Assembly: GCA_001643675.2 (NCBI GenBank)
Contig: LSRY02000027.1
Location: forward strand, 372,001-436,000
Length of the DNA: 64,000 nucleotides
From: Monocercomonoides exilis PA203
Taxonomy: Eukaryota > Protista > Preaxostyla
Direction of reading: 5' to 3'
This document shows, in pieces, positions 1 through 64,000 of the stretch. A model generated the notes under the pieces. It saw only the letters and a program-made list of their open reading frames with translations, searched no databases and was not told the origin of the DNA. Every line of letters starts with the position of its first letter. The stretch's first letter is position 1. Position numbers and translations under genes: made by a program.

Positions 1-25
1 TTCCCCAACAACATCCTCTTTTTCT

Positions 26-2801
26 ATGCCAGCAACTTCTTTCTCTCCTTCTCTTTCTCCTTCTCTTTCACCTTCTTCTTCTTTTTCACCTTCTTCTTCT
101 CTATCTCCTTCTCTTTCACCATCTTTTTCTCCATCTCAAACTCCCTTTCATCAGTTTTCTCAAACACCTTCTCCTTCTCCTTCTCCTTCCTCATCTGCAC
201 ATGTTTCCAATTCTTCTTCTCCTTTTCTGACGCCATCGTCTTCACCTGACCGCAGCTTGTCTCAAACAAAACGATATTCTCCTTCATTGATTGATAGAAG
301 GAGACACAGAGAAGAAAGAGGAGGAAGAAGAGGAGGAAGAGGGGGAAGAGGTGGAAGAGAAGAAAAAGAGGAGGAGGAGGAGGAGGAAGAGAAAGGAGAA
401 AGAGGAGGAAAAGAGGAAGAAGAGGAAGAAGAGGAGAAAGAAGGATCAAAGAAGACGAAAAGAGGGAAGGATAAGCGGAGCAGCAGAAAAGGAAAGAAAG
501 AGGAAGACAAAGAGGAAGACAAAGAGGAAGGTGAAGAAGAAGAGAGAAAGGGAAATGAGAAGGAAGAAGGAAACAAAGGAGAAAGTGAGATGAAAGTCAA
601 CAAACAGAAAGTTGGGAAGACTAACAGAAAGATTGTGATAGAAAAAGATGAAGAGACAACAGAAGAAGAGAAAGAAGATAAAAAAGAAGAGAAAGAAGAA
701 GAAGGGAAAGAAGAAGAAAAAGGGAAAAACGAAGAAGAGGAAGAAGAAGAAGAAGAAGAGAACAAGGAGAAAGAGAAGCAGAGGCAGAAGAGAAGGAGAT
801 ATAACAAGTCTGTGATAGCTATTGATTCACCAGATACAAGTGAAGAGGAGGAGGAGGAAGATAAAGAAGAGAAAGAGGGGAAAGAAGAAAAAGAAGAGAA
901 GGATGAGAAAGAGAAGGAGAAGGAGAAAGAGAAAAAAGAGAAAGTGAATGAAGCAACCAACATATCAAAATCTGCCAACAAGCCAAAAGAATCCCTTGGC
1001 ACAGAAATTGAGCAGACACAAATAGAAAACAGCGAAGCAGATGCGACTCTTCCTGTTTCCTCTTTTGGAGCATCTTTCTCATTCACTTCACCATTCATTC
1101 ATCAAAACACATCAAAAGTGACTTCTTCTGATTCTTCATCACCTTCAACAACAACGGCATCATCATCATCTTCTTCTTCTTCTTCTTCTTTATCACCAAC
1201 GTCTTCGTCTTCTTTATCTTCATCTCCAACTTCTTCATCTGCTTCTGCTGCTTCTTCTCTTCCTTCAACCAAAAGTGGCAATGAAGAAATCAACAGCACA
1301 GATTCACCACAAACAAAAGAGAAAATTCCTTCTTCTGCTTCATCTTCTCAAACAACATCATCATCAACTGCTTCTCCTTCTTCATCTTCATATTCAGCCT
1401 CTTCTTCATCAAACAACATTACTTCGACACAAAAACCATCAAATTCTTCCTCTTCTTCTTCCCCTTCCTCTTCCTCTTTATCTTTATCTTCCTCCTCTTC
1501 TTCCTCTTTATCTTCCTCCTCTTCTTCCTCTTTATCTTCTTCTTCCTCCTCTTCTCCATCTATTTTGTATCCAACCCCCCAAAAGCCTCTTTCCGACAGC
1601 TCCTCCACTCCTTCTGCCAGCCCCACCAGCACATCCACTTCATCTTCTTCTTCTGCCCCTTCTTTCACTCCCTCTCGCATCCTCCGCTCAACCCCTCCCC
1701 CTTTAATTATGCCTTTTTCTTCTCAATCATCATTGTCTTCATTGTCTTCATTGTCTTCTTCTTCTCTCTCTTCATCTTCTCTTGCACAATCACTTGGGAT
1801 TGGAATAGGATCATCTTCAAATGGAGATAGTTTTGCTTCTTCTTCTTTCTTCTCCTCTGTCCTTCCTCCATTCAATCTCGAAGATTCCTTATCTTCTTCA
1901 GTATCATCATCATCCTCCTCTTCCTCTTCTTCTTCTTCCAACCCAGATTCCATTGATGATTCATCCTCCTCTTCCCCCTCCTCCCCCGCCACCCCCTCCT
2001 ACTCCCTCTTTTCCCCCTCTGCCTACTCCCTCTCAATCACCAGCGCCTACACCCACCTTTCCCGCACGCGTCCCACCCGCTCCGGCTTCCTCAACCTCGG
2101 CAACACCTGCTACATGAACTCCACGCTTCAGTGCTTCTGCTCTTGCTTCCCCTTCCTCCGCGCCCTCCAGCGCCTTCCCCTCCCCACGCACCCAGAGACG
2201 GCTGCCCAGCTGTGCAAGACACTCGACATGGCCACACACTCACAGCCGAGGGGGATTAATCCAAAGGCAACGGTGAGTCTGCTCTGGGACGAGCTCCATC
2301 TGACAAGAGGAAGACAGCAAGATGCACACGAGTTCTTGAGACTGCTGCTGGAGTGCTTAAGAACGAAGTATGAGGAGACACAGAAGGGAATAGTGGGACA
2401 GTTGAAGAGGATGAGGCAGTGCAAGTTGAATGGCAATGAGGAAGGAGGTGAAATGGTATTGTGATAATGATTGTTATTATTATTAACAAAATTATTTAAC
2501 GTTCTATTTTTTGTATTCATTTTATTATTAATCTTTCATTTTTCTATTAACATTATAGTCAAACATGTCATTGCGTTCGCCTTCTCTTCTCCGATCTCCT
2601 TCTCCAAAACCTCCTTCCCTTTTTTCTCCTCCTCTTTCTGTTTCCACACGTCGCCGTTCTCTTCGCTCTCAATCACCTTCTGCCTCTTCTTCTTCTTCCT
2701 CTTCCTTTTCAACTGGAAATGGCACTTCATTCAATTCTCTTGTATCTCCACCTCACTCTCTCTTCTCTTCTCTCTCTTCTCTTTCGTCATTATCTTCTTC
2801 C

Positions 2802-2834
<33 letters not shown>

Positions 2835-5800
2835 GCTTTCCAGTTTCCTTTCCTCAGCCAGCAGACAAACATCTCATCTTCTCAGCCATCATTAAATGAC
2901 TCTTCTTCTCTTTCTGATTCTTCTTTATCTTCATCATCATCTTCTTCTTCTTCATCTTCTTCTTTTGATTCTTCATTCCCATATACTTTCTGCCAGCCAT
3001 CTGAAATATACTCAAAATGCTCCTATACACTCACTACAGCTGAAGAACTGATGCAAACTGAATGCGGCCTGTTGAATTCAAAAGGAAGAGGCAAAAATTC
3101 ATTTCTGAAAAAAAACAAGAAAAATAATTTGAAAGAGAAAGAACAACAACAGAGGAAAGAGAATATTCATTCAAAAGGAGATGCAATGAATGATTCATTC
3201 ACTCCAACACATTCTGACAGAAACAGCAACACTTCACCTTCCATGTCACTTAAATCTTCCTATTCACCCATTTCAACCTCAACTCCATCTTCCTCCTCTT
3301 CCTCCTCTTCATTCCCCACCATCACCGATGACCTCCTCCTCTCCTCCTCCATCTTCCACAACCCGATCACCTCCACCTTCCGCGGCGAGCAGCAGACCAT
3401 CCTCCGCTGCGTCTCCTGCTCCCACAGCACCACCTCCACACAGGAATTCTTCGACCTCTCTGTCCCCATCAAGTCTTCCCTCATGTCCTCGTTTCGCACC
3501 CTCTTCCGCCCTGAGTGGATGAGGGGGGAGAACAAGTTCCAGTGCGAACGCTGCCGCACACAGACCGAAGCAACCCGCCGTGTCATCTTCTCCTCCCTCC
3601 CTCCTGTGCTCACCCTCCACCTCAACCGCTTCGCCTTCACCCACCGCACCACCAAGAAGGTCACATCTGCCTGCCGCATCCCAACCTCCTTCGCCTTCGA
3701 CCCTGCCGTGCTGTCCCCTGAGTGCAAAGAGAGGAACTGTGTGTATGCTCTGGTGGGAGTGGTGATACACGTTGGGGTGCAGCCGTCGGCAGGGCATTAC
3801 ACAGCGCTGGTGAGAGTGGACGACCCGCTGGCGAGCCTGCCAGACACACAACAGATGGAACAGTTCATTCAGATGAAGAGGAGGTGCGTGGAGGAGCAGC
3901 AGAGGTTCATTGCAATGAAGGAAGAGGAAGAGGAGAGGAAAAAGATGGAGGAGAAGAAGAGGAAGAAGGAGGAGAGCTCAAAGGGAGCGAGGAAGAAGGC
4001 AGGGAAGAGAAGAGGGAGAGGAAGTGAAGAGAAAGAAGAAGATGATGATGATGGAGAGGCAGAAGGAGGAGAAGGAGGAAACAAAGAAGGAGGAGAAAGA
4101 GAAGGAGAAGAAGCGAATGAGAAGGATTCAAGACACAATGAAGAAGCAACAGTGCATCTGCCACCAGAATATGAATGGAGGGGTGTTGATGGCCTTGAGG
4201 CAACAGTGGAAGAAGTGGAAGGCGAAGAGAATGAGCTGAAGATGAAGATGCAGAAGAGGCAAAGGAAGATGGGGATGCGAGGGAGTGAGGGAGGGAGAGA
4301 AGGGAAAGCAGAAGAGGAACCGGAGGAAGGCGATGGAGACGAATATGATGATGAAGACGACAACCAGATTGAAGAAGAGATAGATGAAGACGCATGGAAG
4401 AAGGAGTTTGAGGAAGAATATGCACAGCAACTGGGATCAGTTGCGAGCAATTTGCATTTTGGATACAGCGGAATAGGAGAAGAGGAAGAGGAGGATGAAG
4501 AATTGTATGAAGAATTATGTGAAGAGGAAGAAGAAGGTGCTGAAAAAGAATTGGAGAGCTTGAAGAATTCCGATGACATTAGCACACTATCCAAAGATGA
4601 AGCAATGAACTTGTTATCTTCCTCTGCATCAGACATAAAACCAACCATGCCACTGAAAGAAGAAGGCAACAGTGTTATTTCCTCACTCGATCTTCCTTCA
4701 TCCTCCACCGCATTCATTCCAACTGCCCAGTCTCATCAGCAATCACTTCAATCCAACTCTGCTGCTGACACAACTTCTGCTTTCCCCTTAATTCACTCTT
4801 CAATTCCCTCTCTTTCTGCACCAGAAGCAACACATGCTTCTGAAGCTAACCCGTTTTATTCAATCTCTTCTTCTGATAACAATAGCAATGATATTAGCAA
4901 CAACATATTGAATCAAGAACTGAAGCCAATTGTGAATGCATCCACAAACAGTTCAGCACCTTTTTCTTTGAATTCTCCTTTTAAATCAAACAGCCAGCCA
5001 GCAAAAGTTGTCACTTCTCCTTTCTCTTTGCTTTCACCGCAACAATCGAATAATTCATCACCTTCTTCTTCTTCTTCTTCTTCTTCTCTTTCTTCTTCTT
5101 CCACACACTCATTCACTCTAAATATCCCTCCTCCTCTTTCAGACACCTCATCTGCTTCTTCATCTCCACCAACCAACAACAGCATATCCACTGCGAATTC
5201 TTCAAATGCTCTTTCTTCTCTCTCTTTCAACACAACAAGCACATCACCTTCTCCTCTTCCAATTCCTCTTCCTTCTTCTTCTTTATCACCTTCACCATCT
5301 CCATCATCATTATCATCATCATCTTCTTCTTCTTCTTCAAATGTTGAGATGTCTTCTTCTCCATTGTCTGTGTTTCAGAGATATGATCCAGCCATTCATT
5401 CACCTCACTCTGCACCTTCTGCTTCACCTGCCATCTTCCCTGTCCTTTCATCTGATACACCCACACCTGCATCTTCCTCTTCTCTCTCTTCCTCCTCTTC
5501 TTCTTCCTCTTCCACTCATTTCTCTCTCATTGCCATTTCTCCTTCTCCTTCCCTCCATCAGCAGTCACTCACAGGCACCGAGTACACTTCCATGCCCTTC
5601 GTAGCTGCACAATATCCTTTCCCCCATCCTTCTCCACCTGCCGTGTTTCCTGCCCCTTCTCCCTTCATCTTCACACCTGCTGAAACGCCCACTGCTTCTT
5701 TCTCTGCACATTCATCGCATTCTCAACAGGCTCCTTCTGACTCTTCTTTCTCTGGATTTGCTTCAGCACAGACATCTGCTCCATTCACTTTTCAGACTCC

Positions 5801-8800
5801 TTCATCAGCTAAATCATTATCTTCCTCTTCTTCCTCTTCATCTTCCTCTTCTTCATCAACAGCATTGTCCTGTCTTCAACCAGAATCTGCCTTTGCCCCA
5901 CCCGACAGAAGCATCATCCACATCTCTCCTCCATCATCATCATCACCCATCCCAATCGCTGCTCCTGTGCTCAAGCCAACTGCCTCTGTCCTGTCTGACC
6001 CATTCATCATCTCCTCTTCCCTCTCCTCTCTCACTCGCCCTCTGACACCTGCCCAGATCACCAGCATCCAACAGACGGTGCCACTGCAACACAGACGCTG
6101 TGCACATCTGAACAGAAAGCTGTTTAAGATGATTCAGAAAGCACAGGAACACTTTGTTGCTTCGGCAGCTGCACCGAACATCAGACGGCTGGCTATGCAC
6201 AAGGCAAAGGAAATGGCGCAAGTGAAGAGAGAAAGAAGGAAGGAGCTGAAGGGGAAAGAGCAGAGAAGATTGAAACGAAACACGGCAAGTGTTGCTTCAA
6301 GAAGGAGAGGGTTGAGAAACGAGAAGAAAGAAGAAGAGGAGAAGAAGAGCATTGATGAGAAAGAAGAGAAAGATGAGAAAGATGAAAAAGAAGAGAATTT
6401 GAAGAGAAAAGCAAGTCGAACGAATCAAAAGCAGTCTCAGGCAAAGACTCATCAAGTTCCGAAGTTGAATAGGAAGCGATCATCAAATGGAAGATTTCTC
6501 AAGAAAATAGAGGCAGACGAAGAAACATCAGCTGCAAAAACTGAAGAGGAAGAGGAAGAAGAGGAAGGAGAAGAAGAAGAAGGAGAAGAAGAAGAAGAAG
6601 AAGCAAAATCAAAAGACAAAAAGAAAGAGAAAGAGAAAGATAGAGAAGTTGATGTTGTGACAGTAGCAGATGTTCCTTCAGCACACGAAGAAGGAGATGA
6701 TGAAGAAGAAAAAGAAGAGGAAGAGGAAGAGGAAGAAGAGCAATCAACACAGAAAGACAAAAGAAACAAACGAAGAAAAAGGAGTATTCAATCAGGTAGA
6801 AGCAGCAGTCGCTCAGAAAGGACAAGAACAAAGAGAAGCTCATCCAAACAGGAAGCTCACTCAGAAAAGAGCGAAGGAAGTGGAAGACATGGAAGAAAGA
6901 TCTCAATAATTGCAAAGGATGACGAAACATCGAATTGTGAGAAAGAGGATGACAAACAGGAAGACAGCAGTGAAAGTGAAGAAGAAGCAGCAAATAATAA
7001 TGATGGTGATCACTTGGTAAAGAAGCCAATTAAAAGAGCATCAAGACAAAGGGCAAAGAGAAGCAGAACAGTTAGAACGAACAAGGATCAATCAAATGCA
7101 AACAACGAGGTTGAATTGTCTTCAACAGATGACAGCGAGGCTGTTTCAGAAATAACAGAGTCACAACTCATTGGGAAGAAAAGAAGGAGAGGAACTGTGT
7201 TGGTTGATGTGGATGCTGAAGAAGAAGAAGAGGAAGAGGAAGAAGATAATACTGAAGAAGATTGTGGCGATAATAAAAAATCAAATGAAGGAGAAAACAA
7301 AGATGTTAACAAAGATATAACAAACAAAGCAGAAGACAAAAAGATAACGATTGATGATGAAGCCGAAGAAGCTGCAGTGGCAGCAGAAGATAAGACAGTT
7401 ATATCTGTTGAAGAGAACGAAGGCAATTCTGCTCAAGGAAAAAGACAGCGCATTTGTGTGATTGACACTCCAGGCAAAGCGAACGAGCTGCATGATTTGA
7501 CAGAGGAGAGTGTTGTTGAGATAAAAGAGCCATCAAACACTCTTCAGAGAAAGAAGAAGCGTGTTTCTGAAGAATTGAGTGAGGATCCAATCAAAATACC
7601 AGACGCATCACGTCCTTCACAGCAAGTGAATGCCCCGCCAGCGGCTGAAGCAGAAAAGGAGAGCAAAATCAAAATGAGGAGAAGAAGAGCATCAGAAAGA
7701 GAATTGATTTCGTTGGGCATTATTGACGAGCAGGCAAAGAGAATGCCGATGACTCGGAACAAAGGACTGAAGAAGGAGGAGAGCAAAGACGATGGCCAGT
7801 CAATCTCAACAAGATTGAGGAGCAGAGAGACTAAGAAAGAGGAGAAGAAAGGAGAGAGAAATACAAGATTGTTCCAAAAGGTTGAAAGTGCTCAAAGGAA
7901 AGAGGAAAGCCACAGAAGAAAAGAAGAAAGGAAAGGCAACGAAAAAGAAGTGATTCAAGTGACAAATTCAGATGAGACACAGAATCACAGCACGCGAAAT
8001 AGAAAACAACAAGCTAATCAAAAGACAGAGAAACGAGAAAAACAGAATACAAAAACGATGTCGCAAACAAAACGAAGTAAAGAGAGAAGAGCTGCCAACA
8101 GCAAAGCCGAAATTTTGGAGAGCATATTGAAAGAAAACGACACAACTGATGGTTCCGAAAGCAGCGATCTGTTTCCTCAGTCAGAAGAAAAAGAAGTGAA
8201 AGAAAGCAGAAGCAGAAGCAGAAGCAGAAGAAACAGGAGAGAGAAAACGAAAAATGGAGCTGGAACTGCAAAGAAAGAGCATTTGGACAAAGAAAGTGAA
8301 AATGAGAAGAAAGAAGAAGCAGACAAGAAAGAAGAGGAGAAAGAGGAAGAAATAGAGGAAAAAGAAGACATTGAACAAGAAAGTGGTACAGATGAATTTG
8401 AAGATGAAGAAGATGAAAGCAGTTTGTTTGAAGATGAATACGGACGCCCTCAGATGTCACGAATTGTCATTCCTGCTTTTCTGTTGATATTCAAAAAGGA
8501 AATAATGGCAAGAAACGCAAAGATAATAAGCGACCGAATATATCGCCACGAAATGATGAAGAAGCGAAGAAGACTCAGAGAAGCCAAAAAGATGAGAGAA
8601 ACATTGATTTCTTCATCTTCATACAATCAGAAATCCAAATCAAGCAATTCTTTGCCTTCAGGCAATTCTTCTGGCTCACTCGCCATGTCAAATGCCTCAA
8701 CACCCGCTTCATTCACTATCCACACTTCACCCCACACTCCACTCTCAAAGCCATTGGCAGCACATGCCAAGTTCCAACTGCTCACTTCACAAGACGATAC

Positions 8801-10328
8801 ACCTTTTGAGCAGACGCTGCATCAGCAGCACTTCGAACCACTGGTCCAGATGCAAAATGGAGCAAGCTCAAAAGAGTTGATTCCTTCGACTTCTTCTTCA
8901 TTCACAACATCAACACCCTCAGGAAAATCACATTCAGCTATCTCTTCTTCCTCTTCCTCTTCTTCAGCTTCACTTTCATCAGCAATGCGTGTGATGCCCT
9001 TGTCAATCACCCCAGTTCCTCTCTCTTTCTCTTCCATCACATCGTCTCCTCCTTCCATCCAGAAGCAGTTCACACATTCACTCACACACTCTCATTTTCT
9101 CTTCCCGTTTCTGAACCGTTTGGCGAGCACAGACCACTCTGGTGCTTCTCCACAGACATCAGGCACTGCAGATATTTCTCCATATCACTCAAGCTCTTCC
9201 TTCAGCAAGCTCTATCTGTCTCCTTCCTCCTGCTCTCTCTTCTCCTCTTCAAATGGCATCATCCCCAACCAGATCCCCCTTCTCCCTGTACCTCTACCTG
9301 AGCCATCGCTGTCACTCCCTTCAGAAAAAGCGATTCTTCAGAATGCTTCTATTGCAGTGTATCTGTCTTCAAAGCTTGCTCCAACTACTTCCACTGCCTC
9401 TCGAACTGTGTCTGGCTCAAATAGCTATTGCTCTTCATCTGACCGCCGAAGCCCACCTCCACGTGGCCGATCGCCTGCTCCTTCCTCTTCCTCCTCTAAT
9501 TCGCGTGGAAAGGGCCGCTCTTCCCCCGCACCTGCATTTGCTATCACACCACCTCCTCTGCCAGGCTTTGCAGATGAGTCTGAAGTGCTCGCCACATCAA
9601 TTCGAGGGCGATCGCGTTCAGCATCGCCATCCAGTTTTGCACCAGCTTCATCTGCTCATTCTACTTCACATTCGACTCATCAGCCTTCTTCTTCTTCGTC
9701 GTCGTCGTCCTCTGGTGCTTCAGGTGCTCCGAATGGAGTGCTTTCAGATCGGAGAAACAGATTTAGCTCAACTCTTCTTTCTCCTCCTCGTGTTCGCTCT
9801 TCACAGTCACTTGGCTCGGCAGACGGCGTGCTCAAGTCTTCTTTGGATATGCCCGGATGTCTCAACGGAAATAGCTCATCCCAACCAAATTCGGCTGTGT
9901 TTGCACCAAAACCTTCAAAGAGATCGAACTCTCCCCCTCCCTTTTCATTCACTCCACCGCCAGGACAGTCTTCTCAATCAACATCATCATCATCAGCTTC
10001 ACAATCCTCTATGCTTCCCAACCCGTTTTCTTCAAAGGCTCGTTCGCGTCCTTCAACTCCATTTGCATCTTCTGCTCAATCTGATGACACTGCCTCATCG
10101 ACTTCTGATCCACTGACATTTACTCTTCCTGAGATTTTGACATTGGCGCTTTCAGCCAACCGCGGTGAGTGGATTCTTTGTGATGACTCAGACGTGACAA
10201 GAGTTGCGCTTTCGACACTTGCACACACGTTGAATGGAACACGCAACACTTCACACACACCTTATCTCTTGTTCTACACACGCATTGACCCTCCTGATGA
10301 GTACAAGCAACTGGCAGAAGAAGAATGA
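26..10328 (+). CDS. Ubiquitin-specific protease (peptidase C19), USP1-like; 2 exons (<=26-2455, 2559-10328), ~3,400 aa; 5' end may lie upstream of the window
   Basis: Exon 1 has the Cys box GFLNLGNTCYMNSTLQC (Cys at 2108-2110) and QQDAHEFL. Exon 2 has Zn-ribbon CVSC/CERC, LPPVLTLHLNRF, the His box VVIHVG...GHYTALVRV (His at 3795), WILCDDSDV (Asp at 10182) and TPYLLFY. The two ORFs are joined in frame by a phase-0 intron. The frame is open back to position 2. Confidence 0.93.
2456..2558 (+). other. Spliceosomal intron of the USP gene (103 nt, phase 0)
   Basis: ATG|GTATTG donor, AT-rich body, TATTAAC branch-like motif, TATAG|TCA AAC ATG acceptor. Removal fuses ORF 26..2464 to ORF 2565..10328 in frame. 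Confidence 0.9.
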
Positions 10329-10919
10329 AAAAAAAGCTCATCGATGTTTTCTTTGATTATGTCAAAAAAAGAAAGATATTATTTTTTGTTTATCTTAATA
10401 ATTATTCATTGTCTTTCATAAGCATTGATAAGAATTTAGAAAAACGACTTTCGATTTGATGGTCTTTTATTAATTATTGAAATGTAAAGTATTTACAAAA
10501 GCTTAATTAATATTTCTTTTCTTCACTTCTCAAAAAGAAATTGTTAAAATCGACAACAAACTAATCAGCTTTTGCAAAAATGAAATTGTTGAGAAAAAAA
10601 AGTTTTGCCTTAAATAATGTTAAAAATAGTGCTATCAAAAAAGATGCAACACAAAAATGCAACGAAAAAAGAAGCATCAAAGACCTTGAGGCATTTCAAA
10701 CTCAACAAAACAGAAGTTGACCAAATGTCAATGATTATCGATGCAAAAATATAGAAAATTGCATCAATAAAAAATAAATTCAAAACAAACCATTGAAAAA
10801 AAAATCAAAGAAACTGTAATTAACGAATTACCAAGCCTTTCTCACCTCATAATATATCAAAAAATGCTTAAGAAGCAAAACATTAGATTAAAAGAAAAAC
10901 ATGAGTTTCAAACAAAAAT

Positions 10920-10930
10920 AAAAAAAAAAA

Positions 10931-10970
<40 letters not shown>

Positions 10971-10975
10971 AAAAA
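10920..10975. repeat. Poly(A) plus (GAAA)10 microsatellite
   Basis: Directly visible between the convergent USP and 5-TM genes. Confidence 0.9.
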
Positions 10976-11478
10976 GTGAGATGAAACTGATAAGAAATGA
11001 CGAATACTGATGTGATAGAAAGACATATTGTTGTACAGTGCTCTGTGCTCAATATGCAAATGAAATGGAAATAACATTAAAATGTGTCTAAAGAAATAAA
11101 GAAAAAAGGGAGAAACATTACAAAAAAAAGTTGTGGATTTGAAGGAGAAAGATGTATTCAGTAGCAAATGATGTAATATTTCGTAGCAAAAGTATCACAA
11201 AAGAGTAAGCAATTAAAGAAAGAACTGATAAAGAATGTTCTCATTACTATTTGAATGGATAATAATGTCACTGAAAAAACTGCAAATAAGATTGAATGCA
11301 CGATGACATCAATTGAAAATAGCATTCATAAAGACAAAACGAGCAATGATTGAAGCACAGTTGGATGCTTCACTAAAATTAATCCACATACCAGCACAAA
11401 TAAAAAGAAAGAAGAACAAACACTTTCAAGCTTGAAAATGAAAAAGAAATAGGTTTGCTTTATAATAATTTCTACCAT

Positions 11479-14400
11479 TTACTTTTTCCTTGACGATGAA
11501 GAATGTTTTTTGGATGAACCTTGTTGGCTCCTTTTCAAAGTTCCATTTGAGCCTTTTGAACTGCCACTGGATTTTTCTGATCCCTTTGAACCGTCAGCAG
11601 ACTCTTTTCCCTTTCCTCCCTTGTAGTGAGTATTCCTGGTCGCACTTGTTGGCCCTTCATACTCCGAAGCGCTTGCCTCGTTCTTCTTAGATTTGCAGCA
11701 TAACTCCTTCGCCCAAGTGAAGAACGTTAATCCGCTGGTTGTGTCTTTCTTCCTTCTCCATTCAAACTTCTCCTTGGCATTCCTCTCTGCAGCTGGATCT
11801 GGCGGCACCATCCACAACTTCCTGCCACACATCAGAATGCATTCGTTGAACATCAGAAATATCAGCACAATCACCCCCATCATCCATATGGCAGCGAGTG
11901 AATGTGTCAGATCCAAAAACAATGGATCAATAACTGCCGAAATGGCATTAAACATGTCTCTCCCGTTGAGCTGCTTTATGGATTCTTGTGCAGCTTTTTC
12001 GATTTCTTCGTTTCCTTTCACTGTCAAAGCATCAATGAACGCATAAAATTGATCACCATCGTCTTCAATCAACTTTGTAGTTCCCTTGTCAACATTCACC
12101 AAATTGATATCATAAAGCGCTGCATCAAAAAGATCACTTAAAGATTTTGTTGTATCGCTGTACATCTGTCTGAAGGCATTTTCACCGTCCTGGTCGCGAA
12201 AGATGTATCGAGACAATGCATTTGCATCAATCGACGCAAAACGAAGGAAGCGAAAATCTTCCTTTGAAATGTCGTATTTGGAAGCACTTCCATCCTCTCG
12301 GCTGATAAACTCATCAGCCAAATGGTGCACAGAATCTGATGAAACGTGTGCGCCTGAGGAATCATCCAAAACATCAAATGTGGACGAGAAGGTCATTTCT
12401 CTTTCTGGTGTCGCAGAGTCATTTGATCTTTGTCCAGACTCCAATACATCATTTGAATATGTCAGTTTCATATGATTGTCAAAGGAATAAATAGAACTCT
12501 CACCGCTGAGATAAGAATCCACTATATCGTTTGGAGGATAACCGCGTGAATTCTTAGAAGCGGTTTTTGACGGATTTGCAGGATTAAATCTGCGTTTCTG
12601 AAGCGCATAAGATGCAACAGAGTCGCCAGACATCGCCTTGATGGCTAAAACAATGCGTTTCCTCATTTCTTTCATGGCATATTTCACCCCTTTCACATAT
12701 TTTTCAGCACCTGTTTTATTTAAGTGGTGCATCTGTACCTCTTTTTGTGTATCAGCAAATAAATGCCAAACATCAGACAGTGAATCATTTTTGTTTATTC
12801 CTTGGGAATTGGCGATTCCGTTTGACCTTTCTATCTTGCGCAGCTGTGCAGGAGTCTCCGACAGAACAGCTGAAGTGGAAGCCTCCATCATCATCTGCCC
12901 GTCCAAAAACTCCAGAACAGCCTCAAACAACCTGTCAAACTGTGTCATGTCTTCCTGTTCGTACACGCCATAGTACACATCCAGTGCGGGTGTGGTCACC
13001 ACTGCAAACGCAAGACACACCAGGCCAATGACAAAGAAAAAAATATGATGGAAAAACAGCGATGCACACAGAACACCATCTTCCCGGAAGAACTTTGAGC
13101 AGAACGCTGTTGCCCACAGAAGTAAGATAAACAAGCCCAGAATGGCATAAGAAACACCGATGACTATGTAGCCGTAGAGCTGATATATCGCTTTCCAATC
13201 ATCTGAGAATCCATATGCATCGTTCAGCTGACTGCTCAAGGATTTAGCTCGTTTTGTGAATGTCTCAATTTGCGTTGAGGCATCTTTGGTTAACCGAATC
13301 AGCCCGTCTTCCATTGCAGCATAATCGTCATTTAGCATCTGAATGAAATTGTCGACATTATCTATATCTGTTGTATCCCCTTCTGGGTCGCCTGCACTAT
13401 CTTCAGCACAATGAGTAATGTTATTTGAAAGAATATCTATGGCCTCCTCAAGAGAGATATCATTACTAAGTGAATATCTTCCATTCAAAACAGAAAGCTG
13501 TTGTAAAAGCTGAGAATACTTCAGCGTTTGGAAGCATTCACAGTTCAACGAGTGTTCGGCGCTATATTCTTTAAGCGACAAAAGTAAATTGAAAGTGTTC
13601 CATTTTATATCCAATATGCTTTTGAAATGTGTGCAATTTGCTGATCCTAACGAACCGTGCATATTCGTTAATGACATTTTATAATCTTCAGTAACAGTCC
13701 TGTTTATGTTAAGATTATTTAATAAAAATTCAACATCAACATTAGTTTCATTTGGTAAGCTTTCTATGAATAAGCAACTTGTTTCATCATATTTGATGTA
13801 TTTACCATCCAAATTGACAGTAAATGGATAATATGAGGATATGGAATCAACAAATTTTGCGGCATTCGAGCAGAATATTTCATTAATAGCTTCTTCATCA
13901 CTTAAATTTTGACGTATTGGCATGATTGCCTTTGAAAGAGGATCATTCAAATAATCCGCAAAAAGTTTTGGATGGTTACTACGAATACATTGATTGTTTG
14001 TCCAAGTTGCATCATCATCATTTGTTAGTGTGTGGAATTGGAATTAAAGCAAAGAAATTGGTAATATGAAGATTCATTATTTCAAAAGAAGAAGATCATT
14101 CTTTTTAATTGAAGCAAGATAAATTGAATTGCAAACATTGTGTACATCGTCTGAGCTTTCAGAGCATCTTCCAATAGCTTCTCCTTTTGATATTTTCCAT
14201 TAACGTAACTTGTTGTCTTCGAAGCATATTCAGCAATGTATGATCCAACTATTTAAAAAATAATACACAGAAGTCAATAAGCACGCATAATTAATTCTCA
14301 AGAAAAAAGTATGATACCTGTCTCAAATCCAGATAATCCATTAACGATCTCAATCATTTTTCCAATTGTATTTTTCGAAGTGGGGAAAAGCCCTTCGGCA

Positions 14401-15158
14401 GCGGCATTAACTTTTGAAACACAAATAATCATGATGACGCAACAAGCTCTTTCGGGGTTTAAAATATGTCAACAATAAAATTCAAAGATATGTTTAAAAA
14501 CATAAATACATATAAATATAAATACTCAAGCACACGTTAGAATAATTGAAAAAAAGCAATAGGTGAATCTGCAGCACGTGCCACATTTTTTGTTCTTTGA
14601 ATTACGGCAATACGAACAGAAATAAACAGTGTCAGATTTTTTAGAATTTGTAATTTGTTGGCAGCACCATATAAAAGTCATTACCAATCCAATCACATAA
14701 AACAATCCAATTGTGAGAAGCGGCCCGATATTACACTTTGAAGTTCATTCAATTACAAAAAATAAAATTAATAAATAAATTTAAAATATAACTTTATAAA
14801 ATATCGAGAAAATGCTGCAATTTAGCATACAAAATAGTAATTAAATATTGAAACGGTAACTTCACGCATATCATTCTCTGCCAAGTTATTGTTCAATATG
14901 TAATTGATAACATCTGTTAAATATTGAAACTGTATAGTGTCGTACGTCCCTCCAGATAATGGAATTCGAGGGATTATATTCAGAAAACTCTTCCACAAAT
15001 TAGCTACAGGATAGACACCATTCTCGGGAAGCTCTTTAAAAATCAAAAACCAACACGAGCATCAGCAGTTATAAAATATATTTCATTTCAAACATACCTT
15101 TAACTTGAAAGCACCACGTATACAGAACCACATGGAACAACACTGAAACACAAAACAT
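11479..15158 (-). CDS. Signal-peptide plus 5-TM membrane protein with prominin (CD133)-like topology; 6 exons, ~1,068 aa
   Basis: Manual splicing gives exons 15158-15098, 15033-14831, 14735-14536, 14448-14318, 14248-~14137 and 13978-11479, all GT-AG with consistent phases; the exon 5 donor is uncertain. Translation: MFCVSVLFHVVLYTWC signal, TM1 IGPLLTIGLFYVIGLVMTFIWCC, Cys-rich loop, TM2 FTYCFFSIILTACCVIMIICV, large loop, TM3/TM4 hairpin, second large loop, TM5 LAAIWMMGVIVLIFLMF, basic tail. The family call rests on topology only. Confidence 0.75.
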
Positions 15159-15238
15159 ATCAAAAAATTTACCAAATAATATTGATCCATACCCTTAAAT
15201 ATTTTATTTTTATTAATACTCTATATTTTTTGAAAATA
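15159..15238. promoter_or_regulatory. Very short putative bidirectional promoter region
   Basis: About 80 bp of AT-rich DNA between the predicted ATG at 15158 (-) and the predicted ATG at 15239 (+). Depends on the 5' exon models. Confidence 0.4.
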
Positions 15239-16841
15239 ATGTTAAAAAGTAAACAAATTTGATTTTTTTTTTAATGATGCTAATTTTAACAGAGTTTTTT
15301 AGATTTAAATTTAGATGATTCTTGCCGTTTTTTATTAAATGCATACACAAATGAGAAATTTAGCAGTGAAATTCTCGATATAATGTGCAAAGTTGATGCA
15401 ACAATAAGAAACCACACGTGCGGTTTGCTCTTATTGGGAAGTTTCTCATTAATTTGATGATTGCTTGACAGAAGATATTTTTGGAGTGTTTATTTACGGT
15501 TCTGTACAAACTAATTTATTTATCACCGGAAGTGATTTAGATTTAACAGTTATAACATCGCAACACATCAAAAAAATTGATGAATCAATAATTAACTTAT
15601 TTGTTGAAGCTCAGAGTGATCAAACATTTTATCCTCCACAATTATTTGAAGTGTCATTGAATCGTTTTGGCGGAACGAAGCAAATGTTAACAATTAGCCA
15701 TCTCACAAATTATCTTGTTGGAGGAATGTTTTACGTTATTGATCAGATTAGCAATGCACGAACTCCAATTGTAAAATTTTTGGATTCAAAAATTCCTCAT
15801 CTGAAATGTGACATAAGTATTAACTCAATTTACGGCTTTCTTCTTGGTGAATTGTTGAAAACATATTCCCGTTGTGACAATAGGGTCAGAGATTTAATTA
15901 TAATCGCAAAAATATGGTTTAAGGAGAATGGAATTGGATCGAGTCGACAACAAACAGTTACAGGCTCATGTGTTGCTTTGATGGTTTTATGTTTTCTGCA
16001 ATGCACAAAGCCGGCTGTTCTTCCTTGTCTGCAAAGTGCAGAGTACATTCAGCGGAGTTGCTCTTCTATGGTCGTGAAAGGGCATATCACTGCGACAAAG
16101 ACAATTGCTCCTTTTTCCAGAGATATTTCTGTCTGGCTGAACAGATTTGAAAAGAGAAATCCGATTCCATTGAAGGAAAAGGAAGATGCAAAGCATGCAG
16201 AAGAAGGAATAATCGGAAATGATGGAGGTCAAAACGATACTGGTGAAGATAAAGCTGTGGAAAAGCTGTCTTGCGAAGAGTTTTCTAGTGAACAAAATGA
16301 AGCCAGCAACCTGATAAATAGAAAGAGTGTAGCTGATTTGTTTGTAGATTTTTTGTTGTTTTATGGAAAGCTTTTCGACCCAGACCACCAAGCAATGTCT
16401 GCTTACAGAGGTGGAATTGTTCCCTTAGAAAAAATGTTTGAAGATTCCGATCCTTCGAAATCTTTATCTTTTTCTGAATCATCAGACAATCAATTATCAT
16501 CATCTTCATCATCACCTTCTTCTTCTTCTTCTTCTTCTTCTTCTTCCATTTCACCGCAAACTTCCTCTTCAACAATTACACAATCATCTCCATTATCACC
16601 ATATTCATCATCTTCAACTTCCTTTCCTTCTTCCTCTTCCTCCTTTACAACATTACCAGCGTCAACTTCAATTCGAAAGCTCTTTTTCATTGAAGATCCA
16701 CTTCATCCTACAAAAAATGCAGCACATGCAACAAAAAAGGTAGATCTTGTGATGGAAAAACTTCACAATGCAGCTTTGATGATTGAAAAGGGTTTTCCAT
16801 TTTTCGATCTTTTCCCTCAGACAAGAGAAAAACTTTCATGA
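15239..16841 (+). CDS. Non-canonical poly(A)/poly(U) polymerase (Cid1/TUTase/Trf4 family terminal nucleotidyltransferase); probable exons 15239-15248, 15303-15422, 15472-16841, ~499 aa
   Basis: Pol-beta NTase motif YGSVQTNLFITGSDLDL, then ARTPIVKF, third Asp in CDISIN, DNRVRDLIIIAKIW, and PAP-associated/NRM motif FIEDPLHPTKNAA. The 5' exons are inferred from in-phase GT-AG introns 15249-15302 and 15423-15471. Confidence 0.88.
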
Positions 16842-17632
16842 ACAGAATCGAACGAAATATAATAGATTATTGAATTTCAATTATATATGTACAAAATATT
16901 ATTTATCAACACAATTCTTTTTATGGTGATGGTTGATTCGATCAACACCCTTAAAAATTGATAAGATAATTGATTTTTCATTTCAAATAACACTTTTTAA
17001 AAAATAAATGCAATGTTTCATTCAAAACATTGTAATGTTCTTAATTATTTAATTCAAAATAATTGAACTAAATCGCATTTAAAGTGAAAGCAATCATTTT
17101 GATTTATTATATCAAAGGTAAAATCGAGGGGAAAACATACGATCTCATCCTTTTTTCTTGTGTTTTTGATGAGAAATATTTCACGACTGGTTTTTGCTTC
17201 AATATTAAACCTATTAATATACGGAATAGACCTCTGTGATATGGCAAGGAATACAAAGTGGTCCATATTTCTTTGATTAAATAATAGAAAGTGGGAAATA
17301 AAAAATGAATTATAAAAATTTTTCTGACATGACTGAATTCTGTACGTTTATCTGATTGAACGATGATCAAATTTATGATAAGCTTCAATTTGTTGCGGTT
17401 TTGAGCTTCCAGATATCTGAACAATTCGTTGCTGCAATTCAAAAATTCTTCATTCAATATCCAGTGAAATGATTATTCAAGTGTTTGATTGTTGAATAAG
17501 GCGTTTGCAATTAATTACAACTCATTGTGGTGATTATTTCTATGAAAGCTTTTTCTTTCATCAAGTTTATACAATATTAAATAATTTTTGCAAAATACAA
17601 AGTGCCACGCTAAAAAATCATTTGTCTGTCAC

Positions 17633-17912
<280 letters not shown>

Positions 17913-18014
17913 AGTTGATCGGATTCAGAGGGAGCATTTCGAAAGGCTCTGATGATAAAGATAGCTTGTCATTGACTGAAACAAAAGAAAAGTTGCAAAA
18001 ACCGGAAATTTTTA

Positions 18015-18464
18015 CAGTCTAAACCGAATATAATCACGTCTAATATAATCACAATTGTTTATTGTTACATTTTCCGATGCACCGATATTTTTGAAAAGTT
18101 TTTCATTCATTTTTCATCGCATATAATCACAGAGATGAAAATATACACTCACATTCTTTATTTCAATGGGTGATTTTCTCAATGAAAAATCGATTTTTTG
18201 ATCAATATTTTCAATTTTTCGCTTTTTCAAAAATGTGTTTTTATAAGTCGAAAAAATGTGTATTTGTGATCAAAATTGTTAACGAAAATTAAAAATGTGT
18301 TTTTAAGAAGAATTTTCAAAAATAAAAAAATCGACAAACAATTAATTATTCCAAAAATTAATTTTTATTTATTTCTGTGTTGAGCGGCATCGTATATTAT
18401 CACAATCGGATATAGTCACAAAAAGTTGTGCAAAAACCGATGTGATTATATCCGGTTTAGACTG
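18015..18464. mobile_element. Non-autonomous DNA transposon (MITE), Tc1/mariner-like, 450 bp
   Basis: 23-bp terminal inverted repeats: CAGTCTAAACCGAATATAATCAC (18015-18037) versus the reverse complement of GTGATTATATCCGGTTTAGACTG (18442-18464), 22/23 identical. CAGT..ACTG ends, TA on the left flank, internal ATATAATCAC-type repeats and no ORF. Confidence 0.75.
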
Positions 18465-20234
18465 AGTTATTTATTTCATTACTTGTTTCATTCATCACAT
18501 CCGTTTCAATATTCTTTATTATTGAGGAATTTATATTCGGCATGTGTCATTCTAATTGAAATGTTGAAAAAGTGTGATTTTTTGTTGAAGACGTAAGAAA
18601 TTTTTAATCTTTTATGAAAATAAACCATAATTTTTTATTGTTATGCTTATTATCTCACATGAAATGTGCTTATTTGTTCTCTTTGTACCATGATGACATT
18701 TGTTGTTGAATATGTTACTGTAAGTGAATAACTTTAAATGGACCATATTCAACATACTCTTTAATTTGCGACTTTTCAAAAAGAAGTTCCCATTTGTTTG
18801 CATGCTGCGAAAAATTTCACATATTTGAATATCGTAAAAATAATATTTAATGAACGATAAATTGAAATTGCAAATATCCATAAGTTGACATCATCAAAAA
18901 AATGTTTTTCAAAATTTATAGATAAGTTTTTCTTGAAGAATAAAAAACAATTTTGATTAATGATGAAACAAAACATCTCAGTGATCACTGAGCAAATGGG
19001 GTGAAATAATGCATATTTAGTATTTTCATTAACAAATAATGTTTTTTGAACTAACTTATTTGCGATTCAAAATTTTGATTGAAATTTATATATTTCTTGA
19101 AATACGTGTGAGGCAAAAGAATGTTATGTTATTTAATCAATGGAACCTGCTCACAGAAATGAATATCCAGTAAATTATGTAATCTGAGAAAGTGAAAAAA
19201 AGTGATAAAAGAAACAACTTTTAAATGCCATATTCAAAAAAAGCTTGAAAGTTCACATTTCCCCCCATATTATCACGAGACAAGTTGAATCAAAAACTTT
19301 TGATTCAAAAGAAAGGATCACAAATTAAAGGAATTTTCCAGACTCTATTTATTTTTTCTTGAGGAAAGAAAAGTCAACTGAAAAGAAATGACCAAAAATC
19401 GTCATTAAATTCATGCATTCACATATATATGGGTAATTATTTTTGTAATCATATTTTTACAAACAAAAATTTCGGAAAGAAAAATTTCATTGAGCATTAA
19501 CAAATGAACACTGAAAAATGAATTGGCTTATTAAAGATGTCTTCATCTTTATTTCTACAAAACCATTTGTTTGTGAAACTATTGGAAAGTATTTTGCATT
19601 TAAATTCAAAATTTCTTTCCAAAGACTAACATCCTTTGAAAATACAGCGTTCCGAAAAAAGTTATGATTTCAAAAATAATCACCCATATATAGTAAAAAG
19701 ATAAAAGCACAAGCTGTGATATTTGAAGAAGTTGAAATGTGCGCTTTGCAGAGGCCAAGACTTTCATTTCGATGTTTCGATGATTCGTGCTTCATTGGCT
19801 TTTGGTTTTATTTGTATTTTCCTTTTTCTTTCCATTTTTCATTTTTTTTTAAAAATCTCTTCACATTACAAGTTTTGTTTTTGCTTTCCTCCACTTTTGG
19901 TGTGCCTGCTTGGCAAATGCCAAAAGTGAGATCCTTTTATTTGAAGTATTTTTTCTTTTTTCTTTTTTCAATTTATAAATAACTTATTCACATTTGTAGA
20001 ACGCATTTCTTCTCTTTCTTTCTTTCTTTTTTCTTTTACCCTTTGATAATTGAACAATCGATAAACAGGCTTGTTTCAAAGACTTTTCTGGAAACATTCA
20101 AAACAGAAACGCAATATGGAAAAAGAAAGAAACTGAAAAACAAAAAATAAATTGCCTCAAGATTTGTTTTTTTGGATAAATTAAGAGAATTTCATTTCCT
20201 GGAATTTGTCCGTTCCTGCTTATTCCTTCCAAAG

Positions 20235-23200
20235 TCACACTGCCCCTTCATTCTGCCCCTTCTCTGCTGCGCCTCTTGCTTCTCTGTCGCTCCTTCTACC
20301 ACTCCTTCTGCTGCTCATTCTGCTATTCTCTCCAGAATTTGTCACAGACTTTGTTGCACTCTCGTCTCCTTCCCCCGACCCGCACAACTCGATTGCATCC
20401 GACATCGTCACCATCGCTGCCTTTCCCCCAAAGTGCCCAACAAACTCTCGCCGCAGCTCGCTCAACGTCGGCCGCTCTCCTGCTGCTCCCGACAGGCTCG
20501 CCCGAACAACATTCTCGTATGAGTTCCCTTCCAGCCTTCTCAGGTCAGGCCTCTCTCCATTCGCAATCTTATCTCCAGCAATCACAGCCTCATATTCGCC
20601 AAAGGGAATAGTCAATGTCAAACACTCCCACAGCATCATCCCGATCGAGAACGCCACCGACTTCTCTGTTGCCTCCAGCTTCTTGTTCATCTGCAATTCA
20701 GGCGCCTTCCACCTCAGACACTCCTTTTTGAAGTTATCTTCATCCTCAAACGCTGACGAAGGAGGAGGCGAGTCGGTGAATCTCTCGCTCAGCACCGAAA
20801 TGTTGGAGGACGAAGAAACAATGGTCAATGAAGAGACGGATGATGAATCTGAGTCTGAGGAGCAGTCAGAGTGGAGGGCAATGCAGATGACCATGTGCTC
20901 GGAGAAGAGCACAATGTGCGGGCTCAGATTGGCCAAAGAGGGGAGGCCATCTTCCTCGTCCTCAAAGGCGTGGAGCGCCCCATTCGCCACCCAGAACAGG
21001 ATCTGCGCAGCTGTCATCTCCCTCTCCTTCAACGTGCCTATCGCCATCTCCTTCTTCTCGTTCCTCCCATGCAGCAACATGAACAGCGAATCCCTCAGAT
21101 CCACAATCAGCTTCTCATGAGGGGATGAGCACGCCATCGCATCCACCAAGTTCGACATGGATGAGGTTGTCGGACAGAGACTTTCCGATCGAACAAAAGT
21201 TGAATCTGAATCAGTCGTTGAAGTGGTGGAAGTTGATGAAATGGATGGTGAAGGTGTTCTTTTTCTTGATTCTTCCTCATCAACCTTTTCTAATGCCCAT
21301 TGAGGGATCTTGTCTGAGTCTCTTCCCAAAATATATTCAGTTGAGCCACTCTCAGAAAGAAGATGCTCTGATGACTCCGAGTGTTCCATATTCGTGTCAT
21401 ATATTCTCTTCTTCATTCTCTCATCGTTCTTCTTCTCAGCTTCCCTCTCTGCTCTTCTCCACTGCTCCTCCGGTGACATCTCCATCGTCACCATCTCAAA
21501 TGCCTTCGGATCCTTCTTTATTGTGTCATCAACAATCTCCTTGTATTTTTTCGCTTCTTCTTTTGCCCTTCTCCATCGAATTGTTGCCACGATCGATGCA
21601 ACAAGAACAATCAAGAACAGCACAGCAAATATCACAATCACAATCAATGCCCATGATGATTTTCCTTCTTTCCCTCCTTCAGAAATTCTTTCATCATCTT
21701 TTTGTTTTGTTTCGCTTGCATTTTTCAGAATGAATGACTGTGTTGATGAAGGAGATTCTGCATTCCCAAACAAAACAGAAACACTCACTTCTATCTCATT
21801 CCCACAATTGCTGATGAGATCTTTTGCCACGCTCCCTTCTGCTTCTCTTTCTGACAAGAATCCACTTGTATCAAAATCATAATGTTCAATCTCTTTTTCT
21901 TCTCCCTTCCTCTTCACAACTGTGAATGACAGATTGCACGGAACAAGAAGCATTCCTTTGAATATCAGCTTCATTCTATCTGTTGCATCTTTTGCTTCCA
22001 CAGACTCTAGCACAGGAATGAAGAATGATGATGCTCTCTCCGATGCAATCCCTTCAAAACTGCACCCTTCATTCAACATCCAAAGTGACGTATTTCTTTC
22101 TAATCCGTCTCCTCCTTTCAAGCTCACAACATTCACTGTTCCACTGCCTGAACAAGCAACATTTCTACGCATCGATGGATATCCACTGAAAAATGGATTA
22201 TTCTCCGTGAATTCTCCCTTCTCAATTGTCATTGCACTTCCTGACAAAAATATTCCTCCATGAGAAGAATTGGAAACTGTTGAATCTCTCACATTGGCTG
22301 CACTGTTATAAAGGTTTATAAGTGAAGTATTCCATCTGCAAAGTCTTTCAAAATCTTCGTTTGAAGTTCCATTCCCTCTATTCAAAGAATTTCCAACGAA
22401 TGTGCAAGAATTAATTTGAATCTCAGGGCAGTCATGAAAATATATGATTTCCCCTTTCTCTGCCTCCTTCAAGCATTTATCAAAAGTGCAATTCTGAATG
22501 AAAAATGAAATGCCTGAAAGATCTCTAAACGAAACGTCCAAAAGTCGCGGAACTGATGCACATGAAATATTCCAAAATCTTGAAAGGCTCAATGAAAAAA
22601 CGTAGTTCTCTCTTTCATTTACTGCAATTTTTGATGAAAAACTGTTTGCTGCCATCAAGTAATTGCTTTCTATAACAACATTTTCAATTTCGAGCTTCTC
22701 AATAGAAATATTTGCACAAGTTGAAAATTGAAAATGAAGAGGAATATCCTCGCTTCTCAGCTCATTTATCGAACAATTACTAATCTGAACCATTGAATCT
22801 TCAAAATCAAACAAGCATGTTGTTTCAATTTTTTGGAAATTAACCTCTGTTAATTTTGTATTGCATTTCTCTCCTTTTATTAAAGTCTGAGATTTAATCA
22901 ATTCAGAAAAAGAAGATGTTACCATTGCTGCATTTGCTTTGGGCTGTATGTTTATAATTGCATTGTTTGTCGATAAAGAGAAGACTTTAGAATTCATCAG
23001 TTGAAAAACACCTGCTCCAATCTCAAACAGAGTTCCATTGAGAGTTATCAATCTTTCATTTCCAGAAAAAGAGCATCCACTTACGGTCAGAGTTTCATTA
23101 CTCAAAAATATCAACGGAGAAACTCTTTCACAAAAATTATTTCCAATTACAAAGCATAATCTTTCAAATATAATTCCGTCGCAGCATTCCACAATTCCTT

Positions 23201-26200
23201 TGAATAGATTATTGTCAAATGATGTGTTCAAAACAACAGTTGCACAAGACACTCCCTTTAAACTTCTTATCGTTGTTGATTTCGCAATGCAACTGTTTGT
23301 TAAAACAGTTGAATCTTCAATCAGCAACTGACTAAAACTGGAAGTAACAACATGGCCCAACCCATAATTCATCGATTGACATGGATTTGTCGAACTTCCG
23401 CAATTCTTAACATCCATCGCCAAAGAATTGGAATTGGAGACAAATATTAGCTCATTCGCAAAAATGACAACAAATGGTATTAAGTCTGTATCTGTCATGT
23501 GATCTAATGAATCAATTCCCCAAACAGCATTTGACCGATTGTATGGAGGCTCGCGCATTTCGAATTTAAACTGAAACTCGTTGATCTGAGCTTCAATCGA
23601 AAAACACTTCACAAATACGTCTCTTCCAACAAATGCGTTGTTGTTAGAAAAGTTAACATTCGCAATCAAAAATGGAAGCGGATTCAAATCTTTGGAAAGA
23701 CAATCCAAATACACGCCTCCTCCTTTGCCTCCAACTGCCGAACAAGAATTAACTATTGAATCACTGAACTCTAAACAACTTTCCACAGGAAGTGTTATGC
23801 GTGCCCCTCCTCCATAATTACTTAATTCTGCACTGCATTGATCCAAAGTTAAATTATAAAATATTGTCGAATACTTTTTTTCGCCTTCAAAAACAAATGA
23901 ACTTGCATTGTTGCCACTGCCTTGTATTTTTTCGAAAATGCTTGAATTGAAGCAAATGCTCTTCATTTCATTTTCTAAGCATTCAATTCTTGATGAAATA
24001 ACCACCAAAGTTGTCTGCGTATTTAGTGAAGAGAAAATACACAAAGTCATTGTTAATGAGCAATCAGCAACACATATCAAATTGTAGCCTAATTCATCTT
24101 CAGCTTCTTGCTTAAAAACACATTCAGATAAATCTAATGTTGCTTCAATTCCGGTTGTTTGGAGAAGAACAGCATGACCATTGGTAAACGAGTCAGGAAC
24201 ATTAAACAATATTTTCAAAAACTTTGCGCTTGAAGTTGTGATAGCAGCACCACATTCATTAGAAATAGATTCATTCACGTTCATTGATGCAAGATTGGAA
24301 TCGATCGATTTCACTGAAATGTCCTCCAAATGAATCTCTGAATCATGTGAACATTCTTCATTTACTAAAACCTGTTGCTCGCCCTCGCCATTCAGATGAA
24401 AACATCCGTAATCAATTGTGGCGCAAGGCAATATAGATCGCCCGCATCCTGCATTGTTCAATCCATGTTTTGAACTTATTTCAATTGATGAATTGCGAAA
24501 ACCAGTTATGAAATAAAATAAATCTTCATTGTCAGAAAAACGAATAATGTCTATTCCAATTAATGAATTTGCCCGCTGTATGGCTTCGATAGATAGCGCA
24601 AATCCAAATGTGACGTTATTCACAATTCTTGCAATGTCTTTACACTCCAGAAACAAATCTCTTCCGATAAATGCTTCATTTCCCGAAAAAGTTAAGTCCA
24701 AAATTTCAAAATTATCATCAGCAGGTTCACTATTCAAATACAGAAATCCCCCTTTCCCTTTTGTAAGATTTTCGCACGAACACATATTTGCTTTCGTTGT
24801 TCCGTTTACTAGCAACGAAGAGCCTTCCAAAAGAGAAAAGCATAATGAGCCTCCTTTATCACTGCATCTTGACACCACAGAATTAAATGAGCAATTATCA
24901 ATCACTATAAAATAAGAGATCGGGCTTGAAAGAAGCGCAGATGCATCTAATTCTTCTTCGCTAATATTCAAAAAATAACAATTCTTGAACATTATGCGAG
25001 GAACTAATTCCTCATTCACAAAGTGTAATTTTGATTGTGAATTCGAAAAAGAAAGATCAACCAAAGAGCATCCTGTTTGAGTAACTGTATCAACGCAAAG
25101 AGAATCAAATGATAAATGAACGTCTTTCGAAATATAAAATGGAGACGACGAAAAGGAAATTGAAGTCATGAAGCAAGCACTTAAAGTTATTGTTCCAAAT
25201 AAAGCAGAAAGAAGAGGATATGACAATGATTCCGACGAACAATTGGAGAATGCGCATGAAGAAAGCCGTAAATCACTCTGAGTTGATTCTAAGGAAAGAA
25301 AGCAATATTTGTGAAGATCGAACGATGATGGAAGGACAAATTGAACATCATTGAACTGAAGCGAGCCAGAAGTTTTGATGACACTCTTAGATGAGCCAGA
25401 AATATTGTGAGCAATGAACAATTTTGCTGTCTCATTTGGTGTGGATGATGCTACAGAATGCGAATTCATCTCAATTTCATTAAGTATTGACGTTTCAGAT
25501 CTTATTATCAATGAAAATCCGCTCTCTCCTTTCAGACGATCCAAAGAATAATCCAAAGTTTTGCATCTAATGTCTTTTCCACAATATAATTCATTCTTTC
25601 CGTTAATTTGATCGGCAAAAATCATTGATGAGAAATAGCCATCAAAAAATATGAATATATCAATATCATCGTTGAAATTTGTCGAGTCCATTCCATACAA
25701 AGCATTTTCTTTCGGTGAAACGCTTCTTGCAAAACCAAAAGACGATTCATTCACAATTTCGATTAAATCCACACATTTTATGAAAAGTTGGCTTCCAATA
25801 AATGCTTCATTAGAAATAAATGAGATCGCTTCCAGTCTCAGTTCCGCCATTTGTGAAAGCACATCCAAGTACACGCCTCCCCCTCGACCTTTCGTCAAAG
25901 ATGCAGAACAATTTTCAATATTTGTGCTATTAATAAGCCTAACTGACTGTGAAGGAAAAGATAATTGGAGCATCATCCCTCCTCCGTTCGTCGAATCAGT
26001 GGCCTTGCATGATTTAAATGTGCAATTGTTGCATTCAACTGAAAAGCCCTCAGCCAAAGAAGAAAACAAGGCATTTCCTTCACGTTTTCTTGCAAAAGAG
26101 CAAATGCTGCTTGCACACATTTCAACCATAGCGTTTGCAGACGATACAGTAAATAAGCCAACATTTTCAAAAATCCCAGTGCTCACACTAACTTTTTGCA

Positions 26201-28298
26201 AAAATACATTGCCATCAATAATTTCGAACCAAGATCTTGTAAATGGATTCGAAACAGTCTGTTCAGATTCTCCACTCAAAATACACGAAATCATTTTAAC
26301 AGCACAAATTGTGCCTGCCTGATTAGTAGATTTGGAGCGAATAATAAAAATTGGAATTTCAAGCAAATGCCCTGAAATTGGTTGAATTATCCCCAAAGAC
26401 AAAAAAGACAGCGAGCCACCTTTCACATAAAAAAATGCGTCTTGATGATTATCAACAGAATTTCTAATTTTTGTAGTTGAAGAACTTTCTCCTTGAATTT
26501 CAATTGTCCGAGAATCAACAACTATTTCTTCAAAATCTGAGGAATGCGTTCCAGTTTTTAAACGAAAAGAAATTATCGGTGAGAAACGCTCAACGCAAAT
26601 TTTCAAGCTTTTACATGGCTTTGAATCATCGACGCCACATATTAACGAATCATCAATTCCATCTGGAGCAATGAATATTGTAGTAAAACTGGGAATCCAC
26701 TCGTCTTTGTTCATCTCTGCTTCTCCTTTATAAAAAACTCTGTGATTGACAGTTTGAGTAGAGTAGCAGCATTCAAAAGGGGATCCTGTGGTAAACTTAG
26801 TTGAATTGTCGTTTATATATGCGTCTGTTCCATCTTCAGCAACATTTGCAATAAAAAGACAGAAAAATACTAATTTAACATTTTCACTTAAACGGTCAGT
26901 TGCAGAAATTGCAATTCCTCCACCTTCGTGTGCATTATTACCTTCAAACAAGCACTCTCTAACAGAATCATTGAGCATCATCCTTTGTAGTGTGATAGCT
27001 CCTCCATACGTTGTCGCCGAATTGTTTGTAAATGTCAGTGATGAAAGTGCTGTTGGTGTTGATTCGGTTGATGAATCATAAATAAATATGCCGCCTGAGC
27101 CTTTTCCAGATTTCGACTGATCAATAAAACATTTCGTCAAATCGATTGAATAACTAACCTCAAGCCCACATGCTCCTCCACATCCTGCATCATCTGCTCC
27201 ATGTTCATTGGCATAACAATGGGTAAAGTTGCTATCACTAATAACAACAGAACTAACTCCGATGGCATATATGGCACCATAATAAACTTTCACTTTGCAA
27301 GACTGCAAATAATTTTGATTATTTACATTAAAATATGAAAAGAAACATGAAATCAAAAAAATTCAAACCTCAAAAATGCATTCCACTACATTCAAGGTTA
27401 TCGGCTGTGCGAGAATATAAATCGCAGCTCCACGATCAACAATGAAAGGATGGTGCCATTCGCATCTCAAAAATGTGGAATTTTCAGTCACATTTATTCT
27501 TTGCATATTGTCAGTATCCGAAAAGTCTTCGTTTTCTAATCGACTGCAACCAATAAAAGTTGAGTTTAACACTTGCAATGAATTGTTTGGTGAATTGATT
27601 GAAGCAACAATTCCTCCTTCATATACGTTTGAAACTCTTGTAAATGCGCAAGAATTAACAATTGCAAAGGCATTGGAAATTTGTTTTTCAAAATGATGTG
27701 ATGGATCAATAGAAATGTTGTGAAAATTCAATTGATTCAAAGTCGCAAAAGATGAATACAAGGATGAGAAAAAAGGCAGAGAGAAAAGTGAGAAGGATGA
27801 AAAAGAAGAAGAGTCCATATTTATGCAAATATGAGTTGATGTTTGACGTTCTGAATTGTCAGAAGAAATTATGCATGGGAGATGTGAAGTGCAAAAAGCA
27901 GTTTTTATTGAAAGATTTTTCATAAAAATATTTCCACAATAACCACAGAATAAACTATGAAGAGCATTATCTTGAATGTGAATGGTGCTCAAAAATATAG
28001 CCAATGAAGAGTCTAGCATCATTTTAACAATGGAATTGTTTTTGTTTGTATTTATATTCACAGCTTGGATGATGAATGTTGAATTAAGCAATTGAGTGGA
28101 AGATGAAAATTGAACAAAAGGGTCAAAAATCTGGCTATCTGACATGCTCAATTTTTTTTGGAATGAACGATGGATTGTGGTGAAAAAAATAATATTCTCT
28201 CGAATGCGTTGTTTCTGGTTTTGGAAAATAATATTATCTTCAATAATTTGATTTCTTAATAACTGCATCAAAGAAATGCCAGCAATGAACCACAACAT
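20235..28298 (-). CDS. Large single-pass receptor-like protein: repeated (probably beta-helix) ectodomain, TM, degenerate tyrosine-kinase-like pseudokinase; 2 exons (28298-27369, 27302-20235), ~2,665 aa
   Basis: ORFs 27363..28298 and 20235..27356 are joined by a phase-0 intron GAG|GTTTGA...TTGCAG|TCT (27368-27303). Hydrophobic N-terminus, GGAI/FxxNxA motifs, TM WALIVIVIFAVLFLIVLVASIVATI followed by RWRR, and kinase C-lobe motifs RWKAPE, FSIGMMLWECLT, PF, GERP, RPT. No HRD or DFG. Confidence 0.85.
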
Positions 28299-28803
28299 CT
28301 TTTTAACAAAATGTTTTCAAGCGGAATTTCAATTTATTAATTGAATGATAATATAAAATGGGATTTTCTAAAATAAAAGGAACCTGATATTTTGCTTTCA
28401 AAATATTGTTCCAAACAACGATTTTGAATCTTTTCCGTTATTCGATAATTTATTAATACATTTTTTTAAATAAATATATCAAATGCACTGTGATTTAATT
28501 GCAGAAAAAGATTGGAACAAATTGTTATTTTTTTTCAAAAAATGCAAAACATTGCCCAAATAGAGAAATTTTAATATAATTATTTCTTTAAACAATTTTT
28601 ATTAAATAAAAGTTAAAAGAAAAAATTAAGAAGAAAATTAAAAATAAAAGTAAGAATTTTATTTTTAAAAAGAAAATATTTTTTACAAATCATTTTTTGA
28701 CAATGATCAATTCAATTTGAAAAAAAAAGCAACAAATCTCAACTCCAATAAGACTAGTAAGTGGAAGAACCACTCAATCAACGTATTTAAAATTTAGCAG
28801 GCT

Positions 28804-31800
28804 TTATGCAAATCCAAACCCTTCTGATCCTTCTGAGATGGCAAGTACAAGTTTTTGTCTCAAGACTTTATAAGAAGAATACGCCGGCAACTCAAGTTGA
28901 TTAAAGCAAGTGTGAGCAGAGGGAAGCCTCTTGTCGGAGGTGTGAGGAATTCTAGTGATCTCCAATTTTCTGATTTGACCGCCCATGCCAATAAGGTTGC
29001 CAAATCCTCCAATTGGTACCTTTGATGTTCCAGTTATAAACTGAACAAGTCTGGCTTTCTCCATCTCAGATAGCGAAGATACTGCATCCCAAAACCACGA
29101 AATCTCTTTGCTAGAAGCACTGTAACCACCGGAATATTCAGTGTTTTTCCGCATATCAGCAACTGATATATGAGGCATACCACTGATGAGTAATTCCAAT
29201 TCATTCACATCGAACATGCTCAACAGCCAGCAAGGAATGATTTCATATAGCCCACTGCAAAATGCCTCTATCTGCTCCTTAATGTTCTTCGTCATACGAG
29301 CCTCAGTGACAAGCATTATATATTCTAACACATTGTCTGCTGTTACATTGATAAATCGCCCACCTGGCTTAAGTTCCACAGTAGCCACTTCGCCAAACAC
29401 CTCTTCAGTGGTTTCAAATGAAAGGTCCATCTGCGAAACATCATCGCCCATTTCGAGAAGCATCTTGAGAGACTTGTGCAACTCTGGATCAACCCCTTCC
29501 AGATCGTTGAACACAATTGGCATCGACAGAATATGCTTGTAAAACGACCGAGTGAAATATACGTCAAGCAGTTGCCCTTCGGCGATCGCTTTTCCGACCA
29601 TCCTTCCAACAAACTTGAAGTACGACAAGTGGATCGGCCCAACAACATAAGACTTTGGCGATGGCTGGATTGTCGTTTGATTCAGACACTGCATAAACAA
29701 CGAATAATTTGGATTGAACATCTGCTTCGACAACGTGGCGTAGAATTCGCGCCCAACTCCACCTGCATCAATTCCTTCTTCGCCTTCAAATGAAATCTTC
29801 AGCGGTGACAAAAACTGTTCCACAGACAAATGAGCCAGTTTTTGGAATGTTTGTTCGAAGCAGCGATTACGATTCACTGACAGAGGCATAGTTCCCGATC
29901 TTGAGCGGATTGATCCAAGATGCTTCCTCAGAATCTTCTGGAATATTCCTCTCTTGACAGAAAATGAAACACACATTGGCACACGCAACAAAGTGTGGAA
30001 TACAGAGCGTGGGTTGACCATCTGCGTGTTGTAGCAAAGAAGATAGTTGACAATATCTGAATGAAGAAGACCAAACTGATGGATGGGATGCAAATCATCG
30101 GACGATGAAGACGCTGCCGTTGACCCAACAGTTGCAGTTGGCGATGTGGACGATGGAGAATGGAAACCTGTTGGAGGAGGTGATACAGAACGTAGAAATG
30201 AGCCTGAGGAAAGCATCTCTTTCTTTGAAGAGCACATGCCATCGTTTGAGCTGTCCGTCACTTTGTTGCTTTTGGCTGGAATGAATGTGTTGTCAAACAA
30301 GAAGCTGCAAGCAGAGCCATATCTTTTTGTGAGGATGTTTTCTGCAGTCTTCACGTCTTCCGTGAGCAAACTGGAAAGATGAGACAATGTTAGATACAGT
30401 TGGATAGCTGGTGCAATCAGTGGGAAATAGGAATGAATGAATGAGATAAATGCAATGTCTCTTCTGTTTCGTTGGGCAGCAGTTGCACATGGGATTGTAC
30501 GAATAGACAACGTTTGCTTGCTGAACGACGGAGCAGAGGAAGTAGTTGAAGAAGAAGAAGAAGAAGAAGAAGAAGAAGAAGAAGAAGAAGAAGATGATGA
30601 TGATGAAGATGATGACGAAGAATTACTCAGTGATAAATGATTCCCAACTGAACCTGAATCAATTGATGCACAACCAGAAATCACCTTTTCTTTCCTTTCT
30701 AAAATTGAATTCAATTTTGCTTCCAAACATTTTCGTTCTTTTTCCATTGGCTCAACACGAAGCAAACTTTGGTATGACAAAATTGGTAAGGATTCATCGG
30801 GGACGATATTGTAAATAGACAATGGATAATCAGCATTGCAAGCAGATGCAGAAGAAACAGATGAAGAAGCAAATGAATCAGTTTGAGAATTCTGCGAAGC
30901 AGATGGGTTTGAAGAAGAGGAAGAAGAAGATGCGATAGAATCCACAACAAAAGGAGGGGGAGAGCGCGAAAATGGATAGATTGTCGACGAAACAGCAAAC
31001 GGAGGTGGAGATACAGACCTGTTGCTCGGTTGAGACGAAACAGTCCTCAATGAAAAAGGCGGAGGAGATGATGGCTCCCTTTCTGAATCTCCTCTTAGAG
31101 AGAATGAAAATGATGAATGAATTGATGAGTCTTGTTGATTTGTTGGCTTGCAAGATGATGCAGACACAGAAGTCGAAGAGGAAGAAGAGGAGGAAGAATA
31201 AGAAGAATCTTGCTGTGGCAGGCCTGCCAAAGTGCAGATCTCGTCTCCAATCACTTCAAGAATCAACTGCTGTGCTCTCGACTGGTGTGCCATGCTGTCC
31301 GAACTGCTACCAACTGCTCCAGAAGTAATGGTGGATGAATGAAGAAACCGACTTTCATTGACTTTGTGTCTCCAATATGAAGGTTCGGCAGATGAATGAG
31401 AACGTCTTCCATCAACATATAACGGCGGAAGAGTCAGCCAGTCCAAAGAAAACAATTTCAGATACGAATCATCGTCTGGTTCAGCTTCTTCCAAACCAGA
31501 TCTGAGTTCTCCATCACACACTTCCATCGCTCGCGATTCACCACATGGCTCTTCATCGTCAATTGAACTCTCTTCCTCCTCGTTCTCCAATGGCAGATCC
31601 TCTTCGTTATGTTCTTCTTGATCTGTTGAATGATCTGATGAGGCTTCTGCTGTTCTTTGTGTCTCTTGGAGAATAAGTGGCTCGCCAGAAATTGTTTCAC
31701 TGCTATCAACAGACGGCTGTGCTTGTAAATCATTTTCAATACTGCCACCAATCCTGCTTCTGTTCGATCCAGCAACATAATTATCAAGAGTCGATAACTG

Positions 31801-34800
31801 AACATTAGAAAGGTTTGGAGGTTGAAGCAAATTCGAATTAAAATGATCTTCATGAGCATTTTGTGTGACAATGCTCGGAAGATGTGGAGTCAACGGAATG
31901 TCAGTACTTTCTGCGACGTTTTGCAGAGTCAAAAGAGAATGTTCTAAACTTCTGATATCATCTGAAGGAGCCATATTTCGCACTTCTTCAGCAAATTCCT
32001 TTGCTAACACAGAAAGAGATGATGCTGTTTTGCCTGAACTCGAAGGTGACGCCTTTTTACCCTGCGTTTTCGCAAACTGGGTTTCTCCGCCGTTGTCACG
32101 CAGGAATCTCTCGACAACCACAGAGTCAAGTTCAGCTCCAACTGCTTGTTCCAACGAAGGAACATACGGAATTGGTGGGATGAAGTCTGTGTTCTGGTTG
32201 CCTCGTCTGCCATCTTCGTCTTCATCTGCTTCTCCCAGCGCCATCCGAATTGTGTGCTCATCCAGCGAATCGAATCCCAAACGACTGCGCCTTCTTCCTC
32301 TTCCTCCTTCTTGCTCAGCTTCATCCTCAATCGTCACAGCCATCGGAGGCGGATATGACAAGCGATTTGTGTTCAGGCCAATTTGATTTGTTCGATTTTC
32401 AGCTCTAATCTGAGGACGAAGATGAAGAGATGGATCGTACCAGACAGTTGATGAATGATCGTTTGCCGATGAAGGTAGAGGAAGTTCGAAATGATAAATA
32501 TCCCTTTCAATAAATGTACTTGCTGGAACAGTAGCATTAGTAGAAGAAGTAGAGGTAGAAGATGAAGTCGAAGTCGAAGTCGAAGTTGAAGTCGAAGTTG
32601 AAGTCGAAGCAGTATTATTAGTATTGGAAGTTAAAGCAGTAGTAGTTGTAGAAGAAGAAGAAGAAGAAGAAGAAGAAGAAGAAGAAGAAGAAGAAGAAGA
32701 AGAAGAAGAAGAAGAAGAAGAAGAAGAAGAAATAGAAGATGCAGAAGGAGTTAATGAAGGAGAAGAAGATGATAACTCATTTGGAGATGAAAGATGCAAC
32801 GAGATCGGTGGAAGAATTGGCGCTGCTGATGAGCCAAGCAGATTAGGCGGAGGAAGAGGAATTTGCACCGTTCGAGCGTTTGTGGCCAAATTGTGAGAAG
32901 AATGGTGCAAATGAGATGAATTCATAATTGCAGACCGATGCAATGGAGGATGCGCATGTGAATGAACAACAGAAGGAGCAGATGTCAAATGAAGAGACGA
33001 TTCAGGGACAAAACCGAAAACTGGCATCGCAGAATGTGTTAATGGAGAATGTTGTTGCAACTGATCCGTAGATGTTGACGAGGAAACTGAAGAACTCCTC
33101 CAACCTGGAATGGAACTGCCAGCAGAAGTGATTGAAGGAGGTAATATTGGCCTGATTAATCTGTGGCTTCTGATAGATGGCGCGGTTGAACGATGAGCTG
33201 TTTGCGAATTGGACGAATTAGCTGCTGTTGAATTACGTGAAAAGGTAAATGTGCTCCATCCACCAGCGTGCCCAGCCATCCAACTGTTGTTGGCCCCCCA
33301 GCTGTTATTTGGTTCATTTTCGTTCGAACTGCTTGTCTGCTCTTCTTCATCATCTTCTTCATCTTCATTGTCACTGTGAGAATCATTGCCCGATAAAGCT
33401 AAATTAACCAGCTCATCCAACTCCTCCTCTTCTCCGGAGGAAGACTCATCTGCATGTGAAAGCTGCCCAGTGCTTCTCCTCCTTCTTCTTCTTAGCGGAA
33501 CATTCTCTTCTCCATCTTCTCTTTGGTCTCTTTCGTCGTGCTGTTCGATTTCGCTTTCCTCTTGTCCTTTGCTGCGTTCGCTTGCAAGTGCCTTTAGATA
33601 ATGCGATGGCAGAAGAAGAGACAGGCATCCCATCATCTGATGAAGAGCAGGCGAAATTCCTTCTATCATTTTGTTGCACTGCTTCGTCAGTACCGATATC
33701 AGAAGATCTCTTTCTCTTTCGCACGTATTCCACACCGAAATAGGAATTGTTCTGCGAAGTTCCTTCTTCAGTGCGGCAAACGAAGATGAAAGCTTTTTCT
33801 TTTCGTCTGACTCACCAAATGTGTCATTGCCATCAGTATTCTCTTTCTCCATTCTTCTTTTCACTCGATCTGCTGCACTGCTGAATTTCCTGAGTCTGGA
33901 GTGTTCTTCGTCAGCTTTCAGCAAAGTGAAGAAGTGCCTATCGTTAATCAGCGATATGGCTAGAGATATCAGCTGCATCACAGCAAATGATGATGTTATG
34001 AACGGATGCATTGACATTGTTGCTTCTGAACTGCTTGATCCAGAGTTATCAGCGAATTTGCTCTTTTCGCCCGATTGTTGAAGTCCATTCAGCATCTCAT
34101 TTGCATAAGACGCAATCATCCAGCCACCACCTTCAATCCACTGCTTAACGATTTCCCAGCTTGTCCCATTCAAAAGCTCTTTTCCTTCTATCGTGGTGAA
34201 AGATGGCCTTGGCAGAAGCTTGCTGATCGACATTGTTTGCATTCTGTCGCATGCAAGGAGCACTCTTTCACGAAGAGTTCCAATTGTTGAATTGTGGATA
34301 AGCGTGCGCGGAGGTAATATATTTCCATCAGGAATCACTTTCCTTTTGCTCAATGGTTTATTTGACTGACTCGAATTGGCGGTGAAAGAAGAGCTTGATG
34401 CTGAACTAGTTTGTTGTGAAGATAACGGTAATTCATTTGACAAAGGAGAAGGTGATGATGAAGCTGAAGATGAACTTGAAGAGGAAGAAGAAGCAGATTG
34501 TGCAGTTGAAAGTGAAGTTGCTCGCTTAGACGGTGGATGCGAGCTCAAAAGCTGCTTTCTTGACATTGAAGGAACAACAGGGAATGCTCCTCTGAAGAGT
34601 TCGTACCAATATCTCTCCATTGAGGAAAGATCTGAGTGCCTCTCCTCAGCCAAGTCGAGTGGGTCAAGTTCTTCGTTCATCATCTGCAGGAGCATATCAT
34701 CCGGATCACGAGAATTAGGCATTCTTGGCATTTTCCACCCGAACATTTCGGTCATCTCCACAAAGCTCGTGTAAAAGCGATGAAGCTCTTCGCGTTCTTT

Positions 34801-37800
34801 CTGCTGGGACATCGGACGGAACGATGGTCTGTGGGATTGAGATCTGATGAATGCGTCGCTGTTTGACAGGTGCTCAGGTTCCAATATGTTGACTGAAGGT
34901 GGAGGAGTTGCGGAATGTTTTCTGGAAGTAGAAGCAGAAGAAGAAGAGGAAGATGCCAAAGAGTTTTCTCCATTTTCTTCTGCAATGCTTTCCTTCAGTT
35001 CTTTCTGGTTATCTTTGTCCGCAACCTTCTTATCCATCGCACGCCGTGCAGCTTTGTCTGATTCAGCCACTACGTTGAAAGACGAAGAGAAGAACGCAGC
35101 AATTCGCGAGTTCAGTTTTCTTTGCGCATCATCAGAAAGAGCTTGTGGCTCTGATTGCGCAGCCGATACTATTGAAGAGGATCGTGCAGCAGAAGGCAAA
35201 TCATCTGGTGAATCAGCTTCCATCAACCCATGAACAGCTCCGCTTTCTCTTTCTCCAAGTATCCTTTCTCCTTCCTCTCCCTCATCCTCATCAGATTCAT
35301 CAGATTCATCCTGGCTGCTCACCTTGTCAGCCACATCTGCATCTCGTGATGATGTCCAATAAGTGTCGCTTGTTTGGAAGAACTTCAAAGGCAGAAACAT
35401 CAAATGATCAATCGAATTGGACAAGCAAGTTATCTGCGGTTCTGCTGCTTCAAACAGGAAGTAATGAATCAATGACGGTTGAAGATACGCATTCCCTGTC
35501 TTTGGATTGACCATCTGAAGCAATGCTCGAAGCTTCCAGCCAGAATTCTTTGAAGAAAGCGAAGAGGAAGCATTTTGCACTTTGCTTGCTGAGGAAGCGC
35601 GAGTGCTTTTGTTCATTTTTTGTTTTGATAACTTCATCTGTTCAATCACCACTTTAGGTTCAATCCATGGATGATACACAACAACCGACTCAAGTGTTGA
35701 TTCTACAACAGATGGAGCCGATGAGTGCGAAAATAGACCAGAAGAATGATTTTTCTGTGCCTCTTTCTTTGATAAATTGCCAGGTAATGTAAGAAATCCG
35801 AGTTGCAAATTGCTTGCCGCGCTTGAAGAATGGCTTGCTGGTGACAAATGTTGATTTCCACTTTCCTGCGCATTTTCATGCTCGACCATCTGCTCAGATG
35901 GAACTTCAGCCAACGGTGATGGGATTGAAATACGAACAGCCTTCGAATCCTTTTCGTCTGCTTCAATTTGTTGCTCTTTGTCTTTGTCTTCTTTGATTTT
36001 AGCTATTTCCTCATCAAGTTTTCTTTTCTCTTGATAGAGTTTATATCTTTTCTTTGTATCCTTTATTGCAGAATCAATGCTTTCTTCAGTCAATGGAGGT
36101 GCAAATAGCTCTGAAACAGGAGCTCCAAATGGGAAGTGATCTCTGAAACTGGACGATGCTGATTCTGAATGACATGAAAGACATTCATCATCAGCGTCAG
36201 CGTCACAAGCAGAGCAACAAGAAGAGCTTGCAGAAGATGATTCAATACTCATCTGATTTGAACGGTGCTTTCTATTTGCTTTCTTTCTTTCGCTTTTTGC
36301 AATTAAGTCAAACATTTGAGCAACTGCAACTCTTCCATCTCCTCCGAACTCCATTTCTATTCTTGTGCGAACATATTCCTCTGCTTGCGCCTCCACATTG
36401 TCCAAAAGAGAGCTTGGTATGAAGATTGGGCTGTCGTCTGTTATTCTCGTCAAAGTTGACTGCAGCAGTGGAAATGGAAGTGTGCACAATGGAATAGGCA
36501 AAAGAGGATCAGAACCATCTGATTTGTCTTCATCGTATTTTGATGGATCATCTTTTGTTGAAGAAGATCCGCTCGTACAGCCTTTATTCGCTCTTTTGCT
36601 TGCAATCCTCTCTTCCATTTTCTTCTCTTTCAGCTTAGCTTCTGCCCATGCTCGCTCTCTTTCTTTCCTTTGACCATTCACAAAGGCGCTAAGAATGACA
36701 GGTCCCCAACGAAAATGCTTCACTAAAGGAGCAGATGAGCGCTTCAGAAGAGATACATGAACAGAGATTAATGAGAGTATCTGCTTCAGAGCAGCAAAGA
36801 AGCAGTTGTCATCAACCATAAACGGTCCAAGAATCTTGGCAAGTGTCAGTGGCGAGAAAAAGTTTTCGTTTGAAAGCGGAGAAAGTGATTTCTCATTCAA
36901 CTGAGAAGCTGAATGGATGTTCAAAGAGAATGCAGTGGACGAGAACAGAGAGAATAAGGAAGAAATACATGCATTCAAGCATACTGTAGTTGGCATTGAA
37001 AGAGAAGCATGTGAAAGATGAGTAGGCGGATGAATGTTTCGTGCTGCGGCCAGGTCAACGGTGTAAAACAATGGAGATATTGCAGAGAACGGAACAACGG
37101 GGCAAACGCTATTAACGACCAATGCAGAAGAACTAGGTGAAGATGCGGATGGTGAAGATAATGATATTGAAGTGCTGACTGATTCACTTTCAGACATCGA
37201 TTCGGAAGAAGATGAGTTCTGTGAAGACAACACAAGAGCCGAGTCTCTTGGAAGAGACACAAAAGAAAGCACAGCAGGAATCACAACGTTCAAAAGAGTG
37301 ACTGAAAGAGGAGGACGAGACAATACATTCAAAAGTGGATGATTTGTCAAATGGAGCAGCAGATCCAGAAGATACACCGGCTGCTGTACAGTTGCTTGCC
37401 TTATTCTGCCAAACGGCAGTTTGCTCCATTGAGTTGTCTGTGTGGCACATATTGCAATTGAGAAGAGATGATCAGAGCGGCACAGGTTGAGAAGGAGCTG
37501 CGTTTGTTTCATCAGACGGATAACAGACATTGTGAAACTGTGCGCATTTTGAAGATTCTTCACTTTCAAAAGCGATATGTCAAAATAAAATGAAGAATTT
37601 GAGTGGAGAGCATCTAACTTTTCTTGAGATCCCATTTTTGAATGTGGAATAAAGTCAGTAAAGTTCGTTGTTTCTTCCATGTTGTTTATTGCTGTGATAA
37701 GTGCTCCCATTGCCATCAATGCAAGCACTTCGCGAGGATTCAAAGAAGTTTCGCGTTGTTGCGAGCTCGAAGATGACAAACTATACAGAACTGCACGCAT

Positions 37801-40800
37801 CTGCTGGGCAGACAAAAGGGATGAAGCTTCAGAAAGGTCAGATGAAGACAGCAACGAATCAGTGTACTTTTCAAAGAAAGCGCTTGATCCCAACTGGCCA
37901 ATGACAGAAACGTGATCAACAAACAGAAGAGGTTTCGTGCGCTGAAGAAGTGACGATACATCTTGTGCATTGCCTTCACATCGGACTCTCCTCCGCTCCA
38001 GCTCTTCGCTCAGCGAAAGAACATCTTTTTCATCGTTGCTGTGTGGATGCAGACTTGTGGGTGGCGGAATTCTATCGCGAATATTTGACTGAAGAACTGT
38101 GCTTGAGGGAGCTCTTGATGAGGATGAAGAGCGTCTTTGTGGGTTCATTTGGTTCATAAGCTGACTTGCGAGATTTGGTGGTAAATATCTTGAAAGATAA
38201 TTATCTGGTTGGTCTGATCGTGAAGATCTGGAAGTAGAAGAAGAAGAAGATGATGATGATGCCGAATAGTTAGGGTTGAGAAGCGATCGAATGCGATCTC
38301 TGGTTTGAGTAGTTGATTTATCAATTCTTTCACCCAACGAGTTACGATTTTCCTCTTCTGCTTCCATCTCCTTATATCTGTCATCGTTCACAGGCCCAAG
38401 ATCTTCCGGACCCCATCTATTTGCTCCAATATGTACAGATTTGATTGTCTTTTTCTTCTTTTTCTTCAGAACAGGAAGCTGGCCAAACACAGCCTGCTCA
38501 AGTGAATAAATTGAAGCTCCAAAATGTGTTCCAGGGAAAAGCATCGAATCGGATTCAAAGTAATCTCTCTGATCAGGATCTGCGTCGTTCTGATCGCCTT
38601 CGTCTTCATTGTCATCTTCGTCAGGCTCATCACCTTCATCATCGTATCCTTCATCTCTTCTATTTCTCCTGTCTTGCCTCTGCACAGAGTTCACCATCCG
38701 ATTCCGTGCTCTTTCTGCTTCTTCCCTAAAGTCGTTCGGAAGCGATGCCAACTGTTCATCTCTCAGCTGAAGATACACTTCTGTTCTTTCGTTTGGAGGG
38801 AGCGCTGTGATCAGACCTACCAAGCCAGCTGTTGGGTCTTCTTCAGCAGCAAGCATGGCAGCAAGCGCTGCATCATCTTCTGTTGATGGCACTCCTCCAG
38901 CTCCACCTCCACCTTCTGACATTTCCCGCTCTCTTCGCCGTCTTGCCCTCCGTTCTGCAACCTCTCGCTCGTGCTGCGCCATCACCTCAGCAACCAACTC
39001 TGGTGGGAGGGCAGCCAAGAACGAAGGTGAGATTCTTCCTTCATCATCAGAGTCATCATCCTCTTCAGCTCCGTTTGCTTTTTTGTCTGCGTCTTCATCT
39101 TCTTTCGCAGACGATCCGGGTGATTTCTCGTCATCAAGCTGTTCTCCTTTAGCCTTCCGCTCTGCTTCTTCTTTCTCTCGTTTGATTCTTTCCTCTTCTT
39201 CTTTCCTTTTTCGTTCCGCTTCTGCCCTTCTCTGTTCTGCTCTAATTCGTCGCTCCTCCTTTCTCCGTTCTCTTTCACCACGTCTGAAGAACTCTGCCCA
39301 TACCCTTTGCTGTCTTTTGCTGTAATCCTCAATAATCACTTGATCAACATACAAAACACGATGAAAAACTGTTGAATGAGATACGCTTTCATCTACATTG
39401 TTGTCTCTCTCTTCTCTTTCCTTTGCTTCTTTCTTGCAATTATCTCTAAGGTTTCTGCTGCTTTCTGCATACATCCTTTCTGCTTCATCTTCTTGCTCCA
39501 AGCGATTTGTATATGAGCAATACTCAGTCGGGCGTATATGAATGACACTCGAAACATCGCCTACCTGAGCAGCACTTCCATAAAGCAACCAGGTAAATAG
39601 ATTCAACGTACGTCCACCATTGATCTGCTGCAACAGATAATTTAGATAGGATCGCTGACTGTTCTCGTGGCTCGACAAAAGAGGAGAATGTGATGGTCCT
39701 TTCAGAAGTCCAATCCTTTCGGCAGCTCCAAAGTCATGCGTTGAACGAAGGCGTTGCATGATATTGGTTTGATGTTGCAATCTTTCGATTGTGTTCGAAA
39801 TCTCACTTTCTAATTCTTCATTATCGGATTTTTGATCCATTCCTCTACGTTGATTTGCTTCCACCAAACAATTGAGAAGCACAAAACGATTGAAATCGTC
39901 ACAAAGATTAACATTTTCGGTTTCCAAAAGTGATCCCCATTGAACATCGCTCGCTGAGCCATTGTCAACATCTAATTGTTCTGGCAATGTGTCACATGAA
40001 ATGTTACTGGAATCACTTTCAACAGAAGTTTTGCACTCTCTCGTTTCCTTCTCCTTGCTGAGAAATGGTTCCATCTGAATTTCCTCCAAACTTGTCCATC
40101 CACGCTTGCCTTCCATCAGGCTGACAATTTCAACATCATTATTATCCGCCCGCCTTTCTCTTGCTCTAAGTTCTTCTGGAAATGCATTTTGAATATATAA
40201 CTGCAAAACGAAGATTCCTCTTTGCGGATCTGAAATCAGAGATTGCTCATCGTGAGTGAGACCATTATGCTCACTTTTAACAGTCAATTCACCTGAGCTC
40301 ATCACTTTGAACCGAGAAGGATATAATCCCATGTCTGGATAAGACCCAAGCTCCTCATCTCTGCAAGCAGATACTTGGTTCAGGCGCGCAATAAGCGAAT
40401 TCGTGAATGGCAAGAACGAGTAAGATGATGGAGCAATTAATGAAGAGTAAGGAGATGAATATGGTGTGAAAGCAATCGTCTCTAATAAATGATTGCTAAT
40501 TGGTGCGCTGTGCAGTGCAGTAAATGGAGAAGCAAATAAACCATTTTCTGTCGAATTCATATCCACATCGTTTTCAGTCTGTGAAAAGCTGACTGTTGGC
40601 AAATGTGTAACAATAGTATTATTGTTTATGATTGCAGGATTCATCGGTTCTGCTCTAATTGAAGAAACCCCAGCTGAACTTGATGTTGCATCAGCGTCAG
40701 AAGATGATGCCTGCGTAGAAGGAGCACCAATTGAATTCGATTCATCTTTCGTTTTGTTCATCAAAAATGCCGTTTCAAATTTAAATCTTGGAGCTTTTGC

Positions 40801-43800
40801 CGTATTTTCTGGGGGAAAAGCCAGAGCTGGAGAGCAGACACGCTTTTGAGTTGATGCAATGGAGATTACAATTCCTCTGAGTGTGCGATCTCTCCACACA
40901 ACAGTCTCATCTAACGCTGCCATTGAAATCAAATGAGCTGGACAATGCCTAACACGAGCAGAAGATGAACGGCACAGATTATTCTTCAAATGAGATGAAT
41001 TCTGTGAGTCATTGATATGCGCAGAAGTCGTTTCATTGCATTCTTTTTCAGCAATCTTTTCTTTCTGGTGAAGTTTCTTTTGTCCCTTCTTATTATTCTT
41101 CAGCAGCCACACAAGAGGATGCTTAGCAAATGAATTCAGACCCCACATGCCAGCAGGCGATCCATATTTTTGAAGCATCACTGGAGCATAGTAGCTTTCG
41201 TTGGGCTTCGAAAGATTGAGCAATTTCCTAATGTCAATGTTGTTGGTCTTGAAAGAAACAGGTTGCGGAGAAGGCAACGAAAACCCTTCAAACAAATCAT
41301 ACACTTGCAATGGATACATCGATGGAACAAGCAATGGAATGACTATATCTTTCAGCCACATTGCAATGAAACTATTACCTGTGCCTTCTTGTTCTCCGGT
41401 GAACAGCTTATACTGCATTTGCCTTATCATTGGAACTGAATTTGTTTTTGGAGCTACAAATTCTTCATCTTTCTGCATCTGAGGCACTTGCTCAGAAGGA
41501 GAGATGCTTAACGTGGAAGAGGATGAGGATGAGGAAGAAGAAGTGGATAGCAAAGTTGAAGCCGTTGTTGCTTTTGAGGATGAGTCATCTTTTTGAATCT
41601 TCATTGATTCGTTTTCTTTCGCTTTCATCTTCTCTGTCTTTGGCTTCGAAGCAGTGTTCTGGCTTTTGGAGTTAGCTTCATATTTTGACTTATACACAAC
41701 CATCGGGCAATTCAACTGTGCTGCTGTGAAAAACGTGCCTTTATAAGGCAGATGAAGAGCCGATGGATCATTTGCTAATTTTGATGAAGATAGATGCAAT
41801 GCCTTGTGAAGATTGACAAATGTTTCAAAGAAGAACTGAATCAAACAAGAAGACGTATTGAACGGCGAAAATGGAATGGAGCTGCTCTGGTTGTAAGTAG
41901 TAGTAGCAACCCGTGGACATGAGCAATCGCGCAAATACTTCTGTGTTTGGGCTTCGTAGAATGTGTTGCTGTCTGATTGCACTTCATCAGCCAAAACAGA
42001 AGGAGGTGCAACAAGCGAAGGAGATGACAGCACTTTCAGATAAGAAGGTGTTGTAAGACTGACAGCATGCGCATTGTTCAAATGCAGGAAGAACTGAGAA
42101 ATAAAACGAGAACTCGTATAAAGTGAACACAATTCTGGGACGAAGAACGAAATGTGGTTGTGCTGCGGCATTCCGGATGAAGAAATTGCGGTCACTGAAC
42201 CAACAGAAGGTGAAGATATCGCAGATGACGGAGATGGCACAGGAGATTCCAGCTGTTTCATTGTAGAAGAGTGAGAGTGTTGCGGAAGATGACTAATTCG
42301 CACTTTGCCTGCACAGTCAATTGAAAGCAGAGTAAGAGAATGTGGTGTGTTTGGAGGAAGCATTATAAATTGTGATGAGTGTGCAATTTTCATTTCTCCA
42401 TTTCCTATCAGTTGTTGCGATTCAATAAATGGCTCAATATGCGAAGATGATGCATATGAAGAAGAAGAAGATGACGACGACGATGATTTTGAACTTGATT
42501 TTTCGTCAGAACCTGTTGATGCAGTTGTCTCTGATTGTGTGGACATTCCAACTGTTTCTCCAATCAGACTCACAAATCCATTCACAGGAGACAATCCATT
42601 TTTCATTACATCATCAATTCTTTTGTATTCTCGCAAAGCAATATTCTTAATCTTCTTTTGCTCATATTCTTCATTGGGATCGATTACAATAGCCATCGAA
42701 CACTCTTCGCGAAATGGCTCCATCACCAAGCAACTATCGTCTTCCCGATCCTCAACTGATTCACCAAATGGAGTTGAACTTCTTTCAATCCGAAGGAATT
42801 TCGAGATCTGTTCGTGTTGAAGTGCATTGATCAGTGAAAGGAATGCAAGCTTTATTCCTGCGCTTTGTTGAGTCACTTCTTCAGATAGTTTCGAATGAGC
42901 AGAATTTTTCTGATCCTTCTTCTCAACTCCAGTAATGTTAACACTGCTGCTATTCGAAAGCTCATCAAACAAAACATATCCTCTTTGCAGAATTGTCATC
43001 ACGTTGGGAATAGCTGCACACAAATATGCAACCATTTCAACAGACACAATAGGCAGTGGTGTGTTTATTGAGGCAATGTGCGAGATAAGATTGGCTTCTG
43101 GTCGCGCAAAACTGGAATTTGGATGCTCTGCAAGCAGACGGCGGAGGAGCAGAATCTGATGTGTGAGAGTGAGCAACGACAAGGAAATAGGACTTTCATC
43201 CAAAACATTCTCTGTCAAAGAAAAAGCAGAAGCAGACGAAGACGCATTGGATGTATCGAGCGAATCGAGGGAATAACAAATTTGTTTAAACAATTCAGAA
43301 AACACTATGAAACGCAGAAGAGGTGAGGGAGACGCTATCTCAAGGAGCAAGTCAAGCAAGACATTAGACGGTGAATGAAGAACAGGCGATAAAGAAGGAT
43401 AATTTGGAAGTAACCTAAGCAAAAGATTCACAAAGGAGAATGAGCAGTTGCTTCTCTTCAACTCATTGTTCGTTGAAGATGCAGAGTTGGATGCAGTCTG
43501 TTGGAATGAGCGAGAAAGCGATGGAAGAGAAGCTGAAAGCAACATTGCTTGAGTGAGTGCAGGATGTGTTTGTGAGAAAGAGCGCAAGACAGACAGCGTA
43601 CAAAACACACTATGCGCAGCAGAGGCAGAAATAACCAGTGGAGAATATTCGCATTCATCCTTTACACTTTCACAGCATTTTTGCTGAAGAGAAGACAAAG
43701 AAAGACAAGCGTCTTCAATAAAATCTGAAAATGCATAAAACGCTGAATCAGCAGTCTTTGAAACAATAGGTGTGAATTCAATCGGCTCAGAAGCAGCTCC

Positions 43801-46800
43801 GCAGTTATTTGTTATCGAAAACATCAAAGATAAAATGGCATTTCCAGCGAGAATATCCGAATCTAATTCATATGCCTTCAAATCTCTTGATGCATTCGGG
43901 TTCCTTAAATAAAAGACAATATCTTTCATTTTCAATTTTGGAAGAGGCGGGCACTCTGGTTGAGAAGGCTTCTTTTTGATTGGATGGTCTTTCAGAGTTG
44001 AAGAAGAAGATGATAACGATGACGATGATGATGATGATGATGATGAAGATGACGATGACGAACTATCTTTTTCTTTTGGCGAATCGTTTTTTGATGCAGT
44101 TTGTGGCTGAGGAAGTGATGCAAGCGCAGAATCTTCTGAAAGTGCTTTACACCATTTCTGGGTATCATCTCCTTCAATGTACTGTGGAACAAACATCGGC
44201 TGTACTTCTTTCGTAACAGCGACACAACATTCTTCTTTCAGCACCTTCCGAACTGATGCCTCAAACACACAGCACAGAGGCGTCAGTGCTCTGAGGATAG
44301 AGAGGAGATGAAGAACGATTGTGTGACCTCTGGGAATGATCTGCTCCATCGAGTCATTTTGAACAGATGAAGAAGAGCTGGACGATGAAGATGCTGAAGC
44401 TGAAGCAGATGCGGAAGAAGAAGAAGAAGCACTCGAGCATATAGAATCGCTCTTTTCAGCATTCTCATCCAATTTCAATGACTTTTTGCTGACTTCAACA
44501 AGATTGCCTGTGCGTCGTGCATAGTATCTGGCTTTATGATGAGCGAACAACTCGAACAAAGCTGTTCTTATTCTCGCCTCGATTGAAGCAGCTGTTTGAG
44601 TTAAAGACAAAATAGCAGATGAAACTGGAACTGTGCATTCACTTGGAAGCCACGAAGAAATCTGAAGAAGAGAGGAAATCAAACTCCATCTTTCTGATAC
44701 AAAACTTTCTGTCTGCTTTGATCTGATTGCTTCAGATTCGGCTGAGTGCTCAGAAACAGAAGCAATCTCCATCATGTTGTGTTGCACAAGCAATTCGAGC
44801 AACGAATTAATTGTGGTCGAGTGAATGGGGAGTGCAAGGCTGCATGCTCTTTGTATTTGGCTAGCCAACGACTCAACATCTGCTTCTCTCTTTGTTTGTG
44901 AAGATGCATCCAACAGATTTGTGCAAGATTGTTGAAGAAGCGCAAAGAGGGTCTTAAAGAAGGATTGAAGATCTTCCCTATCCTTTGCAGACAAACTGAA
45001 TGAAGTAGTTGAAGGCTGAGCAAGTTGTGGATCATCGAAAGTGGAAGGAATGTATTCGTCATCTCTTTCATAGACATAATCAATCACTTCATCATCCACA
45101 TCCTCATCAAAGTCTTTGTCAACTTTGACGACTTCTTCTGATTCATCAGATTTCTTGTTGATTTCTTCTTCAATGGTATCTTCTTTGGTTTGATGATGTT
45201 CTGAAGTATTTTCAGAGTCCTCCTCTTTCTTCGAATTATTTGCTGTTTTGTCTTTTGCATATGGTGACAGCAGACAAACCGCCAATTGCGAAAGAGGAAG
45301 AAGAAATGCAGTTTCTTGTTGCATCACAGTCGTTGCCTCACGCAAATTGATTTGCAGTTGGCGAAGAAGAGCGCAAAGTGATGACACATCTCTTTTCTTC
45401 TGCGAGTCTGCTTTGGCTTTCTTTGCCACGAAGAATGCAGTTGCTGGTTGTGACATAAGCTGCATATCTTCTGTGAATATGAAAGGTGCGTTTAAAAATA
45501 TATCTGGAGACAGTGACTCTGCCTGCTTCATAATGGCGAGCTCAGTCTCATCTGATCTCTCCAGATAATCCATGAAATTCTGATAATTGATTTTGTGTTT
45601 AACATCTTCTTTCTTTGAGCATTTCTTGCAAATATATTCCCTTTTGCATGCTCCTTCTCCCCTTTCTGACAAAAATATTTCTCGAGAATGTTCCCATCCG
45701 CATTTTGCATACCACATCCTTCTGCTTTCGCTGGAGTTGTGGAATGGGTGAGGATAAATGCCGCGCGACGGAAGAAGAAGAGGAGTGAACGGAACAAGCG
45801 GAGAGCACGTAAACTGCAGCTGCGGATGAAGAACCATCGCGAATGAAGGTTGCACACAGCGAGTAGTAAGCAGCAATGGGTATGAATGGCTGCAATAGTT
45901 CTTCCATTCTGCGCTCTGCGAAATGGAAGTGTTGATCTCAATGGCTGTGTCATCTTGTTCTGAAGACAACTTTTCATTCTCCAATTCCAATGAACCGCTT
46001 TTTGTGAATGTAACTTTTCCTACGAGTGGATGAGACAACACAGATGAAAATACCTTTCTAAGAGCATTTTGCGCAGAAGAAACGAGAGCATTTGAAGAAT
46101 TCATAATAGGCAGTGCATATTTTGAAAAGAACGAAATATTATCAGATAAAAGATTCAGCTTAATGATTTGGTATCTTGAAGCCAGCAGATAAAGAAGATG
46201 GAAAGAAGAGAAGAGGAGCGAATGGCAAAGTGTCGCTGGAAGATGAAGAGTGCTGTGCATACTGCCAAGTGCAACCTCTGAAAGAGATCCCCAAATGGTT
46301 GGTGGATGAGACAAGGTGAACCTGTCAATCTGAGCAAGAACAAGTCCAATAAATATGTTCAGATAGTTCTTGCATTCAGGGAACATCCTTAAAAGAGGCA
46401 GAGAAACATACTGGCCTGTATTCAGAGTAATTCCACCAGTCATCAGGCAGTTGATTTGCTTCGCGTTTGTATCCTCTTCTTTGTAAGTTGACGATCTAAG
46501 CCACAAACTCTTGTTCATCGGATCTAACGTGTCCCAAACAGTTGGGTCAAGCAGCACATCTGTGTCTGTATATCCAGCGAGTGAATTGAATTGCTCTCCA
46601 ACAGCACTCGTTGCTCCATTTGAAGAAGCGTTTGATCTGTTTGAAGAATTCGATGGAGAAGGGCCTGTTGATGGCCGTGAAAAGCTGTACTTCTCTCCCA
46701 TGTGGTTCATCACGTAGATAAGATACGCCGCAACATTGTCGCTGATGGAGAGGAAGCATGGAGCAATGCTCAGAACATGAGAAGGATTAGATGAGGTTGG

Positions 46801-49800
46801 CTCTGTTGCAGCTGTTACAACAGGCTGGGAATTAAGAAGGCCCGCTCCGAATGTTCTTGTAAGAATATAAGAATAGATAAGCGATGGATACAAAGAAATC
46901 ACAGTTGACAGATAAGTTAATGATTCTTTCATGTTGTTTGAATAAGATGATAGAAGAATATCTTTTCCTTTTCCAGTTGTTTCTTCAACAGAAAACAGGT
47001 TGAATTTATCAACCTCTGCGATTCCAAATGAATGTTGTGGTATTGCTAAGTATTGAGTATTTGATGATTGATTGCACTCATTTGTCTCTGTAATGTCTTT
47101 CTTCAAAGTATTGTTGCATTTAGCAACAATTGTATCATATTCTGTTTCAATTGGACTTGCTTTGTCTGCTAATCGCAAAAATGGTAAAGACCATCCAACT
47201 GCCAGAGGCAAAAATGGAAGATTGGACAATACGAATCGGCTCCATTCATCAGAGATGTTGCCATATTCTAATTGTTGATCCTTTGCCTGAATTGATGAAT
47301 CTTCCTCTGAAATTGGAAGCTTGTGTTCTTGCTCATTTTCCTTTTCATCCTCTGAATTAGATTCATCAGCTGCCACAGCAGCTGAAGGTTCTGAGTCAGA
47401 TTGTTGATCTCTTTGTGTTTTATCACCCTCATCATCCTCCTTCTTTTCTTCAGGCTTTTGTTCTTCAGATGTTTCTGAAAGCGATGCAGCTAAAGCCAAT
47501 TGCAGCAATTCGTCATCACTTAACATCTGCTGCGTGCCGAAGAGACCAGCTTCATCTGCAAAGTCGGAATGAAATTCTGAATTGTGGACTGTCGAACTGT
47601 CATTTTGACCGCTTTCAGAAGGCTGCGAAGATATCAAAGTATCTGCTGCATCTTCTGTTTGGACTGGCTCAAAAGACGTTGCACTATTTGCGGTTTGTTG
47701 AGCTTCTGTTTCTGGTTCAGTTTCTGGTGCATTTTGCTGAGCAACAGATTGCTCGTTATTATCTCCAGCAAACGAAGCTGCAACAGAAGCAGCCTCTAAA
47801 TTGTCTTCTTCATCGTGCTCACCTTGCTCATCAGCAGTAGCTGTTTCGGCACTTGCTTCGTTGTTTGCTTGTCCCTCTTCTGCTTCTTGTTGGGACATTT
47901 GCAAAGCAAGCATAAGCATTGCGTCTTCATCGTCTAAGTTCACAATTTGTTCTTGATCCAGAAATATTGATTGCATCGAATTGGATGGTTCAGTTGCTTC
48001 GTGTGTTGATGGATGCTCGGCTGATTCCTCAGCTTGTGAAGACGTGGACGTTGTTTCTGCTGATGCAGTCGATGTTGCTTGATCTGTCATTGGCACCCCT
48101 GTTTGAGCAGCTGATTCTATTTGAGTGTGTTCTGCTTGATTGTCTATTTGCTCCGGATGCTCTGTCTGATTTTGCTGGGACAGCTGCGCCTGTATATGGT
48201 TCAACGCTTCAGATATCCCTGTTGCTTCAGCTGCCAAGGACGAAACCGTCATAGAAGCTTCTGCCGATGGTCTAACTGCTGATAAAGAAGGAACTTGCCT
48301 GGTTTGACGAGTCATCGCATATGTGGACTGCAGAACAGCCTCCATCATCGCTTCATTCTCAGCATCTCTCGCACTGCGCTGAATAACCAGCTCTTCTATC
48401 CGGCGTACCAAATTTCTCTCCCTCTCTTCCAACACTCTGATGTTTTCCTGCGCTTGCTGCGCTAACATTGCAACACTCCTCTGCTGCCTTCTCGCTTCCA
48501 TCGCTTGTTCGGTCATCTCTTGCATCTGACTCGTCAGAATGAGACGTTGATTGCTGAGTGCTGAAGATTCAGCCCTCAAACTTGATCTAGTTGAGCCATT
48601 CGCTCGAACGAATCGACCGCCTCTTCCTCTTCGAACATGAATATCAGAGAAACCTGCATTTGAACGAATAGTATGCATTCCTGGAAGACGATGTGTTGTT
48701 GGATGTTGCTCGAAAAATACCAAATTTCCTTGATCATGAACATAAAAATGATTTGCATCAACGTTTTGATCACTATCTCTTCCTGATTCATTGCTTGCAT
48801 TCCAAAAATTGTCATCAGTTATTTCTTGATATTCCTCCTCCTCTTCCTCCTCTTCTTCGTCGTCGTCGTCGTCATTGTCAAGCATCGATTCATCATCCAA
48901 ATCAATTGGAGTGTATGTCTGTTCGTCGTCTTCTCCTTCTCCATCTTCAGCATCTTCAAGCAATTCACTACCAATTGAATGCTCACTCGTATTGATGCGG
49001 TTGGATGAAAGTGATTCTAATCTCGTTCTGCCATCACTCTCCAGAGTTCCAAACGAATTTGGACTATCAATTCCAAATCTGGTTTGCCCAATGCGGTGAA
49101 GCCTCTGCTCCATTGTGCTGTTGCTGATTGATGCAAACCCAGAACCATCGCGAGATCTTGTTTCGCTTGTGCTTAGTAAATCAAATGGATGTGTATAGAA
49201 AGCGCTTGAGGAAGATGAGAACGTTCTTGCTGAAGAAGTCGAAGTTGATGGCTGAGCATTCTGTTCATTGATTCTCCTTTGCAACTCATTAATTTGAGCA
49301 TTCATACGCTGAGTTTGTCTGTCAGCTGCCACAACATTGGCACTTGCTTGATCCAACGCAGCCCTCAATTCCGTGTTGTCTCTGCGTGTTGCATTCAACA
49401 GGTTGCGTACCTGCAGAAGCTCTTCATTCATCGCAGGCACGCTTCTTTGATCTGGCTGGTCCGATTGTGCAGATCTGGAAGAAGAAGAAGATATTGCTGT
49501 TGTTGATGATCTTGTGGATGATAGTATGCTTGGAGGCAACGGAGTACACGACTGGCGATTGATATAACTAAGATTTGGGAAGTTGGCGATTGCAGTGTCA
49601 AACGCGGTATCTCTGCTCGGAGCGGATTGCATTGCATCAAATGTTGAACCTTTCTTCGATTCATCAAACGCCTTTTTCTGTGAGAAGGAATCAGAAGATT
49701 GCACTTTTCTTGAAAGCTGCGAATATTTCTTGGAGCCAACAATTGGTATCAAAGGAATGCATCGCAAAAACAGACTGCCTGCTTTGGGTAGAAGCGTTCT

Positions 49801-52800
49801 TTCTCTCTCATTTCGTACAAAAGTCATGCAATTCGTCAGAATTCTAACAGCTTTTTGGATAAATTCATGTTTCGAGGAAGAAGCCAAACGTTTCAGTTTG
49901 CTTGTGAGTTCTGGATTAGAATCAATCAAACAGCGAAGTTGGTCTTTGTTTTTGCAGTCTTTTGCCTCATCATCATTGTCAGAGCTATCTTCAAGCGATT
50001 TGTCTTTCAGAAGCTCGGTTTGCATCAAAGAAAGGAATTCGCACATCAAAGCATGCAGAGAAGGATGAGTAAGTGGTGCACTTGGGAACAAAGGATGTTC
50101 ATCTTCTGAATGAAGGCGAATAAGAAAAGCTTCTTCGTGCTGAGTTGCCGATGAAGCGCCTCTTAATTTTGCAGCAGCATTCAAAGAAGGAGGAACGAGC
50201 AGTCTGGATTCTGTATCCAAATCTTGAGAATTCCCAGACTGTGGTCCATATCTTCGTTGCATTTTTGAAAGATATTTTGAAAAGTTATTGCTCCATTGAT
50301 TCTCCTGCGATTGACGTGAGTTCTGAGATTGAGATGTTCCTTCAGAAGTCTCTGATCCGTTCGGTCCATCTGAATGTGGCTGTTGATCTTTGTGTTCAAT
50401 GTCTGGTTTCTTTTCGATTGAATCCAATCCAACAAATAATTTTTCTGCTGAATTATCACCATAATCCCTAAATGCGGATGGAGGAAGCGTTTTTGCCCAT
50501 CGCTGGATCATCTGAAGGATATGAGAGATTGCAACAATATGCTCAGATGAAAGCAGAGTCATTAGCATCATCGATTCAGTAGGAATAAGCAAAGATTCAT
50601 TTTGTTGCAGCGTGTTTGATGAAAGAGGCAGTGCAGAAGACGATGAAGCAGACAAACTCTTTGCTGCTCCTTCTGCAGCACCTGTCATCTTGTCAATAAA
50701 TCCTTTCATTGAATGAAGTCTCTCATCAATTTCACTTTCTTCACAGAGCCCAGAAAATATTGGTCGCAGGGTCATTAAAATGAACAAAGCACATCGAAAT
50801 TGAATCAAAGTGCCAGGGAAAGAAGAGAATGTCCGAGATTCGCTGCCTCCCCCTGGAGGCATCAGTACATCAGCTACATGACTGTCTTGAGTCAAAATAT
50901 TAATCGGGTGTGTGTGTGGGAATAGAGAAAGAATGATGAAGTTGAGGAGACGATACAGCTCAAACAGCGCCGTGGAGCAGTCGCGAATATTCAGCTGGTT
51001 AAGTGTCAAGACAGCTGGATAGAAGAAGAGGTGTGAAACGGGACTATTTGCACCAGAATCAGATGGAGAACAGAATGAGGTTGAATCCGGCTGTGATGGA
51101 ATTGAAAGAATTTGAAATGAAGATGGATGCAGTCGGAGTACAATTCGTCCCAAATCTCCTCGATCAAGAGGCTTTCTGGAACAAGCGCATTCATCTTCTT
51201 CATTGTCAGACATTTCTTCCTCTTTTTCTCTCTCTGATAGATTATTGTATTCATCCGAAGCTTCACCCACTTTTCCTTCTGCTTTCGAGTTGCTTGGTTT
51301 CGGAATAGAAAACGTTGTAGGAGCAGCAGCAATCCTTTTAAAGGCATAAGTGTTTGTGTGGAGATGAGGACGGTTTGCTGACAGTGACAAAAGTGTCAGA
51401 TCTATAACTGGTGGAGGAACCAATAAATCTTCTGTTTTCTGCTGATCAAATTCGTTGCCTGCTGCTGAAATCTTGCTTCGAGTAGGCGAAAGTGAAACAG
51501 ATGGGACTGAAAGACTTTCAGGCATATAAGATAGCATGCATGAAGATGATAAGCAAGTCGCATAACATTCTGAAGATAAGGTTGAACGTGGATCATATTT
51601 CTGTTTTACGCAATGTGGAGCAATGTGCAGTACAAACGGAGCGGATTCCTCTGTTTCCTCATTCCGCTGGGAGCTTTTATCAATATCTGTGCTTTGCTGC
51701 TTTGAGCTTTTATGTGACAATGACGAAATATGGCAGCACATTGACTGATTGGTATCAACAGATGGATTTGTATCGCGGAGCAGCTTCACTCTCATCGTCT
51801 CCTCCACCACCCAAGATGTAACAGCACCAAGCATTTCCATTCCTCCTCTGTCTATAAATGTCAGCAGAAGTGGATAGCATGGGAAATCTGTTAGTCCATC
51901 CGGATATTTGTCGTTCGGGTAAAACGGGAGCAGCTTACCAGATTTCGAAGAATCTTCGCTTGATGAAGAATCCTTCTTTTTCGGAGTTGGCTTGGAGGGC
52001 GGGGGCTGTTCAGGGCGATGCAAATAAGAGGCCGACAAGAAAAGTGTCTTTGTGATTATACCAAGCACAGAAAAGTAATATGAAGACAGAGTTGTGCTGA
52101 ACACAAAGGAAGCTGATTGCGAGCTCCGATCAGACGAAGATGATGATGTTTTGCTAAATGAATTGCCTCTTCGAGAAAATGGATGCGAAAATAATGGTTC
52201 GAATTTGGCAGATGCAGAATTGGCAGCTTTGTCTTTGTTATTTTGGCTCTTCAATGGATGGAACATTAAAAGAGAAGCAAACAGCTGAGTGACGCACGTT
52301 GCAACAATCCTTTTCCCCAGATCAAAATGCTCATAACAATGTGTAATGAGTGTTTGTTTGGTCTCACTATTGCGCGTCAGCTCCTTCCACTTATCTTCTT
52401 CAAGCCTTTTTGGAATAATTGTCTCAGCCTCCCAATTGCCTGACTCACCATCTGCATTATCCTCATTTGATTCATCTCGTCTTGGAAGTATCAGCGAATG
52501 ATGCATCGTACGAGACTCTGGAATGCGTTGTCTTGTGACGAGTGGCTGCAGCATCGGATTAACACCCATTGTCATAAACGAGCAGCAGATGTCCAGCACT
52601 TTGTTCACAAGAGGAACAATAAAGTTTCTGATGCGCTTTGTGCCTGTCCGAATGTACATGCGAACAGACTGCGGAAGTGCCATTGGAATGGCGCGACACT
52701 GTTCATATGCTTTCGAAGTTGATTCGCTGTTTTCTGCAACAGTCCTGTCCTTTCTCATTAAATCAAACAATTCCTCTTCTTCTGCTTGTTGCATAATGCT

Positions 52801-55800
52801 CCAAACAATATTGCCACTGCTGCCATTTTCGTTGTTGTTCTCTTTTGCCTGCTTCCACATCACCCAGAATATTTGCTGTGTTGTGTTGTCTGTCTCCACA
52901 AGTGCCAGGAACCACAGTAGCTGAGCCACCACCTTTGAAAGAGCAGTAAACAGCTCGTATGCAAAGCGGGGGTTCTTCGTCAGAATCAAGTGGAGCAGAG
53001 TAGCCATCGGTAAGTGTTTGTTGTACGGTGCAGAGAATGCTGGGTGTCCTTTGAATCCAGAGGCAACAAATGGAGCGATTTGAGGGAATGGGTTGGGAAG
53101 TGCTTGGTGAACAGTATTTTTTGGAACGGCGTTTGATGGAACAAGTGATGAAGCAGAATGTGACGCTGTCTGCTCAGAACATCCCGTGTGCTTCCAAAAC
53201 GAAGACGCAAAAAGAGCTCCAATCGAAGAGAAATGCATCGAGCTGGTGGCAGCAGGCTTGCTCGTCCCGCTTTTCTCACCTAAAGAGTCAAGCGTCTCTG
53301 ACTCAGAAGAAAATGACCCGAAGCCATAGAGTGCGCGTAGTGAGCTGAGTGATGATTGATACAGCATAAACTTCTCACCTGTCTGCGACCGCTCGTTCTG
53401 GACCTTCAGGTCTTTGTTCTCCACATTCAGCACACGCTCGCTGGTAAGCCAAGAGAGAGTCACAATAACACGCGTCAGCGCTTCTTCGAACTCCAAAACA
53501 GAGAAGCTGCGGAAGAGAGAGAACAAATCATATGCTTCGGCTGTTGATGCTGCTAATCGAGAAAGAACAGGAGATTCAACAGTTTCTGCTGAAGAAGAAG
53601 ACGATGACGATGCTGTTGAAGCTTCCACAATTAGCCCAACACCATCTTGTGCGACAGTTCCTCTGCTTATCGCGTCAGCAATCTTCTGTGCTCTTTTCTG
53701 AGAAGCAGAAAGTGTGCTTGAGAGCGACGACGCAGCCGATGTGCAAATAGAAACAAGAAAAGAAGCGAGAACAGAATGCACTCTGGACGAAGTGGTAGAC
53801 AAAGACAGAAGAGTCAGGATGTCTGCAACAAAAGGCAGATTCGACGGATTCTTCAGCGAATTCATCTGAAGAGCACCTACGCTGGTGGTTGTTTCTTCTT
53901 CACTTGGATTGTTTATTATGAGTGGAATCCCAACACCAGACAGTGCGTACAAACGAGACACTTTCGCTTGAACATTAACATTTTTCTCGGTTTCAGAATC
54001 ATTTGTTGGTTGTGATGAAGAAGCAGCCTTCAACATTTGCTTATCTTCTGCTTTGCATTTTTGGTCTTTCTGTTCCGTCTGCATGAAATTACCTGTCTGA
54101 CTAACTTCATCTGTCTCTTTGCCTCTCTCTTTCATCTTTATCTTTTCGAGTGTGTTGTGTGGAGGCGCCAAATTAATCGAAGCAAAGCTCCAATTGGAAG
54201 CATCTGAACTGAGAAGCGACAGAAACACTTGCATCAGCCGCGGGTTGTACATCAAACAGGGCGGCTGCTGAGAAGAGGGTTTGGATAAAGCAGCTTGCAT
54301 GTTTGATATTAGAGACGATGTAATGGGAGAAGGATCAAGTTGAGTGAAGAGGAAGGGAACTAGTGCACAACGACACTTCTCTTCTCCTTCTTCTGATGAA
54401 GAAGAGGAAGAAGAAGAATTCGAAGAAGACTTAGTTTGTTCTTTTCTAATTGAAGGTGCTGAAATAAATGCAAATTGAGGTAAAAATGGCAAGGTAGAAG
54501 ATAAAGTTGATGATGGTGATGAAAGTGGTTGAGGCTCAGTTGAATCTCTTCTGAAGCTCGTAAATCTTCTCGCAAAGATGTCCATTTGGCTCTGCATTTC
54601 CTGCTGAGTGTCTGCCAATTGTGTTGAGTTTCCAGGAAGCATTTCGTCGAAGAAGTCTTCGGAAAACAGAGGATGAATCCTCATCTTCTTTGCAATTGGC
54701 AGCTGTGAGCAAGAAAGAAGCGATGTGTCTGAATATGTTGCAAAGAAGTAGAATCTGCACAAAGACGCTAAAGAAGTCTGTTGGAAGCGGTTCAGCGACA
54801 CGCGCCTACCGTTCTCGAGGCGGCTATTCAGAAGATGAAGAGCGTGCTCTCTTCTTTCAGCCTTTTGAAGAGGAGTCAAAGAAGAAGCAGACGAACATTC
54901 GCTCTCCATTTTACTGCTTCCACTCGTATTTGCTGAAAATGTGCTTTCAAACTCCTTCAATAGGTCATCATCTGGCTCAAATAGCAGCTTGTGATAATCA
55001 ACTTGGCTGTCCCTCTCCAAACTGTCGAACTGATCACCTGTTGGATTCTTCAATGCAATTGTCATTGAAAGAGCAGCTGCTTCTTCATCACTCATCCAAC
55101 TGTTGTTTCTCTTCACTGGGCAGACGATGTTATCCCACGCATCCAACTCCTTTTCAATCACTTTCATCACATCTTCGAGAATCGCCTCTCGATTTTCTTC
55201 TGTACCTTCTTTCATTTCAGTCACCGCATTAACTTCTTCTTTCGCTTCTTTTTCTTCTTTTTCTTCAGCTTTCTGTTCTGTTGGTTTCTCCTTCTCTTCC
55301 TTCTCCTTTGAGCTTTGTTCAATTTCTCTGGAAAATTTCTTCTTGACAATCCGTATATAGCGTTCCATGTATTTGAGCATCTCTTCTTTTTCTTCTGCTT
55401 TTCGTTCGACCTTCTTTCTCTCATCCTCTTCTCCTTTCTCCGTCAAAAGCAGTGCCCTGCATTCGTCTCCCTTCCATCTTTTAGCAGCTTCCATCCACTT
55501 CCTCACCAGCATCATACCGTCTTCCACAACTTGCTCTCCAAATATCCCGTGCAGCCCAACAACCCTCCACAGCCGATGAAGCAGCGCCTTCTCTTCTTCC
55601 TCTTTCTCTTTTCTTTTCTTCTGCAGATCTGCAATGAGCTCGTTTCTCAGTTCACTTTCTTTGCTCAGCATCTCCTCCTGTTTCTGACCCCATTGCTTCA
55701 GCATCCGCTTGACTGCTTTTCCTCCGATTTTGTGCTTCTCCATCACTTTTGTCATTCCCATGCCTCTGATCAACGCTTTCTTTATCTTCTTTCTGCGCAT

Positions 55801-58800
55801 CTCAATCTTTGCGGCAGGTTCTTGTTTAAAAGAAGCGAGCTCATCAGACACAGACGAGAAAGGCAGAAGATACAGCCACAGCAGAAGAGGAAGTGCAGGC
55901 AATATTCTGCTTAAGATGGAGTTGTGGAACGGAGAGAGCATCAGAAACGAGAATGCGTGCATGAACAATTGGCGCAGACGAGGAGAATAAAGAAACTTCG
56001 GAAGGGCAAAAGAAGAAGGAATAGTTTGTGCATTTTGGGCATTGGAAGTGTCATTTTCTGACGAAGCTGATGAAGACATTGAAGAATTGGGACAAAACTT
56101 CAATGTGATTCCATCTGTTTGGAACGGCGTGTTTTCAGCAGCAAAGGCAACAGGTCTCATAAACAGCGCACTCACAAAGTAAACACTCATGTACAAAGAC
56201 GAAGATGTCTGCATAAATGGAAGTGTGCCTTGTGATGCCTGAATGAATGAGAAGAGCGATGCTGCCCAGGCAAATGGAAACAGATTGGGATGAAGCAAGA
56301 TCAATGCATGAAGAGCTGTGTGCGGATCAGCCAATGAGGAATAAGGTTTATCTGATGAGCAAATAGAAGAGACGGTATCAGAGAGAGATCGGTTTGTCAT
56401 TGATGATGCCATTTCGTGTGCATATACACAAAGGCACTGAAGAAGAGGCAAATGGAACTGTGCTTCATTTTCCTTGTCAGATGCTTGCGATGATGCCGCT
56501 GGCTCTTCCATTGAGCGAACTTCGATTCTTTTGTTCTCAAAATCAACTTCTGATGAGGTGAAAAGCGAGGCTACGCCAAACACTGTCGGAGGAGCACAGT
56601 TGATTGCATTGAGGCATTTGAGTGGTTGTGGAGATGCTTCGCAAACAGAAGAAGATGAAGAGCACATTGAAGCAGCAATTTCACTTTCTCCTGATGAACG
56701 TGATGAACAGCTGAGATTGTAAGTTGCACTTTTCAATGCGAAAAACAGCCAGCTGTGAAATTTATCCACAACAACATTTAAAACCTGTGAAGAGCTTTTG
56801 TCGTTGGCTGATAAATTTTTGTAGAAAGATGTCTTAAGAGCATTCTGATGATATGACAGCATATGCGACAAGACTGCTGCCAAGCACAGAATTGTCCTGT
56901 CAGTCAGCAGAGTTCTCTGTTCAATGGTTTCACCTCCAGAAGAAGCAGAAGATATTTCACCAGACGAAAGAGAAGTCGATGTAAGTGAGCGAACAATGTC
57001 AACAAATGGATGAGTGGAAGTGCTGAAGAATTCGTCGTGTTCAGACGAAGGAAAAGCAGAAACTGTGTGTGGATCTAACGGAACAGATGAATATTTATCA
57101 GATTCTGATGGTGGAATCATTGATGATGATGCTGAAGATGATGATGTCGAGGATGATGAAGATGCAGTCGATTTGTCAAAAGGATTCTTTATTTCGGCAT
57201 CAATCTTTGGTGACACATCATCTATTTGTGGAGATGTAACGAGTTTCGAGTCTTGTTTTTCTTCTTCCTTTTCAAAATCGTTGAGCTTCTTTGTCCCTCT
57301 CATAATCGAATATGTCTCAATGATGTCTTCATCTTCGCTATCCACCAGCAGCGTCTGTGCTTCTGGCATCCGAGATGGTATCAGCTCATTCAGCTTCTTA
57401 AATCCTGTGTCAAGCGTGCTGCGTCTCGGTTTGCCCGAAGAAATCAGGCTGTTTTCCAGAAGCTGAGAGAAGCCTGTGATTTTGACGCTGTTGCCCAGTC
57501 CATTGCAGAGCTGGCGGAAGAAAGGAGACGAAGAGAATGACATTGATTCGGCTGAATAATTGCTGGTTGCTGAATCACAAGACATGGAAGACGAAGAAGA
57601 AAAAGAGCTGTTGGAGTTATCAGATATGAACTGAAGAGCGTTGGTTAGAATTGTTTCGCTCTCAAAAATCGGCTTCTTTTGCTGATGCTCCAACTGACGG
57701 AAAAGAGGAGTCCAGAAAGCTTCGGCGATATCTCTCTTTTTCTCAACCTGCCGGCTTTTCTTTGCTGACGAAGCAGATTCCTGTTTAACAGCAGCTGAAG
57801 ACTGAGGCTCTGAAGTTTGTGTAGATTCACTCGGTTTCGGTTGATGTAGAAGTCCATCGTCATCTTCTAGTGCAGCATCTTCATGTGATTCCTCAATTTT
57901 CACTTCATCTTTTGTCTCTTTATTGCTTTTGCCTTCACCAGCGCTTTCAGATTCAGTTTGAGCAGGTGAAATTGCATCACCAATTTTAATTTCTGCTTTG
58001 TCCTTTGTTTCTGAATCATTCCTGTTATTCATCTTATTTTCTGTGCTAATTCTAAGCTGTCTTGCTGAAAGGTTTTTCTCATAGCGTTCTTCTTTTGTAA
58101 AGAGAAGAGCACCCGCAATGGAGTTGTACAGTTGCTCCGTTTGTTCCGTTTTGCTTTCTTTGCGATCAGCACATGAAGCATATGTCATAATTGTTGCTAT
58201 TAGCAATGCAGCTGATTCTGTCAGAATCGTTTTGCTTGAGGCATCTGTCGCCTCAAATGAAAACGGATACTCAGAATCTGAAAGAGAGGACTGAGATGAA
58301 GAGGAGGATGAAGAAGAGGTTATTTCTGATTGATCCATTGGAGAAGTTGAAGTCAATGATACTCCAATTGATGCTTTTGTGATTGTAAAAGTTGGTAAAT
58401 CGTCACATGAAGCCATTTGTGTTTCAGAGTTCAGATGAGGCACAAGAAATGCATACAACGGATGAATAGATCCCATCGCATTGACTCCTCCCGCTGCAAA
58501 TGGGCTTCTTCCTCTGCTTTTTTGAGCAGCTGTATTTTGGCTGAAGTTGGTGCTTTCGTGCAACAAGTCAATCAATTGGTGCCAAAAGGATGTTTGAGGA
58601 GAGTTGAGCTTCGGGTGGCAGAATATGCTGCACAGCAAGGATATCACAACATTCTTTGCTGGCGCAACTCCTTCCTTCCTTGTCAGCTTCGAGTGATGGC
58701 GAGTGTTGCTGGAAGATCGAGAGCGAAGCGGAGAAGAAGAGAATGAGAAGGAAGATATCGATGGCGAACGATCTGGAGCAGAAGGAGCAGCTGTTCCTGC

Positions 58801-60394
58801 TGCTTCTGTTGATGTTGCCGAAAGCGATGATGATGGCGGCAGAGGTGGTGATGGAGAAGACGCAACAGACGATTGAGGTGAAAGCAGGAGAGGTGAATTT
58901 GACACTTGATTCAAGGCAGCTTCTGAAGGTGCATTGGAAGCAGATTCTCCGTCTTTCTCTCTCAGCAAAGACAAGCACGATGCTTCTGCCAAAAGCGGTT
59001 GATAAACTTTTATATTCCAGATGTTTTTCCTTTTTGTGCTGGTTCCATCCGTTTTGTTGTCAGAATGACGAATTCTCTTTTCCTTGCAGGCTTCGCTGTT
59101 AAGAAGCGCCACAAACGCCAGATGGGCCAAGCCAAGAAGAACGTGCGACTTTAAATAGAGTAAATGAATAGCAGCCTCATCCGAGCAGCTGTCTTGTTGT
59201 TTTGATGAAGCATTTTCAACGGATGAGTTTGAACCTTCGTCTTTTTGGCTGGTGCTTGTTTCAGCGTTTGTGCCATTGTTTGACGTGTTTTCTGACAATA
59301 TGTCCAAAGCAAGCTTTGCTAAATCAGATAGCAAAAGCCTCTCTTTTGTTCGTTTTTGAAGTGCCTTGCCTGATCGATCCTGTGAATTCTCTGAAATTTT
59401 GTCTTCATTTGCATTTTCTTCTGCTTCATTCGTTTCTGAAGCCCCTCCAACTTTTATTCCTTCTTTCGCTTCATTTCCCAAATCATTGCGCTTTGCAAAA
59501 GATTTGTACTGCTTCTCTTCTTTTGACACTCCTTCTTTTTGAATTTCAGAAAAATTGCTCCTTAAAGAAGATAGAAAACTTATTCTCCCCAAAAAGTTCG
59601 GATGCAGAAAAGGAAGCGCTAAAAAGAGATTAGAAACTGCAATCACATATTCTTTATTATATGAAGATGCATCCTTGCTTGGAGCTTTTAGCTTTTTTGC
59701 CTCAGAAAGAAGAGAAAAATACAATTTCTCCGATAACCGTTCTGAAAATGTTTGCTTGAAAATACTTTTGTTCGGAAATTAAATGAAATTGGAATATCAT
59801 AAATAGAAGAATAAAAAATAACTATTATAAGTTCATTCATACAAAATATTAGCGTTTAGAATCATAAGAATTAAGTGAAGGACAAGTGGATCAAAAAGTG
59901 GCGGAATCATCCCAACGTACAAATACAATTTCTAAAGGAATTAAAATAAAAAATATGCTTATTCATACGAAAAAAGATTTTTTTCATACCTTGAGATATT
60001 CAAGTTTTGATTCTGTATTGCTTTCTTTAATAAGAGTAAATGCACATCCCAGCATTGCTTTTGCAATAATGCGTTGAGAAATAAATTTGAATTCACTTTT
60101 GGAATTCTCTTTTAAGTTTTTAAAATGGGCAACATCCAAACTACTTTCGTCTAAAGATTTTGAATGAAAGCATTTTATTTCATTGAATAATATCGAAAAA
60201 TAAGATTTTTCATCGTTATAATTTGTATATTTAAGTGGTCTTTTCATGGTGCAAAGGAGCTTTGTGAAAGTTTCTTGTAATTTGTTTTGAAGTTCCTCCT
60301 CAGAAAATTGACATTCATCGGAAATATCCTTTAAAATGAATAATTTCAACGCAAATTTATCAATAAAATAACAAATAAATACATCAATATTCAT
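28804..60394 (-). CDS. HUWE1: Giant HECT E3 ubiquitin ligase, HUWE1/Tom1/UPL1 type; exons 60394-59990, 59931-59843, 59764-28804, ~10,480 aa; 5' end uncertain
   Basis: C-terminal HECT domain (FEGEEGIDAGGVGREFY, YFKFVGRMVGKAI, FITGTSKVP, LPSAHTCFNQLELP with catalytic Cys, ending EGSEGFGFA). HUWE1-type UBMs (SPSFLAALPPELVAEV; LPPNERTEV...LASLPNDFREEA) and UIMs are present. Upstream exons join by in-phase GTATGA...AG introns 59989-59932 and 59842-59765. Confidence 0.92.
32651..32731. repeat. (GAA)27 coding trinucleotide repeat (poly-Ser, TCT on the coding strand) in the HECT gene
   Basis: Perfect 81-nt run. An adjacent (GAAGTC/T)n hexamer run at ~32565-32608 encodes (ST)n. Confidence 0.9.
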
Positions 60395-60875
60395 TTATTC
60401 CTAAAGATTTCAATGTATCAAAAAAAGGACCCCAAATAAATAAATCTTTGATCTGAGTTGCCCCACAATGTGCTTTGTTGTTTGTTTTTCGTTCACCATC
60501 AGGAAAATTTTCATTTTCAAAGAGAGATATAAATAATATTTAAAATAAAATCAAAATATTACGATTTAAATTCATAATGAAGTTGAATACATAACTGTTA
60601 TTCAAAAAAAATTGTCTTATTCATCGTTTAGCAAGTGATATTAAATTGAAATCTTATTTTCAAAGGTTGTTTGATATATAAACAAAATGTTTAATAATTT
60701 TTTTCTAAAAAAATGCAACATGTTTAATTGAGAGAAAAACAACAGAAATTTTTTGATCTTCCCAATATATAAATAATAAATTTGTGCGCTAATGATTGCA
60801 ATCAGTAAGTAGATTAATATAAATATCACAAAAAATTTAGTGAATTCATAGTTGAATATCCTTATTTGTTTAATA

Positions 60876-61247
60876 ATGTCTCAAGTTAACACTGAAACAA
60901 AGCCAGTTCCAAAAGTTGATAAAGCCGCAAAAGTTGCTGGAGATAAGAAAGAGAGAAAGAAGAAGCGTCATGAGACCTATTCTAGCTACATTTACCGTGT
61001 GTTGAAGTCTGTTCACCCAGAAACTGGAATCTCAAATCGCGCCATGGCAATCATGAATTCTTTCATCAATGATATCTTCGAAAGAATTGCAACAGAAGCA
61101 TCTCGTCTTGCTCGTTACAATAACCGTCACACTCTCACATCTCGGGAGATCCAAACAGCTGTTCGTCTTCTTCTTCCTGGTGAACTTGCTAAACATGCAG
61201 TTTCTGAAGGAACAAAATCTGTGACAAAATACATGTCAAACGCATAA
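60876..61247 (+). CDS. H2B: Histone H2B, intronless, 123 aa
   Basis: [46 protein letters not shown]...[32 protein letters not shown]. The first ATG is at 60876; the track's TTG start at 60852 is unlikely. Confidence 0.98.
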
Positions 61248-61301
61248 GTGTCTGACAATTCAAACATTTTAGTTGTTTTTATAGTTTTTCTTTTTTATGA
61301 A

Positions 61302-61317
61302 AGTGTTTTTTAACACA
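61302..61317 (+). promoter_or_regulatory. Candidate histone mRNA 3' stem-loop
   Basis: AAA-GTGTT-TTTT-AACAC-A: a 5-bp stem with a 4-U loop, ~55 nt after the H2B stop. Confidence 0.45.
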
Positions 61318-62095
61318 TTCTTAAAAATAATAAATAATCTTATTACTGAAAAAGAAATATTTTTATTTTTCTAATAATTTTTTAAAACAGAAAAAATTTT
61401 CTATGTTTAACGTTTTCTTAAAATTGTTTTGATCAAGAAGTTAAGAAAACTGAGAGAGGAATAATTAATGAAGTTGGAAAATAATGAATTAGTTTTTTTA
61501 ACCAAAAATACAAAGTAGTAACTTTAAGTCAAATTGTAGCTTTCACTTAAAGCAGATCAATCCAAGGCAATGATAAAGTTAAAGAAATAATACATAATAT
61601 AGAGAATCCATCAAAATCAGCTTTTAATTGTGTTTTATAAAATTGTTAATTTGTAAAAATTAAGAATCTGGTTTTTGCAGAACAACGAAAAATGGATACA
61701 TAGCTTTAAATCATATACAATGCAGTTTCTTTTTGTGATTAAAAAAATAAGAAAGAAAAATCTCAAAGCAAATATTTCCATTTCAATGAGAATGACAAGA
61801 TAAACATCCATGAAATCAATACATAGAAATATTTGCAATACATACACACCTTCCACAATTGAACAGGCAAATTGCAGAATGAAATGATGAAGGATAATGA
61901 ATAAGAAACAATTCTTCAATAAAAGTTAAGAAAAAAAGGTGATTGATTAACTGCATAACAGAAAAGAAAACTCAAAGCAAAAACTCAAATATTACAGCAA
62001 CGTTCATTCGTTTGTTTAAACCTCCTGCATCCCCAACGCACATATCCAGCGGCTCCATTCCATCACCAAATTCTTTGCAAATCCTGATTGCTCTC

Positions 62096-64000
62096 CTACC
62101 AAGAAACCATTTCACTGATTGTACTTCCTTCGCTCCTTTCTCCCTCGCTCGCATGCTCCTCGTCAATTGCGTCTGAAACAGTCACAATCGTTGCTCCCTT
62201 CGGAAACCGCTGGATGAATTCCCGTTTCAAAAAAATCAGAGTCGGCCGTTCATTTTTCTGTTGAGATAAGCACTTTTCAATTACTTCTATAATTTCAGGA
62301 TTGTTACTCACAAAAATCGGAGGTCTTTCTCCTTTTGTAATCTTATCTCCAGCAATCACAGCCTCATATTCTCCAAATGGGATTATCAATGTTAAGCACT
62401 CCCACAGCATCATCCCGATCGAAAAAGCTACTGTTTTCTTTGTTGCATGTTTTTTCGTTCCATCCAACAGCTCTGGCGCCATCCATCTTAGGTACTCTTT
62501 TCTGTTATCATCCTCATCCTCAAACGCAGATGAGGGCAGAGAGTCATCATCATCATCGCTGGTAGAAGTCACAACAGTTGATGAGGAGATGGAAGAAGAG
62601 TCTGAATCTTCATCAGACAAGAAGTCTGAATGCATGACAATGCAGATGACCATGTGCTCTGAGAACAATACAATGTGGGGACTCAAACTTGATAATGTCT
62701 GAAGAGGATTGTCCATCTTATCAAATGAGTGGAGAGCAAGATTAGCAACCCAGAACAGGATCTGCGCAGCTGTCATCTCCCTCTCCTTCAACGTGCCAAT
62801 CGCCATCTCCTTCTTCTCATTCCTTCCATGCAGCAACATGAACAGAGAATCCCTCAAATCCACAATCAGCTTCTCATGAGGGGATGAACAAGCCATTGCA
62901 TCCACCAAGTTCGACATCGAAGAGGTGGTTGGGCACAGATCCTCTCTGCGAACAAATGTGGAATCTGAATCAGTCGTTGAAGTGGTGGAAGTTGATGAAA
63001 TGGATGGTGAAGGTGTTCTTTTTCTTATTTCTTCTTCTTCAACCTTCTCCAGCATCCATTGAGGAATCTTGTCTGAATCTCTCCCCAAAATATATTCGGT
63101 TGAGCCACTCTCAGAAAGAAGATGCTCTGAAGATTCAGAGTGTTCCATATTCGTGCCATATATTCTCTTCTTCATCCTCTCATCGTTCTTCTTCTCTACC
63201 TCCCTCTCTGCTCTCCTCCACTGCTCCTCTGGTGACATCTCCATCGTCACCATCTCGAATGCCTTCGGATCCTTCTTTATTGTGTCATCAACAATCTCCT
63301 TGTATTTTTTCGCTTCTTCTTTTGCCCTTCTCCATCGAATAGTTGCCACAATCGATGCAACAAGAACAATCAAGAACAGCACAGCAAATATCACAATCAC
63401 AATCAATGCCCATGATGATTTTCCTTCTCTCCCTCCTTCAACAATCCTATCATCTCCTTTTGATTCAATCATACTTTTATTCTTAACAACAATGTGATTC
63501 GTAGAGCATGGTTTGTCTGGCTTTCCAAACAGGATAAAACATTCCACAGATGATTCCTCCGAAGCTTTCGAAATAGTTGATGATGAGATTAATCCGGCTG
63601 CCGAACTCTCATTGATGTATCCTTCTTGGTGAAACTGATACGTCTCGATCAATTCTGAATCGTTGTTTGCAACAACAATTCTAAACGAAAGGTTGCAAGG
63701 CAAAAGAAGAGTTCCTTTGAATGTCAACTTTGTTTTCTCTTTTTCTCCTCCTGCTTCTTCTTCAACTGCCACTGAATCGAGTGTTGGCAAGAAGAATGGA
63801 GATTCTCGCTCTCCAGCTATTCCAGACAAAGCGCATCCTCCATCCAGAATCCACAGTGAGGTGTTGTCTTTCACTCCATCTCCTCCTTTCAGACTAACAA
63901 TATTCAGTGTGTCACCCCCACTGCATGCAATGTTCCTTCTCGCTGACCGATATTCCGCAATAGACGCACCGTTGCCAGCAAACTCTCCTTTCTCGATTGT
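62096..64000 (-). CDS. 3' part of a second receptor-pseudokinase paralog; continues beyond the window end
   Basis: The frame is open to 64000 (TIEKGEFAGN...RRNIACSGG...VSLKGGDG). Same TM and juxtamembrane sequence as 20235..28298, plus RWMAPE, FSIGMMLWECLT, GERP and RPT. Confidence 0.88.
   Translation of the reverse strand, partial: TIEKGEFAGNGASIAEYRSARRNIACSGGDTLNIVSLKGGDGVKDNTSLWILDGGCALSGIAGERESPFFLPTLDSVAVEEEAGGEKEKTKLTFKGTLLLPCNLSFRIVVANNDSELIETYQFHQEGYINESSAAGLISSSTISKASEESSVECFILFGKPDKPCSTNHIVVKNKSMIESKGDDRIVEGGREGKSSWALIVIVIFAVLFLIVLVASIVATIRWRRAKEEAKKYKEIVDDTIKKDPKAFEMVTMEMSPEEQWRRAEREVEKKNDERMKKRIYGTNMEHSESSEHLLSESGSTEYILGRDSDKIPQWMLEKVEEEEIRKRTPSPSISSTSTTSTTDSDSTFVRREDLCPTTSSMSNLVDAMACSSPHEKLIVDLRDSLFMLLHGRNEKKEMAIGTLKEREMTAAQILFWVANLALHSFDKMDNPLQTLSSLSPHIVLFSEHMVICIVMHSDFLSDEDSDSSSISSSTVVTSTSDDDDDSLPSSAFEDEDDNRKEYLRWMAPELLDGTKKHATKKTVAFSIGMMLWECLTLIIPFGEYEAVIAGDKITKGERPPIFVSNNPEIIEVIEKCLSQQKNERPTLIFLKREFIQRFPKGATIVTVSDAIDEEHASEGERSEGSTISEMVSW

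Follow-up and report, generated by a model that had tools for sequence, protein, structure and literature searches.

The locus described here, in a 64,000-nucleotide stretch of Monocercomonoides exilis DNA (the window), is probably a single gene of two exons. Its 3,910-residue product would be a deubiquitinase of the USP1/USP12/USP46 group, USP1-like in architecture and with a giant loop retained at the L2 site. We place the probability of this reading at roughly 0.7. Human USP1 is the UAF1-activated deubiquitinase of FANCD2, FANCI and PCNA. USP catalytic domains tolerate inserts at a small number of defined positions; for the interval from His box to Asp box, the classic example is L2 of USP1. 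Both insert sites of human USP1 are occupied in the M. exilis protein: L1, where the thumb gives way to the fingers, and L2, which separates the strand bearing the His from the one bearing the Asp. However, L2 measures about 130 residues in human USP1 and about 2,115 in M. exilis, which bears out the claim of a preliminary description, made from the letters of the window, that the insert is more than ten times that of USP1. The gene is a real, extreme variant of the known USP1 L2 architecture, extending it about sixteen-fold with RNA support and at a site conserved across three genera.

Exon 1 opens 1,507 bases before the window and runs to 2455, and exon 2 of this USP1-like gene spans 2559-10328 (plus strand); on contig 22 the gene covers positions 370,493-382,328. 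The start of the gene outside the window, with the Cys box in the upstream exon, is an addition to the picture drawn in the preliminary description. The features of the exons are as follows.

1..2455, plus strand: window part of exon 1; open frame from contig 22 position 370493 (L001:4493), 1,321 codons
2093..2122, plus strand: Cys box NLGNTCYMNS, aligned to the USP12 Cys box; catalytic Cys codon TGC 2108-2110, residue 1206
2315..2335, plus strand: QQDAHEF motif of the USP thumb
2456..2558, plus strand: intron 1, 103 nt, GT..AG, phase 0, AT-rich (16-25% G+C)
2559..3374, plus strand: opening part of exon 2, an L1-site insert of about 270 Ser-rich, low-complexity codons at the thumb/fingers junction
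3375..3821, plus strand: fingers/palm segment with His box; CxxC pairs 3408-3419 and 3543-3554, GHY 3792-3800
3822..10160, plus strand: L2-site insert, 2,113 codons, stop-free, low complexity
10164..10328, plus strand: Asp box and C-terminus; Asp-Asp 10182-10187 (residues 3863-3864), TPYLLFY 10257-10277, TGA stop 10326-10328

At the acceptor of intron 1, an RNA contig piece starts exactly at 2558, and its 546 further upstream bases lie off the intron. For comparison, M. exilis introns average 119 bp and 27.6% G+C (PMC8767320). Exon 1 encodes mainly low-complexity sequence rich in Ser or in Glu/Lys, and after it the Cys-box/thumb segment; in contrast to human USP1, the M. exilis protein has an N-terminal low-complexity region of 1,190 residues.

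The catalytic domain consists of three conserved pieces. The first comprises Cys box and thumb, the second fingers, palm and His, and the third the final palm strands, which carry Asp-Asp. The Cys-box/thumb segment matches Pfam UCH (PF00443) at profile positions 2-115 (E 8e-17), with USP12 and USP46 as the best overall sequence matches. The fingers/His piece matches UCH positions 113-220 (E 1.6e-23); its first match among solved structures is USP12 (1.8e-19), followed by USP1 and USP46. The thumb and fingers pieces on either side of the L1-site insert align to contiguous USP12 sequence. The catalytic His (codon CAT 3795-3797, residue 1734) lies in a GHY that aligns to the USP12 His box. The Pfam match ends at position 220 of 254, and so misses the distal piece with the Asp box WILCDDSDV, where codon 10182-10184 is GAT, the first Asp. 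This Asp-Asp pair aligns to that of USP1, D751/D752, of which the second is the vital one (PMC10867860). None of the critical residues has been lost: the catalytic Cys and His, the two Asp, the Cys-box Asn and the two CxxC pairs are all in place.

The insert between the His and Asp boxes

A single frame runs from the His codon at 3795 to the first Asp codon at 10182, a distance of 2,129 codons (2,130 to the second Asp), exactly as the preliminary description had given for GHY and WILCDDS. There are 0 stops in the insert in this frame, compared with 62, 115, 133, 44 and 63 in the other five. Under a local-composition model about 95-96 stops would be expected (P(0) about 2e-42), and each of 500 block shuffles of the insert had at least 70. 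The alternating Ser-rich and Glu/Lys-rich blocks that had been noticed are borne out by the composition (S 18.8%, E 11.8%, K 7.6%, W 0.1%), and third-codon-position G+C is 0.37 in the insert versus 0.72-0.82 in the core. The preliminary description had given the spacing in most USPs as about 15-20 residues. We took the 150 closest representatives from a set covering 1.84 billion proteins and found a median His-Asp distance of 17 and a maximum of 564 in the 131 in which both boxes could be located by pattern.

Within this low-complexity sequence, four short features stand out.

4173..4199, plus strand: motif EW-R-GVDGLE, conserved, also in the Streblomastix strix insert
6093..6215, plus strand: higher-complexity, helix-like island with weak similarity to the Blattamonas nauphoetae insert (E 0.029)
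8460..8615, plus strand: second higher-complexity island, hydrophobic then basic
9351..9371, plus strand: motif IAVYLSS, common to S. strix, in the same motif order

Self-comparison of the M. exilis protein with low-complexity masking revealed no internal repeats. Because the rows of Tandem Repeats Finder cover a small part of the insert only, recent microsatellite growth is not the source of most of it.

Inserts at the same site occur in two other oxymonads, with 274 residues in B. nauphoetae (P0016) and 1,329 in S. strix (locus L002), against 2,129 in M. exilis. The S. strix insert is one frame with 0 TGA (25 and 87 in other frames). In the code of this species TAA and TAG encode Gln, and its public gene models are split for that reason. 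The three proteins are alike in their three conserved pieces and insert sites, and two short insert motifs are common to M. exilis and S. strix, with their order kept. Given the orthologous loop lengths, most of the loop's growth is lineage-specific, that is, low-complexity expansion at a permissive site. In Plasmodium, Dictyostelium and similar protists, repetitive biased loops grow at surface sites of conserved catalytic domains, and protist inserts in enzyme domains usually measure tens to a few hundreds of residues. In M. exilis, by contrast, a single loop exceeding 2,100 residues separates two catalytic residues that sit on adjacent strands, and the gene hints that very large low-complexity growth within proteins may be widespread in this genome. 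A 2,102-aa frame considered as a split 5-phosphatase matched no Pfam family even at E 5, and it is not counted in favour of such a trend.

Proposed catalysis across the loop

When the B. nauphoetae domain is modelled with AlphaFold, the core reaches pLDDT above 90 and the loops stay below 50, the stretch that matches the L1-site insert being at about 30. The model resembles USP12, USP46 and USP1 (Z about 31 over model residues 10-905, spanning both loops), so that USP12/USP46 and USP1 tie as its best structural match, and it has a helical pair at the loop base. Most probably, the three core pieces of the M. exilis protein fold together into a normal USP domain, with the loop staying outside as a disordered, tail-like element. 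The loop departs from the fold directly behind the His strand and rejoins it just ahead of the Asp strand, at a surface site where human USP1 accommodates about 130 extra residues, and a helical segment at its base may hold both ends together. Docking, localisation or regulation could depend on the few short motifs conserved in the loop, and on its basic clusters and Ser-rich tracts. In human USP1, deletion of L2 leaves activity unchanged (PMC8024992).

We infer that catalysis takes place across the loop. That the active enzyme is the uncut 3,910-residue chain, in which one USP domain bridges a loop of over 2,100 residues linking neighbouring catalytic strands, is a tentative proposal to which we give slightly less than even odds. 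If the enzyme is active, a β-hairpin bearing catalytic residues tolerates a loop longer than most whole proteins, and this loop may rank among the longest intradomain loops described. If the active form is also uncut, the three orthologues constitute a natural length series relating loop length to folding and catalysis, which could test whether the helical base and motifs make closure partner-dependent. The case bears on the folding of discontinuous domains, and on gene finders and domain searches that miss the distal piece.

The loop could also be cleaved after translation, whether autocatalytically or by a different protease, leaving two non-covalently held chains as the working form. Human USP1 autocleaves at a Gly-Gly within L2, proteases would have easy access to so long, exposed and disordered a loop, and the helical pair of the orthologue model could keep the fragments together. 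However, the M. exilis insert contains no L-x-G-G or ubiquitin-tail-like motif, in agreement with the preliminary description, and its only four Gly-Gly dipeptides all lie within Glu/Gly runs. We consider cleavage unlikely.

Alternatively, the enzyme could be decaying, or be a scaffold devoid of catalytic activity; the loop would then have ruined the fold, and the conserved boxes would be maintained solely to bind ubiquitin. On general polymer grounds, a loop beyond 2,000 residues can be closed only at a large entropic cost, and the core has diverged strongly from other USPs (identity about 26-37%). Either state is nevertheless improbable, given the full set of retained residues listed above, the high third-position G+C of the core and the transcription of the gene. 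In addition, the Asp box is 58% identical to that of S. strix over 67 residues, and the distal piece is therefore under constraint. 

RNA contigs over the insert

The RNA evidence consists of assembled contigs from one 2024 Illumina study, whose comparison with the window ended at 8379. Contigs match 3233-4064, 4124-4978, 5521-5811, 5866-6448, 6804-7202, 7254-7935, 7928-8193 and 8241-8379 onward with zero mismatches and no insertions or deletions, and they run across the His box into the insert. Genomic DNA can occur in such libraries. The RNA contigs and the open frame show an insert that is transcribed, retained in the mRNA and in frame, and we therefore read it as translated.

The joints listed in the RNA contigs were all considered as splicing and rejected. 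Their sides of about 21 nt lie in GAA-rich repeats, their ends are not GT..AG, and foreign letters often stand between them; we interpret them as cross-matching by other transcripts of low complexity.

Part of the insert, notably 8380-10160, might still be spliced out, giving a mature loop of fewer than 2,129 residues. This stretch lies beyond the end of the contig comparison, the four RNA runs of the study contain just 69-80% of the words sampled from 2559-10400, and the holes in contig cover fall at repeats. Against this, the frame remains free of stops through 10160, a composition scan of the insert found no intron-like AT-rich stretch with G+C below 27%, and the RNA contig that starts at 8241 is 1,520 nt long and continues past 8379. 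The contigs contain no GT..AG joint over 3822-8379, and the S. strix orthologue keeps its 1,329 codons free of TGA. Removal of the loop by splicing, which the preliminary description had entertained, is thus largely excluded by RNA contigs, composition, open frame and orthologues, and we regard even partial splicing as very improbable. An assembly artefact, conceivable for low-complexity DNA in a nanopore-based assembly (PMC8767320), is barely credible given the independent and indel-free match of the Illumina contigs to long tiles of the insert, of which recognisable tandem repeats are a small part.

Affinity to USP1 and to USP12/USP46

The preliminary description had likened the flanks of the insert to USP1, and sequence comparison bears this out. 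When the Asp-box piece was compared with solved structures at E up to 10, its USP matches were six USP1 sequences only (best E 2.8e-4), USP12 and USP46 being unmatched. The alignment to USP1 is gapless through PYLLFY, with identical spacing from Asp-Asp to PYLLFY. The flanks map to human USP1 at about 496-603 and 740-785 (7ay1_D), which is the insert-L2 site, and they abut at about 338/335 in the L2-deleted USP1 construct 9n9y_B. Human USP12 and USP46 are compact (about 370 residues) and lack L1 and L2, whereas the M. exilis protein has two large inserts and no such compact domain. The middle, fingers/His piece has marginally higher overall similarity to USP12.

Searches of the genome point the same way. 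A USP1-like query (P0022) scored 92.9 bits against the present gene and 39 against the next locus. A USP12/46-like query (P0026) scored 91.5 bits against the present gene, and 89.7 and 63.8 bits against a locus on contig 11, which is compact and is the better USP12/46 candidate of the M. exilis genome. Two further loci, on contigs 7 and 66 (L005, L006), were rejected as USP12/46 candidates, having no solved-structure match at E 1e-10.

A phylogeny, a check also proposed in the preliminary description, unites the three oxymonad proteins in a single clade (SH-aLRT 99). In the maximum-likelihood tree, however, this clade falls outside both labelled clades, USP1-like and USP12/46, the labels being those of the best solved-structure match (source names gave one USP1 and one Capsaspora entry). 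The USP12/46 clade has SH-aLRT 100 and excludes the oxymonad proteins, and the AU test does not reject a sister position. Holding the oxymonads with the USP1-like rows gave p 0.47 in AU tests, and holding them with USP12/46 gave p 0.65. Altogether, the earlier assignment to a USP1-like enzyme is supported: reciprocal searches, the L1 and L2 sites and the C-terminal box favour USP1-like identity at the level of sequence, while tree and AU tests fit USP1 and USP12/46 alike.

Word-index protein searches with the fingers/His piece returned nothing at 1,424-4,530 aa (E 1e-5) or at 283-900 aa (E 1e-8), blanks that carry little weight under such strict thresholds and narrow length windows; an exhaustive search of representative proteins recovered the relatives. 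An atlas feature search returned generic UCH clusters only.

The genome encodes candidate partners: matches to the UAF1-type DUF3337 exceed the cut-off on contigs 13 and 15, and contig 65 carries a match to FancD2. As in human USP1, both Asp are kept, and the gene is a candidate USP1-type enzyme accompanied by UAF1-like and FancD2-like genes in an amitochondriate protist.

Gene model and open reading frame across the insert

The wide separation of the His and Asp boxes is real; it takes the known USP1-type split to an extreme. The single gene that carries it is assembled from the following features, where L001 denotes the DNA fetched upstream.

L001:4493, + strand: start codon ATG outside the window, opening the upstream frame right behind an AT-rich spacer
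2093-2122, + strand: Cys box NLGNTCYMNS in the upstream frame, with the Cys codon at 2108
2456-2558, + strand: intron 1 (103 nt, GT..AG, phase 0, 16-25% G+C), joining the Cys-box frame to the long frame

The resulting model comprises 1,321 + 2,589 = 3,910 residues, with Cys at 1206, His at 1734, and Asp at 3863/3864. Pfam UCH matches both exons yet ends at profile position 220/254, which makes the distal Asp box invisible to a standard domain scan. Profile and database searches were run piece by piece; joined M. exilis sequences served in local scripts only, where they were numbered, compared with themselves, aligned by pairwise BLAST to the two orthologue loci, and entered in the tree. Upstream of the gene, at L001:216-2159 (-), lies a membrane-protein-like ORF of 647 aa that contains a Cys-rich stretch and ends in a tail of Gly-Met repeats; a relationship to the gene at window positions 11479-13950 is possible.

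Exon 2 is stop-free on the + strand from 2559 to the TGA at 10326-10328. As the preliminary description had claimed, the His codon of the GHY box (CAT at 3795) and the GAT for the first Asp of WILCDDSDV (10182) lie 2,129 codons apart in one uninterrupted frame. The insert itself (3822-10160) has 2,113 codons and no stop in the coding frame, whereas each of the five remaining frames has 44 to 133 stops and a longest open run of at most 333 codons. Since a local-composition model predicts 96 stops in this frame, and at least 70 occurred in each of 500 block shuffles, the frame is kept open and is not a side effect of composition bias.

The residue composition (Ser 18.8%, Glu 11.8%, Lys 7.6%) agrees with the alternating Ser-rich and Glu/Lys-rich blocks described from the sequence, and the insert holds six runs of at least four Lys/Arg in addition to Ser-rich tracts. 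At third codon positions, G+C is 0.72-0.82 across the conserved USP core (window 2084-3821) versus 0.37 in the insert (3822-10160); it rises moderately, to 0.45-0.52, at 5859-6458, 7659-7958, and 8559-8858, where the insert is less repetitive. Two long ORFs inside the insert, at 3869-4717 (-, 282 aa) and 9142-10116 (+, other frame, 324 aa), are by-products of purine-rich/pyrimidine-rich low complexity, since Glu/Lys-coding repeats give Ser/Phe/Leu on the opposite strand.

Scanning the insert for L-x-G-G, the USP1-type autocleavage motif, returned none, as previously noted; four Gly-Gly pairs are present, every one within Glu/Gly runs. Cleavage of the loop, which would leave a two-chain enzyme, is unlikely.

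Insert site and predicted fold

Each conserved piece was searched separately against sequences that have solved structures. For the Cys-box piece, the matches are USP12, USP35, and USP46; the fingers/His piece is closest to USP12 (1.8e-19), USP1 (3.4e-18), and USP46 (6.5e-18). The Asp-box piece matches USP1 only (six distinct USP1 sequences, best 2.8e-4), gapless from the Asp-Asp pair to PYLLFY. The flanks had been proposed to resemble USP1; the comparison bears this out, the Asp box matching nothing but USP1 and the fingers/His piece scoring USP12 slightly ahead of USP1. The flanks of the insert correspond to residues ~496-603 and 740-785 of full-length USP1, which adjoin in L2-deleted constructs; therefore, the insert occupies the L2 site, between the His and Asp strands. 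A second insert of ~270 residues lies at the L1 site (thumb/fingers).

Deletion of L2 leaves the activity of USP1 unchanged (PMC8024992), and the second Asp of human USP1, D752, is the vital one (PMC10867860); the M. exilis protein keeps both Asp of the pair, distal to the insert. The His-Asp distance has a median of 17 and a maximum of 564 in 131 of the 150 nearest representatives, namely those whose two boxes were both located by pattern, in line with the usual spacing of about 15-20 aa cited earlier. We found no alternative Asp/Asn box directly after His that could complete the triad, as the His strand leads immediately into the low-complexity insert. All critical residues are retained, and that the protein is a dead scaffold is quite improbable.

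An AlphaFold model was computed for the domain of the Blattamonas nauphoetae orthologue (P0016:840-1764, 36-row alignment). In this model, the core has pLDDT >90, with values of ~30 in the L1-site loop and over most of the L2-site one; two long helices are predicted where the L2-site loop begins, and the His and Asp strands are at 595-601 and 866-870. Residues 10-905, spanning both loops, match USP12, USP46, and USP1 structurally at Z ~31. We infer that the three conserved pieces would fold together as an ordinary USP domain that leaves the loop outside, and the helical base of the loop may help to join its two ends.

RNA evidence for the insert

Four RNA runs, all of one study (2024), contain 69-80% of the words sampled from 2559-10400. 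Assembled contigs from this single study were aligned to 2380-8379, a stretch picked so that the known intron serves as a control, and cover the following segments with zero mismatches.

3233-4064: spans the His box and extends 240 bases into the insert
4124-4978
5521-5811
5866-6448
6804-7202
7254-7935
7928-8193
8241-8379: part of a 1,520-nt contig extending beyond 8379

The first aligned base of an 810-nt contig piece is exactly 2558, at the intron 1 acceptor, and 546 more bases precede it. Such a break is expected of spliced RNA and argues against plain DNA contamination. Every listed joint in the contigs has sides of ~21 nt in GAA-rich repeats and ends that are not GT..AG, often with foreign letters between, and we read these joints as cross-matches from other low-complexity transcripts. 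M. exilis introns average 119 bp and 27.6% G+C (PMC8767320); no 100-nt window in the insert has intron-like G+C, the minimum being 0.29 in a Lys/Asn-coding stretch. The option raised earlier, that the insert is removed by splicing, is therefore largely excluded, given the mismatch-free contigs within 3233-8379, the nature of the joints, and the base composition. Residual splicing within 8380-10160, the part of the insert beyond the compared stretch, is very improbable. One long translated frame runs through the gene, with the insert retained in the RNA contigs, and an assembly artefact has next to no chance.

Oxymonad relatives, subfamily placement, and giant frames

An exhaustive search of representatives found two oxymonad relatives, B. 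nauphoetae and Streblomastix strix, the species to which PMC10703272 links their accession prefixes. The former (P0016, 1,764 aa) shares the three pieces with M. exilis and has a His-Asp distance of 274 residues and an insert weakly similar to that of M. exilis. In the S. strix contig, all pieces lie in one frame of 2,684 codons without TGA when TAA/TAG are read as Gln, which we take to be its genetic code; an in-frame QQDAHEF, where the standard code would put two stops, supports this. Its His-Asp distance is 1,329 residues, and the other frames between the boxes hold 25 and 87 TGA. Public S. strix models break this orthologue (L002:392-8443, +) into one product of 607 aa (P0006) and another of 391 aa; since a single TGA-free frame holds all three boxes (Cys, His, and Asp), the split models seem to result from use of the standard code.

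The Asp boxes of M. exilis and S. strix are 58% identical over 67 residues, and their inserts share two non-repetitive motifs in the same order, EW-x-GVDGLE near the start and IAVYLSS near the end. The insert site and these motifs are conserved. Together with inserts in all three oxymonads, they show that the insert is old in the group, with short conserved elements and an approximately eight-fold range of length. Through its Lys/Arg runs, Ser-rich tracts, and the two motifs, the loop may act as a docking, localisation, or regulatory platform, and the bulk of its length would be neutral low-complexity growth.

A maximum-likelihood tree built from 47 domains groups the three oxymonad proteins together (SH-aLRT 99). 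It excludes proteins in which the Cys box occurs more than once or a recognisable box is missing, and the very long branches P0100, P0123, and P0124. The oxymonad clade falls outside the USP12/46 clade (SH-aLRT 100; labelled from P0026, 323 bits to USP12) and also outside the USP1-like clade (SH-aLRT 96; labelled from P0022, 131 bits to USP1), in a sampling that lacks the clearest USP1 relatives (P0043 and the like, 168 bits to USP1), which failed the box-pattern filter. AU tests rejected union with neither the USP1-like (p 0.47) nor the USP12/46 clade (p 0.65).

Reciprocal searches are more telling than the tree on this question. Against the M. exilis assembly (101 contigs, 82.3 Mb), P0022 scores 92.9 bits at the window gene and at most 39 elsewhere, while P0026 scores 91.5 bits at the window gene and 89.7 + 63.8 bits at a compact multi-exon USP locus on contig 11 (1601753-1602966, +; two pieces, 42% and 39% identity to the USP12/46 orthologue). 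That locus is likely the USP12/46 orthologue of this genome, rather than the window gene, of which no close paralogue was found in the genome. Matches over cut-off to DUF3337, the UAF1/WDR48 C-terminal domain (contig 13 1145573-1146040; contig 15 282609-283037), and to FancD2 (contig 65 35369-35833) provide a USP1-type enzyme with a candidate partner and a candidate substrate, respectively. On this sequence evidence, the preliminary assignment to a USP1-like enzyme with an enlarged insert is retained by architecture and reciprocal match, although the tree places the clade apart; we file the gene as USP1-like, leaving orthology aside.

USP domains elsewhere in the genome (for example at contig 18 971861-973780, contig 58 1050446-1055001, and contig 28 257123-261055) often sit within open frames of 3,000 to 10,690 codons, some of the domains are spread over >4 kb, and giant low-complexity growth in and around the family appears common in this genome. 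A 2,102-codon frame ~279 kb beyond the window on contig 22 (L007:2123-8431) matched no Pfam family even at E 5. Several Metallophos (phosphatase) matches end mid-profile within open frames of 3,500-8,300 codons. Those at contig 22 749784-750155, contig 47 812613-813011, contig 28 141199-141621, and contig 33 130911-131303, in frames of 5,000-8,300 codons, end at profile position 106-142/191. Long inserts may interrupt other catalytic domains too.
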